Part shown: in pieces, positions 1 through 33,512 of the stretch | Numbering within the stretch: position 1 is the first letter of the stretch | Layout of the letters: each line of letters begins with the position of its first letter | Source of the DNA: a virus | Virus record (IMG/VR): IMGVR_UViG_3300021509_000009 | DNA: 33,512 bases | Strand: one strand, 5' to 3' | Translations under genes and position numbers: made by a program | The notes under the pieces: generated by a model | What the model saw: the letters and a program-made list of their open reading frames with translations, nothing else | The model's database searches: none | What the model was told of the DNA's origin: nothing

Positions 1-1676
1 GGGTCTTTTTTAGAAGGGTCTCCCGCATCTATACAAGGACTTGTTTCGTTATCATTGACCCATGCCGAACCATTCCATCTGCCATATTGGGATTTCAGGT
101 GGAAATCGCCATAATCGGGGTCTGCAAACAATGGGTCTTCAGAGATATCACCTGTGCCTGCTGATGTTCCATTGTAATTCCCGAGAGAATTATTGTATAC
201 ATCATTATATGAGAGATTTATACTTATTCCACCAATATAGTTAATTCCATATTCTTTATTGCCAGCTATTATGTTATTTTTTATGTTATACACATACACA
301 GGCGTACCAGCCGACGCTGTATTTCTAAGAAGACCGTCGCATGTAATTCCATCCTTTCCATTTCCGTAGATGACATTGTTTATTATATTTGCAGTTCTCA
401 TAACACTATTTTCTGTTCTATCTACCTCTGTTATTATTCCACTCCCCATATTATTATATATTAAATTGTTAGTAACATTGTTTATATTCATTGATGGGTC
501 ACCAAACGCCCAAGTATCATATATACGAATGCCATCGCGTTCACAGTCATGAATAATATTGCCCTTAACAACACTGCCATAAGTCCACATCCATATACCA
601 TAACCATTGTAGACATGTCTAATTATGTTATTTGTAATTGTATTGCGAGGGGAGATACCATAAGGTTGCAGTGCCCATCCCGTAACGTGTTCAATGACAT
701 TGTTGGTAAAAATATTATCGGAACCAGCATTAAATTTTATAACTACACCCGTTCCTCCGTCACGGAATACATTATGTCTGATTGTAGCACGCTCAATATG
801 GCAATCCATAAACACTTTGACATGTTCCACGGTACAATATTGTATTAAATTACTCATAGCATAACCATATTGAAATGCCATATAAACATTGTCTATCAGC
901 AAATCTGAGTATTTTGTATAGGCATCTTCTTTTTCTGGTCTACATCCCCATATCGCAAGATTCGAAGAATAATCCCCTCCCTCACAAGAGAAGCCATGAA
1001 GATACATATCTTCTACTGCTACATAATCGCTAGTTGTTGAAACCCTAATAAGTGAGTTGTTCAATATCTCGGTGGCATGAAGAATGGTTTTATCTTTTCC
1101 TTGACCTCTCAATGTTGTATTGCTTCTATTTATTTGTATAGGGGTGTCAGCATTTGAAAGATTCCATGTCCCTTCTTTTAATTCAACAACTCCCCCTTCT
1201 ACAGGAAGAGAATCTAACGCTGCCTGAATGTCTTCCCCAAGATTTACAGCTATAAGTTCAGATGTGGTAATAGTCCAAACTTTATGGTCTTGCTTGTAGG
1301 GACCTATTGGTGGTTTGTAGTTAGATACTTCTACCTCTATATCCCATGTAGATGTTTTATTTGGAACTTGCCATATGAAAGAACTTGTCTTTGTGTTGTT
1401 TTCTTCATGCGTTTGAAGAACTTCTGCTCCACGCATAACCTCCCAGGTGAAGTTGCAGGTTTCATTTGCCGTTACAGTGAAAGTGATGCTATCTTCTGGC
1501 TGAACCTTGTATACGAGGTCTTGTGGATTATCTTTATTTGTTGGGTTTCCTCCAGTAGAAGACCAATTGGTGATGGATGGTGCAGCGGCACTCACACTCA
1601 CCACCCCAGTCAGTCCTGTAATAAAGATGATACCTATCACGAAACATGCAATAGCAACAAAATTATTTCTTAACAT
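1..1676 (-). CDS. Secreted right-handed parallel beta-helix (pectin-lyase-like/NosD, disaggregatase-related) protein, 3'-partial (>558 aa)
   Basis: Hand translation from ATG at 1676 is open to base 1. It starts with a signal peptide (MLRNNFVAIACFVIGIIFITGLTGVVSVSA-A). It has PbH1-like repeats (GIWMWTYGSVVKGNIIHDCERDGIRIYD) and the C-terminal motif GDISEDPLFADPDYGDFHLKSQYGRWNG..WVND..TSPCIDAGDP typical of Methanosarcinales beta-helix proteins. It is absent from the ORF track because it has no stop in the window. Confidence 0.85.
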   Translation of the reverse strand, partial: MLRNNFVAIACFVIGIIFITGLTGVVSVSAAAPSITNWSSTGGNPTNKDNPQDLVYKVQPEDSITFTVTANETCNFTWEVMRGAEVLQTHEENNTKTSSFIWQVPNKTSTWDIEVEVSNYKPPIGPYKQDHKVWTITTSELIAVNLGEDIQAALDSLPVEGGVVELKEGTWNLSNADTPIQINRSNTTLRGQGKDKTILHATEILNNSLIRVSTTSDYVAVEDMYLHGFSCEGGDYSSNLAIWGCRPEKEDAYTKYSDLLIDNVYMAFQYGYAMSNLIQYCTVEHVKVFMDCHIERATIRHNVFRDGGTGVVIKFNAGSDNIFTNNVIEHVTGWALQPYGISPRNTITNNIIRHVYNGYGIWMWTYGSVVKGNIIHDCERDGIRIYDTWAFGDPSMNINNVTNNLIYNNMGSGIITEVDRTENSVMRTANIINNVIYGNGKDGITCDGLLRNTASAGTPVYVYNIKNNIIAGNKEYGINYIGGISINLSYNDVYNNSLGNYNGTSAGTGDISEDPLFADPDYGDFHLKSQYGRWNGSAWVNDNETSPCIDAGDPSKKD

Positions 1677-1677
1677 C

Positions 1678-1941
1678 TTACTTATTTATTTTATTTATTT
1701 CTATAAGCGATAAAATACAATAACCTGCAATATCAATTAATGTATCTTCAATATCCTTAAGATTCTCACTATTAAATTCAATATTCTTCAAACGATTTAA
1801 TTTGATAGTCAATAGTATCTGAGTAGTATACCGTCCATATTCTCTCCATGTCTTATGAAATGCATCATTGTATTTTGAACCTCTATCTTCAAGCGTATTT
1901 TTTATTAGTTGTAGATAATAATCAAATTTATCTTCATTCAT
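1678..1941 (-). CDS. Nucleotide modification associated domain 1 (DUF1599-like) protein
   Basis: Pattern RGSKYNDAFHKTW...IKLNRL...IEDTLIDIAGYCILSL matches the helical Nmad1 family. Confidence 0.7.
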   Translation of the reverse strand: MNEDKFDYYLQLIKNTLEDRGSKYNDAFHKTWREYGRYTTQILLTIKLNRLKNIEFNSENLKDIEDTLIDIAGYCILSLIEINKINK

Positions 1942-1952
1942 TTTAATATCAT

Positions 1953-2126
1953 CTATATTTTATCAAGCTTATCAAATAACTTAACAAGCTCTCTTTTATA
2001 TTTCTTTCTTACCTTTTCCATTAGTTCATTTTTATCTTTATCGGACAGCATCTTACTGTGTGCCTCCACTTCATACGCCATCGGCATTGTAAATATATTT
2101 AGTATTTCTTCTATAATATCTTTCAT
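1953..2126 (-). CDS. Hypothetical protein (57 aa)
   Basis: GGAGG RBS, then ATG at 2126, then TAG at 1953. Below the ORF-track length cutoff. Confidence 0.55.
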   Translation of the reverse strand: MKDIIEEILNIFTMPMAYEVEAHSKMLSDKDKNELMEKVRKKYKRELVKLFDKLDKI

Positions 2127-2213
2127 TCTACTCTACCTCCATATATTAATTTTCCATAACACGCATATATTTAAGCGTAGACGCAATAAATTATTAAAGG
2201 TATAGTAAAGTAT

Positions 2214-2269
2214 TACCTAATGAAAAAAATTGCAATGAGCAACGAATATGAGCGTCTGATGCGAAATTT
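2214..2269 (+). repeat. Dispersed ~60 bp intergenic repeat, copy 1 (divergent degenerate partner at ~2150-2202)
   Basis: TACCTaatGAAAAAAATTGCAATGAGcaacgaaTATGAGCGTCTGATGCGAAATT aligns with copies at 12292, 19475 and 20047. Confidence 0.75.
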
Positions 2270-2726
2270 ATACCTCCTCATATAAAAACGCTACTAATTC
2301 TGGATTCTCATAGATATTACCTAAGACTTCTATATTATCCCTGTTATCTATATCATACCATAATATAATTGTACTTTTTTTCTCATTAAATAGTTCGAGT
2401 ACGAACCCTGTGTACTTCCATACTATCACCCCAGTGAGTTTATCATTGTATCTTACTATATCACCTTCGTAGATTTCTTTATTATTTTTGTCTTTTACGC
2501 CTGTATACTGCATAATCACTATTTTATCTTGAATATCCAAAATATCTACTTTCTCACTTGAAAAGACAGTTGGCGATTCATTTATCTCTTTATTATGAAA
2601 AAACAAATATCTAACTCCAAGTCCAAAAGTTGCTTCCAATTTGTCAAAATCAATGCCGATACACGGCTTCCCCCAGCATTTTAATTTTTTATGCCAAGCT
2701 CTAAATTTATAAATTCTATTATTCAT
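2268..2726 (-). CDS. YopX family protein
   Basis: YKFRAW at the N-terminus, MQYTGVKDKNNKEIYEGDIV, and EVLGNIYENPEL at the C-terminus. Confidence 0.9.
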   Translation of the reverse strand: MNNRIYKFRAWHKKLKCWGKPCIGIDFDKLEATFGLGVRYLFFHNKEINESPTVFSSEKVDILDIQDKIVIMQYTGVKDKNNKEIYEGDIVRYNDKLTGVIVWKYTGFVLELFNEKKSTIILWYDIDNRDNIEVLGNIYENPELVAFLYEEV

Positions 2727-3121
2727 CTTTCTTTTGGCATAGAATAATTAACTTCCCATCTCTTCCATAGCAAATTATAGTGTCTATAACCTATTATCTC
2801 AACTTCCGACCAATTTTCTTCCCACATAAGAAAGTAGCAATTTGATGGAGGAAGTGGAGAAACATCCCAACATCCATAGTCTCTTCTAAATTCCACTATA
2901 CCTTCTGCTTTGCGGAGTTTTACAATATCATTCTCATAAATCTCTCTATTATTTTTATCTTTTACACCTATAAATAAATCAGGTTGATTACCCTCTTCTA
3001 ACCACTTCCATAAAATCACTCTGTTAGAAAATTTATCTTGTAGTAAGTCACTCAATGTAAAATAGATTATAGCATTTCTTTCAGGAATCACTGCTCTGAA
3101 TTTTAATTTTTTCATTTTCAC
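2723..3121 (-). CDS. YopX family protein (second, tandem paralogue)
   Basis: KLKFRA...FIGVKDKNNREIYENDIV...EVEIIG. Confidence 0.8.
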   Translation of the reverse strand: MKMKKLKFRAVIPERNAIIYFTLSDLLQDKFSNRVILWKWLEEGNQPDLFIGVKDKNNREIYENDIVKLRKAEGIVEFRRDYGCWDVSPLPPSNCYFLMWEENWSEVEIIGYRHYNLLWKRWEVNYSMPKER

Positions 3122-3692
3122 CTATAATTTCATCAATAAGTCCCCATTCCTTTGCTTCTTTTGCATCCATCCATACTTCTCTTCTGCGTATTAATTGTCT
3201 TACTTCTTCTTTAGATTTATTACATCGAGATGCAAGAATTTCTATAACCTTATTTGTTATTCTATTAAGTTCTGCTGCTTCATCTTCTAATTGAGATGTA
3301 GATTCGTCTCTGAACATAGTCCACCTACGAGGCTCATGCAATAAAAACGATGCAGTAGGATATGCTAATCGTCTATCCGCAGCTTGTAAAATAATCATAG
3401 CAGCAGCACTTGCAGCTAAACCTTCTACTATTATTTTTATCTTTTTCCCTGATAATGATAGTTCTCTAAGAGTATCATAAATAGCAAAAGCCAAGTAAGC
3501 ATTACCACCAGTAGATGTTAATCTAATAGTAATAGGATTAAACCATTCTGGAGTATCTCGTATTGTCGAAATTTCTAAATTAAAATCCTCAACAGTTAAG
3601 TCATCAATTTCGCCTCGTAAGTATATTGTACGAGTTTTTAGTTCTTCATATCTTAGTCTTTCATATAAAGATAAACCTTCTAAGTTTTCCAT
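3081..3692 (-). CDS. ClpP-like serine peptidase (S14 family)
   Basis: RTIYLRGEID, TSTGG, GLAASAAA (catalytic Ser), LLHEP (His), WMDAKEAKEWGLIDEI. Confidence 0.9.
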   Translation of the reverse strand: MENLEGLSLYERLRYEELKTRTIYLRGEIDDLTVEDFNLEISTIRDTPEWFNPITIRLTSTGGNAYLAFAIYDTLRELSLSGKKIKIIVEGLAASAAAMIILQAADRRLAYPTASFLLHEPRRWTMFRDESTSQLEDEAAELNRITNKVIEILASRCNKSKEEVRQLIRRREVWMDAKEAKEWGLIDEIIGENEKIKIQSSDS

Positions 3693-4361
3693 TTATATAT
3701 TTCCTTTTAATCTAAATGTATCAATAATATCAGCCACATCTTCAGCACTATCTAGAATTCGTTCAAATCGTTTAATTATTTCTAATAATAATATTCTCTG
3801 TTTCTCTTCTTCAAAATCAGCTTTCATTATTCTTATTAATGTTTCACGATAAAGAGCATCTCCTTGATTTTCATATTTATTAATCTTTTTGATACATTCT
3901 AAAATAGTATCATTGTATTTTAAGAAATTCGATAGGCAACCAATTGCAGTTGATACAGATATTATAGATTTTTCAGCTAAATTTATAAATCTACCAAAAT
4001 AATTATCTACTACTTCTAAATTATAACCTAATTGTGACCATGCCGATATACGCCAAATTACTTCTTCAATTTCATCTATTATGTCATCAACCTTCTTTAC
4101 AAAATATCGAATGTCGGATATTTCTTCTGTTACTCGTGTATGGTCGTAAAGTAGCTTTTCATAAATGTCATGAACTATTATATCAGCCTTTTCTTCTATT
4201 TCTTTGGCTTGACTACTCAATTGTTGTATATCATTATTGTTATCTGTCTCTTTTAAAAGCCTAATTGAAGTAATTAATTTTCCTGTTAAATCTAAAAAGC
4301 TATTTTGATAATCATAGCGTTTGATAAAATTGATTTTTCCAATCATATTTTTAATTTTCAT
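3693..4361 (-). CDS. DUF47/PhoU-like phosphate transport regulator family protein
   Basis: Duplicated helical motifs EIEEKADIIVHDI / KYENQGDALYR and KKVDDIIDEIE / ERILDSAEDVADII. Confidence 0.8.
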   Translation of the reverse strand: MKIKNMIGKINFIKRYDYQNSFLDLTGKLITSIRLLKETDNNNDIQQLSSQAKEIEEKADIIVHDIYEKLLYDHTRVTEEISDIRYFVKKVDDIIDEIEEVIWRISAWSQLGYNLEVVDNYFGRFINLAEKSIISVSTAIGCLSNFLKYNDTILECIKKINKYENQGDALYRETLIRIMKADFEEEKQRILLLEIIKRFERILDSAEDVADIIDTFRLKGNI

Positions 4362-4504
4362 CTTCTACCACTTCAGCAAGATAGCCTACTAATGCGGCAC
4401 ACTCTTCTTTATTATTTCTGTCCAATAAACCATCAAATAATTTCCAAAATATATGTCTTACTTGCTCCTCTTCAATGCGATTAATATATTTCACAAGAGC
4501 TTTT

Positions 4505-5278
4505 TTATATACTCCCATTTAATTTTCTCACCTCATGATAATATTTTACAAGATGTTTAAAAGCATTCCAAGCTTTAATTACTATATCATTATTCCAAGT
4601 CTTCCATTCAAATTTTTTATTGTATTTATCTAATCTTAAAATTCCTACCATATATCCTTTATCATCAGGATGTAGATATTCATAGGCATATTTATATGAA
4701 GCTAACTGTAATAGCATTTCTGGATATATATGTTTCGATGTTTTGAAGTCAATAATGTATTTTTCTCCATCAAGAACACACCTGAAATCTAAAGTCCCAG
4801 CGTATTTATATTTACCATGATAAACAACTTCTTCACTTCCTAAAACTTCAATATCGTGTAGATTGTTCCAAGCAAGAAAAGCTGTCATAGATGGATAGAT
4901 TTCATTATCAATAGCATTAAGTAAATCCGAAATGCTTATTTCTCTTTTAAAGATCAATTCGATGGTTTTATGTACATCCTTTCCTAAAGATGCCGCTTTT
5001 TGTTTTATTTTCTGATGCTCCCTTTTTGCATCAATTAATATCTTATAAGCATTTTTTGAATTTAACTCTAATTTTCCATTTATTATATCGTTTAATCTCT
5101 TACTGAGATATTCAACGGTTACTTTTACTGTCCATACTTCGATTGCAGGCTTCCTTAAAATTGAAAGAATAGTAGTGCTTGAGGGATAGATTTTATTTCC
5201 TATTTTATAATGATGACCTTCTGAATTAATTCCAAAATGTTGTAGTTCCGAGGAACTTAGAAGATGTGCTTCTTCCAT
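4505..5278 (-). CDS. PD-(D/E)XK exonuclease-like protein
   Basis: YPSSTTIL, SEEVVY...YAGTLD, IIDFKTS, QLASY. Confidence 0.85.
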   Translation of the reverse strand: MEEAHLLSSSELQHFGINSEGHHYKIGNKIYPSSTTILSILRKPAIEVWTVKVTVEYLSKRLNDIINGKLELNSKNAYKILIDAKREHQKIKQKAASLGKDVHKTIELIFKREISISDLLNAIDNEIYPSMTAFLAWNNLHDIEVLGSEEVVYHGKYKYAGTLDFRCVLDGEKYIIDFKTSKHIYPEMLLQLASYKYAYEYLHPDDKGYMVGILRLDKYNKKFEWKTWNNDIVIKAWNAFKHLVKYYHEVRKLNGSI

Positions 5279-5284
5279 CTTCTA

Positions 5285-5518
5285 TCACCGGTTTCTTTTT
5301 TTTTTTTCATTTCTTCGCTGAAGTTCATCATTATATAATTTAATTAATCGTTTAAGTTGATAATCTGATAGAGAAGTAATAATTTCTTCTTGAATAGCTA
5401 AGTGATAACGTTCTGTCAAACCAGTGATATATTTTTTAAAATCTATATATTTATGATTTCCTTTTCTAAATATTTTATAACCAATATCTAATGTGTAAGT
5501 TATATTATCGTCTTCCAT
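5285..5518 (-). CDS. Hypothetical protein
   Basis: Tightly packed in the leftward operon. Confidence 0.6.
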   Translation of the reverse strand: MEDDNITYTLDIGYKIFRKGNHKYIDFKKYITGLTERYHLAIQEEIITSLSDYQLKRLIKLYNDELQRRNEKKKRNR

Positions 5519-5527
5519 CTCGATTAA

Positions 5528-6094
5528 TCATAAATCACAAGTATGCCACTCACCAGCATAATATTCTGCTCCACATCTCTTACATTTTTTCACAGGCTCA
5601 AAGTATTTCCTACAATTCAAACAGTAAGCGAGAGGTATATAAGATGTCGGAATTATTATCAAGGTTTCTTCGCATATTGGACAATAAATATTGCCCTTAA
5701 TATTTTCTTTCTTTAATTCTTTCCAAATTATATCTTCATCAATCTTTATTTTAACCCGCTCTTCAGGCATCTTATCTCCAAAATAAAATTTTATTGCTTC
5801 TGTATCTCCTAATGCTTCTTGGAAGCTATTAAAATAATTCTTTGATATAATTAAGCATGGTACAATCCTATCAATTAAATCTTTTTTAGAGTAAAACTGT
5901 TGAGGTTCATAAACATTATACTCGAAAGGAAAAGCAATAACTTTATATCCCTTAATATATTCATCATAGACTCGACCTGCATTGCATTCCCAAGGAACAT
6001 CATTCCAGTCATCACCCCACTGTTCTCCATTCTCACCAAGATAAAACTTAACTAAATTTCCCTTCCTTTCCCAATCAATTATTTCTCTATTCAT
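5528..6094 (-). CDS. Hypothetical protein with C-terminal Zn-ribbon motifs
   Basis: CPIC, CLNC, CKRC, HTC. N-terminal WGDDWNDVPW motif. Confidence 0.7.
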   Translation of the reverse strand: MNREIIDWERKGNLVKFYLGENGEQWGDDWNDVPWECNAGRVYDEYIKGYKVIAFPFEYNVYEPQQFYSKKDLIDRIVPCLIISKNYFNSFQEALGDTEAIKFYFGDKMPEERVKIKIDEDIIWKELKKENIKGNIYCPICEETLIIIPTSYIPLAYCLNCRKYFEPVKKCKRCGAEYYAGEWHTCDL

Positions 6095-7067
6095 CTCCTA
6101 CAAAAATCTTCTTGATATTCTCCATAATTTTAGATTTAGAATTTTTTGATAATTCTATTACATTTTCAATTGTTTTATGTGATGAAAGTAATTTAACAGC
6201 CGTATTGTATCCAATCCCAGGCACACTCATGAGTGTTTGCACTCTAAGTTCAGTCCATGATTTATTTTTCTTTTTCACTACAGGTTTAGGAGTATAATCA
6301 CGAGTTGTTACTAATCGCTTGAAATATGTATAAAAATATTCAGATGCTTCTGCTTTACCAAACTCTCGCCATATTATTCCATTTACATCTAAAGCAACTT
6401 TTGCTCCTAATATTGAATTGAATGTTAATCGTGCATTTTGACTATATCTTAATTCTTTTAACTTTTCATATTCATCAGTATCAATCCACACAAAAACTCC
6501 ATTAGGATATGACTCTTTTGCTTGATACAACCTATCCCAAAAATCTTCTCTTCTGATACTCTGAACAAAATCAGTAATGGTTTTACGTTCTATTAAACAA
6601 CCATCATATACTATATCTCCTAATTCTAATTTTTTAATTTCAATTTTAAAATCTGACTGCCAATCAAATAGGTGCTGTACATCTTTGTTTCTTTCTCGTG
6701 AATCTATGTATACAATCTTACTTTCATTGTTTATAGTTTTTATTTTTGATTTATTCTTCTTTGAATTATTTTTTTCTTCAAATGGATTGCGTAGGAATAT
6801 CACATCTGAAAATTTTGTATGAACTTCTGTACGAGTTAGCATAACTGGAGAATCTGGACTATATATTTTAACCTCAGGAAAAGCATAAGAACCATACCAT
6901 AGTGGTACATTATTATAAGGAGTTTTATTATTCAGTTGTGGTTCCGGTTTATGTATACAATCGGGACAGCGAGTTGTTGCATATTTTTTATTGTTTTTAT
7001 CATCATAAAATAGCACTAAATTCCAAGCTATCTTACCACATAAATTACATAACGGATACTCAGTCAT
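6087..7067 (-). CDS. ERCC4/XPF-family structure-specific nuclease with N-terminal Zn finger and C-terminal HhH
   Basis: IDSRE, LELGDI, IERKTITDF (ERKxxxD), HhH motif VPGIGYNTA, N-terminal CNLC/CPDC. Confidence 0.88.
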   Translation of the reverse strand: MTEYPLCNLCGKIAWNLVLFYDDKNNKKYATTRCPDCIHKPEPQLNNKTPYNNVPLWYGSYAFPEVKIYSPDSPVMLTRTEVHTKFSDVIFLRNPFEEKNNSKKNKSKIKTINNESKIVYIDSRERNKDVQHLFDWQSDFKIEIKKLELGDIVYDGCLIERKTITDFVQSIRREDFWDRLYQAKESYPNGVFVWIDTDEYEKLKELRYSQNARLTFNSILGAKVALDVNGIIWREFGKAEASEYFYTYFKRLVTTRDYTPKPVVKKKNKSWTELRVQTLMSVPGIGYNTAVKLLSSHKTIENVIELSKNSKSKIMENIKKIFVGDE

Positions 7068-7329
7068 TTCTATTTAAAGCATCAAAATATTGTACCTTTT
7101 CGATTTCATATCCCAATCTCCCTATTTCTTCTACTACCCAATTACATTGTCCTTCATTGAAATAAATGGGTATATATAAAACTTTGGCTTCTCTATCATA
7201 AATGCCCAGTCCATAGGTCTTACCATAATGAAAATCACAAACAAAGCTATGCAAAGCATCTTCAAACGAATTGTATTCACGCATATCTTTTTGAAAATAT
7301 CTATAAAATATGTATACATATCTATTCAT
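7060..7329 (-). CDS. Hypothetical protein
   Basis: Overlaps its neighbour in operon fashion. Confidence 0.6.
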   Translation of the reverse strand: MNRYVYIFYRYFQKDMREYNSFEDALHSFVCDFHYGKTYGLGIYDREAKVLYIPIYFNEGQCNWVVEEIGRLGYEIEKVQYFDALNRND

Positions 7330-7336
7330 TGTCTTA

Positions 7337-7543
7337 CTATTCAGAATTCCATAGTATTTCTACTTTTGCATAATTGGGTTGCTCAAAGTATTTACTCTTA
7401 TATTCAAAATTATATAAGGTGGTATCAGCCATCACTTGAAGCAAATCTTTAAGATTCTTTACTATGAGTCTTTCTGCTCTATCTTTATATTCTATTATCA
7501 AATTATATTCGTTTCCATACCTATCAATCATGAACTTCAGCAT
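7337..7543 (-). CDS. Hypothetical protein
   Basis: Operon packing. Confidence 0.55.
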   Translation of the reverse strand: MLKFMIDRYGNEYNLIIEYKDRAERLIVKNLKDLLQVMADTTLYNFEYKSKYFEQPNYAKVEILWNSE

Positions 7544-7719
7544 TTTTCTTTATGCCTCGCTATTTCTACAAATCTTGCTATTCTATCCCATTCTTTCAGA
7601 CGCAATGCTATAGCTTGAGTATAATCTTCACTTATTATTGTTATTTCTATATAGGATTCTGCAACTATAACTGATATCTCTTCATCATCTTTTCCTTTAA
7701 ACTTTAAAGTATTCACCAT
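7537..7719 (-). CDS. Hypothetical protein
   Basis: GGTGAT RBS and operon packing. Confidence 0.55.
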   Translation of the reverse strand: MVNTLKFKGKDDEEISVIVAESYIEITIISEDYTQAIALRLKEWDRIARFVEIARHKEKC

Positions 7720-7975
7720 TTACATCACCTTCATGAATAACAATATCAGTCAATCTTGATTTTTTAACTCCTACTCTAACTACATAATTTCGATTACAAT
7801 GTTCACAATAGCCATCAGCTATAACAAAACCAATATCACTATTAAGACTGTTAGGAATGTAATCATTAACCTCTATAAAATCACTCATATCTCTTGGAGT
7901 ATAGTATTTCAATAAATAATTTATAGAATTGCAATATGGACATTTATGTTCAACATTTAAAGTGAGCCACGACAT
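7697..7975 (-). CDS. Small Zn-finger protein
   Basis: CPYC ... CEHC pairs. Confidence 0.65.
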   Translation of the reverse strand: MSWLTLNVEHKCPYCNSINYLLKYYTPRDMSDFIEVNDYIPNSLNSDIGFVIADGYCEHCNRNYVVRVGVKKSRLTDIVIHEGDVNGEYFKV

Positions 7976-8138
7976 TACTCATACCAAATTTCTTTTATTT
8001 CAATTAAACCTTCACCAAACACTATAAGCATCCATGCAAGAAACAGAGGAAATTCCGTATCCCAATATTTTATCATTAGAACAAGCCCAAGAATGGTAAT
8101 AATTTTCCCAATCAATCTAAATGGAAAATATCTCCATG

Positions 8139-8327
8139 TCATTCTTTAGTTAGCATATCTTTTAGATAAAAATAAGTTCGTGCTGGTAAATAAGTCCGTA
8201 AAACATTAAGAAGAGTTTGTGCATCTCTCAGTAGAGCTGATTTATCTGGAAAATACTCCTTCGGGGAAATCTTAATACAAATATCTTCACTTAAAGTTCT
8301 TGTACCTATAATCAGGAATTCCCGCAT
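8139..8327 (-). CDS. Hypothetical protein
   Basis: GGAG RBS and operon packing. Confidence 0.55.
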   Translation of the reverse strand: MREFLIIGTRTLSEDICIKISPKEYFPDKSALLRDAQTLLNVLRTYLPARTYFYLKDMLTKE

Positions 8328-8429
8328 TATCCATCTCCTCTCTAACCTGATTTATCTTATTAGTTATATCATTCAATCTTCTAAATGCTCTTTCCAATCT
8401 CTCTTCTATATCCTTTAATCTTTCTTCTA

Positions 8430-8708
8430 TCATCTATATAAATCCTCAATATCAGATTCGTTATCAAGAGTCCCTACGAGTTCGATAACCTTCCGTTCAT
8501 TTAACTCCATTGCATTCTCTATCTTTTTTATCTCCCCATAAATATCTTCCGCTTCATCCTTTATATCTTTCATTTGTATTTGTAGTTCTTCCAATTTTTC
8601 ATGTAGTTTTGAACGTTCACGAATAAGTGTTAGAATTTCTTTCATAATTTCATCTCTTTTATTTCCTTTAAACTTCATTAGTTTACTTAATTTTGTTTTT
8701 AATTTCAT
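8430..8708 (-). CDS. Coiled-coil hypothetical protein
   Basis: Heptad-rich E/K/L sequence. Confidence 0.6.
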   Translation of the reverse strand: MKLKTKLSKLMKFKGNKRDEIMKEILTLIRERSKLHEKLEELQIQMKDIKDEAEDIYGEIKKIENAMELNERKVIELVGTLDNESDIEDLYR

Positions 8709-9198
8709 CTAATATTGTTTTAGCATCTACATTCCGAGGTCTCTTAATAGAAAATGATGATTTAAGTGTACTTTCACTACCTATCTTGATTCTTACATCT
8801 ATCTCAATATCTCGATAGCTTTCGGTTGACGGAGTATCAATTTCTTTACGATTTTCTTTCGGGTACTTAACATATAAATATTCTAAATCATGAGTATCAA
8901 AAACATTAAGTATATCTGTATGAATTGAAGGCTTATCGCCCGGTGATTCCAAATATACATATCTTCTTGGCGGGGGGGTAACAATTACTCGTGGATAAGC
9001 ATATAAACTCTGTATCCATGCTATTGCATATGTTTCTTTTTCATCTACCTTACAAAGATAAGGAACATTTGGCTGTGGTGTTGTAGTATCAGCTCTATGT
9101 AATATAGCTATTTTACCGTTTTTTAATCGTGATATCCAATTTTTATCTTCTTTATCTCTATGAAACACTAATACCTGAATATTATCTTTATCTTCCAT
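8683..9198 (-). CDS. Hypothetical protein
   Basis: 171 aa ORF in the operon. Confidence 0.7.
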   Translation of the reverse strand: MEDKDNIQVLVFHRDKEDKNWISRLKNGKIAILHRADTTTPQPNVPYLCKVDEKETYAIAWIQSLYAYPRVIVTPPPRRYVYLESPGDKPSIHTDILNVFDTHDLEYLYVKYPKENRKEIDTPSTESYRDIEIDVRIKIGSESTLKSSFSIKRPRNVDAKTILDEIKNKIK

Positions 9199-9209
9199 TT
9201 TTTTTCTTA

Positions 9210-9989
9210 TTACAAGACATAAATATTTTTACGTTCGCTCTTCAGTTTAAAAAGATAAGGTTTCACATATATATTATCATTATCATCAACACTCAATAAA
9301 ACAGCACCTATATCTGGCTGCCGGAAATACCAACGTGTAACAAATCTTCCTTTTCTTATAGCATTCCATCCAGGAATATAGATAAAATGTTTATTACAAA
9401 TCGAAAAATAACTATAAACATGAAAATGGGCACGTACAATTACAGAAACATCAGGCATTTTAAGAAAATGTTCAGTTAGAACAGCGTTGAATATATCTTG
9501 ATTCATACGTGTACCTAAATACACAGGTCTCGAACCTACACCATGAGCAATATTGATTATAACTCCAGTACCTTTTAGCCGAACATTACTTATAGCACCA
9601 CCAAACTTGGCGTGTAAAACTTCTGCTAAGCCTCTATCCATATCATAATCAATTGAAGAATGATAGCGACTACCACTAATTACTACAACCTTCTTATTTT
9701 CAACAATAGGTTTTAGAAGTTTAACTGCACATTGTAATTGGTCATGCAAATCACAATCAATTACATCTTTACCAAATTCTTTTGAACCTAATCCATGTAC
9801 GATATCACCCATCAAAAATACTGCATCATAATTTGGTAACTTTTCTTGAAGTTCAAGCCATTTCTCATATAGTTCTTCTTGTAAAGGAGATAGTTTTATT
9901 TTCTGACCTTCTCTTGTTATACAATCAGGATGCCATAGACCCTCAATACTTCCGCAATGTAAATCTCCTAATAGTAGAATATTTTTCAT
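9210..9989 (-). CDS. Calcineurin-like metallophosphoesterase
   Basis: GDLHCG, MGDIVHG, IAHG, RAHFH motifs. The GNH motif is replaced by GSRYH. Confidence 0.8.
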   Translation of the reverse strand: MKNILLLGDLHCGSIEGLWHPDCITREGQKIKLSPLQEELYEKWLELQEKLPNYDAVFLMGDIVHGLGSKEFGKDVIDCDLHDQLQCAVKLLKPIVENKKVVVISGSRYHSSIDYDMDRGLAEVLHAKFGGAISNVRLKGTGVIINIAHGVGSRPVYLGTRMNQDIFNAVLTEHFLKMPDVSVIVRAHFHVYSYFSICNKHFIYIPGWNAIRKGRFVTRWYFRQPDIGAVLLSVDDNDNIYVKPYLFKLKSERKNIYVL

Positions 9990-10180
9990 AAAATTATTTC
10001 TCTTATCTTATCATAATCTATTTTTATTTTTTCTTTTGCTAATCCAAGTGAACTTGCTTTTTTCTGTATAGCATTGATAGTTCGATGTGGTAAATATCGT
10101 TCTTTAATAAATTTAGAAGTTATATCTGGTCTCACCCATAATGATTTTAAAATTTCTATTTCTTCTTCACTCCAAAACAT
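9986..10180 (-). CDS. Small Myb/SANT-like HTH DNA-binding protein
   Basis: WSEEEIEILKSLW...HRTINAIQKKASSLGL. Confidence 0.6.
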   Translation of the reverse strand: MFWSEEEIEILKSLWVRPDITSKFIKERYLPHRTINAIQKKASSLGLAKEKIKIDYDKIREIIL

Positions 10181-10181
10181 T

Positions 10182-10583
10182 TTATTTAATAATACCTGTC
10201 TTGTTCAACCAAAGAAGCATTTTAGCGAGTGCATTTTCAAGTTTTTGATCGAATCGGATAATTCCGCCTCCATTTATTGGTTTATAAGATACTTCATAAA
10301 GATTTAGAATATTTTTCGAAATAGAAAAGTAATATAACTCCCCTAGAAATCCGATAGAAGCTGGCATTTTTCCAATTACTTGAGAACTTGTATAAGTAGG
10401 TATTTTTTCTTTAATTCTGGGACGATCCTTTTCATATTCATACATACCTATTACGCAATCACTGAATCCGTCATTCCATACTCGCCAGTAAAATAAAGTG
10501 GGATACACTATATTATTTTCTTTCAGCTGTCTTGCAAGCTCTAAAGAAACAACAATATCTTTAAAGAAAGGATTTGGATACAT
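10182..10583 (-). CDS. Hypothetical virus-type protein
   Basis: VSLELARQLKE...TLFYW pattern resembles small viral proteins. Confidence 0.65.
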   Translation of the reverse strand: MYPNPFFKDIVVSLELARQLKENNIVYPTLFYWRVWNDGFSDCVIGMYEYEKDRPRIKEKIPTYTSSQVIGKMPASIGFLGELYYFSISKNILNLYEVSYKPINGGGIIRFDQKLENALAKMLLWLNKTGIIK

Positions 10584-10704
10584 TTTAATTTATGAACTAA
10601 TTCTATTACATTATTTAATTTGAACTAATTTTATTACTAATCTACTTTTCCAAACTAATTAGAAATCCACCAGAAGATTTCTTGTACATCTTACCTTTAA
10701 ATTA

Positions 10705-11067
10705 TCAAACTTTATAACTACTTCTTTCATTGATATACATTGCTTCCTTTATTTTTGATTGTGATTTTGAAGGCTTAAGTATTTCATTCAAATTCTGAAT
10801 AATTCTTTGTTGATTATCATAAAGTTCTTTTATTGACTTAGCACCAGAATCTCTTAATCTTGCATCAAGATAGGCTTTTAAAGCATTCTCTAATGATACA
10901 AAGAATCCAATAGCATGAAATCCCTCAGCCCAAGGTGATTTATTCTCTTCATCTAAAATTTCTTCATCATCTTCCTTCTTCATCCTTTTATAGAGAATCC
11001 ATTGCATAGAATCGCTGCCTAATTTCCAATTCTCATCTAAATCAATTCTTACATTATTTTTTCTCAT
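10705..11067 (-). CDS. Hypothetical protein (possibly DUF5405-like)
   Basis: GSDSMQWIL...GFFVSLENAL pattern, recalled similarity only. Confidence 0.55.
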   Translation of the reverse strand: MRKNNVRIDLDENWKLGSDSMQWILYKRMKKEDDEEILDEENKSPWAEGFHAIGFFVSLENALKAYLDARLRDSGAKSIKELYDNQQRIIQNLNEILKPSKSQSKIKEAMYINERSSYKV

Positions 11068-11361
11068 TTAATGTGAATCCCAAATCATTTTATCTACTGT
11101 ACTTCGAGAATACGACTTCCCTTCACTTTTAATATTCTTCATTTGTTTATCTAACTTATCCATCCATTCCGATAAACACCGAATCTGTTTAATATTTATA
11201 TCAGTATTTTCTTCCATATCCATAATAGCTTCTTCTAACTTCTCTATTCGTTTTTCTAAATTACTTATGCGTGAAAGTAATCGTTGAGTATCTCGAATAT
11301 TTCCTTCTAACTCTATTTTTAAAACATTTAGTTCTTTAGGTGTTACAACTTCTATTTTCAT
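11068..11361 (-). CDS. Coiled-coil hypothetical protein
   Basis: Heptad pattern and operon packing. Confidence 0.6.
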   Translation of the reverse strand: MKIEVVTPKELNVLKIELEGNIRDTQRLLSRISNLEKRIEKLEEAIMDMEENTDINIKQIRCLSEWMDKLDKQMKNIKSEGKSYSRSTVDKMIWDSH

Positions 11362-11397
11362 TTTTATTTATTTTTCTCCATCAATCTCTTATTTTCT

Positions 11398-11787
11398 TCA
11401 TACTCTATCTCGCTCTTTAAGTAACCGTTCTTTATCTTCCTCTAATCGCTTTATCTTCTCTTCAATTAAAGCTATCCTCCAGTCTAACCTGCCTTTGAGT
11501 AATTCCTTAGAATGCGCTCGCAGATATTGAATCATATCCTTGATTTTTCCTTCATCAGAAGTATAAATCATTCTTTTAAGCCATTTTTCGAGTGCATTAG
11601 CAATATCTATAGGTGTGTCTCCATCAAAGAAAATAGGACTATCCGCAGTAACTGATACTGCTTTTATTGGCATTTCTTTTTCTTCATCAAAAATACCGAC
11701 CCAATTACTCCAACTTACTTCACTTGGATCCATTAAATTAAAATTCCCCTCTCGTACAGAGATTCTATAATACATTTTATCATTCAA
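11398..11787 (-). CDS. Hypothetical protein
   Basis: 129 aa ORF in the operon. Confidence 0.65.
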   Translation of the reverse strand: MNDKMYYRISVREGNFNLMDPSEVSWSNWVGIFDEEKEMPIKAVSVTADSPIFFDGDTPIDIANALEKWLKRMIYTSDEGKIKDMIQYLRAHSKELLKGRLDWRIALIEEKIKRLEEDKERLLKERDRV

Positions 11788-11791
11788 ATAT

Positions 11792-12103
11792 TCAACTCAT
11801 AAGTTCTACTTCTAAATTTTCACCTTCATATTCACATTCTTTGCATATATCGCCCTCTTTTAACTCTTTTCCACATACATAACAAATATTCTTCTCTTCC
11901 CAGTCAATAAGTCTATAATAATTTACATAAGAGCCTTCTAAAGGTCTATAGTCAGGCATTGAACAAGGAACGAAACTCACTTTGCGATTCCATCTATCTA
12001 TCTCTTGAATTTTGCATCTAAAATTCGCCCAAAGTATATAATCACCTACTTTTAATTCATCTAATTTTACAATTTCAATTTTCGCCTTCTTTACTATTTT
12101 CAT
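11792..12103 (-). CDS. Hypothetical protein with C-terminal Zn ribbon
   Basis: CYVC...CKEC. Confidence 0.6.
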   Translation of the reverse strand: MKIVKKAKIEIVKLDELKVGDYILWANFRCKIQEIDRWNRKVSFVPCSMPDYRPLEGSYVNYYRLIDWEEKNICYVCGKELKEGDICKECEYEGENLEVELMS

Positions 12104-12291
12104 TTTTACCTAACCAACAACTTGGACAAATTTCCCAAGCTTCTGCATAGCATTTCCCCACTTCATCTTCATCATCAAATACACACTTAAATTTCTTACC
12201 ACACAACGAACAAATTCTTTCAGTTTCCATTCCATCAGACACTCATATCCTTCGTATAACAAAATATTTTAAGGTAAGAAATAGTAAGATA

Positions 12292-12352
12292 TACCTAAAA
12301 AGAAAAAATTTGCGTGTAGGGCGTCTATGTGCATCTCATACAATTTTAATAA
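12292..12352 (+). repeat. Dispersed ~60 bp intergenic repeat, copy 2
   Basis: TACCTaaaaaGAAAAAATTTGCGTGTAGggcgtcTATGTGCATCTCATACAATTTTAATAAC, preceded by AGGTA at 12272. Confidence 0.75.
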
Positions 12353-13243
12353 CTACTCTTGTAATAAATTTGTATTCCATTCTACTCTTGTTCCTTCATT
12401 CGTAATATAAATATCTGCAACAGTAGTACCCTTAGCTAAATCTCTACAACCCCATGCGCGTAACTGTGAATGTGTTAGATTGATGCCTCGTTCTACAAGT
12501 CCCATGAATAATATATTTTTTGCAATATACTTTGTCTTATCACCGAACGGTGGCAAATCCTCTAATTTCTTTTTTTGGTTTCTTCCACCCGATATGCCTG
12601 CACTCATCTCTGACTTTGTTTGATTTGTAACAATAGCGAATCCACCTGTCTTGAAACACCATTTCTTCAATCTTCCGAATATAGCTGACATCATTAGTAA
12701 AGCCTCTCCTCTTTCTTTTGTTGACATCTCTGCAAATGTAATTAGTACTGGCATACCAATTGAATCTAAAATGACAATATCTATATCATCATCAAGATTA
12801 TAAATAAGGTCTTTCAATGCAACGATATCTAAACATACTACATAGTTATCCTTGAGCATTAATCTGTCTTTCTCTGATAAATTTCTTTCAGTATCAATAT
12901 ATAAAAGTCTATCACCCTTCATCATCGCTTCTTTTGCTAATTGAACTGCTAGTTTTGATTTACCTATCCGACTATCACCGAAGATTTGGACTACATCACC
13001 GTCTCCGAAGAGCTTACGTGGAATTTCCAGACTTTTAAGATTCTTTTTACCTTCTTCTAAAGTATCACCAAATGTCCTCTTCAATTTGCGATCTTTCGAT
13101 TGTTGTTTTGTAAATTCTTTTTGACATTTATAACAAAGCTTTTTACCATCGAATGCATTAGGATTCTCTTGAAGATACTTTATAACACTTTCTGAAAGTT
13201 TCTTTCCACAATTTTCACAAACTATTTCTTCTTCTTCACTCAT
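12353..13243 (-). CDS. RadB/RecA-family ATPase with N-terminal Zn finger
   Basis: Walker A GDSRIGKS, LYIDTE, Walker B IVILDS, IVTNQ. N-terminal CENC...CYKC. Confidence 0.85.
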   Translation of the reverse strand: MSEEEEIVCENCGKKLSESVIKYLQENPNAFDGKKLCYKCQKEFTKQQSKDRKLKRTFGDTLEEGKKNLKSLEIPRKLFGDGDVVQIFGDSRIGKSKLAVQLAKEAMMKGDRLLYIDTERNLSEKDRLMLKDNYVVCLDIVALKDLIYNLDDDIDIVILDSIGMPVLITFAEMSTKERGEALLMMSAIFGRLKKWCFKTGGFAIVTNQTKSEMSAGISGGRNQKKKLEDLPPFGDKTKYIAKNILFMGLVERGINLTHSQLRAWGCRDLAKGTTVADIYITNEGTRVEWNTNLLQE

Positions 13244-13820
13244 TATTTTCTTTTATTATTCGATTGAATATTGAATCCACAAGTGTTTCAGGTGCTTTTA
13301 TACCTTCTACTCTCAGATACTCATTCACCCATAATCGTATATCTTCTGGAGATTTATTACCGCTGGCATTTAAATTCTTAACTACTTCCCTAATCTTTTC
13401 TTCAACTTCCTTTTCGTCTATAATATCTGGACTTGGTGCAGGCTTTCTATAAGTTACATTGTAAATATAATCCCCTTCCTTAATAATAGTAAAAATACTT
13501 CCCTTCATATTAAGGGGGTCTCCGCCGCCCTTTTCAACGATTTCCCACATTTGGGTTGCCAAACCTGAATTCAATTTAAATGCTTTTCTTCTATTATCCT
13601 TTAAGTCCTTCACTAATATTTGTGGCTGTGTCCACTTCACCTCTCTATCATCGAGTCCTGCCTCACCTTCAAAAATCTGAGTAAATGTATCATCCAATAT
13701 CTCTACATTAATTTCCTCCCCTTTATTTTTGGGAGGAAACAAAAACCCTATTCTTTTTTCTCTTTCTTCTGCTCTTCTTCTTTCTTCATCAAATGTACTT
13801 CTATCCCATTTTTTTGCCAT
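13236..13820 (-). CDS. Hypothetical protein (possible ssDNA-binding/recombination accessory)
   Basis: 194 aa, directly upstream of the RadB-like gene. The function is a guess from position only. Confidence 0.6.
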   Translation of the reverse strand: MAKKWDRSTFDEERRRAEEREKRIGFLFPPKNKGEEINVEILDDTFTQIFEGEAGLDDREVKWTQPQILVKDLKDNRRKAFKLNSGLATQMWEIVEKGGGDPLNMKGSIFTIIKEGDYIYNVTYRKPAPSPDIIDEKEVEEKIREVVKNLNASGNKSPEDIRLWVNEYLRVEGIKAPETLVDSIFNRIIKENNE

Positions 13821-13838
13821 TTTTTAATTTACACCTCC

Positions 13839-14147
13839 TTAATAATATTTAGGTAAAAATTCATCTTTTATTTTAAATAAAGGCACTCTTACTCTTTTAC
13901 CTTCAATTAAATTTTTTAATTCATTTAATCTTAAAATATCAGGAGCTAAAGCTAAAGTTATATAAGCTAACTCCCCTGACCTATATACATATCTTGTGGG
14001 AGTACTCCAGTCTATCTCATCTTCTTTAATATCTAAAATTTCAAATTGAGTATTATGACACTGAATACAACGCCATAGTTCATTTGATTGACATTCATGA
14101 AAAGTTTTTCGTTTACAATGATTGCAATACATTTCTTTTACTATCAT
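13839..14147 (-). CDS. Zn-ribbon protein
   Basis: CNHC...CIQC. Start reassigned to ATG 14147, which overlaps the primase TGA (ATGA coupling). Confidence 0.65.
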   Translation of the reverse strand: MIVKEMYCNHCKRKTFHECQSNELWRCIQCHNTQFEILDIKEDEIDWSTPTRYVYRSGELAYITLALAPDILRLNELKNLIEGKRVRVPLFKIKDEFLPKYY

Positions 14148-15034
14148 ATTATATCTTCCAAACCTAATCTTTTCTTTATTCCTTTTCTTAATGGACATGA
14201 CGATAAACAAATATCTTGTTTACAATTAATAACATAATTTCTTTCCATAGTATATTTTATTTGATATGCTGTAATATGACTATCAAAATCAGACCATCCA
14301 CAAGATTTACATTCATTATAAATTTCATCAAAATTCAATCCTCGTTCTTGAAGAATCTTTACATACATCCATCGAATCTTATGATCAACTTCTTTATTCT
14401 TCACCCTGTTAAAAATACATGGTGGATTAAATGATGTAATATTAAACGGAAATCGGACAGCATCTTCTGATGAGATATTTGCATCACATTTTATATCCTC
14501 TTCAAAGTTATCAAGATAATCATAAATATTAAGAAGTTTACCTTCTCGTTTTAGGAAAGTTGTACATAATTTACCACTTTTAATATTGATAGTTCCTGGT
14601 ATTCTTTTTAATCTACGAATATCAAAACAATGTGTATCAATAGTCTTTAATTCTAATTTAGATTGTAAGAACCTTCCAAATTTTTTGAATGTATGATTAT
14701 TAACTGTAATGAATGGGTCTAATTCTATTAGGATGTGAATGCCCTTATAACCCGATACATCAGTTGTATAATTTAAATTTTCTCCCTCTAAGAAATTTAA
14801 AATTTTTACTGCATCATTATTAACATCATCATTATTCCCATCTAAATCAATGAAAAACCAAATAGGGAAAACATTACCAGCATTATCGAATTCCGCGATA
14901 CTCAGGAAACAGTCTTTATATCCATTGTTATTTTCAATAGCTTCAATCAACTCTTCCTTATTTCTTACTTTAAACTGATTAGGATTACCAAAGTATCTAT
15001 AGCGATACTTAGTAAATGATAAAAAATCACGCAT
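14144..15034 (-). CDS. Archaeo-eukaryotic primase (PriS catalytic domain) fused to a PriL-CTD-like Cys-rich domain
   Basis: FIDLD, SGYKGIH, DIRRLKRIPGTIN. C-terminal PPCI...ITAYQI...C-x4-C-x3-CP. Confidence 0.85.
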   Translation of the reverse strand: MRDFLSFTKYRYRYFGNPNQFKVRNKEELIEAIENNNGYKDCFLSIAEFDNAGNVFPIWFFIDLDGNNDDVNNDAVKILNFLEGENLNYTTDVSGYKGIHILIELDPFITVNNHTFKKFGRFLQSKLELKTIDTHCFDIRRLKRIPGTINIKSGKLCTTFLKREGKLLNIYDYLDNFEEDIKCDANISSEDAVRFPFNITSFNPPCIFNRVKNKEVDHKIRWMYVKILQERGLNFDEIYNECKSCGWSDFDSHITAYQIKYTMERNYVINCKQDICLSSCPLRKGIKKRLGLEDII

Positions 15035-15040
15035 TCCAAT

Positions 15041-15307
15041 TTAATTCTTTTCCTTTATAATTTTCCAACCCCTCACTTTCGCAACTTCCAAAAAGTCAAT
15101 CAATGTGTATTCTTCAGCTCCTATAACCAGAAATCCAAGATGGTAAACATCGAAGCATCCCTCTCTATCTAAGTATTTCTTGAATTCAATCCTACCTTCA
15201 GCACAGGTATTTCCGCTTTCATCTATTGCTTTTATAGTCTCTCCGATTCTATATATTTCCGTCCCAATTCTTACTCCACTCTCTACTAACTCTATTTTTT
15301 CATCCAT
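15041..15307 (-). CDS. Hypothetical protein
   Basis: Operon packing. Confidence 0.6.
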   Translation of the reverse strand: MDEKIELVESGVRIGTEIYRIGETIKAIDESGNTCAEGRIEFKKYLDREGCFDVYHLGFLVIGAEEYTLIDFLEVAKVRGWKIIKEKN

Positions 15308-15536
15308 CCCTCATTTTCATTACTATTTTATTTATTGCGTCTTCTACAAAATTCTTTACTCTCCTCCACTCGCTGTGATATAAGATAATACCACAACCGT
15401 CCACTTGATCTTTTTCGTAAGTTGTTATATCTACATATTTATCATTCACCTTTACTACTATCTTTGTCTCATCCCAACCTTCTATTTCTAATCTTTCTTC
15501 CATACTTCCTCTATAAATTGTTTGACTTTTTCCCAT
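15300..15536 (-). CDS. Hypothetical protein
   Basis: Operon packing. Confidence 0.6.
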   Translation of the reverse strand: MGKSQTIYRGSMEERLEIEGWDETKIVVKVNDKYVDITTYEKDQVDGCGIILYHSEWRRVKNFVEDAINKIVMKMRDG

Positions 15537-15666
15537 TCTTGTTTATAAAGTATCAATTCACCTAAATCCTCTTCAGTATCCGCCACCGATTCTCTGTCTT
15601 TTATCTCTACTACGTCATCAAATACTTTTACTGTTATATTTTCTTTGGTGTTGAAATATCCTTGTA

Positions 15667-15849
15667 TTACGAAGGTTCTAAATGCTCAGGAATAGGTGCA
15701 TCAAGAGATTCGTCTTTCATTGAAATAAGTGCACCAAATGCTCCAGCACATTTCATTACAAATTCTTTAAATGTTATATTTTTCCCATCATACAAATCTA
15801 ATGTATAACCTGTAGGCATTTTTATTCTATAATATAATTCTTTCGCCAC
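15667..15849 (-). pseudogene. Truncated member of a conserved virus 'MPTGYT...CARAFGA' protein family
   Basis: MPTGYT...ITFKEFVMKCAGAFGALISMKD..LDAPIPEHLEPS stops at TAA. As recalled, family members continue well beyond EPS. Confidence 0.45.
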
Positions 15850-16120
15850 ACATCACTAAATCCGCTATTACATCACGAACGTCACCATCAGCTACTACTC
15901 TACCTGTCCTAATCCAGTTGCGAAGCATTCTTCGGTCTACTTTCTCGTAATTCCCTCTCCTATTCAATAAAAACACACCTGCTTTTAGATAGTGCCTCAA
16001 TTCTAACTTTCCTAAACGATACTGAACTATATTTCGTCTCCTACGCCCAATTCTAATTCCATTTACTTTTCGTTCGTTTGATATTTCTTTTCTTTTATTA
16101 ATTTTATCTTCATACCACAT
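15827..16120 (-). CDS. Basic hypothetical protein
   Basis: GGTGAT RBS, Arg-rich. Confidence 0.6.
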   Translation of the reverse strand: MWYEDKINKRKEISNERKVNGIRIGRRRRNIVQYRLGKLELRHYLKAGVFLLNRRGNYEKVDRRMLRNWIRTGRVVADGDVRDVIADLVMCGERIIL

Positions 16121-16127
16121 TTAATCA

Positions 16128-16466
16128 TCACCTTTTTAATATCTTTACCATATTTATGCATTCTATTACTCTTTCTGCTATACTATTTGTTATACCGTAT
16201 TTTGCTAAAAGATATATCTTTCTCTGTGTACTATTTCTTAATTTTTTATATTCTTCATCTTTTTCTACTTCTTTTGCAATTTTTCTTATTTCATCCAATT
16301 CGTCAAGCTCTGTTTTCAATAGATTCTCACACTCTTCATAAAATACATAGAAAATATCTGGATTGTGCGGTACTATCGAAATTCGCTTGACTACTACTTC
16401 TTTATTTTCTTCTCGCTTCAGAAAAGCATTTACGCTATCTATTCTCTCAAATCTTTTTATTTTCAT
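16128..16466 (-). CDS. Hypothetical protein (true start 16466)
   Basis: AGGAGG RBS upstream of ATG 16466. The longer track ORF runs through the tRNA-like gene. Confidence 0.65.
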   Translation of the reverse strand: MKIKRFERIDSVNAFLKREENKEVVVKRISIVPHNPDIFYVFYEECENLLKTELDELDEIRKIAKEVEKDEEYKKLRNSTQRKIYLLAKYGITNSIAERVIECINMVKILKR

Positions 16467-16489
16467 ATTTTTATTCCTCCTATTAAGGA

Positions 16490-16617
16490 TGGACGGAGCA
16501 GGAGTCGAACCTGCATTCCCGAACAGATTTATCTCTCTACTCGTCGAAACAAATGTAATATACCGATTTAATTTAAAATGTCTTAGTGTTCGGGTCCTAC
16601 CATTAGATGATCCGTCC
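16490..16617 (-). tRNA. tRNA-like gene with a 63-nt segment in place of the 7-nt anticodon loop; identity undetermined; CCA not encoded
   Basis: Perfect acceptor stem GGACGGA/TCCGTCC plus A73. D arm ATCT-AATGGTA-GGAC. Anticodon stem CGAAC/GTTCG. 5-nt variable region. T arm GCAGG-TTCGACT-CCTGC. Confidence 0.8.
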
Positions 16618-16645
16618 ATAAACAAAGAAAAAAAATATAATAATT

Positions 16646-17080
16646 TCATATTATCTTATTAATATATGTACTTAGAGCTTCTCTATGTTCTTCTTTATCA
16701 AGATATGCAAATCTTCTATGTAATTCTTTGTTAATAAAGACTACATGTGTGTCATCAATATGATGCGCTTCTGTGTTTGGTTGTTTTTCATTCAGAGGTA
16801 TGAATCCGTATCCCCGCTTCCATGCACTCCACTTTGAAAAAATATAAGGGGGCTTTATAACCCCCAATTGAATAAGACCGATTAGCTCATCAATTCCCCG
16901 CTTTCTTCGTCTCCTCCCTCTTTTCTTTAGGACGGACTTATTGCCCAGTCCAGGGCGAGTCCTTCTATACCCGCCTTTATTGGCAGGAAGTTTAGACGGG
17001 GAGGCTCCCGCCTTACTTCCCTCGCCCTCGGTGAATTTATAATTTTCACCTTCCTCTATAATATACTGTGATGTTACCAT
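16646..17080 (-). CDS. Small HNH-like (His-Me finger) protein; start uncertain
   Basis: C-terminal half GFIPLNEK...EAHHIDDTHVVFINKELH. The N-terminal part overlaps a strongly structured GC-rich region. Confidence 0.5.
   Translation of the reverse strand: MVTSQYIIEEGENYKFTEGEGSKAGASPSKLPANKGGYRRTRPGLGNKSVLKKRGRRRRKRGIDELIGLIQLGVIKPPYIFSKWSAWKRGYGFIPLNEKQPNTEAHHIDDTHVVFINKELHRRFAYLDKEEHREALSTYINKII
16837..17050 (-). ncRNA. Candidate structured non-coding RNA (nested stems plus serial hairpins, ends in hairpin + T tract)
   Basis: Stems on the minus strand: GGTGAA/TTCACC; AGGGCGAG/CTCGCCCT enclosing GGAAGT/ACTTCC and AGGCGGG/CCCGTCT (G-U only on the minus strand); GGACT/AGTCC; AATTGA/TCAATT; GGGGG/CCCCC followed by TTATATTTTTT. 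Confidence 0.55.
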
Positions 17081-17112
17081 TTTTTTATTACAATTCATTT
17101 GATTAGTGTTAC

Positions 17113-17682
17113 TCAGTCTTTTATAGGTCTTTCTGTTATCCATTGCCATCTACCTCCTCTTTCAATCTGTTCCCACAATTTCGCTTGTTCAACTAATGAT
17201 AACCTCAAAAAATTATCCCTGTGCGCCTCCATCTTTTCCCTATCCTTTATCACTTTTGCCTTCTGATTTATTTCACTTGCCTTCATATTTGAATTTATAG
17301 CAAGATTGTATAGACGAACCATTAATAACCTATACGGTGACTTTGGATTTTTTTGTTTTTTTAGCCATCTACGAATTTTTTGTAGTTCCTTTTGTTTTTC
17401 TTCTCTTTCTCTTAGTTCATTAAATCTATGTGACTGACTGTTATAATACCGTATTCGTTTATTATATGTATTTTTTCCGTTATTCTGAATAATATCTAAT
17501 GGTGGTTGATAACCTGTTACATGCCAAAGCGCATAATAAGCTGAGATTCTCATTCTTCGTTGTAAATCTCTTTCATCTTTGATCGGATCTTCCCATAGCA
17601 CCTTAAGGTTTCCCAGATCAGCAACTATCCCCATGTACTTACGTTCAACTTCTTTTCTTATCATCTTTATATGCCTCCTCAT
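17113..17682 (-). CDS. Basic hypothetical protein
   Basis: 189 aa, K/R-rich. Confidence 0.65.
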   Translation of the reverse strand: MRRHIKMIRKEVERKYMGIVADLGNLKVLWEDPIKDERDLQRRMRISAYYALWHVTGYQPPLDIIQNNGKNTYNKRIRYYNSQSHRFNELREREEKQKELQKIRRWLKKQKNPKSPYRLLMVRLYNLAINSNMKASEINQKAKVIKDREKMEAHRDNFLRLSLVEQAKLWEQIERGGRWQWITERPIKD

Positions 17683-17896
17683 ATTTTTTCTTGTTTATTT
17701 TATACCACCATGACTCTTTGTCAATTCCCTCATTATCGTTATAAGTATTATCGCATTCACACATTATTTTTCATTTTTAAAATGCTCGAAGAATTCCAAC
17801 CATTTATCCACCCAGTCTTTCTTCTTACTATCCTCTTTAGTACTTTTCTTTTCTAACTCGGTTGAATCTCTCCGCATAAATCCAGAAAGATCAAAA

Positions 17897-18340
17897 TTAT
17901 ATAATTTCATCTTTCCTACCTTTTCTTTCGTTTCTATCCCATTTCTTATTAGGATAAATAGAAAATTTATCTATCCTACAAACTTTCTCTTCGACCTTCA
18001 CTCTATTCCTCGTTAGAACAACCATCTTAACCTTTCCCGGATATGCCTGCGCACTTATGGCACTTCCAAGGATAAAAACATCCTTACCATATTTTTGCTC
18101 AATCTCTTGCAACTCTTTTTTTCCTTCCTCGGTTGGAAGCACCTCTATTTCGTAAATAAATTCTAACACTCGCCTTTCTTGCATCTTTGCTTGCAATAGA
18201 TAGCCACTTGGATGAACAACCGTTCCATCTTCAAACTTTAATTTATGCGGAGTGCAGTTTATTACTCGTACTCCATTACTCAATTCCATCGGCTCTTTTA
18301 TTACGCCCTCGCCGCTTCGGGCATTATCTTCCCTATTCAT
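17897..18340 (-). CDS. Conserved virus-type protein (N[LC]TPH motif family)
   Basis: VINCTPHKL...HPSG. Has its own promoter and GAGGT RBS. Confidence 0.7.
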   Translation of the reverse strand: MNREDNARSGEGVIKEPMELSNGVRVINCTPHKLKFEDGTVVHPSGYLLQAKMQERRVLEFIYEIEVLPTEEGKKELQEIEQKYGKDVFILGSAISAQAYPGKVKMVVLTRNRVKVEEKVCRIDKFSIYPNKKWDRNERKGRKDEII

Positions 18341-18369
18341 TTTACCTCACTAATACGAAAATAACCCTA

Positions 18370-18388
18370 CTTAAAAAGGATGTGGTCA
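18370..18388 (-). promoter_or_regulatory. Promoter: TGACCACAT box + TATA (TTTTTAAG)
   Basis: Same architecture at four gene starts. Confidence 0.7.
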
Positions 18389-18572
18389 TTATAGTACTTA
18401 TTATTGATACTTACTTTGGGTCAGATATTTCTGGACAGGTCTTTATAGATATTGTCATTTAACAAAATACCTATTATTAGATTTGAATTTTTCTTTTAGT
18501 TTTGAAGCCAAAAAAGCTATGACTGGTATAATGAATAATATAAAATAAATGATAAGTAATTGAAATATTTGG

Positions 18573-18839
18573 TTAGTCATTTTCTACATTATCAATTAGC
18601 ATATTAATAAAATCTTCCGGTCTTTCTGGAAACACCAATAATAAATTTAATCTACCTTTCATAGCTCTTTTTATACCTCTAATAGCTCCTTTTGCTATAC
18701 ATAATAACCATCCTTGATCCCAAAGTTCCATTAGCTCTTTAATGTTCAATTTCTTCCCTATTAGTTTTTTAGCTCCTACTCCCTCTATCGGCTTTTTTAT
18801 ATTGCGGTCGCCGCCTCCCGCCTGTCTCGTTTCTATCAT
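18573..18839 (-). CDS. Hypothetical protein, paralogue of 21763-22038
   Basis: KLNIKELMELWDQGW vs KISIEKLMELWDRGW. Confidence 0.7.
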   Translation of the reverse strand: MIETRQAGGGDRNIKKPIEGVGAKKLIGKKLNIKELMELWDQGWLLCIAKGAIRGIKRAMKGRLNLLLVFPERPEDFINMLIDNVEND

Positions 18840-18869
18840 TTTACATCAATTAACATATTATTTTTACAT

Positions 18870-18888
18870 TATATAAAGGATGTGGTCA
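18870..18888 (-). promoter_or_regulatory. Promoter: TGACCACAT box + TATA (TTTATATA)
   Basis: Box lies 2 nt before the TATA, upstream of ATG 18839. Confidence 0.7.
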
Positions 18889-19474
18889 CTTAAGTACTTA
18901 CCTCTAATCCTTACCCTGTGTATCATCTTCTCTTCTTATATTATATATTTATTATATAATTCCCTCTCTTTTATATTATTATAATATTCCTTTTTATCAT
19001 TGTTAGTAATATAGTTACCATAGTTCTCATAATTTATGTGTTTATACTCCTTATATATTTGTTGTTTTCTGTTGTTATAGTTATGTATGTTTTATAAGAT
19101 AAACACCATCTACAACATTTATGCCCTTCTTTTTAAAAATAAAACCTTAATAACCAATAAAATTAAAATTAAAACTTTAATATCAATCATAAGAAATATT
19201 ATCCTTTTTTATCGCTTTTCATATCATCAACAAACAAATCTATAATCTTTTCATACTAATCATAAATGATGTTATCCTTATCATCCCTGTGTTACTGGAG
19301 TTAATATTTAAGAATTACATGAAGAGGGATAACAAGAGATAATCGGGAGATTGAAATTTTTAATACTAATTATGGAAGTGGGGAATTGCATCAATGACTA
19401 CCTAAAAATTATATCATAATTTGCATTTTGAGCGTGTTCATTGCAATTTTTTTGAGTGGGGTAATATAAAAGTG

Positions 19475-19536
19475 TACCTGAAGAAAAAAATTTTGATGTA
19501 GGGCAAATATGAGTGTCTCATGCAATTCTCAATAAC
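19475..19536 (+). repeat. Dispersed ~60 bp intergenic repeat, copy 3 (divergent partner at ~19416-19463)
   Basis: TACCTgaaGAAAAAAATTTTGATGTAGggcaaaTATGAGTGTCTCATGCAATTCTCAATAAC. The partner's reverse complement ATTACCccactcAAAAAAATTGCAATGA matches copy 1. Confidence 0.75.
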
Positions 19537-19616
19537 ATACACTAAGGTAAACATAAATGTTAAGGATGGTGTATAGGATTAAGATTAATGATAAGTACCT
19601 ATGGTTCTTACTTGAA

Positions 19617-19636
19617 TGACCACATGTTTTTTATAG
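19617..19636 (+). promoter_or_regulatory. Promoter: TGACCACAT box + TATA (TTTTTATA)
   Basis: Upstream of the GGTGAT RBS and ATG 19669. Confidence 0.7.
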
Positions 19637-19668
19637 TCATAGATTATATGGGTGATTGGTGATGCAAA

Positions 19669-19929
19669 ATGAGTACAAAAATAAGAGAAGAAGAGATTGA
19701 ATGCTTTGATGAAGATATGCAGTGGAAGATACACAAAAAAGCTGAATTCAGAAGAATACACAGTGATCGCGTAAAAATTCAGGAACTCGCTAAAAAAGTA
19801 ACAGTTGAGAGCTCTTCATTACTACGAGAACTGGATAATAGGTTAATGGAAAGAGAACTAAGTATTCAAAAAGAGATAACAGCTGATGGCACGAACTTTA
19901 ACGATATACCGGATATAGAATATGAGTAA
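19669..19929 (+). CDS. Hypothetical protein
   Basis: Promoter and RBS present. Confidence 0.7.
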   Translation: MSTKIREEEIECFDEDMQWKIHKKAEFRRIHSDRVKIQELAKKVTVESSSLLRELDNRLMERELSIQKEITADGTNFNDIPDIEYE

Positions 19930-20046
19930 ATATTCATTTTTATTTTACCTTTTAATTTTTTATGTCTAAGACCTATGAAAAATATTGCGTGAGACGCATT
20001 TAGAACATGCACATTAAAATTTTTATGCTTAACCTATATAATTATA

Positions 20047-20110
20047 TACCTCAAGAAAAAAATTTGCATGAGCATGCTTATATGAAGCCATAATACAAAT
20101 TCTACAAAAC
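20047..20110 (+). repeat. Dispersed ~60 bp intergenic repeat, copy 4
   Basis: TACCTcaaGAAAAAAATTTGCATGAGcatgctTATATG...ATACAAATT. Confidence 0.65.
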
Positions 20111-20132
20111 GACAAATATTGAAATATTATAG

Positions 20133-20178
20133 GTAAGTATCTTTAAACCTTACCAAGATGACCACATCATTTTTATAG
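20133..20178 (+). promoter_or_regulatory. Promoter: GGTAAG-N11-CTTACC inverted repeat, TGACCACAT box, TATA (TTTTTATA)
   Basis: Seen directly, upstream of ATG 20211. Confidence 0.7.
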
Positions 20179-20210
20179 TCTTGATTCTTACATGTGATTG
20201 GTGATGTGAA

Positions 20211-20441
20211 ATGGATAAAGAAAGTGGTATATGGGGAATATTAGAAGAAATAGAGAGTGTGGAAGTGGATAGTGAGAAAAGAGAATTAAAGAACATTTGC
20301 GAAGAATTGATGAGAGAAGCAGATAAATTGGATGGAGAGGCAGAGGCAGCAGATTCGATAGAGATGATAGAGCTGCTTGCAAAAGCAGAGGGCATAAGGA
20401 TCGCAGTAGCGAAGATTACGGAGAATATTTTAGGAAAGTGA
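20211..20441 (+). CDS. Acidic helical hypothetical protein
   Basis: Promoter and GGTGAT RBS. Confidence 0.7.
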   Translation: MDKESGIWGILEEIESVEVDSEKRELKNICEELMREADKLDGEAEAADSIEMIELLAKAEGIRIAVAKITENILGK

Positions 20442-20448
20442 TAGAAAC

Positions 20449-20664
20449 ATGAATGAAATAGAAGAGATAATAAGGGATAGAGTAATACTGGAGTTAGAAG
20501 ATTTGAAAAGAGAGCTAAAAAGAGAGTCGGAGAGATTAAAAACAGAAGCTAAGACTTACAGAGAAGATACGATTTGGTCTATCAGAAGACATGATAAAGC
20601 GCAAGGATTAGAAATAGCAATTGAAAGAATCGAAAAAAGAATATTAGAAAAGAGGAATAGATAA
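20449..20664 (+). CDS. Coiled-coil hypothetical protein
   Basis: Follows 20211-20441 in an operon. Confidence 0.65.
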   Translation: MNEIEEIIRDRVILELEDLKRELKRESERLKTEAKTYREDTIWSIRRHDKAQGLEIAIERIEKRILEKRNR

Positions 20665-20757
20665 AATGATATTTAATATTAACATATTTTTATTTTATAT
20701 TTATCTTCTTTTTAGTATAGTATCCTTTATCATTATAGGATTTCTTATCAAATACCT

Positions 20758-21265
20758 TAGAGTTAGATATTGATACTCCTTTATATATATTATATATTAT
20801 ATATTTATTATATAATATACCGATTCCTTTACCATACCTATACCATACATGTTAGATATCCTATACCATATATGATTCCTATACCTATACCTTTACTATA
20901 CCTTTATGATTCTTATACCATATATTATCATGATACCTTTATGATACCTTTACTATACCGATACCTCTAAGATTCATATACCATATACCTTTATGATATC
21001 TTTATGATACCTTTATCTTTAAATATCTATTACCATATACATTACCGATTCCTTTACCTTTAAGATTCCTTTATGTATACTTTTTAATATTTATATACTT
21101 TATACCATGTTGATTCTTATACCATATACTTATCCTTTATCTTTATGATTCTTTTACCTTTTATAATATTTATACCTTATAGAGTTAAGATATTCTTATA
21201 CCTTATACCTATAGATCCTTTATATAATATATATTATAATATATTATATATTATATTATATATAA
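20758..21265. repeat. Origin-like non-coding region: degenerate CTTTATGATAC(C)/ATACC repeats between two pure-AT tracts
   Basis: 11-mer units near 20895, 20930-20950, 20990-21015 and 21140. A/T-only tracts at 20781-20818 and 21219-21265. G-poor plus strand that switches to purine-rich after 21265. Confidence 0.55.
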
Positions 21266-21432
21266 GGAAAGAAGAGAAGAAAAAAGAATAAAATTTTAAA
21301 ATATCTATCTTCTAACTTTTATTAGACACTCCTTATGGTCTATCACCTTAAAAGAAAGAAAAAAAGAGAAAGAAAAAAAAATTATATAAATATTATGGCA
21401 TCTTTGATATGGTGTGGTAGGCTGAGTTCCTC

Positions 21433-21759
21433 CTATTTTATTATTTTTTTTCCGCAATACCGGCACTGGAGAACCTCTTTTGGCTCTCCGGTTTTTCCGT
21501 CATACACTGTTTGCCGCCACTCAAAGCAGTGGCGACCTTTTGAGCAGCGGTACTTCTGCGCAAGCAATGCTTTCATGCACCAGCGCGCCGCAGCGATATC
21601 GGAAACAGAGCGTTCTCGCTGCATTCTTTTGAACTCGTTGCGTATTTCGCTGAGTTCTTCATCACTCAGCTCGCTGTATGCTTTCTTAATCTTCTTCATT
21701 TCGTTTTCGATCTCTTCATCACTTATGACATCTTTTTCTTTGCTCATTTCATTTATCAT
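21433..21759 (-). CDS. Hypothetical protein with C-terminal Cys/His motifs
   Basis: CSKGRHC...CRYC. GGAG RBS. Confidence 0.65.
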   Translation of the reverse strand: MINEMSKEKDVISDEEIENEMKKIKKAYSELSDEELSEIRNEFKRMQRERSVSDIAAARWCMKALLAQKYRCSKGRHCFEWRQTVYDGKTGEPKEVLQCRYCGKKIIK

Positions 21760-21762
21760 CTC

Positions 21763-22038
21763 CTATTTTATTATTACCACATCGATAAATTTCTCATCTT
21801 CTCTATCGTCATCAGCATGAAAGCACTTGAATAGCTTTGCGTGAATATCGAAGAAATCACTTTTTTTCTCTATAATATATGGTGACTCATCATCCATGTC
21901 TATATGCACTGCTATTCCCCATCCCCTGTCCCATAGTTCCATCAGTTTTTCAATGCTTATTTTTCTCTCTATTAACTCCTTTGCCACCGGGTTATTTATA
22001 TTGCGCTCCCCGCTTTGCGCCTCTATTTCTATTGCCAT
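21763..22038 (-). CDS. Hypothetical protein, paralogue of 18573-18839
   Basis: GGAGGTGAT RBS and shared LMELWD.GW motif. Confidence 0.7.
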   Translation of the reverse strand: MAIEIEAQSGERNINNPVAKELIERKISIEKLMELWDRGWGIAVHIDMDDESPYIIEKKSDFFDIHAKLFKCFHADDDREDEKFIDVVIIK

Positions 22039-22052
22039 ATTTTTATCACCTC

Positions 22053-22247
22053 CTATATTCTTATTATTTTATCTCTTTCGCGTGGCGCTACCTCAAGACC
22101 TTTTAGTGCGAGCAAAACTTTGTTTCCTTTACGATCAAGATAATATTCATCTCGATCGCCGTATTCGTTGACTTCTCCATAATACACTACTCTCTTCCCC
22201 CATACCTTCCCGTCTTCTTTACTATACAATTTCACTGTTTGTTTCAT
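22053..22247 (-). CDS. Hypothetical protein
   Basis: GGAGG RBS. Confidence 0.6.
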   Translation of the reverse strand: MKQTVKLYSKEDGKVWGKRVVYYGEVNEYGDRDEYYLDRKGNKVLLALKGLEVAPRERDKIIRI

Positions 22248-22248
22248 T

Positions 22249-22482
22249 TTACATATCGCCTCCTATTATATATCCGTTATCTTCTAATATAAAATTTAAC
22301 TCTCTCAATACTATTTCCAACATCACTCGCGCCCCTCGATCCCACATCTTTATATCTTCATCTTTCCCTTCCTCGATCCATTTTGTTTGTCGTCTTATTG
22401 CATCTTCGATATCGCACCGCAATATTAGCAACATATCTACCAGTCTATCCCTATCTTCTGATTGCATTATTATTTCACTCAT
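22249..22482 (-). CDS. Hypothetical protein
   Basis: Operon packing. Confidence 0.6.
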   Translation of the reverse strand: MSEIIMQSEDRDRLVDMLLILRCDIEDAIRRQTKWIEEGKDEDIKMWDRGARVMLEIVLRELNFILEDNGYIIGGDM

Positions 22483-22500
22483 CTTCCATCATCTCCCTAT

Positions 22501-22998
22501 CTACTGTACTAATCCGCCCACTCCCTTCCTCCCTATCCGGGTTATTAATAGAAAGGTATATTTTGTTTTTCCCTTTCTTTGTACTTTTAAATATAATGCA
22601 TCTTCTGTAAGTCCCGCGTCTTCCAGTAGTTCGTTATCTCCCCATCCTTTCTTCCAACTGAGAATTATTTTATCGCCTTCCCTTAATAAGCTTATTATTG
22701 TTTGCCATACTGCATTATCTTTTGCCCACATGAGGACATACTGTGCTTTATAGAACATGTCTTTCCCGTAAGCTTCTTTTTCGTAATCTACTGGTATCGC
22801 ATATTGCATTTCTGGGAACGGATCATCTTCTTTCTCTTTTATTGCTATTATCTCATTTATATGAAATACCACTGAGTCCGCTTTCTTTAGTGCTTTTATG
22901 TCCATCTTCGTTATCCCTTTCTTCTCTTCCTCTATTACACCATTCAGCTTATTTGTATCCCGCTCGCTGCCTTGCGGTTCTATTATTTCTATTGCCAT
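22501..22998 (-). CDS. Hypothetical protein (start 22998, MAIEII...)
   Basis: GGTGATAAAAAT-ATG context identical to the 22038 gene. Confidence 0.7.
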   Translation of the reverse strand: MAIEIIEPQGSERDTNKLNGVIEEEKKGITKMDIKALKKADSVVFHINEIIAIKEKEDDPFPEMQYAIPVDYEKEAYGKDMFYKAQYVLMWAKDNAVWQTIISLLREGDKIILSWKKGWGDNELLEDAGLTEDALYLKVQRKGKTKYTFLLITRIGRKGVGGLVQ

Positions 22999-23450
22999 AT
23001 TTTTATCACCAATTACCATATTAGATATGCCACTATAAATAACCCGCCGGTCTTAAAGTAAGTACCTTTAGTCTTTAATAATATATATTATCCTTAAATT
23101 TCATTTTGGATACCTCATGTTATCTCTTTTGTAATCATTCACACCGTAGTCTTAGTCTTATCTTTCATTATCTCTTTCTTAAAAGATATGTATGTATTAT
23201 CTCCCTCTTACTTTTTTGTTACTTGTTATTATCTCTTCTATCCCTTTTATCTCCTTCGTGTCGTATAATCCATATTATATGACTGTGTTAGTTTTAGTTA
23301 ATTGTTATAAGTTGGTGTTATCCCTTTTCTTCTTTTTATTAAGTTAAAATTTTGTTATGTTTGTCTATTTATTGACGGTATCTTAAACTTAAATTTAAAT
23401 GACCGATAGTTTTAATACGTCCTACACTCTATATACTAATAGTGATATGA

Positions 23451-23696
23451 ATGATAGCGAAGTATGAGGAATATGAAGTATTGCGAATAGATCAAGTGAC
23501 CATTGACATGCTATTTGCAGACATAAGAGATACAACACTCGATGAAGAATTCAGAGTACAAGCATACTGTGAAGATGGAAGATGGATAGCAAAATATGAG
23601 GAAGATGAAACTGGGCTCTCTCTCGATCTCAGGAATTCAGATATAGACAAAGCTATACAGATAGCAATGGAAAAAATAGGAAAGAACTTATTGTAG
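23451..23696 (+). CDS. Acidic hypothetical protein
   Basis: Upstream TGACCGATAG-TTTTAATA promoter-like element. Confidence 0.65.
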   Translation: MIAKYEEYEVLRIDQVTIDMLFADIRDTTLDEEFRVQAYCEDGRWIAKYEEDETGLSLDLRNSDIDKAIQIAMEKIGKNLL

Positions 23697-23878
23697 AGAT
23701 TATAAATTTTTTTCCTTTTTATTTTTTATTATTATAATTTAGTGTTATCTCTTTCTATCCTTTTGTTATGTTAATATTTCATTACACCTGTCTATATATC
23801 GCCATTATTTTAAAGTTTTGTTTATATGATCGAAAGTCTTAATATAGTGTGTGTTTTATATAGTATTGGTGATAAAAA

Positions 23879-24124
23879 ATGGAAGAAAAATACTATGCAA
23901 ATATAGCTGATCTGAGTGAGATACCAGGAATAATACTACAATTAACTATGCCGGACTGGTTCGATAAAAATGATATATACACAGATAAAAAGCACATTGA
24001 TGGCGGATATGTGAGAATAGTCGGTAAGAACATAGAGCAAATTAAAGCACGTGCAGAAGTTCTTAAAATGCAAAAACAAGTTCGTCATGGTGGAGGAGTG
24101 CGCATAAAGACATTCAAGAGATAA
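23879..24124 (+). CDS. Hypothetical protein
   Basis: GGTGAT RBS. Confidence 0.65.
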   Translation: MEEKYYANIADLSEIPGIILQLTMPDWFDKNDIYTDKKHIDGGYVRIVGKNIEQIKARAEVLKMQKQVRHGGGVRIKTFKR

Positions 24125-24645
24125 TTTAATATTTTTATTACTTTTTTATATTCTATTTTTTTTTTAATACTTTATAGGAAAAACTTGTTACATTTTTATA
24201 TTATGGGCTTATCACAAACATAAAGGGGGAGGGGGAAAGGGATAATATAATGAATAAAATATATAAATACAAACATAAACCAAGTATACAAAACATAGAC
24301 ATAAAACACTAAATACAAATATAAACTAAACTATGAATATACGGATAAGAACGAAAACACTTAAAGAAAATTATAGTCTATCGAAAGTTTTATATAGTAG
24401 AAAGGCATATATATTATTATGGAGTTAAAAAATTGGGAGGTATGGGAAGCGGAGGAGCGAGAGATAAAGATATTAAGAGACTTAACAATAAAGTTATGTA
24501 GAACAAGAAGGAGGAATAGAAGATAGAGACATATTATAGGAGGATAAATAAATGTTATTTTCAAAGCGAAAAGATAAAACTGATACTAAAATGGAATTAG
24601 AAAAAAAGGAGGAATTATTTAGTTAAATATTTAGGAGCAAAAACT

Positions 24646-24903
24646 ATGATTGTAATGAAAGTTGGAGATATGGTTATAGTAAATATAGGTAATGATAATT
24701 TTTATTGTGAGAAGGAAACAGGAGCAGATATTTGGGAAGAGAGAGCGAGGTATATTGATATGGATGATACTCTCTACATAAGAGGATATGAATTAACGGA
24801 AGATTTAACAAAATTAGCTGACAGATTTCTAAAAATTGGGAAAGCAATAGAGTATTTGGATGAAGAAGAATATGATATAGGTTTCAAGAGGCTGACAAAA
24901 TAA
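24646..24903 (+). CDS. Hypothetical protein
   Basis: AGGAG RBS. Confidence 0.6.
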   Translation: MIVMKVGDMVIVNIGNDNFYCEKETGADIWEERARYIDMDDTLYIRGYELTEDLTKLADRFLKIGKAIEYLDEEEYDIGFKRLTK

Positions 24904-24975
24904 TTAAATACATGACCAAAGAAAAATATATGCAAATAAAGAAGTTAGTTTCATATATGAAAAGTTATAGATGTA

Positions 24976-25245
24976 ATGATTAACATCCCAATTCTTGATA
25001 ACAGAGAAAGTCGTAATTGGTTCAAACAATTTGAACATCCAGTTTATACTACATTAGGCGGCGATAACAAGAAAGTCGAACAGAAATTAAAAAATGATAT
25101 GAAGCGATTGAAATGGCGTGAATGGTGGAAATATCCTCGTAAGAAAATAGATTTATTAAGTGGTACAGAAGATGGATATAGATGGCGAGTACGATTAGTT
25201 GTAAATGCACTTGGTGATTTATCAGTAATATTTGATTTTAGTTAG
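24976..25245 (+). CDS. Hypothetical protein
   Basis: 89 aa ORF with plausible composition. Confidence 0.55.
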   Translation: MINIPILDNRESRNWFKQFEHPVYTTLGGDNKKVEQKLKNDMKRLKWREWWKYPRKKIDLLSGTEDGYRWRVRLVVNALGDLSVIFDFS

Positions 25246-25361
25246 TAATTTTCGGGACTATTATATATAATATGAAGGATACAATATTTTTAATAAGGAG
25301 TGCGCGGGCGCGCGGGGCGGCGGCGGGCGATATATGATACAGAAGAAATAGAGGATGAAAC

Positions 25362-26885
25362 ATGGGAGTAAAATATTCAATTGTTGTTTTACCTTCTTTA
25401 TTTCGTAAGGATAAATTGAAGGATTTTCTATCAGTAGCTACTGTTGATACTGAATTAATTGCAGTGGATAATGATTATAATAAGGAAACAAAAGAATTCT
25501 TTAGAAAATATATTAATAATCATCAGCGGATAGTATATCTTCCACCAAGATTACAAAATGAGAAACTGAAACTACGATACGCATCATTATGGAATACTGC
25601 GTTTTTATATGCAGAAGGAGATTGGATAATTTGTATTAAACCCGGAGTAGAGTTATCACAGGAACTTATAATGCAACTCTGTCTAAGTATTGATGACTTA
25701 GTAAACCAAACAGGTGGAGAGAATTTTGCAATAATAAGTAATAAGGAAGTTCAATTTTTAAATGATGACGAAAGTATTGAATACGGGAAGTTAGAAGATA
25801 GCGCTTATGTTCCCTTTGATATAGCAGTTTTTCCCCGGAAGTATTTAGATATTGTAAATGGTTATGATGAACTTTATGATTATATAGGTGCTAAAGCCGA
25901 AGATGCAGATGAAGATTTCTTTTGTAGATTAGGAAAGGCTGGCTGTACTATCTATTTCGATAAAGAATTACCAAATTATTATAACACCTATTCCACATTT
26001 CAATTTCAATTTGTTGAGCCTTTAGTGAATTTGTTTTATTTTCAACGCTTCCAAATAATGAATGGTAAGGTAAAAGCATTCAATGGTTATGATTACAAGG
26101 AGGATAATATTAAGTGTTTGGCATTTCGTGAACAATTTGAATTGGTAGGCGAAGAATTTGAAATTATTAAAATACAAGGTAATGAATACACATTAAGATG
26201 TTTTGGCAAAGAAATAATTTTGAATACTTACTCCTCTAATGATTTTGTTTCTTCATGGATTTCTAATGTCAATTATTATGAAATTGGTTTACTTCGTGAA
26301 TTAGTAAAATATACAAAAAATAAAGTTGTATTTGATGTTGGTGCATATATAGGTACTCATAGTATTTACATTTCCAAATTTGGTAATCCTGAAAAGGTTT
26401 ATGCATTTGAACCCGATTCCAGAAGTTTCAAGCTATTGAAAAAGAACATCGAAGCTAATAAATTAGATGATGTCATTGTTCCTATAAATAAAGGAGTTTG
26501 GGATACTGACACAATAGTTAATTTTAGAGTTGCAGATGAATCAAATAGAGGGATAAGTAAAGTAGATTATGCGGGTAATACGACCATTCAAGTTGTTTCA
26601 CTTGATAAGTTTTGTAGCGATGGTAAGTATGATTGCATAAAGATTGATATTGAAGGTAATGAATTGAAAGTTTTAGAAGGTGCGAGAAAGATAATTACTA
26701 ATAATCGTCCTGTGTTAGCAATTGAAGTACATGGTACAAAATTTGAGTTTCCTGATTGGATATTGAAGTTGGGTTATAAAGTAAAGAAGATTAGGTCAGG
26801 CAATATGAATCATGTAGTGCTTGTTCATGGTGTACATAAATCAGATTATAAACCCTTAGAGAAAGTTATTGAATTTCCTATTTAA
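25362..26885 (+). CDS. Fusion: degenerate GT2-like glycosyltransferase + FkbM-family methyltransferase
   Basis: N-terminal: LIAVDN, AEGDWII, VNGYDE, EDADEDFFCRL. C-terminal: FDVGAYIG, VYAFEPD, IKIDIEGNELKVLEGA. Confidence 0.8.
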   Translation: MGVKYSIVVLPSLFRKDKLKDFLSVATVDTELIAVDNDYNKETKEFFRKYINNHQRIVYLPPRLQNEKLKLRYASLWNTAFLYAEGDWIICIKPGVELSQELIMQLCLSIDDLVNQTGGENFAIISNKEVQFLNDDESIEYGKLEDSAYVPFDIAVFPRKYLDIVNGYDELYDYIGAKAEDADEDFFCRLGKAGCTIYFDKELPNYYNTYSTFQFQFVEPLVNLFYFQRFQIMNGKVKAFNGYDYKEDNIKCLAFREQFELVGEEFEIIKIQGNEYTLRCFGKEIILNTYSSNDFVSSWISNVNYYEIGLLRELVKYTKNKVVFDVGAYIGTHSIYISKFGNPEKVYAFEPDSRSFKLLKKNIEANKLDDVIVPINKGVWDTDTIVNFRVADESNRGISKVDYAGNTTIQVVSLDKFCSDGKYDCIKIDIEGNELKVLEGARKIITNNRPVLAIEVHGTKFEFPDWILKLGYKVKKIRSGNMNHVVLVHGVHKSDYKPLEKVIEFPI

Positions 26886-27340
26886 ATGTTTTAAAAATTT
26901 GAAGATGACACTTGATAGAATCATGGGATTTAAAGTTTCGGATAAGAAGGAAAATATCAAATATGATAAAAAAGAGGATATGAACTGTCCTGTTTGTATA
27001 ATAGGGGAGAAAGGCACTGGGAAAACAGAAAAACTAATCGAGTTAGCAGCGAAAGATTTTTGTTATATTGTAGTAAGAAATGAATCAGCAGCTCGACAAA
27101 TAGCGGAAAGAGCCAGAAAGAAAGGGATTGATATTCCTTTTCCTCTTACATATATTCAATTTATTAGAGGAAATTTCTATGGAAGAGGTATAAGATGCTT
27201 TGTGATAGATGACGTGGATGCACTTTTATGGTATCTTGCACGGGGAGTAAGAGTGAAAGCATTTTCTTTAGATGCTTCTTCAGTGAAGTTATTATATAAG
27301 AGATTCGACCCTAAAGATGATTATTGAGTTTCCTATTTAA
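26866..27340 (+). mobile_element. ~455 bp cassette bounded by 20-bp direct repeats (26866-26885, 27321-27340)
   Basis: TTATTGAATTTCCTATTTAA vs TTATTGAGTTTCCTATTTAA (19/20 identical). Confidence 0.55.
26980..27327 (+). CDS. Small P-loop NTPase-like protein
   Basis: GEKGTGKT Walker A and FVIDD Walker B. GAGGA RBS before ATG 26980. Confidence 0.7.
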   Translation: MNCPVCIIGEKGTGKTEKLIELAAKDFCYIVVRNESAARQIAERARKKGIDIPFPLTYIQFIRGNFYGRGIRCFVIDDVDALLWYLARGVRVKAFSLDASSVKLLYKRFDPKDDY

Positions 27341-27353
27341 GTAAAATTTATAG

Positions 27354-28832
27354 ATGAAACATAAGATAATCTGTGGTGATTGTATCGAAGCGCTAAAAGA
27401 GATCGAAGACAATTCTATTGATAGCTGTGTAACCGACCCGCCTTATGGTTAGAATTCATGGGTAAGGATTGGGATTACAATGTCCCTTCAGTCAAGGTAT
27501 GGCAGGAAATTTTTAGGGTATTAAAGCCCGGAGCGTATTTGTTATCGTTTTTCGGAACACGGACTTATCATAGAGGAGTTGTAAACATTGAAGATGCTGG
27601 ATTTGAAGTGAAAGATATGATACTGTGGATATACGGTTCAGGCTTTCCTAAATCAACGGATATAAGCAAGGCAATAGATAAGGAATTTAAAAGATTAGAA
27701 GAAAGAGAAATTATAGGAGTTAGCGAAAATCAAGTAGGTGTTGGGTGGGCAAAGAAAGATTTGGCGGGATATAAAGAAAGGTATTTTATTACATCTCCAG
27801 CAACACCAGAAGCCCAAAAATGGCAAGGCTTTGGTACAGCGCTCAAGCCGGCATGTGAACCTATTGTTTTAGCAAAGAAGCCTATAAGCGAACATAACAT
27901 AGCCCAGAATGTCCTTAAATGGGGCACTGGCGGATTAAATATTGATAGATGTAGGGTAGCTTTTCAAAATAAAGCTGATGAAGAGGAAAGTAAAGGCAAA
28001 AACCAACACAGCAAATATAAAAATTCTATAATGAGAAACCCTGCGAAACATGGTATTTATCATATTGATAAAAGACCTGCAATTGATTATACAGCAAAAG
28101 GACGCTTTCCTGCAAATATTATTTTAGAATGTTGTTGTGAAGATAGTGAGCTTATAGAAGGTAAAGAAATAAAAAGCGGTAATTTTCCAAAAGATAGAGG
28201 TAAAACAGCTTTCTTTGGAACATCAAAAGAGCATGACCATTATGTTGGTGAGGTTAAAGACAAAGTATTAATCCATACCAATCCTAACTGTGTATGCAGG
28301 ATGTTAGATGAACAAAGCGGGGTATTAACAAGTCATGGTGGGGGCTCGTGTATATTTGGTGGTGTATTTGGTAATAAAAAGCCGATAGCAGACAAAATGG
28401 CAATGGAAAGATTTAAAAATGACAGAGGCGGCGCTTCTCGTTTCTTCTATCAAGCCAAAGCATCACAAAACGAACGCTGGTTTTATTGCAAGATTTGTAA
28501 ACAAGCCCATCCTATGAAAGAGCGAGACAACCATATCCATAACCCTCCAGATAATACCAGATACCAGCACTTAGAGTTCTCATCCAACTCAAAAACCGTT
28601 AGAACTCATACGATATTTAGTTAGGCTCGTAACACCACCACATGGGACACTAATAGACCCGTTTATGGGTACGGGCACGGCGATAGTAGCAGCCGAAAGA
28701 GGAGGTTTCAATTCGATAGGCATAGATAACAAGCTTGAATATTGTGAGATAGCCATTAAGAGGATAGAAGAAGAGCTGAAACAATTGAGAATAAACAGAG
28801 AACCTTCAACAATAGAACGAATTGGATTTTAA
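27354..28832 (+). pseudogene. N4-C/N6-A DNA methyltransferase (beta-class order) split by two frameshifts
   Basis: Frame 1 from ATG 27354: ICGDCIEALK...VTDPPYG, then TAG at 27450. Frame 2: LEFMGKDWD...VLKPGAYL.... Frame 3 from 28581: HPTQKPLELIRYLV...LIDPFMGTGT, ending at TAA 28830-28832. Confidence 0.85.
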
Positions 28833-28838
28833 TTTTAA

Positions 28839-29051
28839 ATGAAAGAAATAGATAAAATTTTAAAAAATATTGTAGGCACTTATAGATTTACTGAAATAGA
28901 TTTTAGTGCAGAATTAGAATCACTTGATTCAAAGAAGAATTTAGTTACTTTTCGATTAGGAGATTTAGATATGAAGATGTTTTTACGATACCTTCATGAT
29001 TTGGATATTGATAATCCTTTGTTTAAATTAAAGGTTCAATTAGAAGATTAA
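28839..29051 (+). CDS. Hypothetical protein
   Basis: Operon packing. Confidence 0.55.
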   Translation: MKEIDKILKNIVGTYRFTEIDFSAELESLDSKKNLVTFRLGDLDMKMFLRYLHDLDIDNPLFKLKVQLED

Positions 29052-29058
29052 GATATAA

Positions 29059-29853
29059 ATGGTGATACCAGTTGACTTTGCTCATGATGTAATTTCAGAT
29101 ATTGATGGTAACTATAATAACTATTATGTCATGTTCAGTGGAGGAAAGGATTCACTATGTGTTTTAGATTTAGTGGTGAAAAATCTAAAGAGTAGTTTCA
29201 AAGTGCTTTATATTGAAGGAAATGGCAATACTCATCCACTTTGTAATGAATACGTTCATTTCGTGGTGGAGGATTATTATGGTTTGGATTTAATTCATCT
29301 GAAATCAGAAGATGATGATTTCTTTCAGCTACTAGAGCAATATGGTTATCCTTCTTGTATTTGGTACCATTCAAGGTGGTGTCTTAATAGATTAAAAAAT
29401 AATCCTTTAAAAGAATTTGGGAAATTAAAATATGCAGTAACGTTTTCTGGTATGAAAATAGCAGATTCTCCTAATCGAAAACGTTATATATTGAAGCGAT
29501 TCTCTAAGGGAATAAAAAAGAATAAGAGGCCCTATACTTTTTGGGGTATAATATCTGTTCTGCCAATTATGCATTTTTCTAAAGTAGATGTTTGGGACTA
29601 TATTAAAACAAATAACCTTCCTTTAAATCCATGCTACGAGCTTATTGGTAGTTCAGGAAATTGTGTAATCTGTCCATATAATACTTTTACAGTGATGCAA
29701 AAAATTAAAAGAAATGCATCTTCATTCTATCAAAAGTGGCTTACAACTCATGAAAATATCAATAAGCTAAGAAATACTAAAGGAGAAAAATCTTGTGGGA
29801 TATTCCATACCTTTAATAAATTTGATGAATACTATCGTAAATTAAAGGGTTAA
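29059..29853 (+). CDS. Phosphoadenosine-phosphosulfate (PAPS) reductase-family PP-loop protein
   Basis: FSGGKDS, WCLNRLK, GMKIADSPNR, PIMHFSKVDVWDYI, NPCY, GNCVICP. Confidence 0.85.
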   Translation: MVIPVDFAHDVISDIDGNYNNYYVMFSGGKDSLCVLDLVVKNLKSSFKVLYIEGNGNTHPLCNEYVHFVVEDYYGLDLIHLKSEDDDFFQLLEQYGYPSCIWYHSRWCLNRLKNNPLKEFGKLKYAVTFSGMKIADSPNRKRYILKRFSKGIKKNKRPYTFWGIISVLPIMHFSKVDVWDYIKTNNLPLNPCYELIGSSGNCVICPYNTFTVMQKIKRNASSFYQKWLTTHENINKLRNTKGEKSCGIFHTFNKFDEYYRKLKG

Positions 29854-29854
29854 A

Positions 29855-30532
29855 ATGCAAGCTTGGGAGATTGAATCTCGAAAGAGTGTTTCCCTCTTTG
29901 TTGGTATTCCTATTATTCCTTCATTTAAATATACACATTGTGTAGTAGAAGAGAGTTGGAAGAATACATGGCAGCCTCCGAATACTATATGGCGTAAGAA
30001 TTTTTCCTTTGGTGTAGCAACCGCACGTGAACAATTAGCAGAAGAATTTTTAAGTACTGGTTATACTCATTTTTTACATCTTGATAGTGATATTGTATTA
30101 CGACAGGATACTATTGCTCGTATGCTTGAATTAGATGCTGATGTAGTGGTAGCACGCTATCATGAAAAATCTCCACTTCGGATGCCTCAAATTTTCAGGC
30201 ATAGCCAAGTGCCATTTAGAAGAGATGCACCTATTGATTTTAAAGAAAATGAGATATTTGAATTTCCTCGTCCAGACGGTGATGTGTTACTTTCGGGACT
30301 TGGTTGTGTATTAGTTAAACGAGAAGTGTTTGAAAAGATGAAACGACCATTCTATTTATTTAGTTCTGAGCATGAGGAGCTTGATGATTATGATAGAGTT
30401 TCCGAAGATTTTTATTTTTTACTTAAAGTTCAAAATGAAGCAAAAGCTAAAGTTGTTTATGCCCCAGCAATAAACGTGGGGCATGTTGGTGAAGTAATAG
30501 TTTGGGATAAAGATAATATTCAATTTATATAA
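29855..30532 (+). CDS. GT-A fold (GT2-like) glycosyltransferase
   Basis: HFLHLDSD (DxD), GLGCVLVKREVF, SEDFYF, VGHVG. Confidence 0.8.
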   Translation: MQAWEIESRKSVSLFVGIPIIPSFKYTHCVVEESWKNTWQPPNTIWRKNFSFGVATAREQLAEEFLSTGYTHFLHLDSDIVLRQDTIARMLELDADVVVARYHEKSPLRMPQIFRHSQVPFRRDAPIDFKENEIFEFPRPDGDVLLSGLGCVLVKREVFEKMKRPFYLFSSEHEELDDYDRVSEDFYFLLKVQNEAKAKVVYAPAINVGHVGEVIVWDKDNIQFI

Positions 30533-30545
30533 TAAGGGAGGAAGA

Positions 30546-31214
30546 ATGAAAATAAAGATTTTGTTTGTATTAGTGATGCTTTCGATGTTAGTGGGTGCAG
30601 TATCAGCAATGGGTTCTATGGAATATACTATAAATGCTAATGACGCTGTTGTTAGTGCTGATGTTAGTTATCGTAATGTTCTTGACAATGAAGTGGTATT
30701 AGGTATGGAAACAGTTAGACTCGATTATATGAATGTTGAAAATGCTGGTTTTATATCTGCTGATGATGAAGGAATTATAATGAACAATACGCTAAAAGCT
30801 TTGCCCGTGGTTACTCGTATAACTTCTTCTGGCACACTCAGTCAGAATTTTGTAGGCGCTATCCGAAATAATGAGACTTATGAGGTGGGTATCAGTGGTT
30901 TTCAGGCAAGTGGACGGATGATGGATTTAGCATCTGATATTCAGGTAGAAAGTACGGGGCTTTCGCATACAGTACAAGGACAAGTTGCAGGAGAAGTTGG
31001 TATGGGTCTTGTTACTCAAACACCCACAAATAGATTTAGAAATGTTGTTCGTTCACGAGCTACACTTCAAGATATTTCAATGAATATAAATTGGCAAATA
31101 TATCAACCAGCAGCAGAGATTGAAGTGCCAAATTCTGATATATCGTCGCTTTGTGTATGGGCAACACAATCAAACTATCCAATATTTCCTATTTCAAGTA
31201 TAAATAGTATCTAA
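30546..31214 (+). CDS. Secreted beta-rich protein of unknown function
   Basis: Signal peptide MKIKILFVLVMLSMLVGAVSA. N-x-T sequons (NNT, NET). Confidence 0.75.
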   Translation: MKIKILFVLVMLSMLVGAVSAMGSMEYTINANDAVVSADVSYRNVLDNEVVLGMETVRLDYMNVENAGFISADDEGIIMNNTLKALPVVTRITSSGTLSQNFVGAIRNNETYEVGISGFQASGRMMDLASDIQVESTGLSHTVQGQVAGEVGMGLVTQTPTNRFRNVVRSRATLQDISMNINWQIYQPAAEIEVPNSDISSLCVWATQSNYPIFPISSINSI

Positions 31215-31258
31215 TCATATTTTTATTTTTATATTTTATTGTTTTGTAGGAGAAACAA

Positions 31259-32374
31259 ATGGGTTTGGTAAGCATTATTTTCCCGATGTTCTTTACTGTC
31301 ACCGATAAGATGCATAGATTCTATGGCGGTCTTGAAGTACGTACTTTATATCTTGCTAAATTGTTAGGAGAAGCTGGATATGAAGTGAATGTTTTAGCGC
31401 CTCGTGGTTCACATTTATCTTATAAGAATGTTAAAGTTCTAACGGGTAATTATAGACCTTGGGATGGCAAAACTGTTCATCCAGTAGATTTAGAAAAAGA
31501 TTTAATTGAATCAAATCTGGATGTTCTCAATGAGAGTGATGTAGTACTTGAGGATAATCATTTCCATTATTACCATTATTTAAAATCAAAGAATCCTGAT
31601 GAATTTCCGCATTTAGTAATGTCTTGGGATCATCATCCTGATAATATCTCTTCGCTACCCAATTTTCCTTGTCATATTATTGCAGTTTCTAAGTGGGTAA
31701 TGTCGGCGTTACGAGAGAAATTCAAAAATCTTGGTCATTATTTCTATTATGCTTATTCTGGTTTGGTCTTAGAAAATTATCCTGAAGTTGATATTAATGA
31801 TAAACAAGATAATCTCTATATATTTTTAGCTCGCTTTTCTATGGTGAAATCTCCTCATGTTATATTAGAATTAGCTAAAGAGTATCCTAATGATGAATTT
31901 GTTTTGATGGGTGATGTATTATTCACGCAAGAAAATGGTTATGCACGGGTCATTTTAGAGGAATCTGAGAATTTAGATAATGTTAAAGTTATATTTAATG
32001 CAAGTTGGGAAGAAAAGATTAATTATTTAAAACAAGCAAGTGGATTATTACATCCGGGATTTTGGAACGGTCCTCTTGAATGGGATATTCTTGAGGGGTT
32101 GTTATATGGTGCGAAGGTGCTATGTTATGATAGAGGAGCAGTAAGAGAAATATATCATAATGGTAAACACGGTTATATAGTTCCATTTGCTACAACCGAA
32201 GAAGAAAATATAGAAAATTATATAAGAGCTTTCAGAAATTTTAAAAACTTGAAAGTTAATCGTGAGGGGTGCAGGAATAGAGTTTTAGAACATTTTGATT
32301 TCAAAAAGAATTCATATCCCACATATAAAAAGGTTTTATTTGATAATCGTAATTTGAAAGAGCCTAATCGTTAA
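31259..32374 (+). CDS. GT-B fold (GT4-like) glycosyltransferase
   Basis: YGGLE...GYEVNVL, FLARFSMVKSP, ILEGLLYGAKVL...RGAVREI...GYIV. Confidence 0.85.
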   Translation: MGLVSIIFPMFFTVTDKMHRFYGGLEVRTLYLAKLLGEAGYEVNVLAPRGSHLSYKNVKVLTGNYRPWDGKTVHPVDLEKDLIESNLDVLNESDVVLEDNHFHYYHYLKSKNPDEFPHLVMSWDHHPDNISSLPNFPCHIIAVSKWVMSALREKFKNLGHYFYYAYSGLVLENYPEVDINDKQDNLYIFLARFSMVKSPHVILELAKEYPNDEFVLMGDVLFTQENGYARVILEESENLDNVKVIFNASWEEKINYLKQASGLLHPGFWNGPLEWDILEGLLYGAKVLCYDRGAVREIYHNGKHGYIVPFATTEEENIENYIRAFRNFKNLKVNREGCRNRVLEHFDFKKNSYPTYKKVLFDNRNLKEPNR

Positions 32375-32384
32375 ATAATTTGTT

Positions 32385-33008
32385 ATGGTTCGGTGTAAGA
32401 TTTGCGGTAAGGAACTGAGTCGTCTAACCTATTTTCATTTAAAACAGCATGGACTTACTGTTGAGGAATATAAGAAGCAGTTTCCGGGTGAACCAATATC
32501 TGATTTACAAGTAAGAGAGAAAATAGCAAAAGAATTCACCTCTACTATCCATATACATGAGAAGGATGGAAGTGTTTTTACTTTACATATAGATGAATAC
32601 ACAAGTAAGCGTTTTAAGAAATATCGAGAATTGAAAGGTTGGAGTGTTACAGATGCTATCAATAATTTGATTGACCACGATATAGCCTATGAGAAATTAA
32701 AAGAGCGTCTAAATAAGAAAAAGGGAAAGAAGCTTATAACCTCTAATATAAATCTTGCTAAATTACATCGTGAAGAATTAGAAGAGGTTTTGAAAATTCT
32801 TGAACAGCGAGTGAAATTAGAAAAAGATGCTACAAAGATAGCTGCTATTGCAGAGAAAATGGCAAAGATTAATATGATATTACCTGAACTTGAAAAGAGT
32901 TTCAAAACAAGCATAGATGAACAAATTGAGAGATTAATTATTAAAAGGAAAGCTATATGTAAAAATTATTTACCTGAAAAGGATGCTTTTCCTTATCATA
33001 CTAAATAA
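32385..33008 (+). CDS. Protein with N-terminal MucR/Ros-like Zn finger and C-terminal helical region
   Basis: CKICGK...HLKQHGLTVEEYKKQF. Confidence 0.65.
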   Translation: MVRCKICGKELSRLTYFHLKQHGLTVEEYKKQFPGEPISDLQVREKIAKEFTSTIHIHEKDGSVFTLHIDEYTSKRFKKYRELKGWSVTDAINNLIDHDIAYEKLKERLNKKKGKKLITSNINLAKLHREELEEVLKILEQRVKLEKDATKIAAIAEKMAKINMILPELEKSFKTSIDEQIERLIIKRKAICKNYLPEKDAFPYHTK

Positions 33009-33026
33009 TATTAAAAGTTTAATGAG

Positions 33027-33290
33027 GTGGTGAATATGGAAACTATATTGTATGCAATTGTGGCATCAGTAGTTTATGGTTTGGCAGGGTATCTAAAGAA
33101 TGCTTCTCAAGAAGATTTTGATGTTGCAAAGTTTCTTTCCACTTTTGTTGTTGCGATACTCGTAGGTGGCGTTTGTTATGTTACAGGTATGCCTATTACT
33201 GAGACGAATGTAGCTGAACAGCTCATGGCATATACAGGGCTAATCGTTATAATCCAACAGCTTTTTAAGGCTTTAATGCGAAGATTGTAA
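33027..33290 (+). CDS. Small multi-pass membrane protein, holin-like
   Basis: Three hydrophobic segments and a basic C-terminus (KALMRRL). Confidence 0.55.
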   Translation: MVNMETILYAIVASVVYGLAGYLKNASQEDFDVAKFLSTFVVAILVGGVCYVTGMPITETNVAEQLMAYTGLIVIIQQLFKALMRRL

Positions 33291-33329
33291 ATACAATATA
33301 TTTTTTGTTTTATTTTTTAATTTTTATTT

Positions 33330-33512
33330 TTGATTTCTGAACGCTATCTTTCTTACTGTTATCACTGTGGTAAAGAAATTAAGTATGGTCGTATATTCTG
33401 TGATGAATGTAATACTCCTATAAATAGACAAATTTTTGAATTTTTCTCTGAACTTCCTAAAAATAAAGATGGTGTATTCATACGACCACGAGGTAAAAAG
33501 CTTTATGATGTA
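33330..33512 (+). CDS. 3'-partial Zn-finger-containing ORF
   Basis: From TTG 33330, open to the window end: YCYHCGK...FCDEC. Confidence 0.45.
   Translation, partial: MISERYLSYCYHCGKEIKYGRIFCDECNTPINRQIFEFFSELPKNKDGVFIRPRGKKLYDV

Follow-up and report, generated by a model that had tools for sequence, protein, structure and literature searches.

A family of tRNA-shaped viral RNAs, most likely tRNA mimics, with a modular insert in place of the anticodon loop

What does a virus do with a gene that has the body of a tRNA but 63 nt where an anticodon loop of 7 nt is expected? The gene lies on the minus strand of a 33,512-nt stretch of viral DNA (IMG/VR virus record IMGVR_UViG_3300021509_000009), referred to here as the window. 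The window is a virus-like element whose genes include those for YopX, a ClpP-type protease, and an ERCC4/XPF nuclease, together with genes for PrimPol-like and RecA-like proteins and a disaggregatase-type beta-helix protein. Searches with the XPF and beta-helix proteins revealed no cellular relatives, and no integrase was found in the gene annotation of the window. A Ro60 protein encoded by a related virus (locus L088, described below) was 75 to 84% identical to proteins of Methanophagales (ANME-1), Candidatus Methanoxibalbensis, and Candidatus Syntrophoarchaeum; this similarity to ANME-1-type genomes agrees with methane-oxidising archaea as the probable hosts. Because bulge-helix-bulge introns are expected in an archaeal host, a missing bulge-helix-bulge is informative. 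The beta-helix/disaggregatase-related protein at the window edge (positions 3-1676, minus strand) resembles, by impression rather than direct comparison, the "nosD-like" beta-helix proteins of viruses in alkane-oxidising sediment communities (PMC13452462).

The tRNA-like body and its relatives

An earlier note on this DNA, made without database searches, had described a near-perfect tRNA body with an A10-C25 mismatch in the D stem and a 63-nt loop, and a second reading of the sequence agreed (Table 1). The acceptor stem has 7 bp and is followed by U8 C9. The D stem has 4 bp, counting the A10.C25 mismatch, and its 7-nt loop carries G18 G19. The anticodon stem has 5 bp and may be extended by a C26-G44 pair. 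The variable region has 5 nt, the T arm consists of 5 bp and a 7-nt loop, and the discriminator base is A. CCA is not encoded.

Table 1. Features of the tRNA-like gene, its insert types, and its neighbours. Positions refer to the window unless preceded by a locus name.
Feature	Position or length	Strand	Basis or remark
HNH-like gene, 167 aa	16646..17149	minus	Upstream neighbour; HNH-like motif read from sequence
AT-rich TATA-like tract, from HNH-like stop codon to tRNA-like gene	16630..16645	minus	
Whole tRNA-like gene, 128 nt	16490..16617	minus	Sequence, ARAGORN intron mode, covariance model R1
5' half: acceptor 5' strand, U8 C9, D arm, C26, anticodon stem 5' strand	16588..16617	minus	Alignment A1
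63-nt insert, type B, in place of the anticodon loop	16525..16587	minus	Begins A-CUA-AGA, finishes AAAUCU
U-run/AU-rich tract UUUUA-n-UUA	16568..16579	minus	In all four insert types; seen in listing and A1
8-9 bp hairpin, 3' part of window insert	16527..16554	minus	Centroid fold and RNAalifold, three type B sequences; weakly supported
3' half: anticodon stem 3' strand, 5-nt variable region, T arm, acceptor 3' strand, discriminator A	16490..16524	minus	
Trailer hairpin, UCCUU paired with the next gene's Shine-Dalgarno GGAGG	16475..16489	minus	Folds
First downstream gene, 112 aa	16128..16466	minus	
Insert type A	39-40 nt		
Insert type B	59-63 nt		Window and two relatives
Insert type C	74-78 nt		
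Insert type D	79-85 nt		
Viral Ro60 homologue	L088:5298-6827	minus	Pfam vWA_Ro60 and TROVE, DVSGSM metal site
Candidate archaeal Y RNAs	L088:6850-7134	minus	Just upstream of Ro60
Candidate archaeal Y RNAs	L091:2250-2480; L092:2148-2480; L093:2301-2490	plus	Just upstream of Ro60

Standard detectors passed over the gene. ARAGORN with default settings called no tRNA in the window, and Rfam gave no match there at the gathering threshold. Under a permissive threshold, the Rfam tRNA model scored the window at only 13.7 bits, a low value because of the insert; with the same model, the short-insert relative L022 reached 42.2 bits and L088 reached 30.4 bits (gathering score, 29). When introns were allowed, ARAGORN reported a tRNA-Leu(AAG) with the loop CUAAGAC and a 54-nt intron. 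This is the shifted register, CT-AAG-AC, of the earlier note; it is a non-standard stem register, in which either the anticodon stem has 6 bp or two bases separate it from the D stem. A covariance model built in this analysis (R1) scored the window at 106.8 bits and detected one copy of the element per genome, with no second copies that would form a punctuation system.

Relatives were collected with a metagenome scan whose 22-nt query was taken from the variable region and T arm. The scan returned 77 loci, of which 52 (51 loci and the window) belong to the family and represent 43 distinct sequences (alignment A1). When the 5' half later served as the query, L088 was recovered as well; it differs at one T-loop position, lies outside A1, and brings the total to 44 distinct homologues. 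With the XPF gene as the query, three related IMG/VR contigs were retrieved, and two of the three carry the same tRNA-like gene.

All 44 distinct homologues keep the cloverleaf. In A1, the cloverleaf positions were paired in 99.6% of cells, versus 22 to 53% when the partners were slid. Changes on both sides were observed at six pairs: four in the acceptor stem (3-70, 4-69, 5-68, and 7-66), one in the D stem (13-22), and one in the anticodon stem (29-41). U8, A14, A15 with U48, G18, G19, U54 U55 C56, and A58 were invariant or nearly so. The body contacts that give a tRNA its L shape are thus kept (U8-A14, A15-U48, G18 G19 with U55 C56, and A58). Invariance of the T arm is in part an ascertainment artefact and carries little information, because this arm was part of the search pattern. 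Judged by these substitution patterns, the element is a tRNA-shaped RNA under purifying selection and not a pseudogene.

Splicing and decoding

The earlier note had found at best 2 of 4 central pairs of a bulge-helix-bulge, and our scan of the window returned the same value in both registers. For the family, we enumerated all single excisions in three stem registers of the 43 sequences, requiring that the stem have 5 bp and that the loop have 7 nt, with U33 and a purine as residue 37. The window alone passed, with CUAAGAC and 2 of 4 central bulge-helix-bulge pairs. No excision gave a U33...R37 loop in the other 42 sequences, because nearly all members have U-C-Y immediately ahead of the 3' stem. 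A complete bulge-helix-bulge was absent from every insert type in all registers and at all positions scanned. Sites that restored a loop reached at best 2 to 3 of 4 central pairs, with the outer helices missing, and the single 4/4 case found with U33 as the only criterion (type A) forms only if the anticodon stem is opened. On this basis, bulge-helix-bulge introns, whether canonical or not, were rejected (all cut pairs in three registers, 43 sequences).

The would-be anticodon is equally unsteady. Loop positions 2 to 4 are occupied by 10 different triplets, mostly related by transitions, in a body that is almost fixed. In intron mode, ARAGORN made a call for 41 of 55 scanned sequences, distributed over 12 isotypes and 14 anticodons; the isotypes assigned to orthologues include Ile, Met, Phe, Thr, Asn, Pyl, Ala, Gly, Lys, Ser, and Leu, and the intron positions vary from 30 to 39. 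The 14 sequences without a call were 11 family members and 3 XPF-gene loci that do not have the element. The non-canonical or nested intron proposed in the earlier note therefore found no support, since excision leaves 42 of 43 sequences without a usable loop and the triplets that might serve as anticodons are free to drift. Rfam gave no match to a group I intron or self-cleaving ribozyme (E values up to 10 for the window region and up to 1 for five relatives), and the insert is far shorter than group I introns.

Several other identities were considered and rejected. A suppressor or pyrrolysine tRNA (CUA, UUA, or UCA at loop positions 2 to 4) would have A or C at position 33; moreover, the triplet drifts by transitions, and the open reading frames are intact under table 11. 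For a tmRNA-like tag, G3.U70 is not conserved (A3-U70 in 27 of 43 sequences), and there is no consistent frame. The Rfam permuted-tmRNA match in the window reached only 12.9 bits. In L088, an ARAGORN "tmRNA" (L088:5138-5518) is an artefact in which the T arm and acceptor end of the element are joined to the 3' end of the Ro60 coding sequence. A box C/D guide or kink-turn in the insert showed partial box matches in the wrong geometry (read by eye), and a slipped acceptor register serving as a riboswitch is not conserved in type B. Collaborative homing, with the adjacent HNH nuclease cutting and the insert conferring immunity, was also considered, and no uninterrupted allele was found.

Taken from the sequences, these results indicate that the RNA does not decode and is most likely a tRNA mimic rather than a working tRNA.

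The insert, the gene setting, and a Ro60 neighbour

The family, with its modular inserts, the hairpin at the next gene's Shine-Dalgarno sequence, and the link to Ro60 described in this section go beyond the earlier note. An insert of about 40 to 85 nt is present in all homologues, and a normal loop is present in none. Four types were distinguished by length (Table 1), and they share a common frame: a 5' A-YYR-WUC, the U-run, and a 3' end AUYCY. From this frame, the types appear to derive from a single ancestral insert that gained and lost modules. One insert (L038:550-695, minus strand) is a chimera with a D-type 5' part and a C-type 3' part; such a sequence implies recombination within the insert, by which viruses that circulate together have exchanged modules.

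In types C and D, a distal hairpin (GCCUCY/RGAGGU) is flanked on both sides by GGAA. Double changes occur at two of its pairs (U-A to C-G and C-G to U-A), and because these pairs change on both sides, we consider the hairpin real. The covarying hairpin and the exchange of modules mark the insert as functional rather than junk, as far as comparative evidence can tell. The outer helix of type C contains mismatches and shows no compensatory changes. Types A and B, the latter including the window, lack a covarying distal hairpin, and therefore no insert structure is universal. The hairpin predicted in the window insert is weakly supported because only three type B sequences are available. The distance from the U-run to the 3' half would fit an internal promoter or terminator only in types A and B. 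WUC occurs near both ends of the insert, and the ends resemble each other as short direct repeats. Within the window, no complementary targets of the insert were found; the only match was a 13-nt stretch of the insert (AATCGGTATATTA, positions 16555-16567) that recurs in the same sense at about 20813-20825, at the edge of an origin-like region of GGTAT repeats (iterons). This recurrence is marginal and may be due to chance in AT-rich DNA (about 0.05 expected, by a rough estimate).

The element stands first in an early gene block, within a conserved viral gene order. An HNH-like gene, whose product has no Pfam match, lies upstream wherever upstream flanking sequence is present, although in L088 a Ro60 cassette intervenes. 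The gap between the HNH-like gene and the tRNA-like gene measures 28 to 60 nt and contains a T-run and TATA-like motifs (32 loci). About 25 to 33 nt upstream, a conserved CCATAAAGG is common to types A, C, and D, and the window has TTATTATAT; on sequence grounds, it is plausible that this TATA-like motif is a promoter. No defence or counter-defence genes were recognised near the tRNA-like gene.

On the downstream side, an anti-Shine-Dalgarno hairpin (UCCUU or UCCUC paired with GGAGG) starts 1 nt past the discriminator and forms in 50 of 52 loci. When 23 trailer variants were folded, the variation proved to be pair preserving, including one double change from C-G to U-A. Between the tRNA-like gene and the downstream gene there is no terminator and no room for a promoter. 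The first downstream gene varies among the loci, with four successive small genes variously deleted. In the window (positions 16128-15000) and in L012, L017, L032, L037, L047, and others, up to four or five small genes occur in varying combinations. Their products start with MKVRRFE, MKEGKLIKE, MKRIVNGKLY, and MWYEDLKN, and a nearly identical ribosome-binding site and start precede each gene. The variation looks like deletion by recombination between similar gene starts. A portable leader placed before different genes was rejected as an explanation, since deletions among four small genes with similar starts account for the pattern.

Locus L088, on a 55-kb contig (IMGVR_UViG_3300021513_000057), provides a further clue. 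Its cassette, situated between the HNH-like gene and the element, encodes a second tRNA-like RNA, two long-stem RNAs, and a 509-aa Ro60 homologue, which is on the same strand as the element and has its stop codon 20 nt upstream of it. The second tRNA-like RNA, the long-stem RNAs, and Ro60 are also found in three ANME-1 genome contigs. This second RNA carries an extra arm of about 48 nt between the D arm and the anticodon arm. Its acceptor stem is identical across loci and its "anticodon" reads GUU, GUC, or UGU or is a 6-nt loop; with such variation, it does not decode either. The extra arm is tipped by a small covarying hairpin (YYUYU/AGAGG) followed by UG, which resembles the distal hairpin of types C and D (read by eye, without statistics). 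One or two long-stem RNAs, with ends that pair GGAGG...CCUCC, follow the second tRNA-like RNA, and in two host loci the long-stem RNAs contain a T-arm-like hairpin.

Ro60 adjoins the element in 1 of 53 loci, namely, L088, and is absent beside the window and the other 51 family loci in the available flanks. The long-stem Y-like motifs of the ANME-1 Ro60 loci are likewise absent from the window and the other family loci. These absences, together with the lack of the distal hairpin in types A and B, speak against a firm connection with Ro60. A viral scan with the Ro60 protein for further Ro60-linked copies recovered only L088, and a viral scan with a Y-like 16-mer recovered unrelated phages only. 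By analogy, the Ro60 neighbour in L088 and the tRNA-like RNA of ANME-1 suggest that the element may have a Y-RNA-like role. A bolder version would make the element a virus-made, circularly permuted counterpart of a Y RNA, with ANME-1 archaea possessing a Ro60-Y RNA system, the non-decoding tRNA-like RNA with the extra arm among its RNAs, and the virus contributing a tRNA mimic of its own, plus a Ro60 in one lineage, so as to capture or redirect their RNA surveillance. We regard this version as doubtful. If true, it would be the first archaeal Ro60/Y RNA system on record, as well as the first case of a virus taking one over; to our knowledge, no archaeal Y RNA has been described.

Competing explanations and known systems

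The reading that we favour, with middling confidence, is a non-decoding tRNA mimic that is released by RNase P and tRNase Z and acts in trans through its enlarged anticodon arm. Transcription would be driven by the element's own promoter at the head of an early operon. Host tRNA enzymes would recognise the RNA, with RNase P trimming the 5' side and tRNase Z cutting after the discriminator. The tRNase Z cut would free a stable tRNA-shaped RNA, to which CCA could be added, and the same cut would make the 5' end of the downstream mRNA at the base of the hairpin that covers the ribosome-binding site. The freed RNA may then serve as a protein-binding platform in trans via the enlarged arm, as bacterial Y RNAs do, possibly with Ro60. 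The suggestion in the earlier note that the element is a processing signal for the downstream mRNA thus keeps its place within the favoured reading, and it is also viable by itself.

Against the favoured reading stands the point that a purely cis-acting processing signal could do without a trans role. As a pure cis-acting "t-element," the RNA would have its tRNA shape only for the RNase P and tRNase Z cuts, the excised RNA would be roleless, and the insert would be filler. The position of the element 1 nt before the anti-Shine-Dalgarno/Shine-Dalgarno hairpin, with no terminator between them, fits this proposal, as does the wide variation of the insert in length and sequence, and there are precedents in archaeal and plant mitochondrial t-elements (PMC4326828, PMC1920247). 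However, the compensatory changes in the C/D insert hairpin speak against filler, and a single element per genome is not a general punctuation system. Retention of the D arm and all tertiary-contact bases is a further objection, since RNase P and tRNase Z probably require less to recognise a substrate. We therefore consider a cis role alone unlikely. The decoy for tRNA-targeting host factors that the earlier note had raised survives as an improbable alternative. Here the long single-stranded "anticodon" region would be bait for anticodon nucleases, PIN/HEPN toxins, or tRNA-binding sensors. Four insert types and a chimera co-circulating in the same sample series around a fixed body would fit an arms race, and each type starts with a 7-nt single-stranded A-YYR-WUC beside the anticodon stem. 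Yet the variable triplet changes mostly by transitions, as drift predicts, no defence or counter-defence gene lies among the recognised neighbours, and no host nuclease is known.

Lower still in our estimation stands a real tRNA with an odd anticodon loop and unusual removal of the insert, whether by a relaxed splicing endonuclease, as two introns, or by a virus-specific enzyme. ARAGORN does offer formal intron solutions in 41 of 55 sequences, among them the window's CUAAGAC; the insert ends are alike, with WUC near both; and in a sister virus and in ANME-1 genomes, a further tRNA-like gene carries 48 inserted nucleotides at a non-canonical site. Against these points, no insert type holds a complete bulge-helix-bulge, every solution besides that of the window puts a pyrimidine at position 37, and the anticodon and intron position differ among orthologues with the same body. 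Nor is there a group I intron or ribozyme match, and the class I body is unlike Leu identity. A role at the level of DNA, as an attachment site, a relic of integration into a tRNA gene, or a decaying pseudogene, is very improbable. Archaeal mobile elements often integrate into tRNA genes, and short direct repeats at the insert ends and the variable content of the adjoining genes might be read in this sense. The attachment-site relic of the earlier note is nevertheless not supported, given the compensatory changes, which reflect selection on RNA structure, and the failure of either half to match any cellular genome among 185,579 species genomes. In addition, the window has no integrase, and in all loci the element sits inside conserved viral gene order rather than at a junction.

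Mimics of tRNA are already known as t-elements, YrlA RNAs, viral tRNA-like structures, and herpesvirus tRNA-like RNAs. Our literature search found no report of a tRNA mimic from an archaeal virus and none of a mimic whose anticodon loop is replaced by exchangeable modules. The murid gammaherpesvirus 68 TMER (tRNA-miRNA) transcripts and mascRNA are tRNA-shaped RNAs of viral origin or from long transcripts that are processed by tRNA enzymes and do not decode. They are eukaryotic, and their extra hairpins lie downstream of the tRNA-like part rather than within the anticodon loop. Archaeal bulge-helix-bulge tRNA genes share with the element an archaeal setting (here, a virus of ANME-1), an insert in the anticodon loop, and a typical intron size; they differ from it in that the element has no bulge-helix-bulge, yields no U33...R37 loop on excision, and does not conserve an anticodon.

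Among t-elements, that of the Haloferax volcanii 5S rRNA is cut by RNase P and tRNase Z (PMC4326828), and those of plant mitochondria are tRNA-like processing signals (PMC1920247). Like them, the viral element would be a non-decoding tRNA-shaped fold within a longer transcript, in which the expected RNase P and tRNase Z cuts define the end of a neighbour. Its acceptor/T stack of 7 plus 5 bp adjoins the hairpin at the next gene's Shine-Dalgarno sequence, as would be expected of a t-element. Unlike t-elements, it keeps the whole cloverleaf with the D arm and tertiary contacts, and a modular arm of about 40 to 85 nt with a covarying hairpin replaces the anticodon loop in a virus-encoded, single-copy gene. 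The YrlA RNAs of bacteria and phages mimic tRNA, adjoin Ro60, and have their Ro60-binding stem at the place of the anticodon arm (PMC4201824). The element likewise mimics tRNA without decoding; it has acceptor, D, and T arms and an extended helix at the place of the anticodon arm. Its topology is permuted: YrlA ends in the extended stem and its acceptor is closed by a loop, whereas the element has an open acceptor and a closed extended arm. It lacks the bacterial GNCGAA motif (sequences read by eye), and its ends form the acceptor stem.

Since tRNA detectors miss the element or mislabel it (12 isotypes), other archaeal viromes probably contain genes of this kind that have gone unnoticed. Should the Ro60 lead hold, it would make Ro60 and Y RNAs a subject for research in archaea, from which we found none described. 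The family suggests that viruses of archaea use tRNA mimicry as a strategy and offers a natural example of the "tRNA scaffold" design used in biotechnology, in which an RNA is grafted into the anticodon stem of a tRNA.

Follow-up and report, generated by a model that had tools for sequence, protein, structure and literature searches.

The first 60% of a small nuclease-like gene (16646-17149) in the window studied here, i.e., the whole 33,512 nucleotide stretch of the IMG/VR virus record IMGVR_UViG_3300021509_000009, very probably doubles as a conserved RNA structure, which is under selection on the sense strand and is overprinted by the reading frame of the gene. The element coincides with a GC island (Table 1). 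The G+C content peaks at 56.7% between positions 16908 and 17027, compared to 31.8% for the window (z = 4.2), a value that is the highest together with that of 21503-21622, and the island pointed out by the sequence-only reading is therefore real. The minus strand of 16837-17050 folds at -76.9 kcal/mol, against -61.4 +/- 4.7 for dinucleotide shuffles (z = -3.3, with 1 of 200 as good), which is the control that the same reading had proposed; for the plus strand z was -2.2. On one point of location the reading was mistaken: the island and the RNA element do not precede the open reading frame in part, but lie entirely within its 167 codons, on the sense strand. GGAGGT, located 9 nt 5' of the likely start codon, is the Shine-Dalgarno sequence of this ORF, and its codons 1-12 overlap the end of the upstream ORF 17113-17682. 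The well supported part of the fold spans ca. 120 nt, with ca. 95 nt more to reach the hairpin with five G-C pairs (G5/C5). The covariance model described below located a single copy of the element per virus record, and nothing further in the window or in three virus records searched.

Table 1. Features of the overprinted RNA element and its gene, in positions of the window (RNA features named 5' to 3' on the minus strand).
Feature	Position	Strand	Remarks
167-codon ORF	16646..17149	-	contains the whole RNA element; likely start ATG 17143
Region of suppressed synonymous change (codons ca. 1-86)	16886..17143	-	encodes a basic N-terminal extension, predicted to be disordered
Hairpin Pa	17030..17050	-	6 bp, variable 9-nt loop; 100% paired, one compensatory pair, G-U variants
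Three-way junction domain	16952..17028	-	P1 encloses P2 stacked on P3, then P4, then the 12-nt strand
P1	17021-17028 with 16952-16959	-	8 bp; from RNAalifold and pair counts
P2	17015-17020 with 16986-16991	-	6 bp, invariant GGAAGU/ACUUCC
P3	17008-17012 with 16995-16999	-	5-7 bp, stacked on P2
P3 apical loop AAGCCUCC	17000..17007	-	invariant columns, conserved at synonymous sites, complementary to GGAGG
P4 hairpin	16972-16985	-	4-7 bp
12-nt conserved single strand GUAUAGAAGRAC	after P4, within 16952..17028	-	
Hairpin P5	16930..16951	-	bulged, 7 bp; G-C to A-U compensatory pair; U-G, C-G and U-A variants
Purine-rich tract coding KKRGRRRRKRG	16894..16929	-	low synonymous variation, no supported pairing
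Terminator-like hairpin GGGGG-N8-CCCCC then UUAUAUUUUUU	16836..16865	-	within codons 95-104
Folded C-terminal domain (84 aa)	16649..16900	-	motif N-x8-HH-x9-(N/D)-x3-H; ordinary coding signature; pLDDT 92.4
tRNA-like gene	16487..16618	-	54-63 nt insert at the anticodon-loop position; outside the fold, part of the conserved module

The virus is uncultured, and from its gene content the host is probably an archaeon. The minus-strand block of the window contains genes for a prim-pol-like protein, a RecA/UvsX-like protein, an ERCC4/XPF protein with helix-hairpin-helix, a Cas4-like exonuclease and an Mre11-like phosphoesterase, and there are also methyltransferases, a PAPS-reductase-like protein, glycosyltransferases and a beta-helix protein related to disaggregatases. 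No match to the window was found by megablast against phage records, a contig search for the 167-aa protein retrieved no relative, and an exact 25-mer from the 3' half of the tRNA-like gene had no match. The relatives used in what follows all come from metagenomes and IMG/VR virus contigs. Homologues of the ORF form 38 protein clusters with 58-99% identity over the whole length and are found at 64 or more loci, and ca. 45 related virus contigs carry the conserved stems.

Base pairing was scored on the RNAalifold structure of 43 aligned sequences (42 pairs, 1806 cells). Half of the pairs (21/42) vary, and still 99.9% of the cells hold standard pairs. The stems drawn beforehand from a single sequence (three nested ones of 8, 6 and 7 bp, three other hairpins, and the G5/C5 one followed by a U tract) are all present. 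Both partners have changed in eight pairs, compared to 1.7 in shuffled alignments (none of 500 as high) and to one in each register slid by 1-3 columns. A covariance model built from 32 sequences, with the divergent clade L071-L078 held out, found this clade with an E value of about 1e-33, and its addition contributed fresh compensatory pairs in P4 and P1, bringing the total to nine with pairing still at 99.9%. All of the one-sided changes lead to G-U or U-G and never to A-C, which is what they would be on the opposite strand; hence the folded strand is the minus (mRNA-sense) one, as had been proposed from a G-U pair. What the compensatory changes do to the protein is far from conservative, with GAG/AAG (E/K) going together with CGC/TGC (R/C), and KAGASPS in some homologues corresponding to MVKASSP in others. 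In other words, the homologues keep the pairings while the peptide changes, the opposite of the outcome that had been named as fatal to an RNA, and it is the base pairs, not the peptide, that are under selection. The sequences are ca. 90% identical and the compensatory events fall on few branches. A naive covariation scan of all columns against all others was uninformative, with many column pairs looking compatible, because shared ancestry alone makes many of them co-vary. Most weight lies on the contiguity of the helices and on two controls, the slid registers and the held-out clade.

The consensus from the 43 sequences comprises, from 5' to 3', Pa, the stems P1 to P4, the 12-nt junction strand, P5 and the G5/C5 hairpin. 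The whole element, purine tract included, takes up codons ca. 30-105. Most of the compensatory pairs (7/9) are in the three-way junction, where only 1 of 1296 cells is unpaired. The mutually exclusive fold proposed earlier, in which CCTGCC pairs with GGCGGG, amounts to P4 extended by two bases that are also used by P2. Likewise, the CAATA(A) loops that had been noticed in two hairpins exist in the small clade of the window, while most relatives have AAGA and UAGU loops instead. A GGAGG (17053-17057) is found 45 nt upstream of the P3 loop, invariant except for one base in the window, and the same complement of the loop stands before the start codon of the ORF. The loop, the columns of which do not vary, could pair with the former, forming a putative pseudoknot, or with Shine-Dalgarno sequences. 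AGCCTCC does not occur in the window more often than expected.

The element closes, on its 3' side, with the G5/C5 hairpin, the stem of which has not changed in any of the aligned sequences; synonymous sites in its loop vary freely. The hairpin (16848-16865) is directly trailed by TTATATTTTTT, and has the arrangement of an intrinsic terminator, with a G+C-rich stem and then the U-rich run TTATATTTTT on the transcribed strand; no other terminator-like site within 20 kb is as strong as the whole (16836-16865). Most sequences have UUAUAUUUUUU as the tail, and the clade that carries a Ro60 gene (see below) has UUUUAUUUAUU, i.e., U4AU3AU2 rather than U6; the tail is U-rich in every clade although the Tyr, Ile and Phe codons that it spells could vary. 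On the sense strand of genes, T6 runs occur at about half of the expected number, while A6 runs match expectation. These sequence patterns suggest a putative transcription stop, or a U-tail binding site, maintained by selection. In this virus genes do not end in hairpins of this kind. Archaeal termination requires only a U tract, for which the G5/C5 hairpin would not be needed. As to the other end, no conserved promoter was found before the fold and the TGACCACAT-TATA motif of the virus itself is absent there. The TATA-like TATATTATA that had been noticed at ca. 17056-17064 is restricted to the small clade of the window, most relatives having TCTCTATTGG.

The codons tell a similar story. Among 45 distinct coding sequences, pairwise synonymous divergence (pS, Nei-Gojobori) was 0.11 for residues 1-86 and 0.48 for residues 87-167, whereas pN/pS had the opposite trend (0.59 vs. 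0.17). In codons 106-167 pS reached 0.54, and the ratio for codons 13-86 was 0.21 (95% CI 0.14-0.30, codon bootstrap). The entropies at codon positions 1, 2 and 3 were 0.29, 0.17 and 0.19 for residues 1-33 and 0.16, 0.13 and 0.29 for residues 34-105, compared to 0.34, 0.21 and 0.74 for residues 106-167. The drop is local, as both the upstream ORF and the C-terminal domain have ordinary diversity. GC3 is 0.42 in residues 34-105 and 0.26 in residues 106-167, and since third positions are also raised, amino-acid composition alone is insufficient to explain the GC island. Overlapping genes could be ruled out as the cause of the constraint, as the +1 and +2 sense frames and all the antisense frames contain stops in most relatives, the exception being codons 1-12 and the upstream ORF. 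Gene conversion around a homing-endonuclease gene could account for part of the low synonymous divergence.

The reading frame itself is kept open. Indels in the fold region of the aligned relatives are all multiples of three, with frameshifts in three variants, for two of them in a run of C or T belonging to the hairpin region; these may be errors or pseudogenes. An internal start was considered at codon 95, which is mostly ATG and is TTG, ACG or GAG in seven sequences; the folded domain is thus reachable only from the upstream start, and an open frame is the sole route to its translation. Neither the invariant A7 run (17080-17086) nor the T run is a credible site of programmed frameshifting, as no alternative frame is open and no canonical heptamer lies in frame.

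The protein is made of two very different halves. Residues 1-86 have a pLDDT below 50 in an AlphaFold model built with the family alignment (49.7 for the full length, a model not used for fold searches). The last 84 residues, modelled from distant relatives, fold with high confidence (pLDDT 92.4) as helix, helix, two strands, helix, helix. An exhaustive profile search retrieved ca. 170 distant proteins, which match profile positions 84-165 only; the N-terminus was matched only by fragments from the family. In the C-terminal model (E43-47, E52-57, H58-63) the invariant HH falls on strand 1 and the H on the helix, and the invariant N, HH and H are spaced as in the HNH motif, without cysteines. 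NUMOD3, a DNA-binding motif of homing endonucleases, is present in 16 of 85 aligned members and others have zinc ribbons, so the relatives of the domain have a build like that of homing endonucleases. Pfam, on the other hand, has no family for the ORF (E <= 0.1) or for the C-terminal domain alone (E <= 0.01). One Atlas cluster with PF01844 in 33% of its members scored 0.87, to be taken as a lead only. Neither the PDB sequence search nor Foldseek against PDB gave a significant match for the domain, and the VIA-align Z scores of 2.3-2.6, among them the HNH region of IscB (9liq_A, Z 2.4) and SciA of phage T5, are at the level of noise. The HNH-like nature assigned to the ORF in the sequence-only reading is therefore plausible, from the spacing, the beta-beta-alpha arrangement and the NUMOD3-bearing relatives, but unproven. 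The contig of the closest short mini-HNH relative (P0043, L065) has no GC island, no such RNA and no N-terminal extension. Both RNA and extension are confined to the family, being absent from the relatives of the C-terminal domain, and are an innovation of the family to which the virus of the window belongs.

How would such a gene work? The best reading, which we hold tentatively and at somewhat less than an even chance, is that of a dual-use gene, the 5' part of which would give a stable structured RNA ending at the hairpin and U tract. Transcription would come from upstream, by operon read-through, or from an internal start near 17057, and would stop at the conserved hairpin and U tract to release a stable RNA of 0.2-0.3 kb. 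Read-through of the same site would yield the full mRNA, in which the 85 N-terminal residues would be a disordered basic extension overprinting the RNA element. The invariant loop AAGCCUCC, resembling an anti-Shine-Dalgarno sequence, and the 12-nt junction strand would be the likely contact sites, the partner being the internal GGAGG (as a pseudoknot), the ribosome-binding sites of target genes, or a protein. Several considerations weigh against this reading: a U tract is enough for archaeal termination and is broken by A in the Ro60-bearing clade, no conserved promoter precedes the fold, sequence diversity is low, and gene conversion may have contributed to the synonymous constraint. Moreover, ribosomes translating the ORF would unfold the structure, and covariation cannot separate an RNA from single-stranded DNA of the same strand.

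A less probable alternative, though one to be taken seriously, is that no separate RNA is functional and that the structure acts in cis on the mRNA, limiting the synthesis of a potentially toxic HNH-like domain. This could be by intragenic attenuation at the hairpin and U tract, by slowing ribosomes, or by pairing of the CCUCC loop with the GGAGG ribosome-binding site of the gene itself. In the gene, the structure comes after the start codon and before the catalytic domain, with the terminator-like site where the folded domain begins, and the P3 loop is complementary to the GGAGGT before the ATG. Free-standing homing-endonuclease genes are often restrained by RNA hairpins and terminators, as is I-TevI of T4, and the arrangement here would be of the same kind. 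Yet L005 and L007 still keep the loop without an upstream GGAGG, a three-way junction of 130 nt with a conserved junction strand exceeds what occlusion needs, and the nearest mini-HNH genes do without the fold. We therefore give preference to the dual-use gene.

The surroundings of the gene bring in a third candidate. A tRNA-like gene next to the element had been noticed from the sequence, and such a gene is indeed found after the ORF, not only in the window (on the same strand) but in nearly all loci, with its arms conserved. The insert has several unrelated forms of 28-77 nt across loci and ARAGORN assigns inconsistent anticodons; when run without introns it predicts no tRNA. In two sister clades (L001/L005/L008/L011 and L071-L078) a cassette is found between the ORF and the tRNA-like element, consisting of an intron-bearing tRNA, different from the tRNA-like element (45.9 bits with the Rfam tRNA model in L071), and then a gene for Ro60 (506-587 aa, TROVE and vWA domains), 0.2-0.3 kb downstream of the ORF and on the same strand. 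The window has no Ro60 gene nearby, and neither have the remaining loci whose sequence extends far enough past the ORF; G002 and G003 have none.

The Y RNAs of bacteria and phages are encoded on the strand of Ro60 and within 4 kb of it; they mimic tRNA, and a tRNA-like domain is present in at least one (PMC4201824). It is conceivable, though rather improbable, that the element is a Y-RNA-like partner of Ro60, alone or with the tRNA-like RNA, serving as a scaffold that would tether a Ro60 ring, of viral origin in some lineages, to another factor in the manner of bacterial Y RNAs. Favorable to this idea are the Ro60 gene of the two clades, flanked by the tRNA and the tRNA-like element, and the U-rich tail at the end of the RNA. 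Moreover, Ro60 has been reported in the “Nidhogg” viruses of Asgard archaea with no RNA partner named (bioRxiv 10.1101/2021.07.29.454249). However, the window and most of its relatives have the RNA with no Ro60 nearby. Known Y RNAs measure 80-130 nt and have a stem formed by their 5' and 3' ends. The Ro60-binding motif is GNCGAAN0-1G in bacteria and GGUCCGA in vertebrates (PMC4201824). The fold is larger than known Y RNAs and has no evident terminal stem, it matches no Y RNA in Rfam, and neither motif is conserved in the module. A regular-expression search over 31 loci had matches in the window and in L004 alone (GACGAAG), apart from a single one in L008 just upstream of the ORF start. If anything, the tRNA-like element is the better candidate for an analogue of YrlA. 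We accordingly see only a small chance that the fold and the tRNA-like RNA supply the RNA that is missing from a viral Ro60 ribonucleoprotein. If they did, this would be the first Y-RNA-type module outside bacteria and animals, unusually overprinted by a nuclease-like gene, and one kept even where the virus uses another partner, either of the host or encoded distally.

Much less probable is that the minus strand is selected as single-stranded DNA, for example as a signal for priming or replication or as a recombination site. Covariation that tolerates G-T is equally compatible with it, and the element is inside a replication and repair block (prim-pol, RecA-like, XPF-like and Cas4-like genes). 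Still, a hairpin with a conserved T-rich run behind it, both read in the direction of transcription, is a signal of the RNA type, and G-T pairs are weak in hot DNA, yet U-G is the majority state at two pairs.

There is also a very slight probability of a function restricted to the peptide, with the GC content derived from its Gly/Arg/Pro/Ala-rich composition and the low divergence from recent gene conversion driven by homing. Homing does cause co-conversion of flanks, G, R, K and P are frequent in the peptide, and overall diversity is low. The explanation is nevertheless largely refuted by the raised GC3, by pairing that persists while half of the pairs vary, by nine compensatory pairs vs. one in slid registers with one-sided changes that are all wobble-compatible, and by a pN/pS of ca. 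0.6-0.8 accompanied by radical swaps. A guide or scaffold RNA of the OMEGA/HEARO type, held by the arginine-rich N-terminus and forming an RNA-guided nuclease with the mini HNH-like protein, would extend an analogy drawn in the sequence-only reading and seems just as remote: every member links a structured RNA to a nuclease-like ORF, arginines are concentrated in a tract of the N-terminus and there is a weak structural echo of the IscB HNH region, but that echo is at the level of noise, RuvC, bridge helix and PLMP domain are all missing, no HEARO match was found in Rfam (E <= 10, over 16400-17400), the alignment of 43 loci has no hypervariable guide-like block beside the fold, the closest mini-HNH relative lacks such an RNA, and the NUMOD3 found in relatives of the domain is typical of homing endonucleases that are guided by protein.

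Rfam 15 gave no match at gathering score over the window and the models overlapping the fold did so only at chance level (E 0.36-8.5), in agreement with the initial impression that no known riboswitch or ribozyme was involved. The element is thus a new RNA family, and an unusual variant of a dual-function RNA. Dual-function RNAs are structured regulatory RNAs that also encode a protein, such as SgrS/SgrT, RNAIII/hld and SR1/SR1P. Like them, and like the small RNAs that arise as 5' fragments by premature termination, a single region is selected here for structure and for frame, its 3' end being a hairpin and U tract and its apical loop being C-rich and capable of pairing with ribosome-binding sites. 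But in those cases the peptide is small and usually outside the main stems, whereas here 75 codons of a 167-codon gene traverse a three-way junction and a terminator-like hairpin, in a virus that is probably archaeal and in an element known from sequence alone.

The resemblance to other systems is partial. With Y RNA and YrlA the element shares, in the two sister clades, a position less than 1 kb upstream of Ro60, on the same strand and beside tRNA-like RNAs, as well as the U-rich 3' end; it differs in having about twice the size, in being inside an ORF and in lacking a Ro60-binding motif, an evident terminal stem and an Rfam match, and it is present in many relatives without Ro60. With HEARO/OMEGA RNAs and IscB the likeness is the physical link of a structured RNA to an HNH-like ORF, and it fails at the protein architecture (167 aa without a Pfam family, only the last 84 of which fold, vs. 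ca. 400-500 aa in IscB-type proteins, with RuvC split by HNH), at the RNA family and at the guide segment.

Free-standing HNH/NUMOD homing-endonuclease genes are known in the tRNA regions of phages, e.g., segB of T4 and the HNH genes of T5. The gene described here is similarly small and nuclease-like, has NUMOD3-bearing relatives and lies directly upstream of tRNA or tRNA-like genes, with patchy neighbours and a cassette inserted alongside. Unlike them, it has no Pfam HNH match and no Cys zinc ligands, and where they have an N-terminal DNA-binding module it carries a disordered basic stretch that is at the same time an RNA fold. Finally, the local drop in synonymous rate and the covarying stems inside an ORF recall the synonymous-constraint elements of RNA viruses, although those serve the replication or packaging of RNA genomes and this is a dsDNA virus.

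To our knowledge, RNA structures supported by covariation are almost unknown in viruses of archaea and of vent microbes, and we know of few cases anywhere in which a fold crosses a protein-coding frame in a dsDNA virus. The element is a clean case of overprinting, in which the same 250 nt form an RNA fold and encode a disordered peptide, and selection visibly favors the RNA, and it is an addition to the libraries of covariance models. For annotators it carries a warning, namely that a “conserved hypothetical protein” may owe its conservation to RNA. The module as a whole, with its tRNA-like RNAs and, in some lineages, Ro60, is a testable entry into the RNA-based conflict between viruses and hosts in uncultured systems.

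The HNH-like ORF of the window is followed on the same strand by a tRNA-like element (Table), and the same element is present in most of the related loci L002-L064. The acceptor, D and T arms are kept across loci together with an anticodon stem of 5-6 bp, position 33 being A rather than U. The two halves of this stem are separated by an insert of 28-77 nt, of which there are at least four mutually unrelated forms; the long ones contain a GC hairpin (GAAGCCUCY...GGAGGU), and the anticodon assigned by ARAGORN differs with each form. The window copy gave no match to Rfam tRNA.

In two clades (L071-L078, and L001/L079 with L005, L008 and L011) a cassette made up of an intron-bearing tRNA and then a gene for a Ro60 homologue (506-587 aa) separates the HNH-like ORF from the tRNA-like element, which in L001 comes after the Ro60 gene. 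The cassette is absent from the window.

Table. Positions of features in the window and in related contigs
Feature	Location	Strand	Description
tRNA-like gene	window 16487-16618	minus	28 nt past HNH-like ORF stop
Two intergenic promoter-like sites	window 18373-18400 and 18873-18900	minus	
G+C island	window 21503-21622		Cys/Arg-rich, zinc-ribbon-like C-terminal region of ORF 21433-21759 (minus strand)
Ro60 gene	L071-L078 clade; 2215-3507 in L071		TROVE + vWA_Ro60
Ro60 gene	L001/L079; 862-2391 in L079	minus	TROVE + vWA_Ro60
Two genes in L065	1-243 and 484-804		one with classical HNH motif, the other downstream of it and encoding P0043

Regarding transcription, the two intergenic promoter-like sites have in common AGTACT-N4-5-TGACCACATCCTTT and after it an A/T box, located ca. 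40 nt upstream of the ATG in both. The HNH-like gene has no promoter-like site of this AGTACT type, and it is probably transcribed within an operon beginning near 18380. An A7 run (17080-17086, minus strand; codons AAA AAA) was unchanged in 43 out of 43 sequences, whereas Lys is freely coded AAG elsewhere in the ORF. Frameshifting at this run is unlikely because the alternative frames are all closed; the run could be a piece of a promoter-like A/T box ca. 20 nt ahead of the conserved RNA fold. Over all the window genes, sense-strand runs of T6 or longer are scarce (6 observed, ca. 12 expected by composition), while A6 runs are as frequent as expected (42 against ca. 41), which fits avoidance of oligo-T termination signals within genes.

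Three members of the HNH-like ORF family carry frameshifts: L063 (ca. 1790-1830), L078 (ca. 560-600) and the protein P0041. In two of them the C5 or T run of the terminator-like hairpin has changed in length, and the other one falls in P4, a stem of the fold. Possible explanations are assembly errors, pseudogenes or sites prone to slippage.

The window also contains a second G+C island (56.7%), as high as the one in the HNH-like ORF.

Among short relatives of the HNH-like domain the nearest is P0043, which is encoded in L065 downstream of another small gene with an HH...CANCH..H motif, and this proximity to a classical HNH gene suggests that such nuclease genes cluster.

Follow-up and report, generated by a model that had tools for sequence, protein, structure and literature searches.

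A portable pseudoknot leader, possibly a translational operator, in ANME-1 mobile-element genes

The lambda boxB hairpin, which consists of a 5-bp stem and a GNRA-like pentaloop, acts together with boxA and bacterial Nus factors. The DLP of the alphavirus subgenomic mRNA and the Kozak downstream-hairpin effect concern eukaryotic scanning ribosomes and a hairpin at +27 to +31, with no pseudoknot; we know of nothing comparable described for archaea. In the archaeon Methanococcus vannielii, ribosomal protein L1 reportedly has its own operator in the L1 operon. We examined a window of 33,512 nucleotides (IMG/VR virus record IMGVR_UViG_3300021509_000009), in which four minus-strand genes had been predicted to share a hairpin within their first codons, interpreted as a boxB/nut-like or translational RNA operator or as an exchangeable 5' cassette, with antisense promoters as an alternative.

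The leader and its pseudoknot

The four genes start with a common leader of 17 codons (Table 1). The pattern SSSS-RARGCRGSGA-SSSS matches the window four times, on the minus strand only, against an expectation of 0.00 from 100 dinucleotide shuffles, and the predicted hairpins at 18305-18322, 18804-18821, 22003-22020 and 22960-22977 are therefore real. As originally stated, their four stems (S1 in Table 1) differ in sequence and pair perfectly, begin 18, 18, 18 and 21 nt past the A of the ATG, and are all followed by an A-rich tail. The hairpin exists exactly as described but is only half of the element, as its loop is used in a second helix. Loop positions 5-8 (CGGC, CGGC, CGGG and CAGC) complement four bases located 11 nt past the 3' arm (GCCG, GCCG, CCCG and GCTG), which end the A-rich tail; the unit is therefore a 33-nt pseudoknot. 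It is of the H-type and comprises S1 (4 bp), L1 (4 nt), S2 (4 bp), L2 (GA) and an A-rich L3 of 11 nt.

The S2 helix of copy 4 contains an A-U pair, and codon 18 is Leu instead of Pro. The copy-2 type of knot is also found in L077, on a full-length family-3 gene. Orthologues of copy 3 instead feature S1 helices of GCCC/GGGC, GUAC/GUGC or a 6-8 bp AUCCGA/UCGGAU, and those of copy 4 carry either CCGG/CCGG with the same S2 (L078 and L081) or CCGC/GCGG (L079). BLASTP clustering placed the proteins starting at 18839 and 22038 in one family, and the protein bodies starting at 18340 and 22998 are, as claimed, unrelated to each other and to these two. When region 17800-23100 was scanned against Rfam 15 with cmscan (E ≤ 10), only a weak, unrelated sR17 match was obtained, and preQ1-I (RF00522) was not matched. 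The pseudoknot is previously undescribed and represents a new RNA family.

Table 1 Positions of promoter elements, leaders, pseudoknots and ORFs in the window
Feature	Position	Strand	Details
TGACCACAT box and TATA-like box	18370-18388	-	29-30 nt before ATG of leader 1
Leader 1, ATG and spacer	18323-18340	-	15-nt spacer, purine-rich, C-poor
Pseudoknot copy 1	18290-18322	-	codons 7-17 of ORF 17897-18340
Copy 1 S1	18319-18322 with 18305-18308	-	GCCC/GGGC
Copy 1 S2	18311-18314 with 18290-18293	-	CGGC/GCCG; L3 = 18294-18304
ORF with leader 1	17897-18340	-	147 aa; body family of ~50 homologues, nearly all leaderless
TGACCACAT box and TTTATATA	18870-18888	-	30 nt before ATG of leader 2
Leader 2, ATG and spacer	18822-18839	-	same layout as leader 1
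Pseudoknot copy 2	18789-18821	-	S1 GCGG/CCGC, S2 CGGC/GCCG; codons 7-17 of ORF 18573-18839
ORF with leader 2	18573-18839	-	88 aa; diverged paralogue of family 3
Leader 3, ATG and spacer	22021-22038	-	same layout as leader 1
Pseudoknot copy 3	21988-22020	-	S1 GCGC/GCGC, S2 CGGG/CCCG; codons 7-17 of ORF 21763-22038
ORF with leader 3	21763-22038	-	91 aa, family 3; residues 1-13 predicted disordered
TATA-like box TTATTTATA	23034-23042	-	~35 nt before ATG of leader 4
Leader 4, ATG and spacer	22978-22998	-	18-nt spacer
Pseudoknot copy 4	22945-22977	-	S1 CCGC/GCGG, S2 CAGC/GCUG; codons 8-18 of ORF 22501-22998
ORF with leader 4	22501-22998	-	165 aa

Covariation and coding constraints

In this element and its relatives, 98.8% of pair cells (20 copies) or 98.4% (24 distinct copies) are paired, compared with 83-84% in shuffles, 0/500 of which reach the observed value, and 24-41% in registers slid by 1-3 nt. 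Changes are found on both sides in 5 of the 8 pairs; as the copies are related, these amount to few independent compensatory events, with S1 accounting for roughly five to seven of them and S2 for two to three. Nine S1 helices pair (GCCC, GCGC, GCGG, CCGC, CCGG, GUAC, GUCC, GCUCC and AUCCGA), and so does each of three to four S2 variants. S1 and S2 states are found in all four possible combinations, each with two intact helices although the strands interleave, a result that no single crossover could produce. Three copies carry one mismatch each, located in S1 (L004b) or in S2 (L012 and L032b). S1 measures 4 bp and in a few relatives reaches 5-8 bp, with a constant loop length of 10 nt. Loop and junction bases, like the L3 adenines, are invariant, with L3 following the pattern NNNANAAANAA. 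Two G.U pairs would become C.A mismatches on the opposite strand, indicating that the element is read from the sense-strand RNA. All 15 chance matches to the pattern, obtained from 596 Gb of genomes, fail to pair in both helices. Nested folding energies are unremarkable (z from -0.64 to +0.31), in a setting where ViennaRNA cannot score pseudoknots and the helices are only 4 bp each. A competing local hairpin is possible in L047.

The encoded residues follow the pairing. Radical changes among Ala, Val and Pro accompany changes among Arg, Gly and Cys, a Lys/Asn change accompanies a silent Gly change, and Pro becomes Leu, in step with the helices. The knot draws on codons that are seldom used in this genome (Ala GCS 19%, Arg CGS 12%, Pro CCG 10%), in which GC3 is 23.5%. 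Nucleotide diversity at the three codon positions is.095/.047/.271 in the protein body vs.107/.137/.142 in the knot, which thus has no third-position excess; amino-acid diversity is.26 in the knot,.58 in the spacer and.12 in the body. Selection at the nucleic-acid level and on the sense strand, as proposed, is borne out by the compensatory changes, the G.U pairs, the rare codons and the loss of codon periodicity. Comparison of the copies demonstrates that compensatory changes preserve both helices at a cost to the encoded peptide, and the element very probably acts in cis at the RNA level.

Explanations placing the function elsewhere were weighed against these data. The leader might encode an N-terminal peptide tag (A-x-S/G-G-E-R/G ... 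P) in which RNA pairing is incidental, as canonical copies all keep the knot in frame and Gly-Glu never varies. This is very unlikely, given the radical, pairing-linked replacements of stem-encoded residues, the rare codons, the lost periodicity and an amino-acid diversity in the knot twice that of the body. In addition, amino-acid diversity in knot and spacer compared with the body, together with the missing third-position excess, revealed no purifying selection on leader amino acids; the leader is predicted to be disordered (pLDDT < 50 for residues 1-13 of the predicted structure), is absent from many orthologues and in one case lies outside any ORF. A DNA-level site, be it a palindrome bound by a protein, a cruciform, a site of recombination or, in the tail, an antisense promoter, is just as improbable. 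Some tails do read TTATTTATATT on the opposite strand, resembling a TATA box, and recombination at or near the 3' end of the cassette is clear. Yet four arm sequences in one genome could not be read by a single sequence-specific dimer, G.T pairs become C.A on the other strand, and the bases paired in S2 are not palindromic in duplex DNA. The antisense promoter suggested as an alternative explains neither helix, and it fails for tails such as GTAACAAAAAA, which give no opposite-strand TATA box.

Portability, promoters and leader layout

The suggestion of an exchangeable 5' cassette holds, as the leader is fused to at least seven unrelated proteins and is missing from many orthologues, including those at 16 of 38 family-3 loci. 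In L005 and L004, it stands exactly in place of the ATG of a gene whose L001 counterpart has no leader, and the cassette shows clear recombination at or near its own 3' end. One intact copy, in L074, precedes a Shine-Dalgarno sequence and an ATG outside any long ORF and may be a decaying remnant. Judged by these gene comparisons, the module has passed from one unrelated gene to another, and the proteins can do without it. This mobile element of methane-oxidising archaea has its relatives in Guaymas Basin, among ANME-1 mobile elements whose type is unclear, and the pseudoknot is confined to one narrow clade. The leader lies directly 3' of a mini-tRNA-like fold in L047, L075 and L074.

A TGACCACAT-TATA promoter stands directly before most leader copies in relatives, at a constant TATA-ATG distance of 29-30 nt. 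For leader 4, the usual box is replaced by GACCGGCGGG, which precedes the TATA-like box, and L081 is arranged likewise. Each genome carries two to four copies, at the heads of gene blocks. Copy 3 of the window sits on a gene that comes fourth in its block and lacks a clear promoter of its own. Leaders of the 'a' type have a strong GAGGTGA Shine-Dalgarno sequence, and those of the 'b' type have none. The spacer between ATG and knot consists of 56% A, 25% G, 13% T and 6% C. Its sequence is nearly saturated with changes, yet its length is 15 nt in 19 of the 21 distinct canonical copies, in which the knot consequently starts at +19 from the AUG; the exceptions are copy 4 of the window (18 nt) and L004b (24 nt). 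In divergent relatives, the distance from AUG to knot is 20, 23, 27 or 32 nt.

Candidate functions and known systems

The reading that we prefer, to which we give about an even chance, is that the portable pseudoknot leader is a translational operator for a small regulon. The leader would consist of a short or absent 5' UTR, the AUG, an unstructured, purine-rich 15-nt spacer and the pseudoknot, and within a clade of ANME-1 mobile elements it would head two to four transcription-unit-proximal genes in each genome. Because the TATA box lies approximately 30 nt before the AUG, the UTR is expected not to exceed 10 nt, and the pseudoknot would therefore lie roughly 25-58 nt from the 5' end. Given the reach of the ribosome footprint past the AUG, a knot starting at +19 would coincide with the leading edge of a ribosome with the AUG in its P site, which is why the knot may be read as a translational operator common to the regulon. 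In line with that class, the structure is kept by compensatory change on the sense strand and overlaps or abuts the ribosome-binding region. A trans-acting factor, be it a small ligand or a protein encoded by element or host, would recognise the folded knot by its invariant unpaired bases and would then set the ease with which the ribosome initiates or makes its first translocations, the leader peptide being a tolerated by-product. That the knot controls translation at the start site is put forward tentatively, at slightly less than an even chance.

Other RNA-level mechanisms share part of this evidence. With no regulator at all, the knot might stall a loading ribosome on a nearly leaderless mRNA with the AUG in the P site and so boost or privilege the element's mRNAs in translation, in the manner of the alphavirus downstream hairpin. 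The constant +19 start, a spacer kept in length and not in sequence, the very short UTRs implied by the TATA-ATG distance and the 'b' type leaders devoid of a Shine-Dalgarno sequence are all consistent with such positioning, which is nevertheless unlikely: 'a' type leaders should need no help, divergent copies lie at offsets of 20-32 nt, and the invariant unpaired bases suggest specific recognition instead of a mere obstacle. The knot might alternatively be a riboswitch within the ORF, binding a metabolite or signalling nucleotide and tying the regulon to the state of the cell. Its 33-nt size and its architecture, a stem-loop whose loop pairs with the 3' end of an A-rich tail, resemble preQ1-I, and helices covary around invariant unpaired bases. 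However, no Rfam aptamer was matched even at E ≤ 10, the downstream genes are mutually unrelated and unannotated and so suggest no ligand, the knot cannot mask the Shine-Dalgarno sequence or the AUG, and QueT is absent from the host class; we consider this reading improbable. A co-transcriptional signal of the nut/put or TAR type, with the nascent knot loading a factor on, or acting on, RNA polymerase so that it reads through the terminators of the long leftward gene block, appears similarly improbable. Nearly all copies are promoter-proximal (about +25 to +58 of the predicted transcript), the knot is attached to whichever gene is first after the promoter, and the two to four copies per genome sit at gene-block heads. 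Against this, boxB and boxA features are lacking, a translating ribosome would unwind the knot, the model does not call for a constant distance to the AUG, and we know of no archaeal antitermination RNA. A programmed -1 frameshift stimulator, suggested by the classic combination of an H-type pseudoknot and an A-rich L3, is refuted: none of the 21 copies has an X XXY YYZ heptamer upstream, where a slippery site would lie 5-9 nt from the knot, and in most copies both alternative frames run into a stop within 6-8 codons, leaving a negligible likelihood.

The leader could also belong to a new class of ligand- or factor-sensing RNA switch built to be translated, a 33-nt pseudoknot cassette that can be fused in frame to any gene. 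ANME-1 mobile elements would thereby bring chosen genes under one signal, e.g., the stage of infection, the energy state of the host or a nucleotide derived from defence. This reading is unlikely; if true, no riboswitch-like regulon operator would have been described earlier within coding sequence in archaea or their viruses.

Among known RNAs, preQ1-I (RF00522) is similar in being an H-type pseudoknot of ~33-34 nt in which a short, GC-rich P1 stem-loop pairs through its loop with the 3' end of an A-rich tail, and in which helices covary and unpaired bases are fixed. The loop and tail consensus is different, however, and the element described here lies inside the ORF, 18 nt past the AUG, where it cannot hide the Shine-Dalgarno sequence, and occurs in multiple copies before unrelated mobile-element genes in an archaeal host. 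Downstream of the knots are unrelated hypothetical proteins and no genes for 7-deazaguanine synthesis or uptake. Frameshift pseudoknots of the luteovirus type, which have an A-rich loop 3 triplex, share the topology of two short GC-rich helices with an adenine-rich loop crossing the S1 minor groove; here, a slippery heptamer and an open alternative frame are both lacking, and the knot is located at the very start of the ORF. Like lambda nut, the element is a small folded RNA close to the 5' end of early transcripts and is present more than once per genome. The proposed boxB/nut membership does not stand, as the stem is of 4 bp instead of 5 bp, a 10-nt loop engaged in a second helix replaces the GNRA-like pentaloop, and the element is translated, in an archaeal host. 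Nor is there a boxA, the 15 nt before the element being variable and the A-rich L3 and S2 the only conserved flank. The alphavirus DLP is comparable as a stable in-ORF structure at a set distance past the AUG that acts through ribosome position. The L1 operator is comparable as an archaeal translational operator that lies in a coding region, a few tens of nucleotides past the ATG, and is recognised by a protein as folded RNA. In contrast to that operator, which mimics a 23S rRNA helix and serves autoregulation in single copy, the element described here folds as a pseudoknot and travels on a portable leader that unrelated genes have in common.

A pseudoknot in the first codons of four genes

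The pattern SSSS-RARGCRGSGA-SSSS matches the window four times, on the minus strand and where the original prediction had placed it, against an expectation of 0 (100 dinucleotide-preserving shuffles). As the genome has an overall G+C content of only ~31%, the matches stand out as sharp GC islands. Every match lies inside an ORF, and the fixed position claimed for them is confirmed (offsets of 18, 18, 18 and 21 nt, counted from the A of the start codon). The simple hairpin that had been proposed exists, but represents only half of a pseudoknot, as bases 5-8 of the loop can pair with the end of the tail. The partner strand is formed by the four bases closing the conserved tail, 11 nt past the 3' arm. 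The resulting H-type pseudoknot spans 33 nt and consists, in order, of helix S1 (4 bp), loop L1 (4 nt, RARG), helix S2 (4 bp), loop L2 (GA), the 3' strand of S1, loop L3 (11 nt, pattern NNNANAAANAA) and the 3' strand of S2. The ATG, a spacer and the pseudoknot constitute the leader.

Coordinates of the pseudoknots and associated features in the window and in related loci
Feature	Sequence	Coordinates	Strand	Details
Pseudoknot, copy 1	window	18290-18322	minus	loop 5-8 CGGC; tail end GCCG
Pseudoknot, copy 2	window	18789-18821	minus	loop 5-8 CGGC; tail end GCCG
Pseudoknot, copy 3	window	21988-22020	minus	loop 5-8 CGGG; tail end CCCG
Pseudoknot, copy 4	window	22945-22977	minus	loop 5-8 CAGC; tail end GCTG
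27-nt identity, leaders 3 and 4	window	22021-22047; 22981-23007	minus	GGTGATAAAAAT-ATG-GCAATAGAAATA
TGACCACAT box	window	18380-18388; 18880-18888
TGACCACAT box, reverse-oriented	window	near 19620; near 20170
GGTAT-repeat region	window	20700-21300		~500 bp, non-coding
GGTAT-repeat region	L001	1090-1620
tRNA-like body	window	16490-16617
tRNA-like genes with inserts	L001	6240-6365; 8100-8240
Mini-tRNA-like fold	L047	3912-3966
Mini-tRNA-like fold	L075	690-745
Mini-tRNA-like fold	L074	1558-1612	minus
Variant pseudoknot	L073 (G062:C75)	~1495-1545		S1 GCGG/CCGC
Chromosomal stretch	L074 (G053:C179)	1040-1640		~400 bp

Copies in relatives were gathered by a locator that does not require pairing and by a covariance model of S1. 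Covariation holds for both helices. Among 20 distinct copies, 98.8% of the pair cells are standard, compared with 83.9% in shuffled sets (none of the 500 was as high), and both sides change in five of the eight pairs; sliding the registers by 1-3 nt yields 24-41% standard pairs. With four copies added, one of which has a C.A mismatch, 98.4% of the cells are paired versus 82.9% (n = 24). Further orthologues, fetched via their proteins and not via the motif, feature the S1 variants GUAC/GUGC, CCGG/CCGG (joined to a CAGC/GCUG S2) and a 5-bp GCUCC/GGAGC with a standard loop. The most distant genes of family 3, which comprises homologues of the 91-residue protein encoded at 21763-22038, carry an AUCCGA/UCGGAU stem of 6-8 bp, the loop again being 10 nt, with loop positions 5-8 (GGCG) matched by CGCC 13-14 nt downstream; a competing local hairpin is possible there, and this clade is regarded as supportive evidence only.

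Each of the two S1 states is found with each of the two S2 states, and neither helix is disrupted in any of the four combinations. Since the four strands are interleaved, no single crossover yields all of these combinations. In the sole apparent recombinant (L032b), one S2 pair is broken. The two G.U pairs, found in L012 and L032b, correspond to C.A on the opposite strand and thus point towards the sense RNA as the selected molecule.

As a negative control, 596 Gb of genomes were scanned with a pattern fixing the unpaired consensus only. The scan retrieved a single genuine copy, from a Guaymas bin, and 15 fortuitous hits, none of which pairs in both helices. Across the genomes scanned, the motif is not widespread. 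A match in a 180-residue ORF of a Methanophagales MAG (L053) was rejected as fortuitous: only 3/4 of S2 is paired, and the match is located mid-gene in another frame. Nested MFE folding gave no significant z-scores, the expected outcome for a pseudoknot. A variant in L073 has a loop of only 7 nt and an S2 of 3 bp; it is placed at the 3' end of a 122-residue ORF, 6 nt ahead of the next ATG, and the upstream frame has apparently absorbed its leader.

Selection on the RNA rather than on the encoded peptide

Compensating changes alter the protein, as in Ala-GCG/Arg-CGC versus Ala-GCC/Gly-GGC, Val/Cys, Pro/Arg and Pro to Leu; in another case, a silent GGC/GGG change is paired with Lys/Asn. The codons used in the pseudoknot are rare genome-wide (GCS, 19% of Ala; CGS, 12% of Arg; CCG, 10% of Pro), where GC3 is 23.5%. 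In 14 family-3 orthologues, nucleotide diversity at codon positions 1, 2 and 3 is.095,.047 and.271 in the protein body (amino acid diversity.12),.107,.137 and.142 in the pseudoknot (.26), and.27,.49 and.33 in the spacer (.58). Residues 1-13 have an AlphaFold pLDDT below 50. Set against these values, the reading of the leader as a peptide tag is poorly supported, as is, in view of the G.U pairs, that of the element as a DNA site. In the first codons of genes, RNA structure can take precedence over protein coding, and hence "conserved N-terminal motifs" of viral ORFans may be RNA.

Leader exchange, promoters and related loci

The suggestion of an exchangeable 5' cassette is supported, as at least seven unrelated protein bodies are fused to the leader when all copies are considered. 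The leader is present in 22 of 38 family-3 loci, and the remaining 16 begin directly at the core (MKAKEL...). Nearly all of the ~50 homologues of the copy-1 protein lack it, as do two homologues of the copy-4 protein, which has no relatives among the viral contigs searched. In L005 and L004, the leader stands exactly in place of a gene's ATG; the same gene is second, and leaderless, in the related 55-kb contig L001. A TGACCACAT-TATA promoter is located 29-30 nt ahead of most copies, and the same promoter also serves genes devoid of pseudoknots, including plus-strand genes of the window. The TGACCACAT box is found 2-3 nt ahead of the TATA box and is preceded by a GGTAAGTACTT-like sequence; in relatives, a second conserved block (AAATCTAAC) occurs 8-16 nt past the TATA box.

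Leaders 3 and 4 are identical from the SD through codon 5, while their pseudoknots are unlike at two S1 and two S2 pairs. This pattern looks like a recent gene conversion limited to the 5' part. The 88-residue product of 18573-18839 resembles family 3 as far as the ELMELWDQGW motif and diverges completely beyond it. The same GCGG/CCGC pseudoknot accompanies a full-length member of family 3 in L077, which marks 18573-18839 as a truncated or rearranged paralogue.

The larger genes of the window are archaeal-type (ERCC4 nuclease, primase-polymerase-like protein, RecA-like ATPase, disaggregatase-related beta-helix protein and glycosyltransferases). No matches to 17800-23100 were found by blastn in the phage collection, no Pfam domain scored above threshold in the four leader-bearing proteins and their neighbours, and ARAGORN called no tRNA in the window. 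The sources of the family-3 homologues are Guaymas-type metagenomes and MAGs annotated as Methanosarcinales and Ca. Makaraimicrobium; copies are also present in two genomes of the order Methanophagales. The motif recurs in three related IMG/VR contigs, which are listed as CRISPR-matched ANME-1 mobile elements of type "Unclear", cluster 376_0, from the Guaymas Basin (Laso-Perez et al. 2023, supplementary file 3, PMC9894754). In the window, a region of dense GGTAT/AAGGTAT-type short repeats between pure A/T tracts, which resembles a replication origin, lies between the two gene blocks that carry pseudoknots, and L001 has a similar region. In two tRNA-like genes of L001, the anticodon loop or its vicinity is interrupted by long inserts, a parallel to the odd tRNA-like body of the window.

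In three divergent loci, the leader is directly preceded by a mini-tRNA-like fold, consisting of a 6-7 bp acceptor-like stem around a T-arm-like hairpin, with CCA/CCG and a conserved ATCAGG on its 3' side. ARAGORN called no tRNA at these folds, which could be att remnants, or t-elements setting the mRNA 5' end via tRNA-processing enzymes. The L074 copy, in a Methanophagales chromosome and adjoining a tRNA-Gly gene, keeps all eight pairs, is off the canonical frame, 21 nt ahead of an SD and ATG, and may be a remnant. The stretch, flanked by a host membrane-protein gene and by tRNA-Gly, past which an aIF6-like gene follows, contains the fold, the intact pseudoknot and a 34-residue ORF. It probably represents a scar left by an integrated relative, and links the element to ANME-1 hosts.

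Candidate function and comparison with known systems

Archaeal TATA boxes are located ~26 nt before the transcription start. The UTR would thus measure at most 10 nt; the pseudoknot would begin at +19 from the AUG and occupy a stretch ~25-58 nt from the 5' end. The 15-nt spacer has many purines and few C residues, and its length is kept while its sequence drifts, which would place the pseudoknot at the mRNA-entry edge of the initiating ribosome. Beyond the structure, the selection acting on it and its portability, all of which the comparisons demonstrate, this position and the invariant unpaired bases lead us to propose, tentatively, a candidate translational operator read by one factor. A start-site enhancer acting without a factor would be unlikely, and a riboswitch or a nut/put-like co-transcriptional signal improbable to a similar degree. 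A Foldseek search of the PDB with the moderately confident family-3 model gave no match and offers no clue to an RNA-binding role.

Other candidates were discarded. Frameshifting is excluded by the lack of a slippery site. A K-turn or K-loop is at odds with the C at position 2b and with loop positions 6 and 8, which covary with the tail; several copies are short of G tracts for a G-quadruplex. A CRISPR-repeat mimic is contradicted by the absence of tandem copies and of matches to host arrays in 79 host-class genomes. A single trans RNA complementary to the loop could not pair with all variants, as position 8 is C or G and position 6 is G or A.

Post-transcriptional control is, to our knowledge, almost uncharted in archaeal viruses, and wholly so for the uncultured ANME-1 methane oxidisers. 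The element is a compact 33-nt RNA motif with good covariation support and no Rfam entry, whose small size suits direct probing, binding and structural work. The in-frame cassette and its promoter provide a way for a regulatory RNA to travel; mobile elements of uncultivable archaea offer regulons testable in vitro, and the element could become a portable expression-control part in methanogen genetics.

No relevant family was retrieved from Rfam at E<=10. Pseudoknots, hairpins, promoters and riboswitches go unmentioned in the ANME-1 virome paper, and the literature on pseudoknots in archaeal viruses yielded nothing related and no description of the element. The original observation holds and is extended, and its interpretation is borne out in part: boxB/nut features are lacking. 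The closest architecture is that of the preQ1-I aptamer, but the element neither matches its model nor shares its gene context or SD masking, and no QueT gene occurs among the 79 host-class genomes. The nearest archaeal functional precedent is the Methanococcus L1 operon, where the L1 operator lies inside the coding region. The element constitutes a new RNA family, though of a general kind already known, and its in-ORF, cassette-like deployment is unusual.
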